Positions 1 to 11,815 of a DNA stretch of 11,815 nucleotides are shown here, one piece after another. The DNA is from a virus. Both the position numbers and the translations under genes were made by a program. The stretch lies in the UHGV virus genome UHGV-0038384; one strand, written 5' to 3'. Under the pieces are notes generated by a model. The model was not told the DNA's origin and searched no databases. It saw only the letters and a program-made list of their open reading frames with translations. Numbering within the stretch: the stretch's first letter is position 1; each line of letters begins with the position of its first letter.

Positions 1-49
1 CTGTCCCCAATGCTTTTAACAGCAATTAATTTCATAGGATGAAAGCTTA

Positions 50-847
50 ATGCACCAATCTGGTTCTGTTTCTCTTTGTCGTTCCGCAATATCTGTTCTG
101 GTGGCTACAGCGTTATATTCACCCATAGCATTGGCATCAACTGTTGAGTATGGTGAGACAGTTGATGGTGTTGTTCTGGAAAAAGATATCCAGCTGGTTT
201 ATGGGGCCGCCAATAATACGAAAATCAATCCTGGCGGAGAACAGCATATATAAGAATTTGGTGTAAGTAGTAATACTGAAATTAACGGGGGATATCAGTA
301 CATTGAAATAAATGGCACCGCAGAATACTCAGTATTAAATGATGGTTATCAAATTGTTCAAATGGGTGGCGCGGTAAACCAGACTACGATCAATAATGGA
401 GTGCTACAGGTTTATGGCGCGGCGACTGATCCCACGATTAAAGGAGGGCGCGGTGATGCGGCATTTACGTTGGGCAATGCCGGAAGCGTTGTTGATATCA
501 GTACGTATGAATATACCTTGCTGGATAATGGCAACCATAGCTGGAGTCTCGCAGAGAATCGCGTACAAATGCCCCCTTCAACCACGGATGTGCTGAATAT
601 GGCGGCAGCACAACCGCTGGTATTTGATGCAGAACTGGACACCGTGCGTGGGCGTCTTGGTAGCGTAAAAGGCGTTAATTACGATACGGCGATGTGGAGT
701 TCGGTAATTAACAGCCGCAACAACGTGAACACTGATGCGGGAGCTGGCTTTGAGCAAACATTGACGGGCCTGACGCTCGGTATCGACAGCCGTTTCTCCC
801 GTGAAGAAAGCAGCACAACTCAGGCGGGTGTGGTCTGGACGTTCTGA
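50..847 (+). pseudogene. Autotransporter (AIDA/Ag43-like) adhesin remnant: signal peptide, a few passenger repeats and the start of the beta-domain, interrupted by an in-frame TAA at 251-253
   Basis: ORFs 50..253 and 362..847 are in the same frame with no other stop between them. N-terminus has a signal-peptide-like segment (SAISVLVATALYSPIALA). Passenger-type repeats (LVYGAANNTKINPGGEQHI, GAVNQTTINNGVLQVYGAAT). An autochaperone/barrel-start-like motif (ELDTVRGRLGS...GAGFEQTLTGLTLGID) and an aromatic C-terminus (VVWTF). About 265 codons versus roughly 1000 for intact family members. Confidence 0.55.
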
Positions 848-915
848 TAACAGAAAATAAACAGGCCGTGATGTGTCGCGGTCTGTTTATCGAATTAAAT
901 GCAGATATAAAAAAA

Positions 916-940
916 CCAACCGCAATAGGTTGGTTTTCTT
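916..940 (+). terminator. Rho-independent terminator downstream of the autotransporter remnant
   Basis: Stem CCAACC (916-921), loop GCAATA, stem GGTTGG (928-933), then TTTTCTT. Confidence 0.5.
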
Positions 941-1145
941 GGGATTCACGAGAGTAGTTTAATTTAGCGTGTAACCGCATGATTTTAATAAATATTATTG
1001 ATTCAACTTTTAAACCGTATAACCAAACGTATAACTAAAATAATTTGCTGAAAAAATGCACAATTTAAACGGCGATTGCCCTAGCGACTTCCATGATTCT
1101 ACCTGGATTTTTTTCGCTCATTCGTTTTTAAGCTGGTGGATGTTC

Positions 1146-1171
1146 CCCGATATGGTGATCACCATATCGGG
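1146..1171. promoter_or_regulatory. Perfect 26-bp palindrome, operator-like
   Basis: CCCGATATGGTGATCACCATATCGGG equals its own reverse complement; lies in an ORF-poor region. Confidence 0.4.
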
Positions 1172-1180
1172 ATTTACGCC

Positions 1181-1310
1181 AGGTTAATGTTAACCTCTGC
1201 CCTGTTAACATTTTTACCAAAAAGGTAGTTAACATTTTTTGCTCGCAACCAGATGAATCATAAAGACAAAATCAACAACAACGCTTCATCAGGCAGTTAA
1301 CATGTTAACT
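1181..1310. promoter_or_regulatory. Cluster of GTTAAC-containing palindromic repeats, candidate operator array
   Basis: GTTAAC at 1189, 1204, 1228, 1296 and 1304. GTTAACATTTTT occurs twice (1204-1215, 1228-1239). Perfect 16-bp palindrome AGTTAACATGTTAACT at 1295-1310. Near-palindrome AGGTTAATGTTAACCT at 1181-1196. Confidence 0.35.
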
Positions 1311-1697
1311 ACTACGAAACGGTAATTTTTTCTCTGCGTGAGAGGGGGCGCGGTGTCCAGCTTATTCGTTGTTCGTGGCTAACCACTCCCCCCCCCATGC
1401 CGGATTTTTTTTCCGGTTAACTGTTAATCAGGCTGGTGGGTTTTACCTGTTCTGTAGGAGTGGTCATTATGACCATCCCTTATATCGTCCGAATGCCGGA
1501 CGAAGGCACACATCAACCGTAACGAAAATCGTTATGGTTGCCTTGATGGTCTGCGTGGTCATTATGACCATTCAGCCAATGACCTTAATCAGAATTTTTC
1601 GCTAAAAAATGACGTTGACCACGTCATCCGGAAAGCACAAAATCACGTCGATTTTTAATGGATGGTTAAACCGTCTTTATCTCGATGTCCGTACGTA

Positions 1698-1979
1698 TTA
1701 CGTACGCAGTCGTTCCGGCTTCTTCCAGTGGTACGTTATTTTCTCCTTCTCCCGATACATCTCCACGCGGCGACGGTAGGCCAGCAACTCAAGAACTCTG
1801 GTTCGTATGTTGCGCATATCCACGCCATTAAGTTCTATACCATCACGGCGCATCACCTCAGCAACAACACGCACATAATTTTCAGCGGTCACGCTGTCCG
1901 GCTGTGTGGCCTGTTCGTCATGCTGCTGGCTGATTCCGGTAACGCGGCGGATTAATCCCAGTAGTTCGGCTTCTGTCAT
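1698..1979 (-). CDS. Hypothetical 93-aa protein; first gene on the minus strand downstream of the cosB-like segment
   Basis: ATG at 1979 preceded by a G-run Shine-Dalgarno (GGGGG, about 5 nt upstream); charged, helical-looking translation; no family recognised. Confidence 0.45.
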   Translation of the reverse strand: MTEAELLGLIRRVTGISQQHDEQATQPDSVTAENYVRVVAEVMRRDGIELNGVDMRNIRTRVLELLAYRRRVEMYREKEKITYHWKKPERLRT

Positions 1980-2013
1980 TGTGCCCCCATCGCTCTGATA
2001 GTCTGGTGTCGTC

Positions 2014-2059
2014 GGGTCCTTCCTGGAATTATGGCCCGTTACGGGGCGGCGACCTCGCG
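2014..2059 (+). other. Lambda-type cos site copy A (cosQ-like plus cosN), plus orientation, without adjacent R-site repeats
   Basis: GGGTCCTTCCTGGAATTATGGCCCGTTACGGGGCGGCGACCTCGCG; contains the lambda cohesive-end 12-mer GGGCGGCGACCT at 2044-2055, followed by GGTTTTTCGCTATTTATGAGATTTT, which resembles the lambda left-end sequence as I recall it. Confidence 0.6.
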
Positions 2060-2410
2060 GTTTTTCGCTATTTATGAGATTTTTTGAGGGGGTGGTTGTT
2101 GTTTAATTGTTTGGTATATCTAATTGATAAGTAAGGTAAAAATAAAATAAATACAACAACCTTACGATGTATTTTGATGTCATTAATGTGAAAAAATTCA
2201 ATGATATCAAATGGTTTTGTAAAAACACATGGTTGTTGTATCGCGTATTTGATGGCGTAACAGAAAGTGATTTTTAACTTTACCGCTCTGTAACTACGGA
2301 TTATTCCATGCTGGCACGGAGAACGGCTACGGCATGACGCCACCCAGCCTATACAGAACAGTAAAGCCGATAAATTGTTAATCACGCGCAGCAATGCGTG
2401 TGATTTTTGC

Positions 2411-2563
2411 ACACTTCCGGTTAACGGGTACGATGTCCGGTTTTAGTGTCTGTTTTTTGCGCATGTCCGGTTCATAGAAAGCATGTTTTTATATTTTTCA
2501 TATGGTTAACTTGCAGAGAAACCGGACATGGATCCCGGAAAATTTTCATAAATAGTGAAAACG
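2411..2563 (-). promoter_or_regulatory. cosB-like segment with three ATGTCCGGTT repeats (candidate small-terminase binding sites) and AT-rich spacers
   Basis: ATGTCCGGTT at 2433-2442 and 2463-2472; its reverse complement at 2520-2529. Minus strand 2563 to 2535 reads CGTTTTCACTATTTATGAAAATTTTCCGG. The arrangement relative to cos copy B resembles lambda R3-I1-R2-R1. Confidence 0.45.
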
Positions 2564-2609
2564 CGCGAGGTCGCCGCCCCGTAACGGGTCCATATGCCGG
2601 AAAGGACCC
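2564..2609 (-). other. Lambda-type cos site copy B (cosQ-like plus cosN), minus orientation, contiguous with the cosB-like segment
   Basis: Reverse complement reads GGGTCCTTTCCGGCATATGGACCCGTTACGGGGCGGCGACCTCGCG. The 25 bp at 2564-2588 are an exact inverted copy of 2035-2059. The cohesive-end 12-mer complement is at 2568-2579. Confidence 0.65.
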
Positions 2610-2611
2610 GT

Positions 2612-2635
2612 AAAAAAAAGCCGGATTTCTCCGGC
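2612..2635 (-). terminator. Rho-independent terminator ending the capsid operon
   Basis: On the minus strand: stem GCCGGA, loop GAAA, stem TCCGGC, then T8; lies just after the stop of the 137-aa gene. Confidence 0.6.
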
Positions 2636-2641
2636 CTTGTC

Positions 2642-3055
2642 TCAGATGGTTTTCAGTATGTGATCGATGTCGCCGTCATCGCCCTGGTTTCTGCCATCGT
2701 ATGCCATGCCAGCTGATACGGCTTGCGGGCTGTGCATGTCCATAAAGTTTTCAAAGGCTGCGGTAAGCTCTGGTGCAACCTTTGGGCGCTCCTGCTCTAT
2801 GGTCATGTTCAGGATTTCACGAGCATTATCGACGCTAATACATGGCACGTTTGCCATTGCACGTAACAGCGGCTGATAGTCGTTATGTTCATGAAGCGCC
2901 ATAATCGCATCAGCGCGCGGCTTGTCCTGTTCTTCCAGTTTGTTGAGTTGATATACGGCCTCGTAGGTTGATAACCCTCTGTCAGCCATTGCCCGCGCTT
3001 CGGCTTTAAATTTACTCGCCAGCGGTAGCGCCATGATGCTTTCATTCGTTGCCAT
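2642..3055 (-). CDS. Hypothetical 137-aa acidic protein, last gene of the capsid operon next to cos
   Basis: ATG at 3055 with an AGGGGGA Shine-Dalgarno 5-6 nt upstream; starts 12 nt after the D-like stop; no family recognised. Confidence 0.5.
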   Translation of the reverse strand: MATNESIMALPLASKFKAEARAMADRGLSTYEAVYQLNKLEEQDKPRADAIMALHEHNDYQPLLRAMANVPCISVDNAREILNMTIEQERPKVAPELTAAFENFMDMHSPQAVSAGMAYDGRNQGDDGDIDHILKTI

Positions 3056-3067
3056 CGTTCCCCCTGC

Positions 3068-3403
3068 TTATCGGGCCAGCGGCTGAACGGATACGCCAGA
3101 ACCCGCAAAGGCGGCGCATTTTTTCGCATCGGTGTCGACGCTCTCAGGCCAGTTAACGGCGGCGATATTGAATATCCCCGTCTTATAGCACTGTGCTGAT
3201 TTCTGCGTCGACGTGTCAACGGGGTACGAGGTCAGATAAACAGCCTTGCCAGATTCCTGACCATCCCACGGCTTAAACTCGCCATTGTCCGCCAGCATCA
3301 GCGGGGTAAATTCCTGAATAACGCCAGCATCAGCGGCAAAATGTACCAGCGTCGTTGATACCTGCTGACTGCCTGCAAATAACTCAATGTATGGAGTGTT
3401 CAT
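3068..3403 (-). CDS. Head decoration protein, lambda gpD family
   Basis: Motifs TPLMLADNG...WDG, YKTGIFNIAAVNWPES and KKCAAFAGSGVSV align with my recollection of lambda gpD (TPLMLD...WDG, YKSGTFRYEDVLWPEA, KKRTAFAGTAISIV). ATG at 3403 has a GGTGGA Shine-Dalgarno; an alternative GTG start lies at 3412. Confidence 0.75.
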   Translation of the reverse strand: MNTPYIELFAGSQQVSTTLVHFAADAGVIQEFTPLMLADNGEFKPWDGQESGKAVYLTSYPVDTSTQKSAQCYKTGIFNIAAVNWPESVDTDAKKCAAFAGSGVSVQPLAR

Positions 3404-3414
3404 AGAATCCACCG

Positions 3415-4470
3415 TTAACCAATTTTGACGGTAACAAATTTGCGAATATCTGCCGGAACAGGCTGCGGTGCGCTGTGTGTCTGCACGTACTCAATCGCCG
3501 GATCGCCGTCTTCAATCCAGTTTTTCGGGTAAAACATGTTTTGCGTTGCGCCCGTTCTTACCGCTTCCTGTTCCATAATCGCACCATAGGCCACCAGCCC
3601 TTTATTGTTGGTGTTGCCCAGGACCAGCAAATCAGGCTCAAGGAAATATTTTTCTGTGCCGTCGCTGTCAGTGTATTTGCCGGAATAGACGATAAGGGCC
3701 AGATCACCAAGATAGCCTTTAAAGCTCACCACTTCTCCCAGGTTTTTACATGCCAGCTCTGCGGCGGATTCTGAACCACGGGAGAGATCGTACAGTTCAC
3801 GGAATTTTTTAAAGCTGCGTAACATGCGCCATACATCAACGCCCATAATCATGACGTTTGCGGGGCAACCTGCCTGATCTGCGTATAGCTCAATGTCATA
3901 GATTGGGTCGTGTATGTCTTTGTCCTGCTCTGACCATTTTTTACCGTCGGCCTGCTCTATGATGTTTTTTTCCGGTATCTTCCAGTCGATTTCATAGCGC
4001 TCTATGCCTTCGCCCTCAATGATGTTTTTTCCGGTCGTTACCGCATTTACCGCCAGCCATTCCACGCGCGCTTTAATGGCGTTTATCTGGCGGCGCATGT
4101 TGCCAGTAATCAGGCGCATACGGCGGTAGGTAGGGTCGTTAAGCTGTGCTGGATCTTCTCCAGCCATGCGCATTATTGTTTTTAATGGATCGATTTCGTG
4201 TTTTGGCTTCATGTAGCCAGGGCGAATAATGCTTGTTTCGTACCCTTTATCGCGCTGAACCTGGCTACCCACCATAGGCGAACAAAACGCCGACATAGTG
4301 ACTTCTTCAATATCCAGGTTATCTAACATGATGTCCTGTGTGTTGAATGTCGCCACGTTCGGGAAAAACAGCGCGGTAAACAGCGGACTGAATTTAAATT
4401 CCGCAATATCCTCGCGATTCAGGTACGCAAAAAGCTGGTTAGTGTTAAGTGATATTGCTTTTACTGTCAT
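3415..4470 (-). CDS. Major capsid protein, lambda gpE family
   Basis: 351 aa. FKFSPLFTALFF, PGYMKPKHEIDP, WSEQDKDIHDPIYDIELYA and YPKNWIEDGDPA match lambda gpE as I recall it (FKFDPLFLRLFF, PGYVKPKHEVNP, WSKRDKSTYDPTDDIEAYA, YPKNWVTTGDPA). Start overlaps the upstream stop as TAATG. Confidence 0.85.
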   Translation of the reverse strand: MTVKAISLNTNQLFAYLNREDIAEFKFSPLFTALFFPNVATFNTQDIMLDNLDIEEVTMSAFCSPMVGSQVQRDKGYETSIIRPGYMKPKHEIDPLKTIMRMAGEDPAQLNDPTYRRMRLITGNMRRQINAIKARVEWLAVNAVTTGKNIIEGEGIERYEIDWKIPEKNIIEQADGKKWSEQDKDIHDPIYDIELYADQAGCPANVMIMGVDVWRMLRSFKKFRELYDLSRGSESAAELACKNLGEVVSFKGYLGDLALIVYSGKYTDSDGTEKYFLEPDLLVLGNTNNKGLVAYGAIMEQEAVRTGATQNMFYPKNWIEDGDPAIEYVQTHSAPQPVPADIRKFVTVKIG

Positions 4471-4676
4471 TATTCACCCCCGTGAACCTGATTCATACCC
4501 AGCGCCGCGCGTAAATAGGCGCGTACCTGCCAGCCTGTTGACGGCTCAACCATCGCCAGCGGATCAAGTCCTGCCGCAATGCCTGCTTTTACGTTCTGCT
4601 GGTGGCGTTCCTTGAGCGCCTTCACGATGTCGGGGCTTATGTACACCGAAACACCGCCTTTTTTCTCTTCAGCCAT
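4470..4676 (-). CDS. Hypothetical 68-aa protein translationally coupled to the E-like capsid gene
   Basis: ATG at 4676 with an AGAGGAA Shine-Dalgarno; its stop overlaps the E-like start (TAATG at 4468-4472); no family recognised. Confidence 0.5.
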   Translation of the reverse strand: MAEEKKGGVSVYISPDIVKALKERHQQNVKAGIAAGLDPLAMVEPSTGWQVRAYLRAALGMNQVHGGE

Positions 4677-4733
4677 AGTAAGAAATTCCTCTTTGACTTA
4701 AAAAATCATAACTGGATGTTCATCCAGATCTGA

Positions 4734-4760
4734 TTATAATCATGATTGCATTTTATGCAA
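4734..4760 (-). promoter_or_regulatory. Sigma70-like promoter for the capsid operon, with overlapping palindromes
   Basis: On the minus strand: -35 TTGCAT (4760-4755), 15-nt spacer, -10 TATAAT (4739-4734). Palindrome TTGCATTTTATGCAA (4747-4761) overlaps the -35; inverted repeat CTGGATGTTCATCCAG (4712-4727) lies between the -10 and the start codon. Confidence 0.4.
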
Positions 4761-4843
4761 TGATGTTGAGTTGTGTTGCAAATTATGAAATGATAATCCC
4801 GATCATGTGTGTCAGTGCGCCAAAAAAAACCTCATATGCAAAA

Positions 4844-4882
4844 GCCCGATAAGATGCCTCCTGTACTTATCGGGCTTTTTTT
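4844..4882 (+). terminator. Plus-strand rho-independent terminator
   Basis: Stem GCCCGATAAG (4844-4853), 12-nt loop, stem CTTATCGGGC (4866-4875), then T7. Confidence 0.5.
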
Positions 4883-4886
4883 GGGT

Positions 4887-4910
4887 ACAAAAAAGCCGGA
4901 TTACTCCGGC
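4887..4910 (-). terminator. Minus-strand rho-independent terminator after the perC-like gene
   Basis: On the minus strand: stem GCCGGA, loop GTAA, stem TCCGGC, then TTTTTTGT; lies 7 nt after the perC-like stop. Confidence 0.55.
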
Positions 4911-4916
4911 TGTTGA

Positions 4917-5189
4917 TTAGCTGCCTGGGTAATTACGCCATATTTCATCGCTTACACCATCTATACCCATTTCAGCATAAGTGCGATCGACTGCCTTTCT
5001 CAGGTCTCCGAAGTTATCCGGCGGCTCCGGTGGCCTCTGTGCCTTCCTGGAACATTCCAGCCGTCGCATCGTAACCTGATGCCGTTCCTTGTCTGTCTCC
5101 ACCAGCTGCATGACTTCACCCCATCGTGCCGCCGCCCTCCGGTAAAAGCCTTTTGCCTCGAGTTCCTCCGCTATGCGGTCATGTACCAT
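4917..5189 (-). CDS. PerC/Pch-family transcriptional regulator-like protein (90 aa)
   Basis: MVHDRIAEELEAKGFYRRAAARWGEVM resembles the PerC-family signature as I recall it (leucine-rich helix, then WRRAA.RW). Start chosen at the first ATG after the ssb stop (5189), with a GGGGGTGAGG Shine-Dalgarno; the track's longer ORF overlaps ssb. Confidence 0.55.
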   Translation of the reverse strand: MVHDRIAEELEAKGFYRRAAARWGEVMQLVETDKERHQVTMRRLECSRKAQRPPEPPDNFGDLRKAVDRTYAEMGIDGVSDEIWRNYPGS

Positions 5190-5199
5190 CCTCACCCCC

Positions 5200-5610
5200 T
5201 CAGAACGGAATATCATCACCGTAAGGGTCATCGCCTCCCGCTGGTGGCTGATTACCCTGTGTGCCTGTGGTTTTGCGTCTGTTCCCGCCAGGACGTGCCG
5301 CACGGGCACTGATTACGCTGTCTGCAATAACCTGATAACCCTGCCGCGTTTCCCCGTTCTGTCCGGTCCACTGGCTGACCTGCATCGTGCCGGATACGCT
5401 GGCAACGTCGCCTTTTTGATGTTTAGCCAGGAAGTCGGCCTGCTTACCAAATGCCATCACCGATAGCCATAACGTAGCCTGCCCATCCTGCGCCTGACTA
5501 CATGGCAACGATACCGCCATACGTGCCAGCGTCATTGGTGTGCCCTTGCTGGTCTGTTTTACCTGCGGGTCGTCCACCAGCCGCCCGTAAGCCGCTATCT
5601 GTGCTGTCAT
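5200..5610 (-). CDS. ssb: Single-stranded DNA-binding protein
   Basis: 136 aa with an OB-fold-like N-terminus, a Gly/Pro/Gln-rich linker and the canonical acidic C-terminal tail DDIPF; start overlaps the upstream stop (ATGA). Confidence 0.85.
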   Translation of the reverse strand: MTAQIAAYGRLVDDPQVKQTSKGTPMTLARMAVSLPCSQAQDGQATLWLSVMAFGKQADFLAKHQKGDVASVSGTMQVSQWTGQNGETRQGYQVIADSVISARAARPGGNRRKTTGTQGNQPPAGGDDPYGDDIPF

Positions 5611-5885
5611 GCTGTCTGCTCTCCGGTTTTAACGTTGATGGTTGTTACCTGTTCCGCTTCTGCAATCTCCCGCTCTGTCAGCGTGGCAAAGTTTGCCGCC
5701 GCCGTGGTCATGAATGCGCTTATTAGTTCGGGATGTGCTTTCGAGTATCCTTCTCCCGCTGTGATGTCTATCACCTTTATAGCCACCTTTAAGGCGTGCT
5801 CTGTCATCTCCAGCGCTTTATATCTTGGTGCTGTTCTGTCTTTGCGTTTTTTGAGTGATTTGTTAAATCTTCCTGATGTGTGCAT
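5607..5885 (-). CDS. Hypothetical 92-aa protein translationally coupled to ssb
   Basis: ORF with ATGA overlap onto ssb; basic N-terminus (KSLKKRKDR); start codon uncertain (ATG at 5885 or at 5807); no family recognised. Confidence 0.45.
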   Translation of the reverse strand: MHTSGRFNKSLKKRKDRTAPRYKALEMTEHALKVAIKVIDITAGEGYSKAHPELISAFMTTAAANFATLTEREIAEAEQVTTINVKTGEQTA

Positions 5886-5930
5886 TTTTATTTTTACTCT
5901 CGTGTTTAAAAAGTTTTAGGTTGTGGTGCA

Positions 5931-6160
5931 CCTCCTCTACCTCTCTACCTAATCATCTTTCATGTCAGTAATGGCGCGGCTTTCAGATGGGTAGAGGGCT
6001 TTCGTGGCCCTCTACCCATCCTCTACCCGCCCCTCACAAACGATCTTAATCATGGTAGAAGAGGTAGAGAGGTTTTATTAGCCTTCTACCTAGCCCTCTA
6101 CCCACTTATCATGTTGAATAATATGCGTTTATTTCATTCAGGTGGATGGGGTAGAGGACT
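5931..6160. repeat. Iteron cluster (GGTAGAGG / CCTCTACC core), putative replication origin
   Basis: About ten copies in both orientations: 5935-5941, 5943-5949, 5989-5999, 6007-6017, 6021-6029, 6054-6060, 6063-6072, 6082-6090, 6094-6103, 6148-6157. Includes an inverted pair GGGTAGAGGGC-N7-GCCCTCTACCC (5989-6017). AT-rich flanks; sits immediately 3' of the primase-helicase gene. Confidence 0.6.
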
Positions 6161-6171
6161 TTTACAAAAAA

Positions 6172-7920
6172 TTATAAAAACGCGTCACAATCATCAGTTG
6201 TAATTGCGTTGGTCTGCGTTACTCCCTTAACTCTCCGCGTAATATATTCATGTCCGTAAACTTTTGCCGCTGGCTTCATGGCCTTGCTGAACTCAGCCAC
6301 GTTTAGCGGTTTGCTCCTGCCTGCGTATGCCATAAACGCCAGATAGACGCGGTAAAGGCTGTTTCTGGTCGTGTACTTCACGGAATCGCCACCGCCACCC
6401 ATCATCAGGCCGCGCGCTTCCTCCAGAAAATTCAGGAACTGGCAAAACTCAATAACCGGATCCGTCTGTTGCTTTATCGCCAGTGCTTCATCACCGTCGC
6501 GCTGTTCCAGTAATAAAGCCCGTGCCTTTTCAGGGTCGGCAAAATTAGCCAGCAAGCGACGGATAATTACGGGGATTTCAGCCGCGACCTTCTCCGGCAA
6601 ATCCTTGTCTTTTTCGTCCTCCCTTACAATGTTGTCGAACCGGAAAATCACCCGACGGCGTGACACACCTCCGGCCCGCTCGGTGAATATCATCGGGTTA
6701 TTGTTGGTAGCCAGCACCACCGCCCTGATTACCGCCGTGAAACGCTTTTCATATTTCGGGTTAATTTCCACGGGGTCGCCGCCTGTGATTTTCTTGATGC
6801 CCGTTCCTTCGCCTGTATATTTCGGCTGGTCAGCCAGGACGATAAGACGACTCCCGACAACCTGCGCACGTCCACCAGCATCATCAAGCGATGTCATTTC
6901 AGCGCTTACCGTGTTCTGTTTCCCTGCCAGAAGGCTGGCTATGTGTGTGAATGTACTTTTACCGCTACCGCCCTCTCCGGTGGCCTCAATAAACATCTGC
7001 CAGTCGTACCGGTTCGCCATAATCATGTACAGCGCGGCACATATACGCATCATCTTGCGCGAGTCTTTTCCGGCTGCGTGCTCAAGCCATTTATGAAAGT
7101 TTGGCGCGTTATCGCGGATGTTCTCCCCTGGTGCTGGTGGCGTGTACTCAATGCCGTTGTTCGTGGTGATCCAGTTCTCCGGCGTGTGCGGGGAAAATTC
7201 CCCCGTTTTCAGGTCAAGCGCACCATTGGCGAACGGCAGCAAATCGCCGGACGGCTCGCCCATTGGTTCGGCAATAACTTTTAACGCTTCCACGGCGTTA
7301 TTGATTACGCGCTTGCTGAAAGTGGCCCTGTGCTCTGAATAGATCGCCACCATTTCGCGGCTAAGTTCCATTGTGCTGACCGGACACCATACCCCGCCGC
7401 GCCATACGTGAACGATTTCACTTTCCGGATGCACACAAACGCCATCAAATCGACCAGCAAGCATCTGTGCGCGCTCACTGTCTGCCATTTGTGCCAGTTG
7501 CGTATTTTTCTGCTCCGGCATGGTAAGCCCTGCGGCAATATTTTCACGCTCAGCATTCAGATAGCGCCGCCAGTTTTCACACTTCTGGACGTGCATTCCT
7601 TCGGGGTAAAAATTTGCGTCCTGAATATCTGCCGCCGCCAGCTTCTGACCAATCTTTTTGGTCTCCACCAAATCCAGTTCTCCGGCCTGGTACAGCCTTA
7701 CGCGTTTTTTTCCATCAGGAACAATTTGCAGTGCATCAAGTTCGGCAAGCTGATTTGGCCCAAGCCACACAGGAGGCACATTATCGCCGGATGCGGGGCC
7801 GTCCTGCTCCTGCCACTGTTTTGCATGTGCCCACGCATCACTACCCGCGAAAATAATCACCTCTGTGTCTTTGTGTTTTATTCCGCGTGGCTGTTTTTTT
7901 ACGTTCGGTGCCAGTTTCAT
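6172..7920 (-). CDS. Primase / replication initiator with P4-family (D5-like) NTPase-helicase domain
   Basis: 582 aa; Walker A motif EATGEGGSGKSTF and Walker B-like RLIVLADQ in the C-terminal half; start overlaps the upstream ORF stop (ATGA); iterons lie immediately downstream. Confidence 0.85.
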   Translation of the reverse strand: MKLAPNVKKQPRGIKHKDTEVIIFAGSDAWAHAKQWQEQDGPASGDNVPPVWLGPNQLAELDALQIVPDGKKRVRLYQAGELDLVETKKIGQKLAAADIQDANFYPEGMHVQKCENWRRYLNAERENIAAGLTMPEQKNTQLAQMADSERAQMLAGRFDGVCVHPESEIVHVWRGGVWCPVSTMELSREMVAIYSEHRATFSKRVINNAVEALKVIAEPMGEPSGDLLPFANGALDLKTGEFSPHTPENWITTNNGIEYTPPAPGENIRDNAPNFHKWLEHAAGKDSRKMMRICAALYMIMANRYDWQMFIEATGEGGSGKSTFTHIASLLAGKQNTVSAEMTSLDDAGGRAQVVGSRLIVLADQPKYTGEGTGIKKITGGDPVEINPKYEKRFTAVIRAVVLATNNNPMIFTERAGGVSRRRVIFRFDNIVREDEKDKDLPEKVAAEIPVIIRRLLANFADPEKARALLLEQRDGDEALAIKQQTDPVIEFCQFLNFLEEARGLMMGGGGDSVKYTTRNSLYRVYLAFMAYAGRSKPLNVAEFSKAMKPAAKVYGHEYITRRVKGVTQTNAITTDDCDAFL

Positions 7921-8216
7921 TTTTTACCCCTGAATACGTTAAGCATCTTTTTTATTTCCTGAATATTGGCGCGTGCTTTCTCCCTGCTGGTTGGAACGTT
8001 ACGCGGTACAGCCTGCACCAGAGAAAAATCACGGTCGAACTGATAAACAGGCATCACGCAATCATATTCGTAGCCTTCACGACGGTAGGTTACGCGCCGT
8101 TCCTCCACGCCCTTAATCATTACCGTGCCGCCGTACTGGTCGCGGTAAATATCACCGCGCATGAATTTAGTGCGAGTTTTGCCACTGGCAGTTAAGCCAG
8201 AATATTTAAGTTTCAT
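7917..8216 (-). CDS. Hypothetical 99-aa basic protein coupled to the primase gene
   Basis: ATG at 8216 with a GGAG Shine-Dalgarno; its stop overlaps the primase start; no family recognised. Confidence 0.55.
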   Translation of the reverse strand: MKLKYSGLTASGKTRTKFMRGDIYRDQYGGTVMIKGVEERRVTYRREGYEYDCVMPVYQFDRDFSLVQAVPRNVPTSREKARANIQEIKKMLNVFRGKK

Positions 8217-8221
8217 TATTT

Positions 8222-8449
8222 TTATTCTCCGGTATGGGGCGAGTTATTATTCTCGTGAATTGCCATCACTGTATTTAATTCATTAATAACAGGCGTTAAT
8301 AGCGTACGCACGGCAGAAAACATCATTGAATCAGATTCATCGCCACTTTCCGGCACATCAATTAACTTAAGTAGTAATGCGTCCATTTCCTTTGCGAGGA
8401 TTAATGCGTTTTCAGAATGAACAAGAACATCAAAGGGTATTTTATGCAT
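8222..8449 (-). CDS. Hypothetical 75-aa acidic protein
   Basis: ATG at 8449 preceded by GGGGGGGAG; ends 5 nt before the 99-aa gene start. The track's 109-aa version begins upstream inside the preceding repeat unit. Confidence 0.5.
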   Translation of the reverse strand: MHKIPFDVLVHSENALILAKEMDALLLKLIDVPESGDESDSMMFSAVRTLLTPVINELNTVMAIHENNNSPHTGE

Positions 8450-8612
8450 GACTCCCCCCCTGGCGAATACGGGCGACAAAAATAAGATGTGCGTGCGGCA
8501 ACTGGGCGCGGGCTTCGCGTTCAGTGGCTGCGGTAACGGTGAATATTGCAATGCTGTCTGTCAGGCACTGCATAAAGCGCCAGACAAAGTAAGGGCGTGC
8601 GGATACAGCCAT
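8442..8612 (-). CDS. Small repeated protein, unit 3 (56 aa), possibly Icd-like
   Basis: AGGAG Shine-Dalgarno plus ATG at 8612. Translation MAVSARPYFVWRFMQ...VTAATEREARAQLP...FVARIRQGGSHA shares motifs with unit 2. Icd-like assignment is from memory of the family and is uncertain. Confidence 0.35.
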   Translation of the reverse strand: MAVSARPYFVWRFMQCLTDSIAIFTVTAATEREARAQLPHAHLIFVARIRQGGSHA

Positions 8613-8898
8613 GTGAAAGGCTCCTACAGTAATTTTAAGGAGTCTCGCTACTACGCTGTCAAACATGGTGGCGAGACGTAACAGGGTTGACAGACTGGCA
8701 CTGTAGAGACCAGCGAGCGCAAAGGCTCCCCCGTTACGCCCCGCCATAATGCGGGTATGGGTAGGTTTACGGACACAAAAAAACCGCATATCGGAATGTA
8801 AGCGGCTGTCCGCTACAGTATTCAGGCTGTCAAACCCGGTCGCCATGTGGGCGACGGGGGAAGCATACAGCCCCGTGATAATTTTTTGCAAGCGGTTT

Positions 8899-9087
8899 TT
8901 ACGCATGATGTGACCCCTGACGAATACGAGCGGCAAATACAGCAACACAACCTGACGGGCAACGGCTACGCGCTTCGCGTTCTGTCCAGGCGGTTACGTG
9001 GATGATTTGAGATTCTGACGCGCCAAAGATGATAAAGCGCCAGATAAATGCGGTTTGAGAATGTACAAGGGTAGGGATAGTAGCCAT
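8899..9087 (-). CDS. Small repeated protein, unit 2 (62 aa), possibly Icd-like
   Basis: GAGGAGG Shine-Dalgarno 8 nt before ATG at 9087. Translation MATIPTLVHSQTAFIWRF...VTAWTEREARSRCP...FAARIRQGSHHA. Confidence 0.4.
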   Translation of the reverse strand: MATIPTLVHSQTAFIWRFIIFGASESQIIHVTAWTEREARSRCPSGCVAVFAARIRQGSHHA

Positions 9088-9456
9088 GTTGGCAGCCTCC
9101 TCAGTGTGGTTAAGATAACCGCCACGCAAAAGGCTAATTTCGCTGGTGGCGGACTGTACAGGGTTAGCCTTACCGGACACTGAAGAAACCGGCGCGGATT
9201 GCTCCGCCCCCGTACAGCCCACCATTGATAAGGTGTGACTATGCGGCACAAAAAAACACGCGGGGCGCGTGCTGTGCGCTTCAGTTGTTTTCAGGAGGCT
9301 AATCCCGACACCCGTTTTATGAGGTGCGCGGGAATCATAGCCATTTTTGCTGGTGGCGATCAAGCGGTTTTTTTCTCCGGCACTCAGTGCCAGAAAACGC
9401 CACACAAAGGCCGTTTGTGTGTGTACAAGGTGTGGTATATGATTTACGGCAACCAT
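9088..9456 (-). CDS. Small repeated protein, unit 1: N-terminal homologue with a degenerate tail, fused in frame to unit 2 with no stop of its own
   Basis: AGGAG Shine-Dalgarno plus ATG at 9456; MVAVNHIPHLVHTQTAFVWRFLALSAGE parallels the unit 2 N-terminus; the frame stays open to the unit 2 stop at 8899. Confidence 0.25.
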
Positions 9457-9536
9457 AACGGCTCCTAGTTTACGTTGTTGGTTAGAAGCCCCGTTACTGC
9501 TCCTACAGTGCGGGGCTTTGCTTTTTGTGTTGATTG

Positions 9537-9557
9537 TGTGTAATGTGTCATTACACA
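9537..9557. promoter_or_regulatory. Inverted repeat upstream of the Arc-like gene, candidate autoregulatory operator
   Basis: TGTGTAATG-N3-CATTACACA (9-bp arms) about 30 bp upstream of the GTG start at 9586. Confidence 0.35.
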
Positions 9558-9585
9558 TAAATACATTACATGAGGTGTAATTAAC

Positions 9586-9765
9586 GTGTCAACACACAAA
9601 AACGAAAGGCGTGGTAATCCTCCGTTCCAGTTCCGTTTAGATCCTGACTTACGGGAAAAGATGGAAAAGGCACAACAACAGGACGGCGATGATTCTCTTG
9701 CTGCCTGGATAAAGCGAATAATCCGCAAAGAATTACAGCAACGCGGCATAGAACCCAAAGGATAA
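9586..9765 (+). CDS. Arc/Mnt-type ribbon-helix-helix DNA-binding protein (59 aa, GTG start)
   Basis: Not in the ORF track (below its length cutoff). GAGGTG Shine-Dalgarno 8 nt before GTG. Translation VSTHKNERRGNPPFQFRLDPDLREKMEKAQQQDGDDSLAAWIKRIIRKELQQRGIEPKG fits the RHH pattern (P.F.FRL...LREK.......G.S......RI). Confidence 0.55.
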   Translation: MSTHKNERRGNPPFQFRLDPDLREKMEKAQQQDGDDSLAAWIKRIIRKELQQRGIEPKG

Positions 9766-10147
9766 AAACTATCAGCGCCGTGGTGTGAGGTACTCCGGCG
9801 CATTGCTTTACAGGCGCACACAATGACCAACGAAGAATCAACCGAAAAAACATCACCTGCACGAAAAAGACGACGCAGAAAGAAAGAGCATGAATCAGAA
9901 CGATTCGCGCCGTGTTCTTTTGCCCTTGAGAAGTACCTTAAAGAATACTCATCAAAGGAGAGAGCTTCGCAGTTATGGCAACGAACTGAACCAGACTGAT
10001 TGCATTGCCCACCAGCCTGATAGCGGCTATCATCCCCGTGCTTATGTTTGGGATCACACACACAAACAGCGCAGCGGGTTATCTGTTCAGAAAGACGGCT
10101 CCATATCGGGGCCGCTTTTTTCGTGTTTGTCATATCTGTGATACCCG

Positions 10148-10354
10148 TTAAGCAGCCGTTCCGCGTGCTTCCTCTTCGCGTTCTTTCTGCCAGGACAACA
10201 CATCATCCTCATACCATCCGCGACGGCGTAAACCAACGCGAAAACCCTGCGGAAATTCTCCGGCGTTGATCATGCTTTGCAGCGTGCTGTCTGCCTTGAT
10301 GTGGATAATTTTTTTTACTTCCTGGCGAAAGATAATTTTTCTGATTGCTTCCAT
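10148..10354 (-). CDS. alpA: AlpA-family transcriptional regulator (prophage CP4-57 regulatory protein type)
   Basis: 68 aa; IIFRQEVKKIIHIKADSTLQSMINAGEFPQGFRVGLRRRGWYEDDVLSWQ matches the AlpA helix-turn-helix pattern; lies on the integrase side of the operon. Confidence 0.8.
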   Translation of the reverse strand: MEAIRKIIFRQEVKKIIHIKADSTLQSMINAGEFPQGFRVGLRRRGWYEDDVLSWQKEREEEARGTAA

Positions 10355-10431
10355 CGTGATTTACCTTGTGAATCCGGTGTATTCCGGTGACAAATACGGT
10401 AAATCATCAGATATGGGTAAAAACAGTTCCC

Positions 10432-10447
10432 ACCGTTTTTAAACGGT
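10432..10447. promoter_or_regulatory. Palindrome upstream of alpA
   Basis: ACCGTTTTTAAACGGT, perfect inverted arms ACCGTTT / AAACGGT, followed by a partial repeat ACACCGTTTTTT; sits between the int-operon terminator and the alpA start. Confidence 0.3.
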
Positions 10448-10487
10448 ATACACCGTTTTTTATATTGATGATTTGAAATGGAATTAT

Positions 10488-10510
10488 AAAAAAAGCGGCA
10501 TTTCTGCCGC
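10488..10510 (-). terminator. Minus-strand rho-independent terminator after the int / ORF83 unit
   Basis: On the minus strand: stem GCGGCA, loop GAAA, stem TGCCGC, then T7. Confidence 0.55.
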
Positions 10511-10521
10511 TTCCAGGATTG

Positions 10522-10773
10522 TTACCGCCATTTTTTGGGCCTGCCTCCGATCTTCATAGATGCCGGACGTACGACCTTATCAATACTTACCGCCAGATTT
10601 CTGGAAGCGCCACGGGATACCAGAAAATCTACTACCTGTTTTTTTGATGGGGCCGTCGTTCTGTCCTCCGGATCGTAGGTTGACCAAAATTCATGCTGAA
10701 CCATCAGGGCCAGTTGCAGCCCGTCGCAATTGCATCTGATATTTTTTTGCATCTTAACGGTTTCATGTTTCAC
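10522..10773 (-). CDS. Hypothetical 83-aa protein between int and alpA
   Basis: ORF starting with GTG at 10773 (alternative ATG at 10752); followed directly by a terminator; weak ribosome-binding site; no family recognised. Confidence 0.3.
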   Translation of the reverse strand: MKHETVKMQKNIRCNCDGLQLALMVQHEFWSTYDPEDRTTAPSKKQVVDFLVSRGASRNLAVSIDKVVRPASMKIGGRPKKWR

Positions 10774-10850
10774 GGCCTTGTCGTTAAATTTGATGCAATT
10801 ATACGACGGTTTTACATGGTTTTCGTAGTTTTTACTGGTTTTCTGTACAG

Positions 10851-11815
10851 CTACACGGCTCGGATACCCCTTTTACCACTGGCGAGGGTTACGCCCGTCG
10901 CCGCAGCCTCGACAAATTCGCCCCACCAGCGCATCAGCACGATGCGTTTTTCTATGTAGTTGCTCCGGTTGTATGCCCGTCTAACTTCGTTGGTGTCGAC
11001 GTGGGCAAGTGCCGCCTCTATTACGTCCGGCTCGAATCCTTCCTCGTTCGCTGCTGTGCTGAATATGGCGCGTAATCCATGAGACACCAGCACGCCAGCG
11101 AATCCCATACGCCGCAATGCTGCGTTAGCTGTCTGGCTGTTCATCGGCTGCTGTGGGTCTTTCAGACTTGGGAAAACGTAATTGCGGTGGTGGCTGATTG
11201 GTTTCATGGCCTCCAGCACCGCCATAGCCTGACCGGAAAGCGGGATAACGTGATCCCTGCGCATCTTCATGCGTCCGGCAGGTATCGTCCATTGCTTCGC
11301 GTCCAGGTTGATTTCATCCCACCGCGTTGATGACGCTTCGGCGGGACGGGTTACGGTCAGTAACTGCCATTCAATCAGTAATCTGGTCTGCCGTTCTGTT
11401 GCCGATACTGATAAAGCCTGCATAAGCTCGGGCAGCTGTTCGGGGCGGATTGTTGGCATATGTTTTTTTACAGGTGAGGGAAACGCCTTACGCACATTCA
11501 TAGCCGGATTGGCATCAATCAGCCCACTGTTGGCGGCGTAATCCATTACCTCATTAACGCGCTGTAAAACCCGCTTGAGTGTTTCCAGGTTGCCGCGCTC
11601 CTTGATGGGGGTAAGCACTTCAACGAACCTTCGGGCGGTGAGGGTATCTATTGGCGTGTTGCCGATGAACGGGAATACATATTTATCCAGCGAACGCCAG
11701 ATGTCTTTAATCGTGTTGGGGGCCAGATTCTGGCTGATTTTCACCTGGTACCATGCCGCCGCCACATTTTCGAACGTGTTCCCTTGTCTTCGGGCCTCTG
11801 TCTCTCTTTTTTGCC
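10851..11815 (-). CDS. int: Tyrosine integrase, P4 / phage-integrase family; 5' end outside the window
   Basis: Catalytic-domain motifs (HGLRAIFSTAANEEGF, ALAHVDTNEVRRAYNRSNY) and core-binding region. The frame remains open from the track's GTG at 11765 to the window edge, so the N-terminal domain is upstream of the window. Confidence 0.85.
   Translation of the reverse strand, partial: QKRETEARRQGNTFENVAAAWYQVKISQNLAPNTIKDIWRSLDKYVFPFIGNTPIDTLTARRFVEVLTPIKERGNLETLKRVLQRVNEVMDYAANSGLIDANPAMNVRKAFPSPVKKHMPTIRPEQLPELMQALSVSATERQTRLLIEWQLLTVTRPAEASSTRWDEINLDAKQWTIPAGRMKMRRDHVIPLSGQAMAVLEAMKPISHHRNYVFPSLKDPQQPMNSQTANAALRRMGFAGVLVSHGLRAIFSTAANEEGFEPDVIEAALAHVDTNEVRRAYNRSNYIEKRIVLMRWWGEFVEAAATGVTLASGKRGIRAV

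Follow-up and report, generated by a model that had tools for sequence, protein, structure and literature searches.

The DNA analysed here (the window; UHGV-0038384, 11,815 nt) is a phage-inducible chromosomal island (PICI) of the EcCICFT073 family, inserted between yejO and tRNA-Pro. The core chromosome stops at 946. The island junction (946/947) is followed by the att core CACGAGAG (947–954), which is common to the 3′ end of tRNA-Pro and present at both junctions, and integrase arm-type repeats (CGTATAACYAAA) lie at 1013–1040, with matching copies adjoining int. The size of ~11.4 kb and the position of int at one end fit an EcCICFT073-type PICI (about 10–15 kb). Gene order is as in EcCICFT073 (PerC, 68-aa ORF, capsid, decoration, 137-aa ORF, ORF93), and 2533–4700 is 94% identical to the CFT073 island over 2.2 kb. 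Two copies of a lambda-type cosN, GGGCGGCGACCT, are found at 2044 (+) and 2568 (−), and P4-like C4/CI-type RNAs were detected in the island (Rfam). The rppA gene, which EcCICFT073 requires for efficient use of its cos1 (PMC6739421), is reduced to a 23-codon remnant (2280–2348, minus strand) that holds RppA residues 123–145 only.

Features between the att region and ORF93

The motifs that an initial annotation had listed for 1100–1710 were all found where it had placed them, most of them far beyond chance expectation. Apart from the perfect palindromes of 26 bp (1146–1171) and 16 bp (AGTTAACATGTTAACT, 1295–1310), the 11.8-kb window has no even palindrome with arms of at least 8; the mean number in shuffles is 0.10. 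GTTAAC is over-represented, as had been claimed: it occurs 10 times in the window (1189, 1204, 1228, 1296, 1304, 1416, 2420, 2505, 3152 and 3414) against 3.1 ± 1.7 in dinucleotide shuffles, 0 of 200 of which reach 10. Six of these fall within 610 bp, where about 0.16 are expected, and five sites belong to a longer box, GTTAACAT(T/G)T. The duplicated GTGGTCATTATGACCAT (1460 and 1555), which includes a 15-bp palindrome, TGGTCATTATGACCA, is the window's sole case of an exactly repeated 17-mer (mean of 0.01 such pairs in shuffles); the C9 tract (1388–1396) and the 8+1+8 palindrome at 1690–1706, which overlaps the ORF93 stop codon (1698–1700, minus strand), were likewise verified. The 11-mer TTCCGGTTAAC is indeed repeated at 1411 and 2415 but is unremarkable, since the window holds 87 identical 11-mer pairs (~18 in shuffles). 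A 23-nt direct repeat (D1, 1132/1432) that opens with the Chi octamer GCTGGTGG had been missed. The IHF consensus WATCARNNNNTTR was not found in the region, a scan of genome contigs with the 16-mer AGTTAACATGTTAACT returned only chance matches in unrelated taxa, and plus-strand ORFs of 78 and 43 aa, the former running across the length-variable C-run, have no Pfam or PHROG match. The features are:

1132–1139, plus strand: Chi octamer GCTGGTGG, left copy, at the start of D1; kept in satellites with the same type of att-proximal end
1146–1171, no strand: 26-bp perfect palindrome with a GATC centre; belongs to the satellite backbone and lies outside the phage-derived block
1186–1403, minus strand: block homologous to the HNH–terS intergenic (cos) region, ~80% identical to lambdoid prophages
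1185–1194, minus strand: GTTAACAT box 1 (GTTAACATTA), 100% identical to the phage copy and invariant in 72 unique sequences
1204–1213, plus strand: GTTAACAT box 2, from the phage–satellite alignment
1228–1237, plus strand: GTTAACAT box 3, from the phage–satellite alignment
1295–1310, no strand: boxes 4 and 5, arranged head to head so that they make up the 16-bp palindrome (palindrome scan and alignment)
1316–1360, minus strand: invariant core GAAACGG-AATTTTTT-CTCTGCGTGAGAGGGGGCGCGGTGTCCAG; 43 of 44 positions (1317–1360) are the same in satellite and phage
1326–1331: T6/A6 tract in the core
1340–1358: GC-rich stretch in the core, putative cleavage site (cosN) at a predicted position
1388–1396, plus strand: run of nine C (a G-run when read in the packaging direction); each of the nine satellite copies has it starting 29 nt from the core
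1400–1416, no strand: backbone hairpin CCGG-T8-CCGG, the right-hand boundary of the block, conserved in satellites
1416–1429, plus strand: backbone GTTAACTGTTAAT with the sixth GTTAAC, outside the phage-homologous block and present in block-less satellites
1432–1439, plus strand: Chi octamer GCTGGTGG, right copy, an exact match within backbone motif ATCAGGCTGGTGGG
1440–1697, no strand: variable satellite spacer from ORF93 to Chi, with short hairpins and degenerate repeats
1460–1476, no strand: 17-mer copy 1, with palindrome TGGTCATTATGACCA
1555–1571, no strand: 17-mer copy 2
1679–1706, no strand: lineage-specific junction, with the 8+1+8 palindrome over the ORF93 stop
1698–1979, minus strand: ORF93, a conserved satellite protein (phrog_1561, E = 2e-57)

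Proximity to the island end and the many inverted repeats would be in keeping with a site of attachment or site-specific recombination, as had been suggested. The junction, the att core and the arm repeats all lie outside this region, however, and the sequence at 1130–1450 is common to islands inserted at other chromosomal sites (clpS, tRNA-Ile), with the backbone alone present beside phoQ in CFT073. We regard the probability of an attachment site here as negligible.

Phage homologues of the block at 1186–1403

The sequence at 1186–1360 is matched in ~1,480 E. coli genomes at ~80% identity, at no more than 10 places per genome, and every match inspected lies between a gene for an HNH endonuclease and terS, followed by terL, capsid and portal genes. 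The matching prophages include those of O157:H7 and ST131, BP-4795 and Stx-converting phages; the 93 matching phage records comprise Stx1a (36), Stx2c (17) and Stx2/Stx2a (19) phages as well as BP-4795, YYZ-2008, 2851 and 1717. A 27-nt core is accompanied by both HNH and terS in 97 of its 117 occurrences in the fetched loci, at fixed distances (71 nt to the HNH stop, 218 nt to the terS ATG). Twelve of the remaining 20 are cut by contig ends and eight adjoin ORF93, which places these eight in satellites; the satellite block has ORF93 in the upstream and att in the downstream position. Three places match the block in the chromosome closest to the window (NZ_CP145707.1), i.e. two besides the island. 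The TerL of the putative helpers matches HK97 TerL (6z6d, E = 2e-9), their TerS is a Pfam Terminase_2 protein (no relative sampled from viral contigs falls below 95% identity) and the third gene encodes HNH. HNH-dependent cos cleavage is established for the HK97-like TerL class (PMC11331095, PMC9410871), and the HK97 genome ends fall exactly between the HNH gene and terS. The 94 phage records inspected for genome ends are all in prophage order, none starting or ending at the block homologue, and a full-text literature search found neither the motif strings nor descriptions of Stx-phage cos sites.

On the minus strand, which follows the phage order, the block consists of the G-tract, the core, the A-tract and the GTTAAC boxes. 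Satellite and phage are 74% identical over 1186–1396, with homology along the whole length; the boxes are 100% identical and the core agrees at 43 of 44 positions, against 40–66% identity in the spacers. The full set of five boxes is kept by every one of the nine satellite copies and by 164 of the 166 phage copies. The C-run stands 29 nt from the core in 136 of the 166 phage copies (range 27–30). Its length varies between copies, as the initial annotation had anticipated (C5–C13 in phages, C7–C9 in satellites), and an island that matches the window at 99.9% identity has one C fewer (C8 instead of C9). The suggestion that the region holds protein-recognition-type sites is borne out as well, in that it forms an array of conserved, mostly palindromic sites.

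Among satellites, copies of the block are 94–100% identical to one another, and near-identical copies are found in islands at yejO/proL, beside the tRNA-Ile gene and beside clpS, which differ in their capsid modules. The block is present in only 42 of 5426 E. coli genomes and 3 of 51 sampled relatives, which makes it dispensable for the island family; in EcCICFT073, which does not have it, the equivalent of 1185 is joined straight to that of 1404. In the clpS–cspD island (L121), lambda cosN is absent throughout and the block is the only recognisable cos; the capsid–protease fusion of L121 shows no similarity to the capsid protein found in the putative helpers.

The repeated palindromic hexamers with conserved flanks had also invited a reading as a multi-operator control region, with a repressor or activator bound to the GTTAAC palindromes, and on the strand opposite the genes, a pair of boxes in the phage copy does happen to resemble a promoter, albeit weakly (9/12). 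In the window, however, the two boxes of this pair stand one base too far apart, and 1100–1600 contains no promoter-like site; 850–2700 has a single weak 9/12 match (1615–1643), fewer than shuffles give. Moreover, the phage homologue sits inside the late operon, where the only gene start is that of terS, 75 nt past the last box, and downstream of the satellite block there is nothing but att. Transcriptional control is thus very improbable. The third proposal, a structured RNA (a 3′ UTR of ORF93 or an sRNA), draws on the minus-strand RNA, which folds far better than shuffles (z = −6.65), but such stability counts little because it is expected from DNA palindromes. The stems are the invariant GTTAAC boxes paired with each other, the covariation term of the satellite plus phage consensus fold is just −1.2 kcal/mol with double changes in 2 of 40 pairs, and 1100–1710 has no Rfam match even at E ≤ 1. 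We consider an RNA element extremely improbable.

A candidate HNH-type cos site

We think it likely that 1186–1403 is a cos site captured from lambdoid phages with HNH, a Terminase_2 TerS and an HK97-like TerL, and that it now resides in an EcCICFT073-type PICI alongside two lambda-type cos sites. The latter, further right, had been recognised in the initial annotation, which missed that 1186–1403 is a cos homologue. Once the island is induced and replicated, an oligomer of the helper TerS would assemble on the five GTTAACAT boxes (the presumed cosB equivalent) and TerL, together with the HNH protein, would nick inside the invariant GC-rich core (the presumed cosN equivalent). In the minus-strand reading, the G-run precedes this core at a fixed distance of 29 nt and the A6 tract comes after it. 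Island concatemers would then be packaged leftwards, via att and int, into helper capsids. The homology, its location in phages and the conservation pattern are observed; the roles assigned to the sub-elements, and the use of the satellite copy as such, are predicted by analogy. The island can probably be packaged by two kinds of helper phage.

The layout of the block resembles that of HK97 cos (Juhala et al. 2000; PMC11331095, PMC9410871). Both lie between an HNH gene and terS, the TerL proteins are homologous, and both have a G-run, ~30 nt, a GC-rich cut region (GACCGCCGCC against GGACACCGCGCC) and an A/T tract within ~15–30 nt; in HK97, a G9 run lies 42 nt before the real cos cut and TerS binds at the A/T tract near the cut. 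However, the HK97 TerS comes from a different family, a GTTAAC box array is absent from HK97, and the distance from the cut to the start of terS is 50 nt there, compared with 218 nt from the core in the phage homologues of the block. The likeness does not extend to a significant local alignment of the block with the real HK97 cos (score 24 versus 22 ± 3.8 for shuffles), and an ungapped alignment anchored on the G-run is identical at 31 of 90 positions (p about 0.03), with other offsets scoring higher.

That a satellite carries the cos of its helper is a known principle; an HNH-type cos in an EcCICFT073-family island would be a new version of it. P4, whose cos is a copy of that of its P2 helper, is a satellite using an unmodified helper cos; P4 cos and the block are unrelated in sequence and terminase class. 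The closest precedent in location is EcCICFT073 itself, where functional helper-type cos sites (cos1 and cos2) adjoin the same genes and likewise lie at the int-distal end (PMC6092414, PMC6739421). Compared with these, the block represents a third cos of another specificity class (HNH, Terminase_2 TerS, HK97-like TerL), and whereas cos1 has a PICI-specific cosB that is read by Rpp–TerS, the block keeps the presumed TerS boxes of the phage. A precedent for an HNH-dependent helper cos in a satellite with more than one packaging signal is SaPIbov5 of S. aureus (Quiles-Puchalt et al. 2014, as cited in PMC6092414, PMC6739421 and the cf-PICI preprint). As far as these citing accounts describe it, SaPIbov5 belongs to another phylum, shows no sequence relationship and combines pac with cos, in contrast to the two cos classes found here; the function of its cos was demonstrated experimentally, whereas that of the block is deduced from homology.

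Two other explanations share much of this evidence. The block could be an inert relic of recombination between satellite and helper prophage, carried but unused for packaging: most relatives, including the experimentally mobile EcCICFT073, do without it, the lambda-type cos sites of the window could suffice, and a single recent spread could account for the high identity among satellite copies (94–100%). Decay should be even along an unused relic, however, and the intact boxes (100%) and core (43 of 44) therefore count against this idea, given an overall satellite–phage divergence of ~26%. The spread of the block over islands that differ in integration site and capsid module, its position as the only recognisable cos of L121 and the truncation in the window of rppA, on which EcCICFT073 depends for efficient use of its cos1 (PMC6739421), also speak against a relic, which we regard as unlikely. 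Alternatively, the block may be a decoy that titrates or mis-directs the TerS/TerL/HNH complex of the helper and hinders phage packaging, instead of or besides packaging the island. The same homology and conservation would be expected, PICIs interfere with helper packaging at the TerS step (PMC6739421) and rppA is lost in this island. Nothing separates a decoy from productive packaging, however, and a complete, correctly ordered cos would be cut and packaged; we hold a decoy role to be quite improbable.

With a captured cos as the preferred reading, a 600-bp stretch that was anonymous and ‘non-coding’ becomes a testable candidate packaging signal. On this reading, certain E. coli PICIs may be able to exploit two terminase classes, the second of which belongs to widespread lambdoid prophages found in O157:H7, in other EHEC strains and in ST131, Shiga-toxin converting phages among them. 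If the block is functional, such islands could transfer upon induction of Stx phages and compete with them, which bears on the spread of virulence genes. The boxes, core and G-run also provide a candidate cos map for HNH-type lambdoid phages. We further speculate, as a tentative proposal to which we give slightly less than even chances, that EcCICFT073-family PICIs swap a portable cos cassette, flanked by Chi and backbone, that adds a second packaging specificity. The same island would then be mobilised by lambda/phi80-type phages and by HNH-type lambdoid phages, many of them Stx1a, Stx2c or Stx2a converting. If this were true, the cassette would be the main transfer route in islands that have no rpp or no lambda-type cos, and the block could, in addition, slow the production of Stx phages.

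Satellite backbone, Chi sites and spacer

The 26-bp palindrome, the 17-mer pair and the palindrome at 1690 are features of the backbone or of a lineage-specific junction and not parts of the cos block. The order of the backbone around the block is Chi (GCTGGTGG), a GTTAAC-like sequence, the hairpin, the block, the GATC-centred palindrome and a second Chi. The GTTAAC-like sequence GTTAACTGTTAAT (1416–1429) resembles the left edge of the block, GGTTAATGTTAAC, and the hairpin (1400–1416) together with 1416–1445 is found in 533 of 5426 E. coli genomes. The GATC palindrome also occurs in block-less relatives, EcCICFT073 included, as CGTTATGGGGATCCCCATATCG and variants, with a compensatory change at its centre (GGTGATCACC to GGGGATCCCC) among relatives.

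The window has 13 Chi sites (7 plus, 6 minus; 0.35 in shuffles), and 39 of 51 satellite loci have motif ATCAGGCTGGTGGG downstream of ORF93, at a distance of 198–734 nt. By the published orientation rule, the copy at 1132 is active for RecBCD moving from right to left (PMC12315714). The two plus-strand Chi sites thus appear to be oriented to stop RecBCD that enters from a cos-cut end on the right, which would be the lambda-type cos at 2044 for Chi 1432 and the HNH-type cut for Chi 1132. Rec-less lambdoid phages such as LLS likewise have terminally clustered Chi sites in active orientation near the cos-cut end, as described in a study whose discussion does not include satellites (PMC12315714). 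The window differs from these phages in that its Chi orientations are about equal and the cos sites of the island lie in both orientations. No anti-RecBCD gene is recognisable in the island, and the abundance of Chi points to a simple way for satellites to survive RecBCD without a Gam-like inhibitor.

ORF93, which always precedes the block or backbone region in satellites, is 89% identical to its EcCICFT073 counterpart and has 1014 homologues, all unnamed among the 120 matches listed. It has no PDB or Pfam match, and its AlphaFold model consists of three helices (mean pLDDT 64). The protein ends in ...RLRT* in the window and in ...RLRR* in L002, L003, L004 and CFT073, where 1679–1706 is unaligned and other sequence is found (130–570 bp in L002–L004).

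The spacer between ORF93 and Chi is 221–757 nt long in 31 unique satellites, 29 of which contain the motif TCATwATGA once or twice, and the spacers of relatives have degenerate repeats of 90–130 bp. A search for phage homologues of 1400–1720 gave only spurious matches of 36–59 nt in lysozyme genes, and TGGTCATTATGACCA has no further copy elsewhere in the island at up to three mismatches. The clpS-site island has a single copy of the 17-mer. In the window, the sequence to the left of copy 2 (1514–1554) matches the backbone variant of L002/L003, and that to the left of copy 1 matches the L004 variant.

Palindromic motifs and their phage homologues

All the motifs that the initial annotation listed for 1100–1710 are present where it placed them. 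Even palindromes whose arms reach 8 nt number just two in the 11.8-kb window, the perfect ones of 26 and 16 bp (shuffle mean 0.10), GTTAAC is over-represented (10 sites versus 3.1 ± 1.7 per dinucleotide-shuffled sequence), with six sites inside the 610-bp region, and the duplicated 17-mer is the sole exact 17-mer repeat of the window. A longer box, GTTAACAT(T/G)T, embraces five of the six regional GTTAAC sites, all inside 125 bp. The repeated 11-mer TTCCGGTTAAC is unremarkable: identical 11-mer pairs number 87 across the window, and ∼ 18 are expected from shuffles alone.

A sensitive search with 1125–1460 across 5,426 E. coli genomes matched 1,481 of them, at up to ten places per genome; most matches span 1186–1360 only, at ∼ 80% identity. 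In O157:H7, ST131, phage BP-4795 and a UK coliphage the match falls within the 288 bp that separate an HNH endonuclease gene from terS; terL, a capsid gene and a portal gene come next. Phage records (93 matches) are chiefly Stx1a-, Stx2c- and Stx2/Stx2a-converting phages. In the alignment, satellite and phage share the five boxes, the 16-bp palindrome, a 44-nt stretch GAAACGGnAATTTTTTCTCTGCGTGAGAGGGGGCGCGGTGTCCAG and the C-run. We call the homologous segment (1186–1403) the block and its invariant GC-rich stretch (1317–1360) the core. Scanning IMG/VR with a 27-nt core gave 108 loci, 80 of which were retrieved. Among the 117 core occurrences in all retrieved DNA, 97 have HNH and terS on either side at fixed distances (HNH stop 71 nt and terS ATG 218 nt from the core), 12 are interrupted by contig ends and eight adjoin ORF93, a 93-aa satellite protein, and are thus in satellites. 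Boxes and core are invariant across 72 unique sequences; between the window and an O157 prophage the boxes are 100% identical, the core 43/44 and the spacers 40–66%.

The proposed slippage of the C9 tract holds in so far as its length is hypervariable (C8 in a 99.9% identical island versus C9 in the window; 7–9 in satellites; 5–13 in phage copies, mode 7–8, with some duplicate contigs in the counts), although part of this variation may be sequencing error. The run lies inside no ORF and no promoter. It begins 29 nt away from the core in 9/9 satellite copies and 27–30 nt away in phage copies, so that only its far edge shifts.

Two of the functions suggested earlier find no support here. A multi-operator control region is not borne out, as 1100–1600 contains no promoter-like site; the phage copy of the block lies within the late operon. 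A structured RNA is disfavoured by the lack of any Rfam match and by almost no covariation; the strong RNA fold of the region (z = −6.65) is of the kind expected of DNA palindromes.

A putative cos site of the HNH type

The TerL of block-bearing phages is homologous to HK97 TerL (6z6d, E = 2e-9), their TerS is Pfam Terminase_2 and the gene upstream is HNH. HK97 genome ends likewise fall between the HNH gene and terS; cos cleavage in HK97 is HNH-assisted, and TerS binds just downstream of the cut (PMC11331095, PMC9410871). Read from HNH to terS, the element consists of a G-run (the C-run of the other strand), a 29-nt spacer constant in length but free in sequence, then GGACACCGCGCCCCCTCTC, which is GC-rich, the A6 tract and finally the box array. 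In HK97 the order is a G9 run, then 29 nt, GACCGCCGCCAAA, the cut and, at +24 to +30, a T7 tract. The likeness is confined to layout, with no significant similarity in sequence. From the HK97-related TerL, the setting between HNH and terS and this layout we infer that the GTTAAC-box block is a cos site, in which the cut would lie in the invariant core, the GTTAACAT boxes would be TerS sites and the G-run an upstream cos element. The last 60 nt of HK97 (NC_002167, locus L011) contain G9 then ATCA, 42 nt before the cos cut; the phage family with the block has G5–13 then ATCA, 29 nt before the invariant core. The G-run may be a shared, previously undescribed cos element of HNH-type phages.

Insertion of the block into the satellite backbone

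EcCICFT073, the model Gram-negative phage-inducible chromosomal island (PICI), lacks 1186–1403, its counterpart of 1185 being joined straight to that of 1404. Of the 51 IMG/VR satellite loci that include ORF93 plus 600 nt or more of downstream sequence, 39 have the backbone motif ATCAGGCTGGTGGG and only three the block; in complete E. coli genomes the backbone is found in 533 and the satellite-type block in 42, E. coli 042 among them. Block-less islands run from ORF93 through a variable spacer, Chi, GTTAACnGTTAA, a CCGG-A8-CCGG hairpin and a GATC-centred palindrome to a further Chi (in some islands) and the att arm, and the block is inserted exactly between hairpin and GATC-centred palindrome.

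The main competing reading, which we regard as unlikely, is that the block is an inert relic. Against it stands the footprint-like conservation of boxes and core relative to spacers. The block has also spread among different islands: near-identical copies are present in the island at yejO and in those next to clpS and a tRNA-Ile gene, which are variously equipped with lambda-like capsid genes, with a Nu1-type TerS or with a protease-capsid fusion. Moreover, the block is the sole recognisable cos of the clpS-cspD island, from which lambda cosN is entirely absent. That the block acts as a decoy cos is very improbable in our estimate; the same data fit productive packaging equally well. Satellites bearing their helper's cos are already known (P4, SaPIbov5, EcCICFT073). 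Our literature search found no description of an HNH-class cos in EcCICFT073-family PICIs, as a discrete insert amid a Chi-bearing backbone beside lambda-class cos sites, and no cos-region map for the Stx-associated phage family.

Other motifs of the region are features of the backbone or of lineage-specific junctions. The 26-bp palindrome is imperfect in most relatives, and its centre changes in a compensatory way (GGTGATCACC to GGGGATCCCC). The 17-mer pair marks the junction of two backbone variants: to the left of copy 1 the match is to the clpS-type island, where the 17-mer occurs once, and to the left of copy 2 it is to the type of related islands L002 and L003. The stretch 1679–1704, with its 8+1+8 palindrome, is lineage-specific; relatives have different sequence and a slightly altered ORF93 C-terminus, and L002–L004 have 130–570 bp of degenerate 90–130-bp repeats.

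A direct repeat at 1132/1432 opens with GCTGGTGG, the RecBCD Chi octamer, of which the window holds 13 in 11.8 kb, about equally in both orientations (0.35 in shuffles).

Chi octamers in the window
1132, 1432, 4598, 5240, 7133, 9142, 9349 (+), seven Chi octamers on the plus strand
3591, 5099, 5574, 6872, 10009, 10923 (−), six Chi octamers on the minus strand

Chi density is 1.0–1.2 per kb in the two islands examined versus 0.25–0.6 per kb in flanking chromosome; a lambda-like CFT073 prophage has none in 37.7 kb. Upper-strand Chi is active on RecBCD entering from the right (PMC12315714); the same paper, on Chi-rich lambdoid phages, does not mention Chi-rich satellites. By this rule, Chi at 1432 lies ∼ 600 bp inside the free end from a cut at the lambda-type cos at 2044, and, if the core is cut, Chi at 1132 lies ∼ 200 bp in from the end on the box side. 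Both sites may serve to protect cos-cut ends.

The island, its attachment sites and neighbouring genes

The window represents a chromosomal island of ∼ 11.4 kb, a 99.9% copy of which lies between the yejO pseudogene and tRNA-Pro (proL) in E. coli S1-CAM-02-A. Its genes, all on the minus strand, encode integrase, HTH regulator, Icd-like proteins, primase, SSB, PerC, major capsid, head-decoration, 137-aa and 93-aa proteins. Core chromosome, present in 5,408/5,426 genomes, ends at 946. Comparison with the empty K-12 site placed the crossover core, which is repeated in the tRNA-Pro 3′ end; arm-type integrase repeats are present in each of the two att arms.

Attachment features
947–954, crossover core CACGAGAG
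1013–1040 and beside int, arm-type integrase repeats CGTATAACYAAA
L001 (retrieved locus) 23130–23180 and about 23314–23321, further positions for att core and arm-type repeats

The recombination module therefore lies outside the palindrome-dense region, which excludes the suggested attachment or recombination site (junction at 946/947, core at 947–954, arms at 1013–1040). The final 9 nt of the tRNA 3′ end, which the empty K-12 site has, are missing from attL. Positions 1–847 cover the 3′ portion of yejO, an autotransporter pseudogene with an internal stop, and two terminator-like hairpins (857–890, 909–940) just precede the junction.

The end of EcCICFT073 is 94% identical to 2533–4700 (2.2 kb) with equal gene order, and the window, like EcCICFT073 (PMC6092414, PMC6739421), has two lambda-type cosN copies, 2044(+) and 2568(−). 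Within 2013–2610 the two cos copies of lambda type make up an inverted repeat of 72 nt, and EcCICFT073 has the intervening segment in the opposite orientation. This segment includes an AT-rich stretch (2085–2280) with no match in related islands and three ATGTCCGGTT copies (2425–2537; two direct, one inverted), kept in EcCICFT073, which are candidate PICI-specific cosB elements read by Rpp-TerS. EcCICFT073 rppA redirects lambda TerS to its own cos1 (PMC6739421); in the window, rppA is cut down to its last 23 codons, 2280–2348(−).

ORF93, 1698–1979(−), is constantly placed between cos region and island end and has 1014 homologues; the 120 listed are 88–100% identical and come, with few exceptions, from E. 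coli; no functional name is attached to any of them. Its AlphaFold model has three helices (pLDDT 64). The ORF93-to-Chi spacer measures 221–757 nt across 31 unique satellites, and no phage homologue of it was found. In related islands (L002 3170–3660, L003 3090–3490, L009 3650–3730) it contains degenerate 90–130-bp direct repeats, variable in number, which include motifs like CCGAAAATATCAACGGGTTAG and GCAATTTTGnGCTTTGCTTTAA as well as repeated stretches of the 3′ end of ORF93; the spacer is iteron-like.

The 137-aa protein, 2642–3055(−), belongs to phrog_1999 and also matches the C-terminal part of the head-maturation protease family phrog_53 (E = 7e-10), which would fit a Nu3-like scaffold beside lambda-like capsid and decoration genes. 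A tandem pair of modules occupies 8664–9327(−). In each of them a C4 antisense RNA (75 and 69 bits) precedes an isrK-like RNA (62 and 34 bits), and a match to the c4 a1/b1 target is also present; the arrangement is RNA immunity of the P1/P7/P4 type within an EcCICFT073-type PICI.

Follow-up and report, generated by a model that had tools for sequence, protein, structure and literature searches.

Background

The Gram-negative PICI EcCICFT073 of E. coli CFT073 has been characterized experimentally (Fillol-Salom et al. 2018, 2019), with its induction, its replication origin and its cos packaging by lambda and phi80 all demonstrated (PMC6092414, PMC6739421). Its transfer is helper-dependent, both of its cos sites are functional and its packaged DNA is of phage length (PMC6092414). 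When rppA or cos1 was deleted, lambda and phi80 transferred the element much less, and both phages made poor use of cos2 on its own (PMC6739421). Two catalogued PICIs, EcCIATCC25922 and EcCIED1a.1, occupy the yejM-luxR locus (Table S1, Fillol-Salom 2018).

Here we analyzed a window of 11,815 nt from the UHGV virus genome UHGV-0038384, which very probably carries an EcCICFT073-family Gram-negative PICI that has a P4-type integrase, resides at the 3' end of tRNA-Pro(proL) and would use dual-cos mimicry for lambdoid packaging. The island is syntenic with EcCICFT073 and about 90% identical to it in nucleotide sequence over 2533-8247 and 1705-2085. Both share the gene order DUF4222, pri, iteron origin, ORF92, ssb, perC, ORF68, E-like, D-like, ORF137 and ORF93. 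In both, ORF137 and ORF93 are separated by two convergent lambda-type cos sites, transcription is unidirectional and the length is about 11.4 kb. They differ in integrase, in att site (ycfD-phoQ in EcCICFT073, tRNA-Pro proL here) and in a divergent alpA (27% protein identity). Similarity is absent over 8247-9772, and the present island has two C4/isrK/icd units.

Other satellites resemble this island in part. 11capE (PMC10111431), likewise a Gram-negative PICI, has an E-family capsid gene and lacks terS; its helper-like cos segment of about 258 bp is presumed to permit direct helper packaging. However, it is integrated in its helper's capsid gene, its integrase belongs to another clade, and no dual cos that combines two different phage cosB types is described there. 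SaPIbov5, a cos-type PICI of S. aureus, also carries its helper's cos instead of terS and a homologue of the helper major capsid protein (Ccm). It belongs to a Gram-positive lineage with Stl-type regulation, and its Ccm demonstrably redirects capsid size, whereas the E. coli-family E/D homologues are without known phenotype.

Integration locus and boundaries

In NZ_CP145707, which is 99.3% identical, the island is bordered by tRNA-Pro/yejM on one side and yejO/narP on the other, and both flanks are made up of core genes; yejO is a pseudogene, and tRNA-Pro(proL) adjoins int at the other flank. The original prediction, a cos-type, helper-dependent PICI-like satellite rather than a prophage, is upheld by these core flanks and by the identity and synteny with EcCICFT073. 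In that genome a tRNA gene does stand beyond int, where a search for one had been suggested. The locus is not embedded in a complete lambdoid prophage, because core genes flank it and the surroundings of the island in NZ_CP145707 are free of genes for terminase, portal, tail and lysis.

Junctions were defined by comparing the empty site in K-12 (L005) with the occupied sites of L001, L008 and L015. The int-distal att junction, the left boundary of the island, is at 947-954 and consists of CACGAGAG, the remainder of the displaced tRNA-Pro(proL) 3' fragment, adjoining a 9-nt deletion (TTTGGTCGG). The island consequently begins about 750 bp to the left of position 1698. The window had been said to lack att sites, leaving the boundaries undetermined; this holds for the tRNA-side junction, beyond the right end of the window, and not for the int-distal one. 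Almost the whole island, about 11.4 kb, is inside the window. Its unit length is 11,370 bp, such that four units (45.5 kb) equal 94% of the lambda genome. The island genes are on the minus strand, with a divergent pair at 9586-9999 on the plus strand.

The compared islands carry tRNA-fragment deletions of 1, 2 and 9 nt with a common end position. These match the PICI-specific "tRNA fragment damage" already described (PMC10111431). The 9-nt deletion might impair excision, although PICIs at tRNA-Pro typically show damage of this kind.

The island is ordinary in kind, and both kind and locus are already known, given its synteny with EcCICFT073 and an integrase identical to the one in EcCIATCC25922, which has been catalogued as a PICI at this locus. 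With EcCIATCC25922 and EcCIED1a.1 it shares identical integrase and ORF76 proteins, a near-identical alpA, arm-type repeats, the damaged tRNA fragment, the capsid module and two convergent cosN. In contrast, EcCIATCC25922 is without perC and has, between its cos sites, a gene of its own for a full-length small terminase of Nu1 type (180 aa, Pfam Phage_Nu1), whereas the present island has neither TerS nor Rpp. Their icd/C4 regions differ, and their pri genes share only some 85% identity.

Two convergent cos sites

The predicted cos is present, in two copies and not one. Their exact lambda cosN sequences (GGGCGGCGACCT), at 2044-2055 (plus strand) and 2568-2579 (minus strand), are convergent and lie within a 72-nt inverted repeat. 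Cos site A (2014-2259, plus strand) comprises a cosQ-like GGGTCCT at 2014-2020, cosN and a phage-type cosB at 2056-2259. The latter contains the TGGTTGTTGT element three times, in direct orientation at 2093-2102 and 2230-2239 and inverted at 2152-2161. This site would direct packaging rightward, and it is 94-98% identical to the cos-cosB of O121/O111-type lambdoid prophages, where the match reaches to within about 40 nt of terS. Cos site B (2345-2609, minus strand) comprises a cosQ-like element at 2603-2609, cosN and a phage-type cosB at 2345-2567, with CCGGACAT at 2522-2529 and inverted copies at 2463-2470 and 2433-2440. It would direct packaging leftward. Site B is 94% identical to EcCICFT073 cos2 (L004 38075-38340), whose sequence is borne out by Fig. 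S5 of PMC6092414; with the cos that precedes terS in O157/O26 prophages it shares 88% identity. Each cosB contains three R-like elements. Counted from cosN, the first falls at bp 50-59, where lambda has R3.

Lambdoid prophages themselves have two cosB/TerS types, a CCGGACAT-type and a GGTTGTTG-type. Their two TerS proteins are nearly identical over the C-terminal two thirds; what sets them apart is the DNA-binding domain at the N-terminus. The two cosB types of the island match two alternative alleles of the lambdoid TerS DNA-binding domain.

In contrast to EcCICFT073, rppA has been lost here and the Rpp-dependent cosB of cos1 is absent. Each cos instead has a phage-type cosB: that of EcCICFT073 cos2 on the ORF137 side and an O121-prophage-type on the ORF93 side. 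Only the last 22 codons of rppA persist (2283-2348, minus strand; tblastn with EcCICFT073 RppA, residues 123-144, 73-82% identity), with no other Rpp or TerS similarity elsewhere in the window. This remnant shows that the arrangement originated by deletion or gene conversion and not by design.

Spread and selection

The reduction of rppA to 22 codons raises the question of whether the island is a decaying, immobile PICI remnant, stranded by loss of rppA, of the Rpp-dependent cosB and of att sequence, with cos sites that are functionless leftovers. The need for rppA and cos1 in efficient EcCICFT073 transfer by lambda and phi80 (PMC6739421) fits such decay, as does the occurrence of this cos arrangement in only 14 of 5426 genomes. 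However, the rpp-less dual-cos module of 662 bp is present in 11 complete genomes at 97-100% identity. The islands bearing it occupy at least three att sites (proL, clpS-cspD and thiM-rcnR), carry differing integrases and primases and reside in bacterial hosts from human, yak and chicken. A near-identical module at several sites, beside different int and pri genes, requires recent spread. Moreover, all genes are intact and under purifying selection (dN/dS of 0.06-0.33 across int, pri, E, D, ORF137 and ORF93), and both cosB are complete and near-identical to those of live prophages.

Two further marks of decay are open to other explanations. The distal att has lost 9 nt out of a 17-nt identity block, but variable deletions of this kind are normal in tRNA-Pro PICIs. 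The "ash" CDS is an annotated pseudogene in the near-identical L001, yet it overlaps the C4 and isrK-like RNA genes described below and probably encodes no protein. Altogether, a decaying remnant is unlikely. Spread of the module, intact genes under purifying selection and the unit length are signs of a functional module within a functional PICI.

Capsid operon and ORF93

The predicted homologues of lambda E and D were confirmed by Pfam. The E-like major capsid protein (3415-4470, minus strand; Phage_cap_E, 3.9e-49) is full length and shares 43% identity with lambda E and 47% with the prophage E, with dN/dS of 0.07-0.14. The D-like head-decoration protein (3068-3403, minus strand; HDPD, 3.7e-18) shares 37% of its residues with lambda D and 44% with D of the CFT073 prophage, with dN/dS of 0.06-0.15. 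Upstream, ORF68 (4470-4676, minus strand; phrog_3255) encodes a small protein that is 98-100% conserved across islands. A terminator-like hairpin (2617-2638, minus strand) ends the operon.

Contrary to the proposal, these are not the only structural genes. ORF137 (2642-3055, minus strand) is homologous to the C-terminal, Nu3-equivalent (scaffold) segment of the lambdoid gpC protease. BLASTP aligned it at 36% identity over 83 aa (E 2e-10) with residues 416-493 of a 501-aa CFT073-prophage gpC-like protein, and hhalign agreed (probability 95%, E 4e-8), as did a match to the phrog_53 C-terminus (7e-10). Its AF2 model is all-helical and of low confidence. Beside cos, ORF93 (1698-1979, minus strand; phrog_1561, 2e-57) encodes a PICI-specific small protein homologous to the product of the last EcCICFT073 gene, with 83% amino acid identity to the CFT073 copy and dN/dS of 0.2-0.3. 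It had no match in PDB, phage records or PADLOC, and its AF2 model shows three helices at low confidence.

Lambda-type E, D and scaffold homologues next to a lambda cos, with the capsid genes under strong purifying selection, could also be read as a defective lambdoid prophage or as a capsid-forming PICI that builds its own heads. We consider this highly improbable. No ORF in the window matched portal, terminase, tail or lysis genes, and protease, head-tail adaptor, repressor and lambda-type replication genes are likewise absent. The compact int-alpA-pri-ori backbone is conserved in many islands, and core genes stand on both flanks.

Integration, replication and immunity-like genes

ORF76 (10522-10752) and the integrase gene (10851 to the window end) occupy 10522-11815 on the minus strand. 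The window holds only the C-terminal 320 codons of int, the N-terminus being cut off. The full-length copy in L001 (413 aa) shares its protein accession with the EcCIATCC25922 integrase and contains Arm-DNA-bind_3, Phage_int_M and Phage_integrase domains, in line with the proposed P4 family. Tandem CGTATAAC(C/T)AAA repeats at 1016-1039 are probable integrase arm-type sites. The motif also occurs 2+2 times beside int (L001 19920-19977) and is listed as the "att site core" of yejM-luxR PICIs in Table S1 (PMC6092414).

For the predicted alpA, a helix-turn-helix gene is indeed present at 10148-10354 (minus strand), but its Pfam score of 17.9 bits falls under the gathering cut-off of 21, weak support for membership. 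Two 20-nt tandem repeats lie upstream (10421-10460; whole region 10148-10460). The two small plus-strand genes, YlcI/YnfO- or Arc-like (9586-9765) and ORF58 (9823-9999), are homologous to the divergent pair of EcCICFT073.

The replication module bears out the prediction. The pri gene (6172-7920), preceded by the DUF4222 gene (7917-8216; both minus strand, 6172-8216), encodes a primase/SF3 helicase with D5_N, DUF5906 and Pox_D5 domains and TIGR01613 (P4-family primase). Directly 3' of pri, the predicted origin (5935-6156) contains two GGTAGAG/CTCTACC iteron sets around an AT-rich stretch. All eight exact heptamers in the window lie there, against a whole-window expectation of 0.53, and eight were reached in 0 of 200 shuffles. 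This origin sits in the 90%-identity block shared with EcCICFT073, an element for which pri-ori function has been demonstrated (PMC6092414). ORF92 (5607-5885) and ssb (5200-5610) follow (5200-5885, minus strand), then an accessory PerC-family regulator (4917-5189, minus strand; Pfam PerC, 2.5e-44) with a terminator on its 3' side (4894-4911).

The immunity-like region (8222-9327, minus strand) contains ORF75 (8222-8449), Icd-like genes (8442-8906 and 8899-9087; NCBIfam phage_ICD_like) and, with Rfam scores above gathering, two C4 antisense RNAs (8664-8751 and 9142-9229), an isrK-like RNA (9251-9327) and a c4-a1b1 target (8819-8868). A unit of about 460 nt is duplicated in tandem here (direct repeats D1, D2, D4 and D5). 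The region had been described as ash/icd; the Icd-like genes stand, and the description is corrected by the two C4 RNAs inside it. Although P4-type integrase architecture, a TIGR01613 primase C-terminal domain, C4/CI-type antisense RNAs and Icd-like genes comparable with P1/P4 immunity regions, about 11 kb and tRNA integration all recall P4, there is next to no chance that this is a P4-like satellite dependent on P2-type helpers: no ORF has a Psu, Sid, Delta or Epsilon homologue, the cohesive-end site is an exact lambda cosN with lambda-type cosQ/cosB rather than a P2/P4 cos, the capsid genes are of lambda E/D type, and the closest relatives are PICIs mobilized experimentally by the lambdoid helpers lambda and phi80.

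Ribosome-binding sites

G-run Shine-Dalgarno sites had been called uniform, and overlapping genes had been taken to suggest co-evolved translational control. GGGGG does lie 4-6 nt upstream of ATG at ORF93, ORF137, the E-like gene, perC (90-aa start) and ORF75. Runs of at least five G occur at 5 of 15 genes, however, and of at least four at 7 of 15; the remaining genes have GGAG/GAGG-type or weak sites. Five of the nine gene-strand runs of at least five G are in Shine-Dalgarno position (binomial P about 2e-9). Such sites precede 5/15, 9/18 and 6/18 genes in three PICIs, compared with 4/56 genes of lambdoid prophages and 1/72 core genes, so the enrichment is real and family-wide. With predicted anti-SD pairings of -8.4 to -15.5 kcal/mol, the strongest in the island, these are simply strong Shine-Dalgarno sites. 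Stop-start overlaps were confirmed as ATGA at DUF4222/pri and ORF92/ssb and TAATG at ORF68/E, and the duplicated icd units add two 8-nt overlaps (ATGCGTAA, ATGCATAA). These represent ordinary operon coupling, and nothing indicates a dedicated control system.

Proposed life cycle

By homology with EcCICFT073, we infer that a lambdoid helper would turn on the alpA-like regulator, after which the unidirectional operon would be expressed and the island would excise. Pri would then replicate it from the iteron origin into concatemers, and helper terminase would cleave the lambda-type cos sites and fill helper capsids. Each cosB was presumably copied from a different lambdoid prophage lineage. Because the two cosB types match two TerS DNA-binding alleles, unmodified helper terminase of either type should recognize the island directly, permitting packaging in either direction. 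This would be cos mimicry, not terminase re-programming. The rpp-less island could still be a poorly mobile derivative unless its hosts hold cognate helpers, because EcCICFT073 transfer is strongly reduced without rppA or cos1. The less ordinary feature of this member of the family is that the packaging-hijack gene is lost and that two copies of the helpers' own packaging sites are present instead.

Identity of the island

The island in the window is a PICI of a described family that has been catalogued at the same locus and dissected experimentally. A helper-dependent satellite, not a prophage, had been proposed from the sequence, and this was right; the E. coli PICI family concerned is already known and experimentally characterized. 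EcCICFT073, the model Gram-negative PICI (PMC6092414; PMC6739421), lies in the CFT073 genome (L004) from 27931 to about 39000. It is syntenic with the window, with ~90% identity from the DUF4222 gene to ORF137 (window 2533-8247) and also across ORF93. EcCICFT073 is induced via AlpA and replicates from iterons located 3' of pri; lambda and phi80 package it as phage-sized DNA, and both of its cos sites are functional (PMC6092414). Helper-induced excision, replication, and high-frequency transfer have been demonstrated for this relative only (PMC6092414). EcCIATCC25922, listed with EcCIED1a.1 and EcCI11128 among the yejM-luxR (narP) PICIs (Table S1, Fillol-Salom 2018, PMC6092414), encodes integrase and ORF76 proteins identical to those of the window island. 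By sequence comparison, the window island is a mosaic with an EcCIATCC25922-like left arm and an EcCICFT073-like right arm; its immunity and packaging segments are unlike both. The overall architecture is no discovery, as the family and its occupancy of the proL locus were already known. Residual interest lies in the rpp-less packaging module, the constrained capsid and scaffold genes, and the G-run signature of the ribosome sites.

Classification used the features of Fillol-Salom 2018 and the PICI model of SatelliteFinder (PMC10085698). The island falls within the 10-15 kb size range and is transcribed unidirectionally, with all but two small genes on one strand. Capsid morphogenesis, counted among the core components of Proteobacterial PICIs, is represented by an E-like major capsid protein, a D-like protein, and the Nu3-like ORF137, while the small terminase/Rpp component was not found in the window. 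As it has four of the five core components, the island would be a 'Type B' PICI (scheme of PMC10085698).

P4-like satellites share only int, an alpha-like primase domain, and alpA-like components with the window; this assignment was rejected, with the psu-delta-sid operon and epsilon unmatched in any ORF (Pfam, PHROGs). The hallmarks of cf-PICIs (own portal, protease, large terminase, and head-tail adaptors) were not found in the ORFs, and no tail, holin, portal, head-tail connector, or large terminase family was matched by window ORFs in Pfam, PHROGs, or NCBIfam. A lambdoid prophage was ruled out by yejM/proL and yejO/narP/ccm, which flank the island both in the near-identical occupied locus of strain S1-CAM-02-A (L001) and in the EcCIATCC25922 locus (L015). 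Embedding in a complete prophage, named at the outset as the observation that would speak against a satellite, was not seen in L001, where core genes flank the island and no phage morphogenesis or lysis genes lie nearby. A PADLOC scan of ten small or uncharacterized proteins detected no defence families.

Integration site and boundaries

A megablast search of 5,426 complete E. coli genomes placed the closest locus, 99.3% identical, in strain S1-CAM-02-A (NZ_CP145707). There, tRNA-Pro/yejM lie on the int side of the island and yejO/narP/ccm on the opposite side. Extension beyond int, suggested at the outset as a way to find a tRNA or att repeats, leads to tRNA-Pro in this near-identical locus; the window itself contains no tRNA genes. 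The 3' end of proL, the tRNA-Pro gene, is the integration point and probably a dedicated att site. At the empty site, K-12 has the sequence GGGATTTTTGGTCGGCACGAGAGGATTTG, the final part of which is the proL 3' end. In occupied genomes the tRNA is intact at the int-proximal junction, and the int-distal junction carries a displaced proL fragment with a deletion whose end base is constant. The deletion is longest in the window, at 9 nt, which leaves just CACGAGAG (947-954); it spans 2 nt in both L001 and EcCIATCC25922 and 1 nt at another occupied site (L008). 'Damage to the tRNA attR fragment', tRNA-Pro included, is a PICI-specific trait (PMC10111431).

Because the displaced proL fragment remains at 947-954, the window holds one island boundary. 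The statement that att sites are absent and the boundaries open therefore applies to the tRNA-side junction, beyond the right end, but not to the int-distal one. The left boundary is ~750 bp left of 1698 and the right boundary ~0.5 kb past the right end of the window, and the unit length is 11,370 bp (L001 8745-20115). Tandem CGTATAAC(C/T)AAA repeats occupy 1016-1039, and the same motif recurs beside int. This motif is the 'att site core' of the yejM-luxR PICIs (Table S1, Fillol-Salom 2018, PMC6092414).

The non-coding end of the island (955-1697, 740 bp) is dense in repeats. It contains five GTTAAC-containing motifs (1181-1196, 1204-1217, 1225-1238, 1296-1312, and 1416-1428), a perfect 13+13 palindrome (1146-1171), a C9 run (1388-1396), and two exact copies of the 17-nt GTGGTCATTATGACCAT at 1460 and 1555, spaced by 95 bp. 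A 40-nt segment (1407-1446) shares 95% identity with the EcCICFT073 end. The repeats at 955-1697 may serve as binding sites in the attP arm, for regulators or for recombination directionality factors. Outside the island, a degraded yejO autotransporter pseudogene (1-847) bears a big internal deletion relative to L001 (yejO span compared, 6045-8636), with window 3-451 mapping to L001 5998-6446 and window 446-818 to L001 7601-7974.

Gene content and origin

A block of co-oriented minus-strand genes begins with a tyrosine integrase (10851 to the window end) cut off at its N-terminus, with Phage_integrase and Phage_int_M domains; the full-length protein in L001 adds Arm-DNA-bind_3. The integrase matches NF007246 at 552 bits. 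ORF76 follows. Downstream of int, at the expected position, lies an alpA-like HTH gene (10148-10354, minus strand, 68 aa). Phage_AlpA was the best Pfam match of its product, a weak one scoring 17.9 bits where the cut-off is 21, and NCBIfam gave no match. The protein shares 27% identity with EcCICFT073 AlpA (pairwise E 6e-7). Two tandem 20-nt repeats (10421-10460; AAACAGTTCCCACCGTTTTT / AAACGGTATACACCGTTTTT) lie 67 nt upstream of its start and overlap an inverted repeat (10375-10394 / 10436-10455). They are a candidate operator, either for AlpA autoregulation or for the inducing signal of the helper.

Between the alpA-like gene and pri, Icd-like genes, ORF75, and a DUF4222 gene follow in this order, also on the minus strand. 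The primase/SF3-helicase gene pri (6172-7920, minus strand) encodes D5_N, DUF5906, Pox_D5, and TIGR01613 matches. Directly 3' of it, eight exact copies of the heptamer CTCTACC/GGTAGAG, against 0.53 expected in the whole window, all fall within 5935-6156. These iterons form two groups flanking an AT-rich stretch, the same layout as in published Gram-negative PICI origins (PMC6092414). The pri-ori of EcCICFT073, which is homologous to this region, has been tested experimentally. ORF92, ssb, a PerC-family gene, and ORF68 lie in this order between pri and the E-type capsid gene, on the same strand.

The immunity-like region

Four Rfam RNA elements, all over the gathering score, were found on the gene strand: two C4 antisense RNAs (9142-9229 and 8664-8751), an isrK-like RNA (9251-9327), and a c4-a1b1 target (8819-8868), each on the minus strand. 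These elements (8664-9327) are contained in a tandemly duplicated unit of ~460 nt, with an Icd-like ORF following each copy. EcCICFT073 has no counterpart of this C4/isrK/Icd segment. A Pfam 'Ash' match and a RefSeq 'ash family' pseudogene overlap the C4/isrK RNA genes on the same strand. From this overlap, the 'ash' CDS is probably a translated RNA gene. The 168-aa ORF overlaps the RNAs too, and it and the long 'ash' ORF are both unlikely to be genes.

Ribosome-binding sites

The five GGGGG sites named in the original prediction are real, but the Shine-Dalgarno sites are not uniformly of this type, as only 5 of 15 genes have one. On the gene strand, 5 of 9 runs of at least five Gs sit 4-6 nt before a start codon (P about 2e-9). 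Such sites precede 9 of 18 genes in EcCICFT073 and 6 of 18 in EcCIATCC25922, compared with 4 of 56 lambdoid prophage genes and 1 of 72 core genes (Fisher P 0.001 for the window), a 5- to 30-fold enrichment in the PICI family. In the window, the G-run sites are those predicted to pair most strongly with the 16S 3' end (-8.4 to -15.5 kcal/mol), because GGGGG and GGAGG differ by a single G-U pair. Start and stop codons overlap at 5 of the 11 same-strand junctions, as is usual for phage-like operons.

No C4/isrK RNA partner complementary to the G-run sites was seen. D-like and ORF92, preceded by GGGGG in both EcCICFT073 and EcCIATCC25922, have GGTGG (3404-3412) and GAGAG (5886-5905) in the window, so the G-run is not strictly maintained. 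The signature is probably merely a sign of strong translation starts. Co-evolved translational control, as first suggested, did not hold up: the G-runs are strong Shine-Dalgarno sites, the overlaps are ordinary, and no dedicated control is evident.

Capsid and scaffold genes

The capsid module, bracketed by terminator-like hairpins (4894-4911 and 2617-2638), includes three minus-strand genes. A full-length lambda E-type major capsid gene (3415-4470) encodes a protein 43% identical to lambda E and 47% identical to E of a CFT073 prophage, and a lambda D-type decoration gene (3068-3403) encodes one 37-44% identical to its counterparts. The third, the Nu3-like ORF137 (2642-3055), aligns to residues ~415-493 of a 501-aa gpC-like protease of CFT073 prophages, the nested Nu3 scaffold region. 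This alignment was supported by BLASTP (E 2e-10), hhalign (probability 95%), and the C-terminus of phrog_53 (7e-10). A BLASTP comparison of ORF137 with lambda Nu3 itself found no similarity; it is the gpC-like protein of CFT073-type prophages that links ORF137 to scaffold proteins.

Homologues of ORF137 (P0001-P0040) are almost exclusively from E. coli, at 82% identity or more. Their NCBI label, 'phage head-tail connector protein', was not supported by Pfam, NCBIfam, or PHROG models; the one homology detected is with the Nu3-equivalent C-terminus of gpC-type proteases. For ORF137 and ORF93 (1698-1979, minus strand), sequence searches of the PDB gave no meaningful match and tblastn against 50,697 phage records no match. 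AlphaFold2 predicted both to be all-helical with low certainty (ORF137, 9-sequence alignment, pLDDT 62.6; ORF93, single sequence, pLDDT 64.3).

Pairwise dN/dS among four islands was 0.07-0.14 for E, 0.06-0.15 for D, 0.09-0.33 for ORF137, 0.2-0.3 for ORF93, and 0.21 for pri, placing the E and D genes under tighter constraint than pri. In EcCICFT073, deletion of c1499 or c1500, the capsid and decoration homologues, gave no phenotype with lambda or phi80 (PMC6092414). Constraint despite these null knock-outs points to a role beyond what the lambda and phi80 assays detected. On this sequence evidence, the E and D genes, accompanied by a Nu3-like homologue, must do something that those assays missed.

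The packaging module

Two exact copies of lambda cosN, GGGCGGCGACCT, are present, one in cos A (2044-2055, plus strand, on the ORF93 side) and one in cos B (2568-2579, minus strand, on the ORF137 side). Both copies lie within a 72-nt inverted repeat that also contains a cosQ-like GGGTCCT, with their cosB sides facing one another. Two copies of lambda-type cosQ-cosN are a feature of the EcCICFT073 packaging mechanism, and the same convergent pair is present in EcCICFT073 and EcCIATCC25922; dual cos is a family trait known since 2018 (PMC6092414).

The segment between the cos sites distinguishes these islands. In EcCICFT073, cos1 (ORF137 side) has a PICI-specific cosB followed by rppA, whose product re-programmes the helper TerS towards that cosB (PMC6739421). 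EcCIATCC25922 and L008 encode a full-length Nu1-type TerS where EcCICFT073 has rppA. The window retains no more of rppA than its final 22 codons (2283-2348), six-frame comparison revealed no TerS similarity, and neither cosB resembles that of cos1; Rpp-dependent packaging, with its intact rpp and cos1-type cosB, thus has no counterpart. Within one family, and even at one locus, the inter-cos segment takes three forms: Rpp, an own Nu1-type TerS, or empty. Where it is empty, helper phages are the source of both cosB segments.

Both cosB segments of the window are phage-type. That of cos A (2056-2259) is 94-98% identical to the cosN-terS interval of O121/O111-type lambdoid prophages, and that of cos B (2345-2567) is 94% identical to EcCICFT073 cos2 and 88% identical to O157/O26 prophage cosB. 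Each contains three R-like elements, of which the first occupies the lambda R3 position (bp 50-59 from cosN); the elements read TGGTTGTTGT in one cosB type and CCGGACAT in the other. The TerS proteins of an O26/O157-type prophage (L016, 943-1452) and an O121-type prophage (L007, 6262-6741) are near-identical from ~residue 75 (C-terminal two thirds), and their N-terminal DNA-binding domains are unrelated. Divergent N-terminal domains are what two distinct cosB specificities predict. The pair looks like a domain swap that parallels the differing cosB repeats.

Across the family, judged from the cos pairs at L008 1565 and 2432, L015 10801 and 11668, and L004 37559 and 38298, the ORF93-side cos always has a phage-like cosB of varying type. 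EcCICFT073 has the CCGGACAT type, L008 a CFT073-phage-4-like one, and the window the GGTTGTTG type. On the ORF137 side, the cos matches the island's own specificity factor (RppA or own TerS) where one is present.

Eleven complete genomes contain the 662-bp module (1980-2641) undivided, at 97-100% identity; its rpp-less state is not a private deletion. Among these 11, it also occurs in islands at clpS-cspD (with a different integrase and a DUF927-type primase) and thiM-rcnR. Nevertheless the module is rare, with at least 80% of it covered in 14 of 5,426 genomes. The differing inter-cos segments and cosB types suggest that cosB is swapped as a cassette, with the conserved cosQ-cosN as the anchor for recombination. 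The swapped cosB could also come from a simple inversion between the inverted cos repeats; we rejected this, as the orientation of the rppA remnant is unchanged. The swap would be better explained by two events of gene conversion or replacement, each anchored in cosQ-cosN.

A model for packaging and its implications

From the anatomy and homologies described, we infer a course of induction, cutting, and dual-helper use. A lambdoid helper would activate the alpA-like gene, as judged by homology, and Int, probably with the AlpA-like protein, would excise the island. Pri would then drive replication from the iterons. The helper terminase would bind either phage-type cosB directly and cut cosN, with the chosen cos setting the direction of packaging until the next cos of the same orientation.

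Four units amount to 45.5 kb, or 94% of the lambda genome, compared with 70% for three and 117% for five, both outside lambda packaging limits. EcCICFT073 measures 11.4 kb and other catalogued islands 11.0-11.4 kb (PMC6092414, Table S1). This shared size of ~11 kb suggests selection for a quarter-genome length.

We tentatively propose, as a reading with the odds against it, that the rpp-less module is a distinct, working packaging strategy of the family, a bidirectional packaging origin of dual specificity, and that the E/D/Nu3-like trio is a working shell-assembly module with natural helpers. Lambdoid terminases that are otherwise near-identical come with two alternative TerS DNA-binding alleles; on this reading, each of the two complete, convergent cos sites would mimic the cosB belonging to one of these alleles. 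The trio would act with natural helpers despite the lack of a lambda or phi80 phenotype in the EcCICFT073 knock-outs, and either helper lineage would package one and the same island without re-programming of its terminase.

Follow-up and report, generated by a model that had tools for sequence, protein, structure and literature searches.

What is a phage satellite doing with two lambda-type cos sites that face each other? The window, i.e., the whole analyzed stretch of 11,815 nucleotides of UHGV virus genome UHGV-0038384, contains such a pair at positions 2013–2610. Judged by gene order and Pfam content, this segment is the packaging module of a cos-type phage-inducible chromosomal island (PICI) of the EcCICFT073 family, a phage satellite of E. 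coli; an earlier guess of a PICI-type satellite was right. The island is approximately 11.15 kb long, is inserted between tRNA-Pro and yejO, and has recognizable integrase, primase/replicase, and capsid proteins (Pfam: Phage_integrase, D5_N/DUF5906 primase, Phage_cap_E, and HDPD). It shares with EcCICFT073 the family and the order int, primase, PerC, MCP, Dec, hyp137, cos, cos, and hyp93; from MCP to hyp93 it is syntenic with the CFT073 island, and the two cos sites lie between hyp137 and hyp93, as in the EcCICFT073 family. The locus as a whole is, in our judgment, probably best explained by two complete, convergent lambda-type cos sites, one with a Q-type and one with a P-type cosB, which would provide two helper specificities in the absence of Rpp and enclose an invertible inner segment. 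The cos pair is flanked by the following features.

1698–1979, minus strand: hyp93 (phrog_1561, unknown function), the final gene of the island ahead of the chromosome junction
2617–2638, minus strand: intrinsic-terminator-like hairpin that ends the capsid operon (MCP, Dec, hyp137), directly before the cosQ of the right cos
2642–3055, minus strand: hyp137 (phrog_1999), in the same position as C_RS07020 of CFT073

Residues 45–119 of hyp137 are similar to the C-terminal region of a family of head maturation proteases; therefore, hyp137 may be a Nu3-like scaffold. A 68-aa ORF at 10148–10354 is annotated as an HTH regulator in RefSeq, and it had no Pfam match at E ≤ 0.001 when examined as a candidate AlpA-type activator next to int. 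A 114-aa ORF at 2068–2412 (minus strand) was rejected as a gene: it spans a cosB and an rpp remnant, and RefSeq does not annotate it. No Rfam family matched within 2014–2609 at gathering thresholds.

The first-pass annotation had described 2035–2059 and 2564–2588 as exact reverse complements, each with the lambda cohesive-end 12-mer and cosQ-like flanks, in an arrangement that is not that of lambda. The sequence bears out each of these points. The exact 25-bp core at 2035–2059 is CCCGTTACGGGGCGGCGACCTCGCG, and 2564–2588 is its exact reverse complement; by our estimate, approximately 1e-7 exact inverted repeats of 25 nt are expected by chance in 11.8 kb. A repeat search widens the core to two arms of 72 nt (2013–2084 and 2539–2610), which are 83% complementary and 454 nt apart.

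2013–2084, plus strand: left arm, with cosQ, spacer, cosN, and I2-like stretch of the left cos (repeat search; lambda register)
2539–2610, minus strand: right arm of the inverted repeat (repeat search)
2035–2059, unstranded: 25-bp core common to both arms (CCCGTTACGGGGCGGCGACCTCGCG), which holds the inversion crossover of loci L008 and L009 discussed below
2014–2020, plus strand: cosQ of the left cos (GGGTCCT), 30 nt upstream of cosN base 1
2044–2055, plus strand: cosN of the left cos (GGGCGGCGACCT), 12/12 identical to lambda
2568–2579, minus strand: cosN of the right cos (GGGCGGCGACCT), 12/12 identical to lambda
2603–2609, minus strand: cosQ of the right cos (GGGTCCT), 30 nt upstream of cosN on the minus strand

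Alignment to the lambda cos region (NC_001416) matched the 12-mer and its flanks and placed cosQ, cosN, and I2 of both copies in the lambda register. The cosQ offset of –30 is common to both copies, lambda, and the P-type and Q-type phages described below, and cosQ sits opposite the cosB side in both copies. The I2 region (bp 13–47, ungapped) is identical to lambda at 27/35 positions in the left copy and 31/35 in the right. Identity drops to the random level from bp 48 onward (46/153 and 37/153, respectively). The phage 21-type cos was represented in this comparison by CFT073 prophage 4, which encodes TerS-21 (PMC9026076).

Beyond I2, the left cos continues into a cosB of its own.

2038–2244, plus strand: Q-type segment comprising cosN, I2, and cosB, 92–98% identical to lambdoid prophage cos
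2094–2102, plus strand: R3-like putative TerS site (GGTTGTTGT), bp 51–59 from cosN base 1
2117–2129, minus strand: possible IHF (I1-like) site in the R3–R2 gap (TATCAATTAGATA), a weak candidate by consensus match only, with one mismatch to WATCAANNNNTTR
2153–2161, minus strand: R2-like putative site (GGTTGTTGT), inverted relative to R3, bp 110–118
2231–2239, plus strand: R1-like putative site (GGTTGTTGT), bp 188–196

The three copies of GGTTGTTGT compare with an expectation of 0.14 in shuffled sequences, of which 0/200 reached three. The R3-like site at bp 51–59 compares with bp 53 for the first R core (CGTTTCC) of lambda. The whole 207-bp segment is 92–98% identical to the cos of two prophages (L006 and L007), where it lies directly upstream of terS-terL-W-portal, and the homology stops 28 bp before the phage terS start. 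This Q-type cosB-terS junction is present in 246/5426 E. coli genomes. A related motif, GGTGGTGGT, occupies the R3 position before the island TerS genes of L003 and L004, and the DNA-binding domain of that island TerS resembles the Q-type TerS. The first-pass restriction of a cosB-like arrangement to the right copy was therefore wrong: the left copy also has a triad, built of GGTTGTTGT.

The right cosB belongs to a different class.

2433–2616, minus strand: P-type segment comprising cosQ, cosN, I2, and cosB, 94% identical to the cos of phage PhiR12_1
2520–2529, minus strand: R3-like putative site (ATGTCCGGTT on the minus strand), bp 51–60 from cosN base 1
2463–2472, plus strand: R2-like putative site (ATGTCCGGTT), inverted relative to R3, bp 108–117
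2433–2442, plus strand: R1-like putative site (ATGTCCGGTT), oriented like R2, bp 138–147

All three occurrences of ATGTCCGGTT in the window fall within 2433–2529, compared with 0.02 expected from shuffles and three reached in 0/200. The P-type R1 shares the orientation of R2, unlike the R1 of lambda. The PhiR12_1 cos is located upstream of Nu1-A-W-B, with homology stopping 49 bp before the Nu1 start, and the P-type cosB-terS junction occurs in 1154/5426 E. coli genomes. A consensus scan found no IHF-like site in the right cosB at ≤1 mismatch. The 94% identity to the PhiR12_1 cos agrees with the earlier claim that the right copy has a real cosB distinct from that of lambda.

Both cos sites resemble that of lambda in cosQ at –30, the identical cosN 12-mer, a conserved I2, and three R repeats with R3 near bp 50–60 and R2 inverted. 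They differ in that their R motifs are unrelated to the CGTTTCC core, no terS gene follows either cosB, the match to an IHF site is weak in these cosBs, and the two sites face each other. The P-type and Q-type phage TerS proteins are both members of the Nu1 family; their C-terminal ~100 aa are near-identical, whereas their N-terminal DNA-binding regions are unrelated. The TerS that accompanies the right cosB has a DNA-binding domain unrelated to its Q-type counterpart, in support of the different TerS specificity suggested by the first-pass annotation. Work on lambda and phage 21 in the Feiss laboratory reportedly established that cosB and the Nu1 N-terminus co-vary while cosN is shared (see also PMC9026076). 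The present case follows the same logic, in that the nicking site and the TerL-binding part are common to both types and specificity would lie in the N-terminal winged helix of TerS together with matching R sites; it differs in adding two specificity classes and in placing both cognate cosBs on one satellite. Each cos was apparently copied from a different lambdoid phage lineage, and each can be read as PICI-specific outer DNA (cosQ and spacer), a universal cosN, and an inner cosB of lambdoid origin.

We infer the packaging function of this cassette, including cutting, helper identity, and transfer, from its sequence. A helper TerS with the matching N-terminal DNA-binding domain would bind the R sites directly and position TerL to nick cosN. 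The replicated island concatemer would then be packaged away from the chosen cos until the next cos of the same orientation, where cosQ precedes cosN. Because packaging would run from the matching cos to the next one in the same orientation, the two sites would offer a choice of two helper specificities and would package in opposite directions. The island is thus probably packageable by two kinds of helper without the Rpp used by its relatives, and candidate helpers are common among E. coli, as judged by the 246 (Q-type) and 1154 (P-type) of 5426 genomes given above. Like cos-type SaPIs such as SaPIbov5, the satellite carries a copy of the helper cos instead of its own terminase small subunit, although those SaPIs have other hosts and other terminase families. 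Two putative cos sites are also attributed to SaPIbov4 in a passage of PMC6092414.

The face-to-face pair is not a novelty of this locus, since EcCICFT073 is already known from published work to have a pair of functional sites, cos1 and cos2 (Fillol-Salom et al. 2018 ISME J, PMC6092414; 2019 Mol Cell, PMC6739421; for Rpp see also Murialdo & Feiss 2022, PMC9026076), which in the CFT073 genome converge around rppA. Both mediate phage-dependent transfer, which is lost only in the double deletion, and cos2 also works on a plasmid (PMC6092414). The cos1 site is recognized through Rpp-TerS (PMC6092414, PMC6739421). Deletion of cos2 raised transfer by lambda and phi80; therefore, a second cos can carry a cost with non-cognate helpers (PMC6092414). 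Those studies compared the sites with lambda, phi80, and phage 4, identified no phage cosB at either EcCICFT073 cos, and did not mention cos orientation or inversion (PMC6092414, PMC6739421). In our comparison, CFT073 cos2 has a P-type cosB, the same as that of the right cos in the window, and NCTC86 cos2 has a Q-type cosB; in all cassettes that were compared, the cos on the hyp93 side has a phage-type triad as its cosB. EcCICFT073 and the window island also share the same PICI-specific cosQ-side flanks around their two convergent lambda-type cos sites. They differ in three respects: rppA lies between the cos sites of EcCICFT073 and no rpp lies between those of the window; EcCICFT073 cos1 has a PICI-specific cosB (conserved at bp 55–63; ACCACCACC in CFT073), which is absent from both window copies, both being phage-type; and the P-type cosB of the window is on the hyp137 side, inverted relative to CFT073. 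A partly noisy literature search for later work on cos2, inversion, or PhiR12 phages found none beyond PMC6092414, PMC6739421, and PMC9026076, and as far as that search shows, the phage-type triad of the hyp93-side cosB and the occurrence of the inter-cos segment in both orientations appear to be unreported.

The space between the two cosBs of the window contains traces of rpp.

2301–2348, minus strand: remnant of the rpp 3′ end, in translation AGWRHAVAVLRASME followed by a stop codon, against an RppA ending in AGWRHAVSVRRASMEQ (by-eye comparison with CFT073 RppA and NCTC86 Rpp)
2347–2364, plus strand: second rpp 3′ remnant, AYTEQ and stop, against ADTEQ and stop in RppA (translation compared with the sequence downstream of CFT073 rppA)
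2383–2410, plus strand: terminator-like hairpin with a T run, homologous to the sequence following rppA in CFT073

The two remnants at 2301–2364 are joined tail to tail on opposite strands, and RefSeq annotates no rpp ORF between the cos sites. Neither hyp93 nor hyp137 appears to be a disguised Rpp, because phmmer against PDB gave no hit to either at E ≤ 1 (a set that may lack RppC, for which a structure has been reported in PMC6739421) and Pfam gave no match. The window island is, on this gene content, an rpp-less variant of the EcCICFT073 family, and in contrast to EcCICFT073 it lacks an Rpp, the hijacking protein that redirects a foreign TerS.

Full cassettes were counted among 5426 E. coli genomes at a threshold of at least 80% of the query. 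The rpp-less cassette was found in the window orientation in nine genomes (97–100% identity) and inverted in two more, i.e., in 11/5426 in total; the fetched copies occupy three attachment sites (yejO, clpS, and thiM). The CFT073-type cassette showed the two orientations in 69 and 15 genomes. The inter-cos segment thus occurs in both orientations in nature, in rpp-less and CFT073-type cassettes alike, with opposite orientations seen between genomes and not within one population. L008 and L009 have the same 512-bp inner segment as the window, with two differences, but between identical flanks it is turned the other way round. Their crossover lies inside the 25-bp core: spacer differences at 2022–2034 stay with the flank, and differences from 2060 onward move with the segment. 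In L018, the inner 751 bp of CFT073 are inverted with no differences, and rppA points against the capsid operon; both L018 and L003 have the hyp93-type spacer on both arms. In a test for purifying selection on the R sites, the seven compared cassettes had too few variable positions to yield a signal, and their center varied as little as the R sites.

With inverted arms on either side, the inner 512 bp would be able to flip, most likely through homologous recombination or gene conversion inside the arms, and inversion would leave both cos sites intact. The occurrence of both orientations is most simply attributed to homologous recombination between the inverted repeats. Cutting and religation by terminase was considered as the main mechanism and rejected: it fits the L008/L009 crossover in the cosN core but not the L018 and L003 spacers, and the exchange points vary among these loci, which is more simply accounted for by ordinary homologous exchange. 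A less likely, minor possibility is that terminase cutting at both cos sites gave rise to some of the exchanges or inversions; the released inner fragment may re-anneal either way because its two 12-nt overhangs are identical.

Other accounts of the locus must be weighed against this evidence. The island may be a dead relic in which rpp was lost by illegitimate rearrangement, packaging is inefficient, and the cos sites persist by inertia. The tail-to-tail remnants, the pseudogenes, and the rarity of the full cassette speak for such decay, and an island with rpp remnants and an ‘ash’ pseudogene could be immobile. We nevertheless find this improbable: a cassette with ≤3.7% divergence is present in islands at three attachment sites whose capsid genes differ by up to ~8%, which points to spread after the rearrangement, and every copy retains intact R motifs, cosN, and cosQ, with abundant cognate prophages for both cosB types. 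A programmed switch is quite unlikely: in that reading, the inverted cos arms would constitute an element dedicated to inversion, which would change the direction of packaging, the preferred helper, or, in relatives with rpp, the expression of that gene. The natural occurrence of both orientations in two cassette types (9 versus 2 and 69 versus 15 genomes), isomer pairs that differ by only two and zero nucleotides, and an rppA directed against the capsid operon in L018 would suit such a switch, and the Hin, Gin, Cin, and FimB/E systems likewise have a short segment between inverted repeats in both orientations. Those systems differ from the window in having a dedicated invertase: no invertase gene was found in 1600–3100, and the only recombinase is the island integrase approximately 8 kb away. 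Here the repeats are the cos sites themselves, and the crossover points differ between inversion events, with arm spacers homogenized in some islands as from ordinary homologous exchange. Furthermore, inversion of the rpp-less cassette would alter neither cos because both arms supply equivalent cosQ and cosN, and the isomers are known from different genomes.

The remaining alternatives concern the use of the cos sites. The first-pass annotation suggested for the left copy a role in termination only, a role as a decoy for helper terminase, or an origin as a recombination scar; only the right cos would then work. The left cosB had no sequenced-phage match beyond the I2 region in the INPHARED collection, and lambda and phi80 can transfer EcCICFT073 without its cos2 (PMC6092414), both of which would agree with that proposal. 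However, a complete second cosB with a full R3/R2/R1-like triad in the lambda register, matching over its 207 bp the prophage cos before intact terminase and portal genes, does not support it; the Q-type arrangement recurs in 246 prophage-bearing genomes and is retained as cos2 in NCTC86-type islands, and we consider the proposal very unlikely. The least likely of these readings is an interference device, in which phage-type cos sites mainly titrate helper terminase in place of the lost Rpp and transfer is secondary. As both cosBs closely match phage cosB (92–98% and 94%), they should compete for helper TerS, and PICIs of the EcCICFT073 family do interfere with helper packaging (PMC6739421). 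Terminase competition and island packaging are, however, one event, inseparable from sequence, and a complete, in-register cosQ serves termination, as in transducing particles, and not titration. Two complete cos sites for two helper classes thus remain our preferred reading.

More broadly, and tentatively, the convergent cos pair of EcCICFT073-family PICIs might be viewed as a modular, invertible specificity cassette, in which cosN and the arms form a joint for swapping cosB with helpers and other islands and cos2 is an Rpp-independent entry for a second TerS class. The window island could then be the extreme case, in which Rpp was dropped and two borrowed phage cosBs were kept. The role of the second cos was left open in PMC6092414 and PMC6739421, and the intact cosBs of other lambdoid TerS classes at the cos2 position give a testable explanation, namely an additional range of helpers independent of Rpp, for which natural rpp-less islands are possible test cases. 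Given the inversion isomers, the orientation of rpp and the cos sites cannot be taken as constant in comparative maps, and the isomers offer a natural system in which to ask whether cos sites promote DNA rearrangement. Matched cosB-TerS pairs could also serve to direct delivery vectors built on cosmids or PICIs to particular helper phages.

The double cos module of the window rests on two cores, 2035-2059 (CCCGTTACGGGGCGGCGACCTCGCG) and 2564-2588, which are exact reverse complements. A repeat search extends them to inverted arms of 72 nt each (2013-2084 and 2539-2610), 83% complementary across a gap of 454 nt. We compared both copies with lambda, using the genome ends of NC_001416 and counting bp from cosN base 1. 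The first-pass annotation had described two inverted copies of the lambda 12-mer with cosQ-like flanks, and the alignment bears this out: cosN matches lambda in full on both sides, and cosQ GGGTCCT lies 30 nt upstream of cosN base 1 in the left copy, the right copy and lambda alike. Agreement extends through bp 13-47 (27/35 left, 31/35 right). From bp 48 onward, lambda identity is at the random level in both copies, in line with the earlier view that the right-hand motifs are unlike those of lambda. The same annotation was wrong in granting a cosB-like layout to the right copy only, because the left copy bears a triad of its own.

Elements of the cos pair
2044-2055, + strand: cosN of the left cos, 12/12 with lambda
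2568-2579, - strand: cosN of the right cos, 12/12 with lambda
2094-2102 (+), 2153-2161 (-), 2231-2239 (+): left triad GGTTGTTGT, bp 51-59, 110-118 (inverted), 188-196
within 2433-2529: right triad ATGTCCGGTT, bp 51-60, 108-117 (inverted), 138-147
lambda, for comparison: CGTTTCC cores at bp 53, 114 (inverted), 155

The right motif occurs three times in the entire window, all inside 2433-2529, with 0.02 copies expected from shuffles. The left motif likewise has three copies (0.14 expected), a number reached in 0/200 shuffles.

The two cosBs match different phages. The right copy is P-type, the class of phage PhiR12_1: five PhiR12 phages (gene order Nu1, A, W, B) share 94% identity with 2433-2616 in their cos, the homology stopping 49 bp short of the Nu1 start. 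The left copy is Q-type: 2038-2244 matches chromosomal sites in lambdoid prophages at 92-98% identity; these sites are located 28 bp upstream of terS-terL-W-portal and, in TUM2330, in a Qin-like neighbourhood. Beyond I2, the left cosB had no matching record in the phage collection. A left cosB that is complete and phage-identical contradicts the proposal that this copy is a termination-only site, a decoy or a recombination scar. Both phage types encode Nu1-family TerS proteins, almost identical over the C-terminal ~100 residues and unrelated in their N-terminal DNA-binding regions. Lambda and 21 show the same pattern: the nicking site is common, and specificity differs in cosB and in the TerS N-terminus. 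The P-type cosB and the unrelated N-termini thus support the earlier suggestion of a different terminase small-subunit specificity at a lambda-like nicking site. Of 5426 complete E. coli genomes, 246 have the Q-type junction of cosB and the terS 5' end and 1154 the P-type one; therefore, candidate helpers of both kinds are common.

The window is a satellite island in E. coli, inserted between tRNA-Pro and yejO and 99.3% identical to strain S1-CAM-02-A. All island genes are on the - strand and run right to left: tyrosine integrase, small HTH protein, ash, icd-like, DUF4222, D5-type primase, SSB and PerC, followed by the capsid end.

Genes flanking the cos region
3415-4470, - strand: major capsid protein (MCP), lambda gpE-type
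3068-3412, - strand: decoration protein, gpD-type
2642-3055, - strand: hyp137
1698-1979, - strand: hyp93, last gene, beyond the cos region

A 16-nt direct repeat, AAACGTATAACTAAAA, lies at 8823-8838 (window 1026-1041) and 19962-19977 of the closest genome locus (L001), one copy between int and tRNA-Pro and the other past hyp93, which suggests candidate att ends for an island of ~11.15 kb. In a comparison of window 1 to ~1000 with L001 6001-8800, the yejO remnant of the window is ~1.8 kb shorter than the yejO pseudogene of L001; the alignment of the full 11.8 kb to L001 takes in 13.6 kb and falls into three pieces. Rfam models place C4 antisense RNAs at 9142-9229 and 8664-8751, a c4-a1b1 target at 8819-8868 and isrK at 9251-9327, all on the - strand and adjoining the icd-like and ash genes; across 8664-9327, this PICI-type island has a C4-icd immunity region in the style of P1/P7/P4.

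Through its residues 45-119, hyp137 matches phrog_53 (E=7e-10), a family of head maturation proteases; the match is to the C-terminal part, where the Nu3 scaffold lies in lambda. The island may therefore encode a trio of capsid, decoration and scaffold-like proteins. Deletion of the capsid and decoration genes of EcCICFT073 left both transfer and interference unchanged (PMC6092414).

EcCICFT073, the prototype Gram-negative cos PICI, has the same end module: MCP (c1499), Dec (c1500), hyp137, cosN (+), rppA, cosN (-), hyp93 (PMC6092414). Since the two cos sites converge around rppA in the CFT073 genome, the face-to-face pair is a family trait; the convergent arrangement noted earlier as unlike that of lambda is confirmed, but it is not peculiar to this locus. 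Fillol-Salom et al. reported that lambda and phi80 transfer a plasmid bearing either cos1 or cos2, that island transfer is reduced without cos1, increased without cos2 and abolished without both, and that RppA, encoded right after cos1, partners the TerS of the helper and steers it to the cosB of cos1 instead (PMC6092414, PMC6739421). By their own statement, a phage cosB was not identifiable at either site (PMC6092414, PMC6739421); Murialdo & Feiss proposed one PICI R3 at bp 48-65 of cos1 (PMC9026076). EcCICFT073 DNA is packaged at phage size, as reported (PMC6092414). The literature searched, of which coverage was incomplete, mentioned neither inversion nor a phage-type cos2.

Each cos was read outward-in in eleven islands, including fetched genome loci (L numbers).

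Cassette composition (hyp137-side cos; hyp93-side cos)
CFT073: PICI cosB + rppA; P-type
NCTC86: PICI cosB + rpp; Q-type
L011 (NZ_CP027437.1): P-type + 69-aa ORF; Q-type
L003, L004: GGTGGTGGT motif + 180-aa Nu1-family TerS; lambda/21-like triad
window, L001, L012-L015: P-type, no gene; Q-type
L008, L009: Q-type; P-type

Every cassette examined has a phage-type R triad at its hyp93-side cos, which in CFT073 is the published cos2. Phage homology always starts at cosN. The spacers on the cosQ side are specific to PICIs, with GGCATATGGAC at the hyp137-side cos and GGAATTATGGC at the hyp93-side cos; the phage spacer is GGTGATCCGACAGG. The L011 ORF (1835-2044) opens with the initial 9 codons of a P-type phage terS and continues as the C-terminal part of rpp; it looks like an intermediate, with the PICI cosB and rpp 5' end exchanged for a phage cosB and the beginning of terS. 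L003 and L004, two sister islands that share the tRNA-Pro/yejO site with the window, encode a full-length TerS (3721-4263 and 5820-6362, respectively) in place of Rpp; its N-terminus resembles Q-type phage TerS, with a single GGTGGTGGT motif ahead at the R3 position and the lambda/21-like cosB facing it. In the window, the DNA past each R1 is non-phage and matches the sequence after cos2 in NCTC86-type and CFT073-type islands. The translated window sequence, compared with relatives, contains rpp remnants.

Remnants at the cassette centre
2301-2348, - strand: rpp 3' remnant AGWRHAVAVLRASME, ending in a stop
2347-2364, + strand: rpp 3' remnant AYTEQ, ending in a stop, joined tail to tail with the preceding one
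2383-2410: rpp terminator

Because two rpp 3' ends are fused at the centre, the rpp-less state is derived, in effect two cos2-type modules joined.

The rpp-less cassette occurs at full length in the window orientation in nine genomes (97-100% identity), with fetched copies at yejO, clpS and thiM. STEC2018-607 (yejO site) and JNEC-KY203 (clpS site) have it in reverse, with the flanking genes unchanged; there the 512 bp between the cosN 12-mers, once inverted, show 2 nt of difference from the window. The whole of 2060-2563 moves, and the differences in the spacers (2022-2034 and 2589-2601) remain with the flanks, which places the exchange inside the exact 25-bp core. A constructed query for an inverted CFT073-type junction (hyp93 flank, cosN, cos1 cosB and rppA 5' end) matched 15 genomes at a coverage of at least 80%, with 100% identity in the 12 matches listed; the native junction is found in 69 genomes. 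In WP4-S17-ESBL-08 (L018), the stretch between the two cosN sites (751 bp) is that of CFT073, inverted, with 0 differences, and rppA runs counter to the capsid operon. The hyp93-type spacer (CCTGGAATTATGGCC) is on both arms, the hyp137-side arm included, in L003 and L018. Both cosN copies of L015 (NZ_CP080260.1; ~2585-2596 and 3109-3120) read GGGCGTCGACCT (G to T, position 6), indicating concerted evolution of its two inverted cores. Crossover points thus vary and the arms homogenize, which suggests homologous recombination or gene conversion of one inverted arm with the other. We rank lower a route in which both cos sites are cut and the inner fragment, with identical end overhangs, rejoins either way. 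A programmed switch is unsupported: there is no invertase, crossover points differ, and inverting the rpp-less cassette changes nothing functionally.

The cassette is possibly a dead relic, as the rpp remnants, pseudogenes and rarity would suggest; against this, the islands that carry it occupy three attachment sites and diverge by up to ~8% in their capsid genes, and its motifs are intact in all copies. Titration of terminase by the cassette is inseparable from packaging on sequence alone. Under the packaging model, a helper TerS whose N-terminal domain matches one cosB would bind its R sites and bring TerL to the adjacent cosN, and the island concatemer would be packaged in the cosN-to-cosB direction. 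Packaging would pass the opposite-oriented cos, as in lambda a terminase that is translocating DNA does not respond to an inverted cos, and stop at a later cos of the same orientation, where cosQ precedes cosN. Judging from the direct-repeat spacing, four island units (~44.6 kb) would be within lambda-like head capacity.

The observation of the first-pass annotation is thus confirmed, and its interpretation is supported in part. Paired cos sites of the EcCICFT073 cos1/cos2 kind are known; apparently new at this locus are the lack of rpp, two phage-type cosBs of different specificity and a naturally invertible segment. Homology and the published experiments on a relative suggest that the cassette functions in packaging. 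As Rpp is absent, the island should neither retarget a non-cognate TerS nor block its helper by the Rpp route.

Follow-up and report, generated by a model that had tools for sequence, protein, structure and literature searches.

The window, an 11,815-nucleotide stretch of the viral genome UHGV-0038384, harbors a capsid operon on the minus strand (positions 2642-4676). It consists of four genes, coding for ORF68, a major capsid protein (MCP), a decoration protein and ORF137, and is enclosed by terminators on both sides (Table 1). An initial annotation made from the sequence alone had given exact coordinates, and its assignment of two of the genes to the lambda E and D families was confirmed by Pfam.

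Table 1. Features of the capsid operon and its flanking regions.
Feature	Position	Strand	Basis or remark
Packaging cassette adjoining the operon	2044..2579		two lambda-type cosN GGGCGGCGACCT, inverted orientation
Intrinsic terminator closing the operon	2617..2638	-	9-bp stem then T8 (terminator scan)
ORF137 (c1501), Nu3/gpC scaffolding-domain homologue	2642..3055	-	profile comparisons
Decoration protein (c1500), lambda gpD / phage 21 SHP type	3068..3403	-	Pfam PF02924 (HDPD), E = 4e-18
MCP (c1499), lambda gpE type	3415..4470	-	Pfam PF03864 (Phage_cap_E), E = 4e-49
ORF68 (c1498), 68 aa, satellite-specific	4470..4676	-	translationally coupled to MCP gene
Putative promoter/operator region	4677..4838	-	sequence reading and conservation
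Two intrinsic-terminator-like hairpins	4839..4911	-	between PerC-family gene and operon

According to the RefSeq annotation of a complete genome 99.3% identical to the window, the operon is located on an island of approximately 11.4 kb, which is bounded by yejO and tRNA-Pro/yejM. All annotated island genes but one share one strand. A tyrosine integrase gene (10851-11765; Pfam PF00589 and PF22022) is transcribed inward from one island end. In the complete-genome copy (L001), the full gene comprises 1,242 nt and adjoins tRNA-Pro, the 3' end of which is imperfectly repeated on the yejO side. A 68-aa HTH protein (10148-10354) matched Phage_AlpA with E = 0.003 and 17.9 bits (gathering score 21); its size and position fit an AlpA regulator, and RefSeq names it an HTH regulator. 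The integrase and this AlpA-like regulator form the first of four zones (integration). It is followed by a Bro/immunity zone with Ash/Icd-like genes and C4 and isrK RNAs, both of which were detected, and by a replication zone with a DUF4222 gene, a D5-type primase (D5_N, DUF5906 and Pox_D5 domains; phrog_864 at E = 5e-168) and SSB. The late zone contains a PerC-family gene, the capsid operon, the cos sites and ORF93. This arrangement matches the published four-zone layout of PICIs (PMC10111431).

Pfam and PHROG scans of the window ORFs revealed no portal, protease or terminase gene, and none is annotated just outside or elsewhere on the island in RefSeq, where MCP and decoration protein are the only structural genes. 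Head-completion, tail and lysis genes are not encoded on the island either. This is in agreement with the initial proposal that the element is unable to build a head alone. The same proposal had listed the scaffold among the missing components, which did not hold, given the homology of ORF137 with the Nu3/gpC scaffolding domain. An ordinary lambdoid prophage head-module fragment would also contain proteins of the lambda E and D families. However, the 11.4-kb island with its yejO/tRNA-Pro borders is flanked by housekeeping genes on either side, no head genes of the kind that the initial annotation had named as refuting evidence lie just outside, the neighboring genes are those of a PICI, and each of the approximately 30 prophage loci examined has the opposite gene order. 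A prophage fragment was ruled out on these grounds, its probability being negligible, and the view that the element is a phage satellite was upheld.

While lambda and the prophage loci uniformly display C/Nu3, D, E, the island carries E, D, ORF137, as had been noticed initially for E and D. E preceded D in 10 of 10 satellite loci and in none of the approximately 30 prophage loci. Of the canonical module Nu1-A-W-B-C/Nu3-D-E-FI-FII, the island has no more than E, D and a fragment of the Nu3 domain, and these are in the opposite order. Scaffold domain (Nu3/gpC), decoration and HK97-fold coat families as well as the cosN sequence are shared with lambda and phage 21. In contrast to these phages, the island has the three genes inverted (E, D, mini-Nu3) on one strand with identities of only 37-48%, its scaffold homologue is free-standing with two repeats and without protease, portal, terminase, W, FI and FII are absent, and the satellite-only ORF68 is added.

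Comparison with EcCICFT073, the model Gram-negative PICI, revealed amino acid identities of 98.5% for ORF68, 94.9% for the MCP, 96.4% for the decoration protein and 92.0% for ORF137, and old locus tags and protein lengths agree with c1498-c1501. The operon is almost certainly the late 'capsid' module of an EcCICFT073-family Gram-negative PICI and the gene-for-gene orthologue of c1498-c1501. Four genes, order, coupling, the following terminator with cos1 and the replication module (primase 89% and SSB 100% identical) are the same as in the published island (Fillol-Salom et al. 2018, PMC6092414). The two islands differ in the integrase/AlpA module and the att site (tRNA-Pro here, adjoining roxA in CFT073; integrases 22% identical). 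Moreover, rppA, present in EcCICFT073, is reduced to its last 22 codons here, and the cosB-like sequence next to cos1 corresponds to the one next to cos2 in CFT073. The capsid gene cluster is therefore already described and not new. The initial annotation had left it as a question whether enterobacterial satellites possess lambda-type capsid genes; such genes are documented in 21 of 29 reference Gram-negative PICIs (PMC10111431). Added here are the homology of ORF137 to Nu3, the satellite MCP clade, the E-then-D marker, data on selection and prevalence, and the cos sites with the loss of rppA.

Over 328 aa the MCP shares 43% identity with lambda gpE. Its structural matches in the PDB were 3BQW (E = 7e-229), the crystal structure of the c1499 MCP, and lambda gpE (7VI9, E = 4e-81). 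Among 50,697 phage records the best match reached 48% identity, and the MCPs of the known helpers lambda and phi80 reached 43% and 41%. MCP loci in contigs were collected with an alignment-based query; a single-MCP query returned none. The satellite MCPs formed a single clade with 100/100 bootstrap support, apart from the lambda-, 21- and phi80-type phage MCPs. This clade is old and carries a fixed, non-phage gene order. The decoration protein is 37% identical to lambda gpD and nearer to phage 21 SHP (PDB matches 1TD0 (SHP), E = 6e-14; gpD, E = 1e-9). Translation could begin at the GTG at 3412, as initially suggested, but the ribosome-binding site of the ATG at 3403 is better, and RefSeq uses this ATG. 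MCP and decoration protein co-diverge across satellite lineages, with identities of 62% and 52% in one comparison and 54% and 54% in another. Since no phage MCP is more than 48% identical to the satellite MCP, a self-contained set of shell proteins is favored over mixing with helper subunits.

Comparisons at the sequence and profile level indicate that ORF137 is a shortened, free-standing homologue of the C-terminal scaffolding/capsid-targeting domain of lambdoid gpC protease and gpNu3. The protein contains two copies of the repeat 'IMAL.EA...PG.tv..A..iL', a motif 'F..FM..HSP..V' and a conserved acidic/hydrophobic tail, DIDHILKTI. It fits the family pattern of 'RIMgIL.ceEA.GRE....LA.tPGMTve.A..IL' followed by 'F/L D..M...P..v..G' and an acidic/hydrophobic C-terminal tail. 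ORF137 matched positions 494-567 of the 583 positions of phrog_53 (head maturation protease) with E = 7e-10, and over 83 aa it shares 37% identity with the stretch that separates protease and D in phage 204576 (pairwise E = 2e-12). A match at the same position was obtained in phage-21-type prophages (L011-L013). With hhalign, the comparison with P0075, the Nu3/gpC of phage 21 and Gifsy-1, gave a probability of 96.7% (E = 3e-10, 114 columns), and that with a profile built from 11 gpC/Nu3 C-termini, lambda among them, gave 88% (E = 3e-6). The match to lambda Nu3 alone was weak (E = 0.008, probability 5%), and BLASTP with ORF137 as query detected no direct match in the gpC of either lambda or the L004 prophage. 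The predicted structure is all-helical with low confidence beyond residue 50, and a fold search with this model found nothing significant. The homology was seen only via phage-21-type sequences and profiles. Some NCBI records label the protein 'head-tail connector protein'. An 80-aa ORF located 3' of the decoration gene in the STEC383 island, considered as a one-repeat mini-Nu3, was plausible by eye and was dropped after hhalign gave no support.

ORF68 shows weak similarity to DNA-binding proteins of the ribbon-helix-helix (RHH) type. Searches for phage homologues, comparison with the lambda head proteins and a fold search yielded no significant match. Large protein searches with ORF137 and ORF68 retrieved almost only close enterobacterial relatives. 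ORF68 had initially been proposed to be a scaffold or size determinant on account of its stop-start coupling to the capsid gene. The coupling was confirmed: in TAATG the stop codon of ORF68 runs into the start of the MCP gene, with base 4470 in common, and this overlap is retained in every related island examined. The proposed role found no backing in phage, head-protein or fold matches. As ORF137 is a Nu3/gpC homologue while ORF68 has neither a phage relative nor an assignable fold, ORF137 is the better scaffold candidate.

The gene starts of the operon are coupled or closely spaced, each with a ribosome-binding site, which upstream of ORF68 reads AAGAGGAA. The region between ORF68 and the upstream hairpins probably contains the operon promoter. 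A perfect 7-3-7 palindrome, ATTGCATAAAATGCAAT, is located at 4745-4761 (one copy in the window, 0.01 expected by chance) and overlaps a TTGCAT(-35)-16 nt-TATAAT(-10, 4733-4738) arrangement. A strict consensus promoter scan made no call between 4677 and 4838. All four aligned islands with ORF68 have conserved this region, and it is missing from the helper-embedded PICI, which lacks ORF68. Further upstream, a terminator scan detected the site at 4911-4894, and a second GC hairpin flanked by an A and a T run was read from the sequence. The CFT073 and O157 islands have retained both hairpins, which probably insulate the capsid operon from the replication module. The closing terminator begins 4 nt past the ORF137 stop codon and is identical in the CFT073 and O157 islands.

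Of 5,426 complete E. coli genomes, 598 (11%, approximately one in nine) carry the full-length operon, among them O157:H7, O103:H2, O55:H7, CFT073 and ATCC 25922. All four coding sequences were annotated in each of 29 sampled records covering the whole operon, and the four genes were intact in every E. coli island examined. Furthermore, the four-gene module recurs beside other replication and packaging modules. The dN/dS values were 0.11-0.22 for the MCP, 0.06-0.24 for the decoration protein and 0.21-0.26 for ORF137 relative to the window copy, an overall range of 0.06-0.26 compared with 0.21 for the primase. All four genes are under purifying selection and functional rather than decaying. These data bear on the explanation that the late genes were captured from a helper and are merely carried as baggage. 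PICI late zones are dynamic and capture prophage genes, deletion in EcCICFT073 had no phenotype (see below), and the MCP gene is frameshifted in one Pluralibacter island, which demonstrates that the module can be lost. Nevertheless, selection as strong as on the primase, intact genes in all E. coli copies examined, presence in 11% of complete genomes and a single old satellite clade with fixed non-phage order and conserved translational coupling argue against baggage, which we consider highly improbable.

The packaging cassette adjoining the operon contains two exact copies of the lambda-type cosN GGGCGGCGACCT, at 2568-2579 on the minus strand and at 2044-2055 on the plus strand, with none expected by chance. 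Of the first 45 nt of the lambda left end 43 match before the sequences diverge. The segment between the cos sites is variable. In CFT073 it holds rppA, the place of which is taken by a Nu1-like terS in both O157 and the helper-embedded PICI; here it is geneless except for the last 22 rppA codons (2283-2348). Apart from this remnant, Rpp and TerS are absent from the island, which may itself be poorly mobilisable. The two exact cosN sites point to dependence on a lambda-type helper.

Genetic data on EcCICFT073 are available from two published studies. Induction, replication and high-frequency transfer that depend on a helper phage are experimentally demonstrated for EcCICFT073 only. When c1499 or c1500 was deleted, transfer of EcCICFT073 by the resident prophage and interference with lambda stayed the same, and with lambda as helper the packaged DNA was of phage size (PMC6092414). 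With cat in place of its MCP gene, EcCICFT073 was still moved efficiently by lambda and phi80; in Table 1 of that study, the lysogen donors for both phages carry this c1499::cat island and hence no MCP gene (PMC6092414). Deletion of rppA alone almost fully restored lambda plaques, and of the genes located downstream of the origin, over-expressed singly, rppA was the only one to inhibit lambda (PMC6739421). We considered whether the null results might be void due to disruption of ORF137 by c1501::tetA. This was ruled out, as the primers in Table S6 place tetA directly after the c1501 stop codon, so that the tetA-marked island has an intact module. Because of the unchanged phenotypes of the c1499 and c1500 deletions, the cat replacement, the phage-sized DNA and the rppA result, satellite-made shells are neither required nor detectably used with lambda, phi80 or the CFT073 prophage.

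Remodelling of helper capsids, either by co-assembly of the satellite MCP with helper subunits or by ORF137 acting as scaffold for the helper MCP, would provide smaller or differently stabilised heads that suit an 11.4-kb element and exclude the helper genome. Besides an MCP homologue, the island encodes a scaffold homologue that is shortened and carries a lineage-specific tail at its C-terminus. SaPI1 CpmB, an alternative internal scaffold acting on the helper coat protein with a demonstrated size effect, is likewise a short helical satellite protein, and ORF137 is likened to helper-type internal scaffolds by homology. Precedents are summarised in PMC8569155 and in a preprint on capsid-forming PICIs (Alqurainy et al., bioRxiv 10.1101/2022.09.08.507074), and PmCI172, also endowed with an MCP homologue, makes small capsids (PMC6092414). 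SaPIbov5 with its Ccm (PMC8569155) is a cos-packaged satellite with a homologue of a helper-type MCP, too. However, Ccm gives small isometric phi12 capsids, while the EcCICFT073 homologue neither changed capsid size nor interfered with lambda, and the MCP of the island is accompanied by its own decoration protein and scaffold homologue. The c1499::cat donors leave the intact module outside the lambda and phi80 transfer experiments. Still, all lambda-packaged DNA was phage-sized, interference and transfer were unaffected by c1499 or c1500 deletion in the tetA-marked island with its intact module, none of the single late-zone genes except rppA inhibited lambda on over-expression, and the satellite MCP, being 41-48% identical to helper MCPs, is less likely to enter a mixed lattice than a close homologue would be. 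Remodelling, which the initial annotation had put forward, is unlikely in view of these data. Capsid-size redirection of the Ccm type found no support with the 95% identical EcCICFT073 genes, as their deletion had no effect and the DNA packaged with lambda was phage-sized (PMC6092414, PMC6739421).

Strong conservation in the absence of a laboratory phenotype suggests a conditional role. One such role would be defence or interference: the shell proteins might poison the capsid assembly of certain non-helper lambdoid phages, or serve as decoys or insensitive substitutes when the helper capsid is targeted by a host or rival system, and thereby conditionally protect host and transfer. Interference with helpers is common among PICIs, as is cargo for defence, and helper-embedded PICIs sit in the E gene of the helper while carrying an E homologue. 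On the other hand, lambda interference was gone once rppA was removed and did not appear on over-expression, no target phage is in evidence, and a poison needs no matched decoration protein and scaffold. A defensive function is therefore quite improbable.

As portal, protease, terminase, head-completion and tail genes are absent, any shell must use those of a helper. The reading we prefer, tentatively and with more doubt than confidence, is that the operon forms an insulated late transcription unit and supplies matched shell parts, namely ORF137 as a Nu3-type mini-scaffold, a gpE-type coat and a gpD-type cementing protein, with ORF68 as a satellite-specific, translationally coupled accessory or regulator. 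The shell would nucleate on the helper portal and be matured by the helper protease. Helper terminase would then fill it at the lambda-type cos site of the island, and helper tails would be joined. The satellite would gain a helper-independent shell supply that is redundant with lambda, phi80 and the CFT073 prophage, a partial capsid autonomy halfway between classical and capsid-forming PICIs. The identity of the operon and this shell supply, taken together as one statement, receive a compromise estimate that falls only slightly on the side of doubt. A bolder version, in which a self-sufficient kit under ORF68 control forms satellite-specific heads on stolen helper portals, possibly with a smaller T number given the right helper, and in which the published null results reflect redundancy with the three lambda-type helpers used, is somewhat unlikely. 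If it were true, these common islands would be an evolutionary and functional intermediate between classical and capsid-forming PICIs. With a Nu3-type scaffold beside coat and decoration proteins, and with the satellite coat proteins in one old clade of fixed non-phage gene order, the vague term 'capsid homologue' becomes a concrete, testable proposal, satellite shells on helper portals.

The capsid-forming PICIs, exemplified by EcCIEDL933 (Alqurainy et al.), share the PICI backbone and satellite-encoded capsid proteins with the island. They differ in their HK97-type module with portal, protease, head-tail connectors, HNH, TerS and TerL, none of which is present here. P4-like sid, psu, delta and alpha primase were not found in Pfam and PHROG scans or in the RefSeq annotation, and only Ash/Icd genes and C4/isrK immunity RNAs are in common with P4-like satellites. 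The E-before-D order provides a simple genomic marker separating satellite capsid genes from those of prophages. The helper-embedded PICI 11capE (PMC10111431) displays this order together with an MCP of the satellite clade and the four-zone layout. In contrast to the island described here, it is integrated inside the helper E gene, and in place of ORF68 and ORF137 it has an HTH protein and a Nu1-like TerS.

The capsid operon consists of four minus-strand genes: ORF68, a major capsid protein (MCP) gene of the lambda gpE type, a decoration protein gene of the gpD type and ORF137. ORF listing and minus-strand reading returned exactly the coordinates of the initial annotation for this unit. The MCP and the decoration protein share 43% and 37% identity with lambda gpE and gpD, respectively, and the reversed gene order noted before is real: E precedes D in the island operon, whereas lambda runs C/Nu3, D, E. 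All four genes are preceded by a Shine-Dalgarno sequence, and the ORF68 stop codon overlaps the MCP start codon in TAATG. This 1-nt overlap persists down to 60-65% identity and into another genus. A PerC-family regulator gene lies directly upstream, with two terminators standing between it and the operon; its annotated 90-aa version does not overlap SSB, whereas the 130-aa ORF of the mechanical list does. The PerC-family protein could act as a regulator of the late operon. Other PerC proteins of phage-inducible chromosomal islands (PICIs) have been studied in print only with regard to LEE expression.

Features of the island and its surroundings, with identity to the model island EcCICFT073 and selection estimates
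Feature	Window position	Strand	Identity	dN/dS	Basis or remark
Integrase			22%		different attachment site
isrK RNA	9251-9327	minus			Rfam
C4 antisense RNA	9142-9229	minus			Rfam
C4 a1b1 target	8819-8868	minus			Rfam
C4 antisense RNA	8664-8751	minus			Rfam
Primase			89%	0.21	dN/dS for comparison
SSB			100%		
PerC-family gene	4917-5189	minus			Pfam, E = 2.5e-44
Two terminator-like hairpins	4839-4911				upstream of operon
ORF68	4676-4470	minus	98.5%	0.22-0.45	ORF listing and direct reading
MCP, 351 aa	4470-3415	minus	94.9%	0.11-0.22	Pfam Phage_cap_E, E = 4e-49
Decoration protein, 111 aa	3403-3068	minus	96.4%	0.06-0.24	Pfam HDPD, E = 4e-18; alternative start GTG at 3412
ORF137	3055-2642	minus	92.0%	0.21-0.26	ORF listing and direct reading; dN/dS against window copy
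Strong terminator	2617-2638				downstream of operon
First cosN	2568-2579	minus			exact lambda sequence
rppA remnant	2283-2348				last 22 codons
Second cosN	2044-2055	plus			exact lambda sequence
ORF93	1698-1979	minus	83.7%	0.13-0.28	phrog_1561
Exact 17-nt repeats	~1460-1570				two copies, 95 nt apart
Arm-type-like repeat	~1015-1051				other copy beyond window
yejO, 3' part	1-850				Pertactin and Autotransporter domains

The window matches the complete E. coli chromosome NZ_CP145707 at 99.3%, and there the island has the yejO autotransporter pseudogene on one side and tRNA-Pro/yejM on the other; cytochrome-c maturation genes and ribosomal genes follow farther out. It spans about 11.4 kb, starting at window position ~947 and extending beyond the end of the window. 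On the minus strand, transcription order runs from the integrase through an AlpA-like HTH protein, an Ash/Icd region, a DUF4222 gene, a D5-type primase, SSB and the PerC-family gene to the capsid operon, two cos sites and a conserved 93-aa ORF (ORF93). This arrangement is the four-zone layout (Integration, Bro/immunity, Replication, Late) of Gram-negative PICIs (PMC10111431). Head genes just outside the window would have marked an ordinary prophage fragment, as the initial annotation had pointed out. Portal, protease and terminase genes were found neither inside the window nor outside it, and a prophage fragment was rejected on this absence and on the yejO and tRNA-Pro/yejM flanks. An internal stop marks yejO as a pseudogene in the annotation of the near-identical genome.

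Within the long 'Ash/Icd-like' ORFs (window 8664-9327), Rfam identified two C4 antisense RNAs, an isrK RNA and a C4 target. This set is a duplicated P1/P4-type RNA immunity unit, and the 168-aa and 219-aa ORFs of this region are therefore probably mostly not coding.

The same gene series is present in EcCICFT073, the model Gram-negative PICI, which is located between roxA and phoQ on the CFT073 chromosome. The supplement of Fillol-Salom et al. 2018 (PMC6092414) lists c1498 (68 aa), c1499 (capsid, 351 aa), c1501 (137 aa) and c1502 (60 aa), and in the main text c1499 is the capsid protein and c1500 the head decoration protein. Moreover, the MCP has been crystallised, as 3BQW ('putative capsid protein of prophage'; E = 7e-229), and 21 of 29 reference Gram-negative PICIs carry an MCP gene (PMC10111431). 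The initial finding of satellite-borne capsid genes was accurate, but these genes had been described before in a model satellite family, which leaves the finding with little novelty. What remains of interest is the function of the operon and the nature of ORF137. Our literature search found no later paper assigning a function to genes of the c1498-c1501 type.

Lambda interference was unchanged on deletion of c1499 or c1500, as was island transfer by the resident helper, and the authors found no phenotype for c1499 (PMC6092414). In a 2019 follow-up, c1503 (rppA) was the one gene downstream of the origin that inhibited lambda; its deletion restored lambda plaquing, and efficient EcCICFT073 packaging requires RppA (PMC6739421). 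A role of the capsid operon in defence or interference would have to be conditional, and we consider it improbable. The names c1501::tetA and c1499::cat raised the possibility that all published experiments used a disrupted module. This was dropped on the Table S6 primers, which place tetA directly past the c1501 stop codon, ahead of the terminator, so that ORF137 is intact in the c1501::tetA background. According to Table 1, the donors lysogenic for lambda or phi80 carried the c1499::cat island (PMC6092414).

The full-length operon is present in 598 of 5,426 complete E. coli genomes, including O157:H7, O103:H2, O55:H7 and ATCC 25922, and all four genes are under purifying selection. That the operon is neutral baggage is highly improbable. 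Phage MCPs share at most 48% identity with the satellite MCP (known helpers: lambda 43%, phi80 41%). Without exception, the roughly 30 prophage loci from a species-level genome scan showed the order TerS-TerL-portal-C-D-E-FI-FII, and the satellite loci, from E. coli, Kluyvera, Cedecea, Superficieibacter and Kosakonia, all had E then D and no portal. In a neighbour-joining tree, ten of ten satellite MCPs formed one clade (100/100 bootstrap), sister to the lambda-, 21- and phi80-type phage MCPs. Because the satellite MCPs form one clade and all satellite loci have E then D, we conclude that the module was acquired once, long ago, and then evolved within satellites. The four-gene version also occurs with a different replicase and with a Nu1-like TerS.

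The satellite loci include helper-embedded PICIs inside the prophage E gene. Three of them (L004, L009 and L050; lambdoid prophages of E. coli, Cedecea and Kosakonia) each carry their own E-then-D pair, and the 5' and 3' parts of the split prophage E flank the island. One case of module decay was observed in a Pluralibacter gergoviae island (L068:6207-7260, also L067), where a frameshift divides the MCP gene into parts of 179 aa and 170 aa and the gene is left uncalled in the NCBI assembly, with ORF68 and the decoration gene intact. Low-coverage contigs (L018-L030 and many short loci among L015-L065) carried head genes (Nu1 to Z) 100% identical to lambda in assemblies of unrelated organisms (Neobacillus, Kitasatospora, Bradyrhizobium, Akkermansia, Prevotella); these are almost certainly contaminating lambda control DNA.

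ORF137 aligned with the C-terminal end of PHROG 53 ('head maturation protease'; E = 7e-10, positions 494-567 of 583). Its sole phage match, in phage 204576, occupies the stretch that separates the S49 protease domain from the D gene (37% identity over 83 aa, pairwise E = 2e-12), and in phage-21-type prophages the match likewise falls exactly between protease and D. An exhaustive profile search returned few relatives, among them P0075 (195 aa), which is the C-terminal part of Nu3/gpC in phage 21, Gifsy-1 and numerous lambdoid phages. In hhalign the ORF137 family aligned with P0075 at 96.7% probability (E = 3e-10, 114 columns), and ORF137 with a profile built from the C-terminal 150 residues of 11 gpC/Nu3 homologues, lambda included, at 88% (E = 3e-6). 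The match to lambda Nu3 alone was weak, yet the best among 12 lambda proteins. A repeat of ~38 aa occurs twice in ORF137, three times in phage 21 Nu3 and once in lambda. Furthermore, the F..FM..HSP motif is retained, and the invariant tail DIDHILKTI has a counterpart in the phage tail DDLLNTPV. Structure prediction gave an all-helical model, of low confidence past residue 50. On these profile comparisons we newly assign ORF137 as a shortened Nu3-type scaffold domain, and the earlier view that the island lacks a scaffold was wrong. The island thus codes for scaffold-type, coat and cement proteins, and the scaffold assignment makes operon function testable.

The three structural proteins might form a matched shell set that would need the portal, protease, terminase and tails of the helper; we favour this reading, tentatively. 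Published genetics show that such a set is at best redundant with lambda-type helpers. Alternatively, the proteins could remodel the helper capsid, either as Ccm of SaPIbov5, an MCP homologue that redirects capsid size, or as CpmB of SaPI1, an alternative internal scaffold. Lambda-packaged DNA was phage-sized, in an experiment for which the text does not state the island version (PMC6092414), and we judge remodelling rather unlikely.

The island probably depends on a lambda-type cos helper. Its two cosN sequences are inverted, the first starting 38 nt beyond the terminator of the operon; it agrees with the lambda left end at 43 of the initial 45 nt, after which the sequences diverge. The inter-cos segment differs between islands, with rppA in CFT073 and a Nu1-like terS in O157 and the helper-embedded PICI. 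In the window it holds no gene, only an rppA remnant, and beside cos1 lies a CCGGACATG-repeat sequence that is the reverse complement of the cos2-adjoining sequence in CFT073. The remnant and the reversed flank suggest that the inverted cos sites recombined and that a deletion followed. Since RppA is needed for efficient EcCICFT073 packaging, the window island may be poorly mobilisable.

ORF68 had no match in 50,697 phage records and no similarity to lambda head proteins or PDB sequences; its relatives are all enterobacterial (E. coli, Salmonella, Pluralibacter). The AlphaFold2 model (pLDDT 74) shows an extended N-terminus and two helices, and a structural search returned no significant neighbour. 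The pattern GVSVYISPDIV...helix...helix and one weak BrnA match suggest a ribbon-helix-helix protein. Islands with ORF68 conserve a perfect 17-bp palindrome that overlaps the putative -35 element of the operon promoter, and islands lacking ORF68 lack the palindrome too. The palindrome is a lead only.

ORF93 is the last gene, after cos2, in every related island and is kept in the helper-embedded PICI (63% identity); its dN/dS marks it as a conserved satellite gene. The non-coding stretch from ORF93 to the island end contains the two copies of GTGGTCATTATGACCAT. An integrase arm-type-like repeat, CCGTATAAC(C/T)AAACGTATAACTAAAA, is found near both island ends, the copy beyond the window lying beside the integrase gene.

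Follow-up and report, generated by a model that had tools for sequence, protein, structure and literature searches.

The window analysed here is a stretch of viral DNA of 11,815 nt. The region described below is the immunity and control region of an integrated E. coli phage-satellite island, which carries genes for an integrase, an AlpA-type regulator, a P4-family primase and capsid proteins and is inserted at tRNA-Pro. A first-pass annotation of the sequence had described this region as a tandem triplication of small Icd-like ORFs on the minus strand, separated by unequal and possibly structured spacers. Three ATG codons with Shine–Dalgarno (SD) sequences were indeed found, at 9456 (AGGAG, 9466-9462), 9087 (GAGGAGG in 9107-9093) and 8612 (TAGGAG in 8631-8621), with start-to-start spacings of 369 and 475 nt, and units 1 and 2 are fused in frame within a single open ORF (8899..9558). 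The locus is, however, not a recent in-situ triplication: it consists of two complete P1/P4-type antisense-RNA immunity cassettes in series, plus the stump of a third Icd-like gene. The repeating unit is a whole regulatory cassette, composed of promoter, target RNA, terminator, antisense RNA, SD and icd, and not the ORF alone.

At the entry of the operon, a putative main promoter was read from the sequence at 9563..9592 on the minus strand (‒35 TTGACA, 9592-9587; ‒10, about 9568-9563), and an operator-like inverted repeat (9557-9537) lies just downstream of it. The promoter scan did not call this putative promoter; four related islands (L007, L009, L010 and L013) carry TTGAC(A/G)-17-TAnnnT promoters at the equivalent position, with island-specific repeats. 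On the plus strand, a divergently transcribed gene (9586..9765) encodes a 59-aa small regulator of the Arc-like/YlcI-YnfO type, as indicated by its matches to phrog_228 Arc-like repressor (E 2e-6) and to NCBIfam NF041551 YlcI_YnfO_N (E 5e-4, under the family cut-off); it is labelled as a hypothetical protein in L001, a locus 99.9% identical to this region. The 5′ leader of the operon contains a hairpin (9487..9517, minus strand) with the stem AGCCCCG ... CGGGGCU and a variable apical part. This hairpin is common to 11 related loci, islands without C4 included, and among these loci the stem co-varies and the loops differ.

Unit 1 (9373..9466, minus strand) comprises an SD (9466-9462) and the 5′ end of an Icd-like gene, 28 codons that start with the ATG at 9456. 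These 28 codons, MVAVNHIPHLVHTQTAFVWRFLALSAGE, are identical to the N-terminus of an intact 65-aa Icd-like protein in O157/O145/042 islands (L002/L009), and past 9373 they run into AAAAACCGCTTG, a sequence usually found after the icd stop codon. The 3′ part of the gene is deleted and the remainder is fused in frame to cassette 1. Judged from its sequence, unit 1 is therefore an internally deleted icd, the stump of a third Icd-like gene, in agreement with the partial decay suggested by the first-pass annotation. The three shared motifs and the Icd-like identity that had been assigned to all three units do not extend to unit 1, only the first 28 codons of which are Icd-like and which gave no match to NCBIfam NF033153 at E values up to 1.

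Cassette 1 starts with its own promoter on the minus strand (9334..9363; TTGATC, 18 nt, TATGAT), detected by the promoter scan with 9/12 matches. Transcription is predicted to start at about 9327, exactly where the isrK match begins, and both promoter hexamers are conserved in the type-1 cassettes of L003, L008, L016, L017 and L019, in which the spacer varies. The isrK-like target RNA (9251..9327, minus strand) matched Rfam RF01394 over its full length with 61.8 bits against a gathering threshold of 50 (E 1.5e-11). It contains a1 in a hairpin loop (9302-9296) and b1 (9285-9279), both assigned by pairing with the C4 RNA of the cassette, and an intrinsic terminator (9273-9251) called by the terminator scan. 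The antisense RNA C4#1 (9142..9229, minus strand) matched RF01695 at model positions 1-87 of 87 with 75.4 bits against a gathering threshold of 45 (E 1.2e-13), and its minimum-free-energy fold (‒47 kcal/mol) shows the canonical stem and two hairpins. The b′ element is the loop UUUCUUCAGUGU (RNA positions 42-53) and a′ is AAGGCUAA (RNA positions 59-66). The downstream targets (9093..9137, minus strand) were identified by complementarity and by covariation across nine cassettes: a2, UUAGCCUU (9137-9130), is in the loop of a hairpin (9153-9147/9125-9119) whose arms co-vary among cassettes (CCGCCAC/GTGGCGG vs CCACCGC/GCGGTGG), and b2, ACACUGAGGAGGCUG (9107-9093), covers the SD of unit 2.

For cassette 2, we infer from the sequence a promoter at 8862..8891 on the minus strand (TTGCAA, 18 nt, TATGCT; 8/12 matches), which was below the threshold of the promoter scan. 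Transcription from it is predicted to start at about 8855, where the second isrK match begins, and the homologous position in L016.2 reads TTGATC-18-TATGAT. The a1b1/isrK-like target RNA (8775..8868, minus strand) barely exceeded the gathering threshold of Rfam c4-a1b1 (RF03163; 46.8 vs 46.7 bits, E 2e-9), and its isrK score of 34.1 bits is under the gathering threshold of 50. This RNA contains a hairpin GUCGCC/GGCGAC (8855-8840), which is the inverted repeat TCGCCATGTGGGCGA already recorded at 8840-8854, followed by a1 (UUGACAG, 8833-8827) in a loop and b1 (UACUGUAG, 8820-8813), both assigned by pairing with C4#2. A weak terminator hairpin followed by U7 was read from the sequence at about 8806-8775; with its loop of 14 nt, it was not called by the terminator scan. 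The antisense RNA C4#2 (8664..8751, minus strand) matched RF01695 at model positions 1-87 of 87 with 69.1 bits against a gathering threshold of 45 (E 4.3e-12); its b′ is the loop UCUCUACAGUG and its a′ is CUGUCAA. The downstream targets (8621..8662, minus strand), supported by complementarity and covariation, are a2 (UUGACAG, 8662-8656), in the loop of the hairpin 8678-8672/8648-8642, and b2 (UACUGUAGGAG, 8631-8621), which covers the SD of unit 3. The repeated sequence pointed out before, CTGTCAAAC on the plus strand and GTTTGACAG on the minus strand, is thus present in two copies, at 8833-8827 and 8662-8656. The hairpin around a2 is the other inverted repeat listed there, GTCTCGC...GCGAGAC. 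With these covariance-model matches, the suggestion that the spacers encode structured RNAs was borne out. The operon leader hairpin (9517-9487) was also considered as a third target of C4#2 at the operon entry, its loop containing 10 nt complementary to the b′ loop of this RNA; this reading was unsupported, as L004 has an identical leader without any C4, and L017 has the same b′ type with another leader loop.

Units 2 (8899..9087) and 3 (8442..8612), both on the minus strand, encode Icd-like proteins of 62 and 56 aa, respectively. They matched NF033153 with 59.6 bits (E 2e-16) and 53.7 bits (E 1.6e-14) against a cut-off of 25; a P1-like Icd used as a control scored 52.3 bits. The two proteins are 48% identical and retain the conserved motifs. 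Since a tblastn search of phages with unit 2 gave only a single match, the homology to P1 at the Icd level was shown by direct comparison, in which unit 3 and the Icd of the P1-like phage RCS47 shared 49% identity (E 1e-11). To our knowledge, inhibition of host cell division is known for P1 Icd only. The dN/dS values were 0.16-0.38 for unit 2 against close relatives and 0.09-0.42 for unit 3, and all 18 of the 18 icd comparisons gave values below 1 (0.09-0.57); the Icd ORFs are under purifying selection. The stop codon of unit 2 (TAA, 8901-8899) is overlapped by an ATG in a different frame (8906-8904), and that of unit 3 by the ATG (8449-8447) of the next ORF.

Downstream of cassette 1 lies the second cassette, followed by the genes placed for cassette control (6172..8449, minus strand), which were assigned from the PGAP annotation of L001: a 75-aa ORF (8449-8222), a DUF4222 protein (8216-7917) and the P4-family primase (7920-6172). 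The primase, on the same strand as the cassettes and approximately 0.5 kb downstream, matched TIGR01613 with 111.7 bits (cut-off, 108.7), and the downstream genes also matched phrog_2196 and phrog_285. No Ant/KilA homologue was found among the genes downstream of the cassettes by PGAP, NCBIfam or PHROG matches, and the locus thus differs from a P1-type immI operon, in which a translationally coupled antirepressor gene (ant) is under the control of the cassette. As in P4-type immunity, C4 RNAs, here two, with their flanking sites are located in the leader of a P4-family primase operon. None of the proteins of the region matched a PADLOC defence-system model.

We then analysed the recognition sequences of the antisense RNAs. 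In both cassettes, a′ and b′ have exact complementarities of 7-15 nt to a1 and b1 upstream and to a2 and b2 downstream. Across 16 related cassettes, the three-way a1/a′/a2 and b1/b′/b2 pairings co-vary, with 86-100% of the positions paired, compared with 18-55% in slid controls. For the type-1 cassettes, the a1:a′ and b1:b′ pairings were maintained in 100% of 126 cells, with double changes in 11 of 14 pairs, and the a′:a2 and b′:b2 pairings in 86%, with double changes in 12 of 20 pairs (slid controls, 31-55%). For the type-2 cassettes, 98% were paired (slid controls, 18-45%), and variable columns were concentrated in the recognition elements (27/51 inside vs 33/213 outside, p = 1e-7). The hypervariable co-varying positions are RNA recognition elements, not ORFs. 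Cassettes 1 and 2 carry different recognition sequences, and the 18 cassettes examined included 7 a′ variants and 13 b′ variants. Using crude RNAduplex energies of 30-nt recognition segments, the cognate pairing was favoured at three of the four target regions; at the SD-proximal a2b2 region of cassette 2, cognate and non-cognate pairings tied (‒21.0 vs ‒21.2 kcal/mol), the test being too crude to judge cross-talk. In a search for helper phages, the exact a′ plus b′ segments of either C4 RNA were not found in 50,697 phage records. In both C4 copies the closing stem begins with GG and, at its 3′ end, terminates in CCACCA, which are sequence hints of RNase P processing.

The two cassettes are collinear end to end and only 56% identical. 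Together with the difference in their recognition codes, this low identity indicates that they are old, diverged copies, and a recent duplication in situ is ruled out. They belong to two lineages, cassette 2 being P1-immI-like and cassette 1 Stx-phage/isrK-like, and in phages each lineage also occurs as a lone cassette. A query of 566 nt spanning C4#1 to C4#2 was covered to at least 80%, at 76-100% identity, in 22 of 5,426 E. coli genomes. At least 22 of these genomes have arrays of two or three cassettes, and the 329 phage records with matches contain no such array; a GTDB genome scan with the Icd alignment gave only three loci, its search patterns being too specific. The copy number at this position varies among related islands, some with one cassette or none and others with arrays of two (L017, L018 and L019) or three (L016), in which a′ and b′ differ in every member. 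Because related islands manage with one cassette or none, the array is dispensable for island function.

These distribution data bear on an alternative explanation, namely, that the array is a neutral recombination scar of mosaic exchange, in which one cassette or neither matters and the array as such has no function. The rarity of arrays and the islands with a single or no cassette are in line with this explanation, as is the high mosaicism of the region, pieces of which were found in 1,393 genomes and the whole 1.6 kb in only 4. That L018.1 has a chimeric icd, and that icd is truncated in several different ways, likewise indicates frequent recombination at this gene. Evidence against a scar is that both cassettes retain all of their mutually complementary a/b sites, a C4 RNA well above threshold and an intact icd under purifying selection, and arrays persist at 76-100% sequence identity, with up to three members and always with distinct codes. 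The promoter and terminator of cassette 1 were called, while those of cassette 2 are weak and uncalled, and the overlapping ATG and the open frame were kept in six of six downstream cassettes examined. Taken together, we consider a neutral scar unlikely.

Of 18 island cassettes, 14 carry an Icd frame without stops along their full length; the 18 are related by descent and do not represent independent observations. The other frames contain 1-10 stops. In a shuffle test, the open frames gave P = 0.035 and 0.014, and the three phage cassettes checked have 3-5 in-frame stops each. An overlap of the ATGnnTAA type was observed at 15 of 18 icd stops, and in the six downstream cassettes mentioned above the frame is open into the next icd. 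The leader ATG of L008 is out of frame, and the open frame of L005 is shifted.

Since both RNA regions are crossed by open frames, the real products could be long Ash/Icd fusion proteins of 185 and 154 aa, the RNA motifs being secondary. Pfam Phage_ASH (PF10554), a family named after P4 ash, matched residues 40-122 of the unit 1 read-through product with 35.6 bits against a cut-off of 26; phrog_29966 spans the 185-aa product end to end (E 7e-114), and PGAP annotates a 154-aa Icd-like protein here. In addition, a preprint (10.1101/2023.04.06.535777) points to an ECOR61 prophage protein, Icd-like and with an extended N-terminus, as the likely cell-death effector, and the Gifsy-1 ORF over a C4-like RNA is translated (PMC4825925). 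Nevertheless, the variable sites of the extension are not in excess at third codon positions (31/31/19 and 51/47/50), its variation obeys RNA pairing rules, and the Rfam models match at full length. The absence of a codon-position excess, together with variation that follows RNA pairing, indicates that the extension is not conserved as a peptide, and fusion proteins as the principal products are accordingly improbable. The extension may still be translated, and the fusion proteins are better seen as a complement to the cassettes, through dual use of the same sequence, than as an alternative to them. The region matched by Phage_ASH is the translation of isrK#1 and C4#1; because its variation lacks a coding signature, the Ash 'family' mainly mirrors an RNA gene in which a reading frame has stayed open. 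Pfam Phage_ASH and several PHROG 'transcriptional regulators' are largely translations of these RNA genes, and so are the 'ash family' and long 'Icd-like' CDSs of PGAP, with consequences for annotation and for genetic screens that hit 'N-terminally extended Icd-like proteins'.

The idea, raised in the first-pass annotation, that a small effector or immunity factor was duplicated and diversified, under which the peptides would be the evolving specificity determinants, could account for three Icd-type starts in tandem and for the mere 48% identity of units 2 and 3, but it is highly improbable and largely refuted by dN/dS values below 1 in every comparison, by the retained motifs, by the location of the hypervariable positions in RNA recognition elements rather than ORFs, and by the descent of the units from two old cassette lineages, each also found singly in phages.

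We therefore return to the two antisense-RNA cassettes; that their parts are correctly identified and that they act in the manner of P1 and P4 is, taken jointly, probable. Each cassette comprises, in order, a sigma-70-like promoter of its own, an IsrK/SeqA-like leader with a1, b1 and terminator, the C4 RNA, the a2/b2 sites and the Icd-like ORF, the stop codon of which overlaps the start codon that follows. By analogy with P1, P4 and Gifsy-1, each C4 RNA would be cut from read-through transcripts by RNase P and would pair with its own a/b sites. This pairing would block Icd translation, and the ensuing polarity and termination would silence the primase operon in the quiescent island; the short IsrK-like RNA could serve as a competitor.

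P1 c4/P4 CI antisense-RNA immunity is the classic single-lock system. Because the codes of the two cassettes differ, the resident island could produce two trans-acting repressor RNAs and keep the operon under a double lock, and it would then repress incoming relatives belonging to either of two immunity types. With the Icd frame open through every cassette and the icd stops overlapping an ATG, ribosomes starting upstream could read through the terminator and C4 region, so that downstream cassettes would become transparent once the first gate opens. Double lock, multi-type immunity and ribosome read-through, as functions of the array, are possible, with at best an even chance of being correct. 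More tentatively, and less likely than not, the C4-type cassettes of satellites may represent modules that can be stacked in an open frame and that, with ribosome transit and trans-acting RNAs of their own, would provide multi-specific exclusion that is RNA-coded and collectable. If so, the chaining of overlapping stops and starts would mean that additional cassettes do not block induction in cis, and arrays of two or three cassettes with fast-diversifying a′/b′ would give the resident satellite immunity against several satellite or phage types. By stacking distinct codes before its replication genes, a satellite would have a modular means of making repression tighter and of extending cross-immunity among competing mobile elements. 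The 7 a′ and 13 b′ variants would constitute a natural set of orthogonal RNA–RNA recognition pairs, and translation through the sRNA gene would be a possible switch between repressor RNA and messenger.

Our search for literature on tandem C4 arrays or Icd-like genes in satellites yielded only the ECOR61 preprint and general C4/IsrK papers, its incomplete coverage making it weak evidence of novelty. The parts of the system are already known, and the stacked, heterospecific and frame-open arrangement appears to be undescribed. The closest counterpart of cassette 2 is the immI region of P1/P7 (a1 b1 - c4 - a2 b2 - icd - ant1/2). The C4 mechanism of a′/b′ pairing and RNase P processing has been described (PMC5320573), and the heteroimmunity of P1 and P7 rests, according to the summary given there, on a′/b′ specificity with matching changes in the targets (Citron and Schuster 1990, summarised in PMC5320573). 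Both window cassettes align collinearly with the a1b1-c4-icd region of RCS47, cassette 2 from promoter to icd. By BLAST, P1, D6 and RCS47 are 78-82% identical to cassette 2 over 190 nt (query 485-674), a match that takes in the greater part of C4#2 and the 3′ portion of the a1b1 region; in a MAFFT alignment, the C4 segment of RCS47 is 71% identical to that of cassette 2. Further similarities are the overlap of b2 with the icd SD, the overlap of the icd stop with the next start codon, and the specificity that resides in a′/b′ with targets changed to match. In contrast, immI is a single cassette in a phage, followed by an antirepressor, whereas the satellite island has two in series, the second followed by the replication operon (DUF4222 protein and P4-family primase); RCS47 has five in-frame stops across its RNA cassette, and the icd frame of the island is open throughout.

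Compared with P4 (PLE - seqA - CI RNA - seqC - kil ... alpha primase), the island is similar in position and logic: a C4/CI-type RNA lies in the leader of an operon leading to a P4-family primase, complementary sites are present on both sides of the RNA, and Phage_ASH matches the translated RNA region. P4 has one CI RNA, the island two C4 RNAs, and we know of no tandem heterospecific cassettes. Unlike P4, the island has major capsid and head decoration genes, and the P4 morphogenesis genes sid, psu and delta are absent from the 26 PGAP-annotated features of the matching locus. IsrK has been described as structurally homologous to P4 SeqA, and STnc1160, the processed RNA downstream of it, has been functionally compared to CI RNA (PMC4825925).

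Cassette 1 resembles the isrK - orf45 (STnc1160) - anrP locus of Gifsy-1 and the Stx phage loci in the order isrK then C4, a pair also annotated in Stx2 phage F039. In Gifsy-1, a short terminated RNA, a read-through mRNA, a translated ORF over the C4-like RNA and translational coupling have been shown experimentally (PMC4825925). These loci lack an Icd-like gene and have an antirepressor under cassette control, whereas the island has Icd-like genes and a replication operon in that place, and a P1-type cassette joins its cassette 1 in the stack.

Rfam scans of the region at 8442-9560 (minus strand) detected two full-length C4 antisense RNA genes, C4#1 at 9229-9142 (75.4 bits) and C4#2 at 8751-8664 (69.1 bits; gathering score 45 in both cases), preceded on the same strand by an isrK element at 9327-9251 (61.8 bits) and a c4-a1b1 element at 8868-8819 (46.8 bits), respectively. 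The spacers between the small reading frames, for which structured RNAs had been considered in the first-pass annotation, thus contain such RNAs. Alignment placed both repeat units (cassettes 1 and 2) and immI of the P1-like phage RCS47 on a single collinear plan: promoter, hairpins presenting the upstream target sites a1/b1, terminator, C4, the downstream target sites a2 and b2, the latter with the Shine-Dalgarno (SD) sequence, and icd. A promoter scan identified a promoter-like site in cassette 1 (TTGATC-18-TATGAT; 9363-9334, minus strand), with hexamers conserved and spacer variable among relatives, and with a predicted transcription start at the base where the isrK match begins. Its counterpart in cassette 2 (8891-8862, minus strand) is weaker, and both promoter and terminator of that cassette are weak. 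The Pfam Phage_ASH match in the read-through of unit 1, the first of three small reading frames, is the translated isrK/C4 RNA region. Translations of the RNA regions have been entered as 'proteins' in Pfam Phage_ASH, phrog_29966, phrog_3960, 995 and 821 (PHROG 'transcriptional regulator/repressor'), and a PGAP 'ash family protein' pseudogene and a 154-aa 'Icd-like' CDS are likewise translated isrK/a1b1 and C4 RNA; variation in these regions (9142-9372 and 8664-8903 in the window, minus strand; 9345-9683 and 9895-10359 in L001, the matching island of E. coli S1-CAM-02-A) carries no coding signature.

The sequence contains the three start codons with their SD sites, spaced 369 and 475 nt apart, the two inverted repeats and the repeated GTTTGACAG described previously, and units 1 and 2 are indeed fused in frame. 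The assignment of the peptides as Icd-like held for unit 2 (62 aa, E = 2e-16) and unit 3 (56 aa, E = 1.6e-14), which match NCBIfam NF033153 'Icd-like', unit 3 sharing 49% identity with Icd of RCS47. Unit 1 is Icd-like in its first 28 codons only, and the three motifs reported as common to all units do not extend to it. The same 28 codons, without a difference, begin the intact Icd-like gene at the head of the operon in islands of O157:H7, O145:H28 and 042; past 9373 the unit switches to AAAAACCGCTTG, which in other loci comes after the icd stop codon. Therefore, unit 1 is an icd gene with an internal deletion. A 222-aa open frame at 9465-10133 (minus strand) lies antisense to a small regulator gene; the homologous stretch is annotated by PGAP as 'Icd-like protein, incomplete' in three related loci (L002, L003 and L009), no CDS is annotated on that strand at the matching stretch of L001, and Rfam detected no C4 in the homologous stretch.

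Each C4 RNA is complementary to sites on both of its sides. The C4#1 junction AAGGCUAA is complementary to UUAGCCU(U) at 9302-9296 and 9137-9130, and its hairpin loop UUUCUUCAGUGU to ACUGAAG at 9285-9279 and to ACACUGAGGAGGCUG at 9107-9093, a site containing the unit 2 SD. Similarly, CUGUCAA of C4#2 is complementary to UUGACAG at 8833-8827 and 8662-8656, and the loop UCUCUACAGUG to UACUGUAG at 8820-8813 and to UACUGUAGGAG at 8631-8621, including the SD of unit 3. Since C4#2 pairs with both copies, the previously noted repeat CTGTCAAAC corresponds to the two a sites of cassette 2, a1 and a2. In the a1b1 element, the first hairpin is the one at 8840-8854, and the inverted repeat 8678/8642 forms a hairpin with a2 in its loop, using the 3' strand of C4#2; the cassette 1 counterpart of the latter co-varies between loci. 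Orthogonality at the SD-proximal site was not seen in simple energy estimates.

Using Rfam scans, we added 16 cassettes, from related islands of E. coli and E. albertii, to the two of the window. Since L011 duplicates L003 across the alignment and L018.1 duplicates L015, the aligned set consisted of nine type-1 and seven type-2 cassettes (resembling cassettes 1 and 2), which share descent. Among type-1 cassettes, pairing of the C4 recognition segments a' and b' with a1 and b1 was present in 100% of 126 cells, with two-sided changes at 11 of 14 pairs (slid controls, 31-55%), and pairing with a2 and b2 in 86% of cells, with two-sided changes at 12 of 20 pairs (36-49%). For type-2, the corresponding values were 98% and 7 of 15 pairs (18-41%) upstream, and 98% and 8 of 18 pairs (32-45%) downstream. 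In each comparison, 0 of 500 shuffles reached the score. Type-2 scaffolds had a mean identity of 93%, and variable columns were concentrated in the recognition elements (27/51 versus 33/213 elsewhere, p = 1e-7); the RNA code is therefore the specificity determinant that evolves. Diversifying duplication of the peptide, as proposed earlier, is contradicted by purifying selection on the Icd ORFs (dN/dS 0.09-0.57) and by the location of the variation in RNA recognition columns.

In 14 of the 18 island cassettes, the icd frame has no stop codon over the 330 nt 5' of the icd start; where this frame is open, the remaining two contain 3-10 and 1-8 stops, and dinucleotide shuffles gave P = 0.035 and 0.014 for the window's two cassettes. 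Variable sites by codon position numbered 31/31/19 and 51/47/50, without a third-position excess; the icd frame is thus kept open, without conservation of the encoded peptide. An ATG five bases upstream overlaps the icd stop in 15 of 18, and all six downstream cassettes of arrays are open from the stop-overlapping ATG into the next icd. P1-like and Stx-phage cassettes contain 3-5 in-frame stops, and the open frame across the cassette appears to be specific to islands.

A 5' leader hairpin (9487-9517, minus strand), followed by a conserved CUAACCA(A/C)CAACG, has a co-varying stem and a variable apical part, and occupies the same position in L002-L004, L007, L009-L013 and L019, both in islands that carry C4 cassettes and in islands that lack them. 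Similar to the a2-presenting hairpin, it could serve as an orphan target of a trans-acting RNA. The 10 nt over which the window's leader loop matches b' of C4#2 are not conserved in the two-cassette locus L017, and the match is probably coincidental. A divergent 59-aa Arc-like / YlcI-YnfO-type regulator (9586-9765, plus strand) faces the putative main promoter; the direct or inverted repeats around this promoter (9537-9592) are a different pair in each related island (TGTGTAATG/CATTACACA in the window, two copies of ATGGTAATTACC in L009), suggesting island-specific regulator-operator pairs.

Rfam detected no C4 in seven related loci, where icd directly follows the leader; seven related loci carry a single cassette, L017, L018 and L019 carry two, and L016 carries three. 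The 566 nt spanning C4#1 to C4#2 were at least 80% covered in 22 of 5,426 complete E. coli genomes (76-100% identity), C4-like sequence as such was present in 2,945, and none of 329 phage records matching the region covered both cassettes. Genomes with the exact code numbered 26 for C4#1, two for C4#2 and one for both together; no phage record had either. Within each array examined, no a' or b' is shared between members. The window's cassettes share just 56% identity: cassette 2 belongs to the P1-immI type, matching P1, D6 and RCS47 at 78-82% identity over query positions 485-674 (most of C4#2 included), and cassette 1 to the Stx-phage/Gifsy isrK-C4 type; recombination, not recent duplication, therefore assembled the array. 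Furthermore, the first icd of the operon is cut at different points, after about 46 codons and in frame in L019 (about 1513-1650), and earlier and out of frame in L008 (about 2439-2500), and the L018.1 icd (L018 1941-2114) joins a 56-aa-type N-terminus to a 62-aa-type C-terminus at the FVWRF motif; icd thus seems to be a recombination joint for cassette shuffling. In L016 (E. coli strain 48, deer), three tandem cassettes lie at 1700-3045 (C4 at 1801, 2279 and 2736); the scaffolds of cassettes 2 and 3 are almost the same, most differences falling in the six recognition elements, which looks like in situ duplication followed by code change. The P1-like phage vB_EcoM-673R5 (L022 2501-3734) carries a type-1 isrK-C4 match directly 5' of an Icd gene, followed by a Roi-type DNA-binding protein. 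This locus is close to pac and c1 and apart from the second match to the query in the same phage, so one phage genome can carry two unlinked cassettes.

An 11-kb island inserted at tRNA-Pro, between yejM and yejO, in E. coli S1-CAM-02-A is 99.9% identical to the window. Its gene order on the window's minus strand is integrase, AlpA-type HTH protein, the region under study, 75-aa ORF, DUF4222 protein, P4-family primase (TIGR01613, 111.7 bits), SSB, PerC-type regulator, major capsid protein and head decoration protein, which is the gene content of a PICI/P4-like phage satellite of enterobacteria. The major capsid (351 aa) and head decoration (114 aa) proteins (3068-4470, minus strand) are the sole virion genes by PGAP annotation of the matching locus, where no portal, protease or terminase is annotated from the capsid genes to the island end; such a partial capsid module is unusual for a satellite. 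At the left end (50-847, plus strand), ORFs containing autotransporter-like repeats correspond to the disrupted yejO autotransporter gene in the L001 annotation, that is, host sequence flanking the island.

The feature is real and well supported: the nature and layout of the parts, the complementarity of cognate sites, covariation throughout the family, purifying selection on icd and the location upstream of a P4-family primase operon are established, and the components are known, being already in Rfam and NCBIfam. Their arrangement in a satellite as a stacked, heterospecific and frame-open series is provisionally undescribed, within an incomplete coverage of the literature. By analogy with P1, P4 and Gifsy-1, C4 would be cut from read-through transcripts, its pairing at b2 would block Icd translation and silence downstream genes via polarity or termination, and a short IsrK-like RNA would act as a competitor. 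More speculatively, two codes could doubly lock the operon in cis and confer immunity to two types in trans, and the open frame could let ribosomes from 9456, or from the stop-overlapping ATGs, traverse the terminators and C4 genes, such that stacking might not prevent induction. In Gifsy-1, ribosomes translate the ORF that overlies a C4-like RNA, and this ORF is coupled to the following gene (PMC4825925), a result which the open frame of the island cassettes fits. In P4, the immunity region is flanked by regulatory genes on one side and by the primase operon on the other, and the window's cassettes occupy exactly that place.

What the first reader, a model, noticed from the sequence alone, without database searches (positions are those of the whole stretch)
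9537..10147. Plus-strand Arc-like RHH gene convergent with alpA, followed by an ORF-poor CA-rich gap
The RHH gene has a palindromic operator-like site upstream and is the only convincing plus-strand gene in the island, embedded antisense within the minus-strand operon. The 380 bp between its stop and the alpA stop has no convincing gene; a 58-aa polybasic ORF at 9823-9999 lacks a Shine-Dalgarno. The region contains ACACACACAAACA-type low-complexity runs. Possibilities: the island's master repressor (Stl-like role), the antitoxin of a degraded toxin-antitoxin pair, or a convergent-transcription switch controlling alpA read-through.
Basis: partly seen in the sequence, partly recalled or inferred. 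Interest (0 to 1): 0.45.

Follow-up and report, generated by a model that had tools for sequence, protein, structure and literature searches.

The report
Repressor–antisense RNA lock in a PICI
The small plus-strand gene is a real ribbon-helix-helix DNA-binding protein that, with a previously unannotated antisense RNA and a hidden promoter, probably forms the missing "off switch" of a widespread family of E. coli phage-parasitic islands, and the "empty" gap beside it is in fact coding on both strands.

Summary
The window is an EcCICFT073-type Gram-negative phage-inducible chromosomal island (PICI) at tRNA-Pro/yejM. The RHH ORF (9586-9765, +) is real: it is conserved in many Enterobacterales, Orbaceae and Pasteurellaceae, has an RHH-like fold, and carries four clustered half-sites upstream (9538-9582) that change together with its beta-strand residues.

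The "ORF-poor gap" is not empty. ORF2 (9823-9999, +) is a conserved small E. coli protein, present in EcCICFT073. The minus strand carries a selectively maintained open frame (10133-9465) that starts 14 nt after alpA and couples into the eta/Icd-like ORF. This matches the P4 eta paradigm. The CA run is not significant.

Two further elements lie next to the finding:
- A conserved, near-consensus minus-strand promoter. Its -35 (TTGACA, 9592-9587) overlaps the RHH start codon, and its -10 and start site lie under the RHH half-sites.
- A 77-nt plus-strand antisense RNA (9451-9527), with a conserved -10, strong covariation and a terminator. It covers the ribosome-binding site of the eta/Icd-like ORF.

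Best reading: a P22 immI-like lock (Mnt/Arc-type repressor plus Sar-type antisense RNA) guarding the island's early operon. The degraded toxin-antitoxin idea is rejected. All mechanism steps are inferred from sequence.

The parts
9415..9443 (+). Promoter of the antisense RNA: -35 TTGTGT (9415-9420), 17-bp spacer, -10 TATGAT (9438-9443)
   Evidence: In 49 aligned loci from many genera, the -10 positions T43, A44 and T48 (TAnnnT) are invariant or nearly so, although the amino acids encoded on the other strand differ. The -35 is only moderately conserved. No transcript data.
9451..9527 (+). 77-nt cis-antisense small RNA. The 5' stem-loop has CCUC-type anti-Shine-Dalgarno bases in its apical loop, followed by a terminator hairpin and a U-run. 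It is complementary to the stop codon of the upstream minus ORF and to the SD and ATG of the eta/Icd-like ORF.
   Evidence: RNAalifold consensus of 22 pairs. 95.4% of cells are paired, 15 pairs show compensatory changes, 0/500 shuffles reach the observed values, and slid controls give 38-49% paired. G-U pairs are about 15 times more frequent than A-C mismatches, which points to the plus strand. Covariance model R1 scores 67.7 bits (E 4e-13) here and 1e-11 to 1e-17 in 19 places not used to build it, on the RHH strand only. MFE -30.4 kcal/mol, z -3.7. No Rfam family matches.
9538..9582 (.). Operator cluster: four GTGTAATG-type half-sites at 9538-9545 (+), 9549-9556 (-), 9564-9571 (-) and 9575-9582 (+)
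   Evidence: Operator sequence co-varies with the RHH beta-strand class across loci: PPFQFRL with GTAATG/CATTAC; KQIALRV with GTATG..CATAC or CAAGTGT..ACACTTG; PQYQMRL/PPFQMRL with ATGGTAATTACCAT; DQYQIRL with GTTGTAATTACAAC.
9563..9592 (-). Conserved sigma-70-type promoter reading leftwards: -35 TTGACA (9592-9587, overlapping the RHH GTG-TCA-A), and -10 TAATGT (9568-9563, 18-bp spacer) or TGTAAT (9570-9565, 16-bp spacer). Predicted start is about 9556.
   Evidence: A perfect TTGACA sits at this position in 63 of 74 distinct loci. A TAnnnT or TGTAAT hexamer follows at 16-18 bp, and the -10 is better (TATGAT, TATAGT, TATATT) in other subfamilies. The Ser2 codon is nearly always TCA, against 17.5% TCA among Ser codons in background genes. 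The scan missed it because of that scan's -10 rule. No transcript data.
9586..9765 (+). RHH (Arc/Mnt-like) DNA-binding protein, 59 aa
   Evidence: 117 homologue clusters at 50-98% identity across Enterobacterales, Orbaceae and Pasteurellaceae. The gene always lies between the primase/Icd genes and the integrase, on the opposite strand. Structure and fold evidence. Weak NCBIfam matches to YlcI_YnfO_N (E 5e-4) and VapB.
9823..9999 (+). ORF2, a small polybasic protein (58 aa) of unknown function; second gene of the plus-strand operon
   Evidence: 24 homologue clusters, all E. coli or Shigella, 57-70 aa. Intact in 13 loci, with in-frame indels. Follows either RHH or YlcI/YnfO alleles, including in EcCICFT073. 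The SD is weak (AGG at 9811-9813). dN/dS cannot separate it from the overlapping minus frame (0.45 against 0.55).
10096..10121 (+). Intrinsic terminator of the RHH-ORF2 transcript, 27 nt before the alpA stop codon
   Evidence: 7-bp stem with 6 G-C pairs, then CTTTTTT; z -3.3.
9465..10133 (-). 222-codon open frame that begins 14 nt after the alpA stop and runs antisense through ORF2, RHH, the operators and the antisense-RNA terminator. Its TAG stop (9467-9465) lies inside the SD (AGGAG, 9466-9462) of the next ORF.
   Evidence: The equivalent frame is open for 220-432 codons in all 11 E. coli loci and is fused in frame to the Icd-like ORF in five of them. It is open across RHH in 58 of 76 loci against 26.8 +/- 3.7 under synonymous resampling, and in 28 of 38 representatives below 80% nt identity against 15.3 +/- 2.5, P < 0.001. 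No Pfam or NCBIfam hit. The sequence does not look like a protein.
8899..9456 (-). Eta-like ORF (Phage_ASH plus Icd-like domain) that contains the isrK-like and C4 RNA genes. ATG at 9456.
   Evidence: Pfam Phage_ASH E 3e-11 and NCBIfam phage_ICD_like E 9e-18. Rfam isrK at 9251-9327 and C4 at 9142-9229. A PLE-like promoter at 9363-9334.
10148..10354 (-). alpA (P4 vis homologue), upstream gene of the minus-strand chain
   Evidence: Pfam Phage_AlpA E 0.003. RefSeq names it a helix-turn-helix transcriptional regulator.

Best explanation
The finding sits in the control hub of an EcCICFT073-type Gram-negative PICI.

Shown from sequence and comparison:
- A 59-aa RHH protein is encoded on the plus strand.
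- Four half-sites immediately upstream of it co-vary with its DNA-reading beta-strand.
- These half-sites overlie the -10 and start site of a conserved, near-consensus minus-strand promoter whose -35 is the RHH start codon region.
- About 100 nt downstream of that promoter lies the ribosome-binding site of the eta/Icd-like ORF that leads into the replication genes.
- A conserved, structured 77-nt plus-strand RNA with its own -10 and terminator is exactly antisense to that ribosome-binding site.
- The RHH gene is followed by a variable cargo slot (ORF2 in E. coli) and a terminator facing alpA.
- The opposite strand of the whole RHH-ORF2 unit is kept as an open frame coupled to alpA.

Inferred:
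- RHH binds the half-sites and shuts the minus-strand promoter, as Mnt and Arc shut Pant in P22. This probably also favours its own weak, interdigitated promoter.
- The antisense RNA blocks translation of the eta/Icd-like ORF on any transcript that carries its target, as Sar does for ant. Such transcripts would then be exposed to Rho-dependent termination.
- The alpA-coupled open frame lets helper-induced alpA-promoter transcripts be translated through the region, as P4 eta does.
- Strong leftward transcription from the alpA promoter would collide with RHH-ORF2 transcription, lower RHH and flip the switch.

RHH would therefore be the candidate quiescence repressor of this PICI family.
For: - Element identity: 100% match to E. 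coli S1-CAM-02-A at tRNA-Pro/yejM. The late module is the same as in EcCICFT073, and CFT073 has the same opposite-strand pair (YlcI/YnfO-type 59 aa plus an ORF2 homologue) between alpA and Icd.
- RHH.
- Operators and their co-variation with the beta-strand.
- Minus-strand promoter. TCA codon bias.
- Antisense RNA. It is present in at least 1145 of 5426 complete E. coli genomes and is never annotated as an RNA.
- RHH stands alone next to alpA in minimal elements.
- Open minus frame.
[quoted passage not shown] P22 immI comprises the mnt and arc repressors plus sar antisense RNA, controlling ant (PMC2629481).
Against: - There are no expression data of any kind. Both promoters, the RNA, and translation of either strand are predictions.
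- The -10 of the minus-strand promoter is only 3/6 (TAATGT), or 5/6 without the critical A at -11 (TGTAAT), in this window.
- No convincing plus-strand promoter for RHH was found between 9529 and 9575. RHH may instead depend on read-through of the antisense-RNA terminator, which would change the logic.
- Fold-search E-values are all above 1. The NCBIfam hit is below its cut-off (20 against 30 bits). The profile search against PDB sequences found no RHH protein.
- The operators occur only at the RHH gene itself, so pure autoregulation of a cargo operon would explain them equally well.
- Published EcCICFT073 work induced the island by AlpA alone and did not need to invoke a repressor.
- The loci are phylogenetically related, so the counts overstate independence.
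Confidence: 0.5

Rival explanations
1. RHH is only the autoregulator of a plus-strand accessory ('moron') operon. It controls itself and whatever cargo lies downstream (ORF2, small lipoproteins, TA, GmrSD-type defence genes) and has no role in the island's life cycle. The overlap with the minus-strand promoter would be incidental.
For: The slot downstream of RHH is highly variable and holds typical accessory or defence cargo. The operators occur only upstream of RHH. YlcI/YnfO-type alleles replace RHH in the same slot.
Against: RHH is retained where there is no cargo at all (Xenorhabdus, Enterobacter soli, Erwinia). Its position relative to the antisense RNA, the TTGACA box and the eta/Icd ORF start is fixed across genera and across specificity classes. 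The Ser2 TCA codon is fixed at nucleotide level, which fits a DNA signal on the other strand.
Confidence: 0.25
2. The control is exerted mainly by convergent transcription and RNA rather than by protein binding. RHH-ORF2 transcription and the antisense RNA interfere with alpA read-through transcripts through RNA-polymerase collision, duplex RNA and RNase III. The RHH protein only sets its own level.
For: RHH-ORF2 (9586 to about 10121) is fully antisense to the alpA-coupled frame. The terminator stops 27 nt short of alpA. The antisense RNA is the best-supported element of the region.
Against: This does not explain why the operators coincide with a conserved minus-strand promoter core, nor why operator and beta-strand co-vary. 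The two mechanisms are not exclusive.
Confidence: 0.15
3. RHH is the antitoxin of a toxin-antitoxin pair. ORF2 would be a small toxin or the remnant of one.
For: RHH antitoxins are common. There are weak hits to VapB and fold hits to ParD, MazE and CopA antitoxins. JGI labels homologues 'HicB family'.
Against: No conserved partner exists. ORF2 is confined to E. coli and Shigella. Many elements have RHH directly abutting alpA. One locus carries a complete DinJ-YafQ pair downstream, with its own antitoxin. ORF2 matches no toxin family.
Confidence: 0.04
4. The RHH 'gene' is a shadow of the real minus-strand gene: only the long minus ORF is expressed, as some RefSeq annotations imply.
For: RefSeq annotates a 247-aa minus-strand protein instead of RHH and ORF2 in O157:H7, and 'Icd-like' pseudogenes elsewhere. 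The minus frame is under selection to stay open. The two frames share wobble positions, so dN/dS cannot discriminate between them.
Against: The plus frame gives an RHH pattern, a confident two-helix model and RHH fold neighbours. Beta-strand classes match operator classes. Unrelated RHH-type alleles (YlcI/YnfO) occupy the same slot. The minus translation is Cys/Ser/Arg-rich and matches no family.
Confidence: 0.04

Closest known systems
Bacteriophage P22 immunity I region (mnt, arc, ant, sar RNA)
   Same: RHH repressor(s) whose operator lies on the promoter of an antirepressor/Bro-network gene. A small cis-antisense RNA is complementary to that gene's ribosome-binding site. The regulator is transcribed in the opposite direction from interdigitated promoters. 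The region behaves as a variable 'moron' (PMC2629481).
   Different: One RHH gene rather than two. No detectable sequence relationship of the RNA to sar (no Rfam hit). The target is an eta/Icd-type ORF in a satellite, not ant in a phage. The whole unit is embedded antisense in a translated frame coupled to alpA. No experimental data exist here.
Satellite phage P4 left-operon control (PLL, vis, eta/kil, PLE, CI RNA, seqA)
   Same: alpA/vis is followed by a long frame that is translationally coupled to it. That frame spans an internal constitutive promoter and the CI/seqA (C4/isrK) RNAs, and ends in a Kil/Icd-type peptide. Translation of the frame is thought to prevent termination (PMC10111431).
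   Different: P4 gave no DNA match to this region, so no plus-strand RHH gene, antisense RNA or RHH-controlled promoter was detected there. In this window the frame is about 690 nt longer, is split into two coupled ORFs, and overlaps two plus-strand genes.
EcCICFT073 and other Gram-negative PICIs (int-alpA-Bro zone-pri)
   Same: Same architecture and the same late module. CFT073 carries the homologous opposite-strand pair and the antisense RNA.
   Different: Published descriptions treat AlpA as the activator and state that a global repressor is unclear (PMC6092414). The 'Bro zone' paper does not mention opposite-strand genes. CFT073 has a YlcI/YnfO-type allele rather than this RHH allele.
SaPI/Gram-positive PICI master repressor Stl/Rpr
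   Same: Proposed role: keeping the island silent until a helper phage acts.
   Different: Stl proteins are larger HTH repressors, transcribed divergently next to int and inactivated by binding a helper protein. Nothing here indicates protein-mediated derepression. No homology.

Membership tests
Ribbon-helix-helix (Arc/MetJ/CopG) DNA-binding proteins | N-terminal beta-strand with alternating residues, followed by two helices joined by a short G-x-(S/T/N)-type turn | tested here: inconclusive
   The alignment shows FQFRL/IALRV, then helix, DGD(E/D)S turn, helix. AlphaFold gives H20-33 and H38-52 at pLDDT above 90. No strand forms in the monomer model, which is expected for a strand that pairs only in the dimer.
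Ribbon-helix-helix (Arc/MetJ/CopG) DNA-binding proteins | Significant sequence or structure match to known RHH proteins | tested here: inconclusive
   About 22 of 25 Foldseek PDB hits are RHH proteins, but E is 1.8-9.4. hhalign against Mnt is in register, with pairwise E 0.0016 and probability 16%. NCBIfam YlcI_YnfO_N scores 20 bits against a cut-off of 30. Pfam gives nothing. The profile search against PDB sequences finds no RHH protein.
Ribbon-helix-helix (Arc/MetJ/CopG) DNA-binding proteins | Binds repeated or inverted subsites, usually at its own promoter | tested here: met
   At sequence level only: four half-sites spaced 11 bp apart within each pair lie upstream. Operator classes co-vary with beta-strand classes in four or more lineages. 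Binding itself was not tested.
Type II toxin-antitoxin (RHH antitoxin) | A conserved cognate toxin gene adjacent in the same operon | tested here: not met
   The downstream gene is absent, or unrelated between lineages. ORF2 is restricted to E. coli/Shigella and matches no toxin family.
P22 immI-type module | Repressor operator overlapping the promoter of the controlled (antirepressor/Bro-network) gene | tested here: met
   At sequence level: the half-sites cover the -10 and start site of the conserved TTGACA promoter that points to the Phage_ASH/Icd ORF. Promoter activity was not tested.
P22 immI-type module | Small cis-antisense RNA complementary to the target's ribosome-binding site | tested here: met
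   Computationally: conserved -10, structure with covariation, terminator, plus-strand G-U bias, and complementarity to SD 9466-9462 and ATG 9456. No transcript evidence.
P22 immI-type module | Homology of the RNA to sar, or of the protein to Mnt/Arc | tested here: inconclusive
   No Rfam match for the RNA. The protein shows only weak in-register similarity to Mnt.
P4 eta/kil translation-dependent read-through | A frame starting next to the alpA/vis homologue, spanning an internal promoter and the CI/seqA RNAs, and ending in a Kil/Icd peptide | tested here: met
   The stop codon lies within the next SD at 9467-9462. The frame is fused in five related loci.
P4 eta/kil translation-dependent read-through | Translation of the frame suppresses Rho-dependent termination | not testable with these tools
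   Only indirect evidence: selection at synonymous sites keeps the frame open.
Rfam RNA families (for the antisense RNA) | A match at or near gathering score to any curated family | tested here: not met
   No hit with E <= 1 in 9440-9530 on either strand. PGAP leaves the region without an RNA feature.

The most novel reading that the evidence does not exclude
Gram-negative PICIs (EcCICFT073 family and relatives across Enterobacterales, Orbaceae and Pasteurellaceae) do possess the 'missing' quiescence system. It would be a P22 immI-like lock made of an RHH repressor and an undescribed structured antisense RNA, written antisense inside a reading frame that is itself kept open only so that it can be translated. 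This would be a three-layer, two-strand overlapping switch that decides whether alpA-driven transcription reaches the replication genes.
Probability: 0.35. Interest if true: 0.8.

Novelty: new variant of a known kind. Interest (0 to 1): 0.6.

Why it matters
PICIs are major vehicles of horizontal transfer and phage interference in Enterobacteria. For the Gram-negative ones, the published model has an activator (AlpA) but no known repressor.

A conserved RHH protein, an unannotated small RNA present in about a fifth of complete E. coli genomes, and a hidden promoter at exactly the junction between alpA and the replication operon give a concrete, testable candidate for that repressor function. 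The model island EcCICFT073 carries the same parts, so the test is straightforward.

The region is also a clean natural example of antisense-overlapping genes in which one frame seems to be maintained for the act of translation rather than for its product. It also explains a recurrent annotation conflict in RefSeq: 'Icd-like' or 'ash' pseudogenes against small plus-strand ORFs.

Tried and rejected
1. dN/dS to decide which strand of the gap codes. The plus (RHH/ORF2) frame and the open minus frame share wobble positions, so the values are nearly equal (0.45 against 0.55). Uninformative.
2. My first frame argument, that the open frame requires avoidance of TTA/CTA/TCA codons, was wrong. RHH genes are full of these codons. 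It was corrected by explicit frame bookkeeping and synonymous resampling.
3. Sequence searches of PDB with the protein and with the profile gave only chance-level hits.
4. Pfam found nothing for RHH, ORF2 or the minus ORF.
5. A search of 50,697 phage records, including P4, with 9396-10147 gave no match.
6. A structured RNA in the gap was not found: 9763-9825 has z -1.1 and 9997-10095 has z +1.0. No tandem repeat.
7. The generic promoter scan found neither the antisense-RNA promoter nor the minus-strand TTGACA promoter. Both came from comparative alignment.
8. I could not locate a convincing plus-strand promoter for RHH.
9. The primary P4 eta/kil paper (Forti et al. 1999) is not held. The mechanism is cited through PMC10111431.
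10. A literature search for PICI plus antisense RNA or RHH returned nothing relevant. The library is incomplete, so prior description cannot be excluded.
Full report
**What the window is**

The window matches E. coli S1-CAM-02-A at 100% identity, in an island inserted at tRNA-Pro between yejM and a yejO pseudogene. On the minus strand the gene order is:
- integrase
- a small hypothetical gene
- alpA
- [the finding]
- 'ash'/Icd-like ORFs
- DUF4222
- primase
- SSB
- PerC
- major capsid and head-decoration proteins

CFT073 carries the same late module and the same overall order in EcCICFT073, the model Gram-negative phage-inducible chromosomal island. Rfam finds two C4 (P4 CI-type) RNAs and two isrK (seqA-type) elements just left of the finding. 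These are the immunity RNAs that PMC10111431 reports in the 'Bro zone' of such islands.

**Check of the observation**

The RHH ORF (9586-9765, GTG start, GAGG 10 nt upstream) is there and is convergent with alpA (10148-10354, minus strand). The palindrome is exact: GTGTAATG-tgt-CATTACAC at 9538-9556. It is accompanied by two further half-sites at 9564-9571 and 9575-9582. Across the whole window the word is not over-represented (6 matches against about 10 expected), so the signal is that four copies sit within 45 bp.

A plus-strand terminator lies at 10096-10114 followed by CTTTTTT. The CA run exists but is not a repeat, and the surrounding RNA is unstructured.

**The RHH protein**

Homologues at 50-98% identity form 117 clusters in Escherichia, Serratia, Pantoea, Yersinia, Xenorhabdus, Proteus, Gilliamella/Frischella, Mannheimia and others. 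In 80 fetched loci the gene always lies on the strand opposite to the primase/Icd and integrase genes, and between them.

The alignment shows the RHH pattern: a short strand (FQFRL or IALRV), a helix, a DGD-x-S turn, and a second helix. The supporting evidence is consistent but individually weak:
- The AlphaFold model has two confident helices.
- Its PDB neighbours are almost all RHH proteins, although no E-value is significant for so small a domain.
- The profile aligns in register with P22 Mnt.
- NCBIfam gives a sub-threshold YlcI/YnfO hit.

In many E. coli islands, including EcCICFT073, the same slot holds a 'YlcI/YnfO family' 59-aa protein with the same strand-helix-helix layout.

The upstream repeats change with the beta-strand. 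Four or more classes of strand sequence go with four classes of palindrome. This is what is expected if the strand reads that DNA.

**The 'gap' is not empty**

On the plus strand, ORF2 (9823-9999) is intact in all 13 E. coli loci examined. It occurs in three allelic types that differ by in-frame indels, and all share the core EHESERFAPCxFxLExFLKEY. It follows either RHH or YlcI/YnfO, and EcCICFT073 has it (WP_000130015, 57 aa, ending in the same ...WQRTEPD). Homologues are confined to E. coli and Shigella.

In other genera the slot between RHH and alpA varies:
- empty (Xenorhabdus, Enterobacter soli, Erwinia, where a bona fide AlpA gene abuts RHH)
- roughly 50-aa lipoprotein-like peptides
- a second RHH
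- DinJ-YafQ
- a GmrSD-type gene

The interval is therefore a cargo slot. RHH is not the antitoxin of a decayed pair.

**The minus strand of the gap**

A 222-codon ORF runs from 10133, 14 nt after the alpA stop, to 9465. Its TAG stop lies inside the AGGAG of the next ORF, whose ATG is at 9456. That next ORF is the Phage_ASH/Icd-like, eta-type ORF.

In all 11 E. coli loci an ATG-initiated frame of 220-432 codons starts within 95 nt of alpA and runs through the plus-strand genes. In five loci it is fused in frame to the Icd-like ORF. Long equivalents occur in other genera.

This frame shares wobble positions with RHH and ORF2, so dN/dS cannot say which strand codes. Synonymous resampling of RHH can test whether the frame is kept open:

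| Data set | Loci with frame open | Expected under resampling |
|---|---|---|
| 76 distinct loci | 58 | 26.8 +/- 3.7 |
| 38 representatives below 80% nt identity | 28 | 15.3 +/- 2.5 (P < 0.001) |

The encoded sequence is not protein-like and matches no family. [quoted passage not shown] PGAP's 'Icd-like' or 'BRO-N' pseudogenes and the 247-aa O157:H7 protein are this frame.

(a) *Antisense RNA.* An alignment of the 190 nt upstream of RHH from 49 loci shows three features:
- an invariant TAnnnT (window TATGAT, 9438-9443)
- an invariant A eight bases later (9451)
- from that A, a two-domain RNA ending in a G+C-rich hairpin and a U-run (to about 9527)

The structure is 95.4% paired, with compensatory changes in 15 of 22 pairs. 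No shuffle reaches the observed values, and slid controls drop to 38-49% paired. G-U pairs far outnumber A-C mismatches, so the plus strand is the folded one.

A covariance model finds the RNA, on the RHH strand only, in every further locus tested, including CFT073 and O157:H7. It occurs twice where the unit is tandemly duplicated. The RNA is exactly antisense to the stop codon of the bridging frame and to the SD and ATG of the eta/Icd-like ORF, and CCUC-type bases sit in its first loop. Rfam has no such family. RefSeq never annotates it, although the region occurs in at least 1145 of 5426 complete E. coli genomes.

(b) *Minus-strand promoter.* On the minus strand, the bases of the RHH start codon, Ser2 codon and first base of codon 3 read TTGACA in 63 of 74 distinct loci. 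A TAnnnT or TGTAAT hexamer follows 16-18 bp downstream. Ser2 is almost always TCA although TCA is a minority Ser codon in neighbouring genes. This points to a DNA signal rather than a protein constraint.

In the window the -10 (9568-9563 or 9570-9565) and the predicted start (about 9556) lie under half-sites 3 and 2. The transcript would run through the antisense-RNA target into ATG 9456.

**Most likely mechanism (inferred)**

- RHH bound to its four half-sites occludes this leftward promoter, and so silences the eta/Icd-to-replication operon from that entry point.
- The antisense RNA masks the ribosome-binding site of the first ORF on any transcript that carries it. That includes alpA-promoter read-through, but not transcripts from the internal PLE-like promoter at 9363-9334, which start downstream of the target.
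- The alpA-coupled frame allows helper-induced alpA transcripts to be translated across the region.
- Such transcription is head-on to RHH-ORF2 transcription and would reduce RHH.

The closest precedent is P22 immI, where the RHH repressors Mnt and Arc and the antisense RNA Sar control the antirepressor gene (PMC2629481). The detail that Mnt activates its own promoter by repressing Pant is from my memory.

For Gram-negative PICIs the literature states that a global repressor is unclear and that AlpA is an activator (PMC6092414). I found no description of the opposite-strand genes or of the RNA, but the searchable library is incomplete.

**Limits**

- Nothing here is expression data.
- The window's -10 for the minus-strand promoter is mediocre.
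- I could not find RHH's own promoter, so RHH may be made by read-through of the antisense-RNA terminator.
- The RHH assignment rests on many weak, concordant signals rather than one significant match.
- ORF2's function is unknown.
- The main rival is that RHH merely autoregulates a cargo operon.
- Counts over loci are inflated by shared ancestry, although the main tests were repeated on diverged representatives.

**Verdict**

The locus is best filed as a new variant of a known kind: an immI-like repressor/antisense-RNA lock in a satellite, overlapped by an eta-like translated frame. It is of moderate to high interest because it makes the question of how Gram-negative PICIs stay silent directly testable in EcCICFT073.

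Noticed in passing
window 8445-9327 (minus strand): The immunity unit (isrK/seqA-like leader, C4/CI-type RNA, Icd-like peptide) is present twice in tandem: isrK 9251-9327, C4 9142-9229 and Icd-like to 8902; then isrK/c4-a1b1 8777-8868, C4 8664-8751 and Icd-like to 8445.
   Followed up: partly
window 9118-10133; L003, L084-L087, L090: RefSeq annotation of this region is inconsistent between genomes. Some carry minus-strand 'ash family', 'Icd-like' or 'BRO-N' pseudogenes, or a 247-aa hypothetical protein (WP_001304194). Others carry the plus-strand RHH/YlcI and ORF2 genes. The minus-strand calls are translations of RNA genes and of the alpA-coupled open frame.
   Followed up: yes
L088 1992-3315; L089 1225-2550: Some E. 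coli islands carry two complete [antisense RNA - RHH-type regulator - small cargo ORF] units in tandem (YlcI/YnfO unit, then RHH unit). Each has its own copy of the RNA, which suggests modular duplication or recombination of the lock.
   Followed up: partly
L010, L019, L046, L049 (about 183-350 nt after the RHH start): In several genera the cargo slot after RHH encodes roughly 50-aa peptides with a hydrophobic N-terminus and a Cys-containing tail (for example MKKIVLGLAVIIIALIIFKSCSSSASVCGSK...). These are possible lipoproteins or small membrane toxins.
   Followed up: no
L062 3256-4988: In one Kosakonia element the cargo slot after RHH holds a GmrSD_N (DUF262) protein plus a second large gene. 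The RHH-alpA interval may therefore act as an anti-phage defence hotspot.
   Followed up: partly
window 10375-10514: Upstream of alpA there are nested direct and inverted repeats (AAACAGTTCCCACCGTTTTT / AAACGGTATACACCGTTTTT, 10419-10460). A minus-strand terminator-like hairpin (10514-10491) follows the preceding small gene. This is a candidate AlpA-autoregulated or helper-responsive promoter region.
   Followed up: no
L009, L013, L083 (minus ORFs of 475-596 codons): In some elements the open minus frame that crosses RHH is fused in frame to a tyrosine-recombinase-like protein (…LGHSNPAITRTYLQL…), far upstream of that protein's likely true start.
   Followed up: no
window 9763-9830: The roughly 65 nt after the RHH or YlcI stop codon (containing GCGCCG…CGGCGC) is about 90% conserved between otherwise different units (L088, L089). 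Its fold is not better than shuffles (z -1.1). It may be a recombination joint between regulator and cargo.
   Followed up: partly
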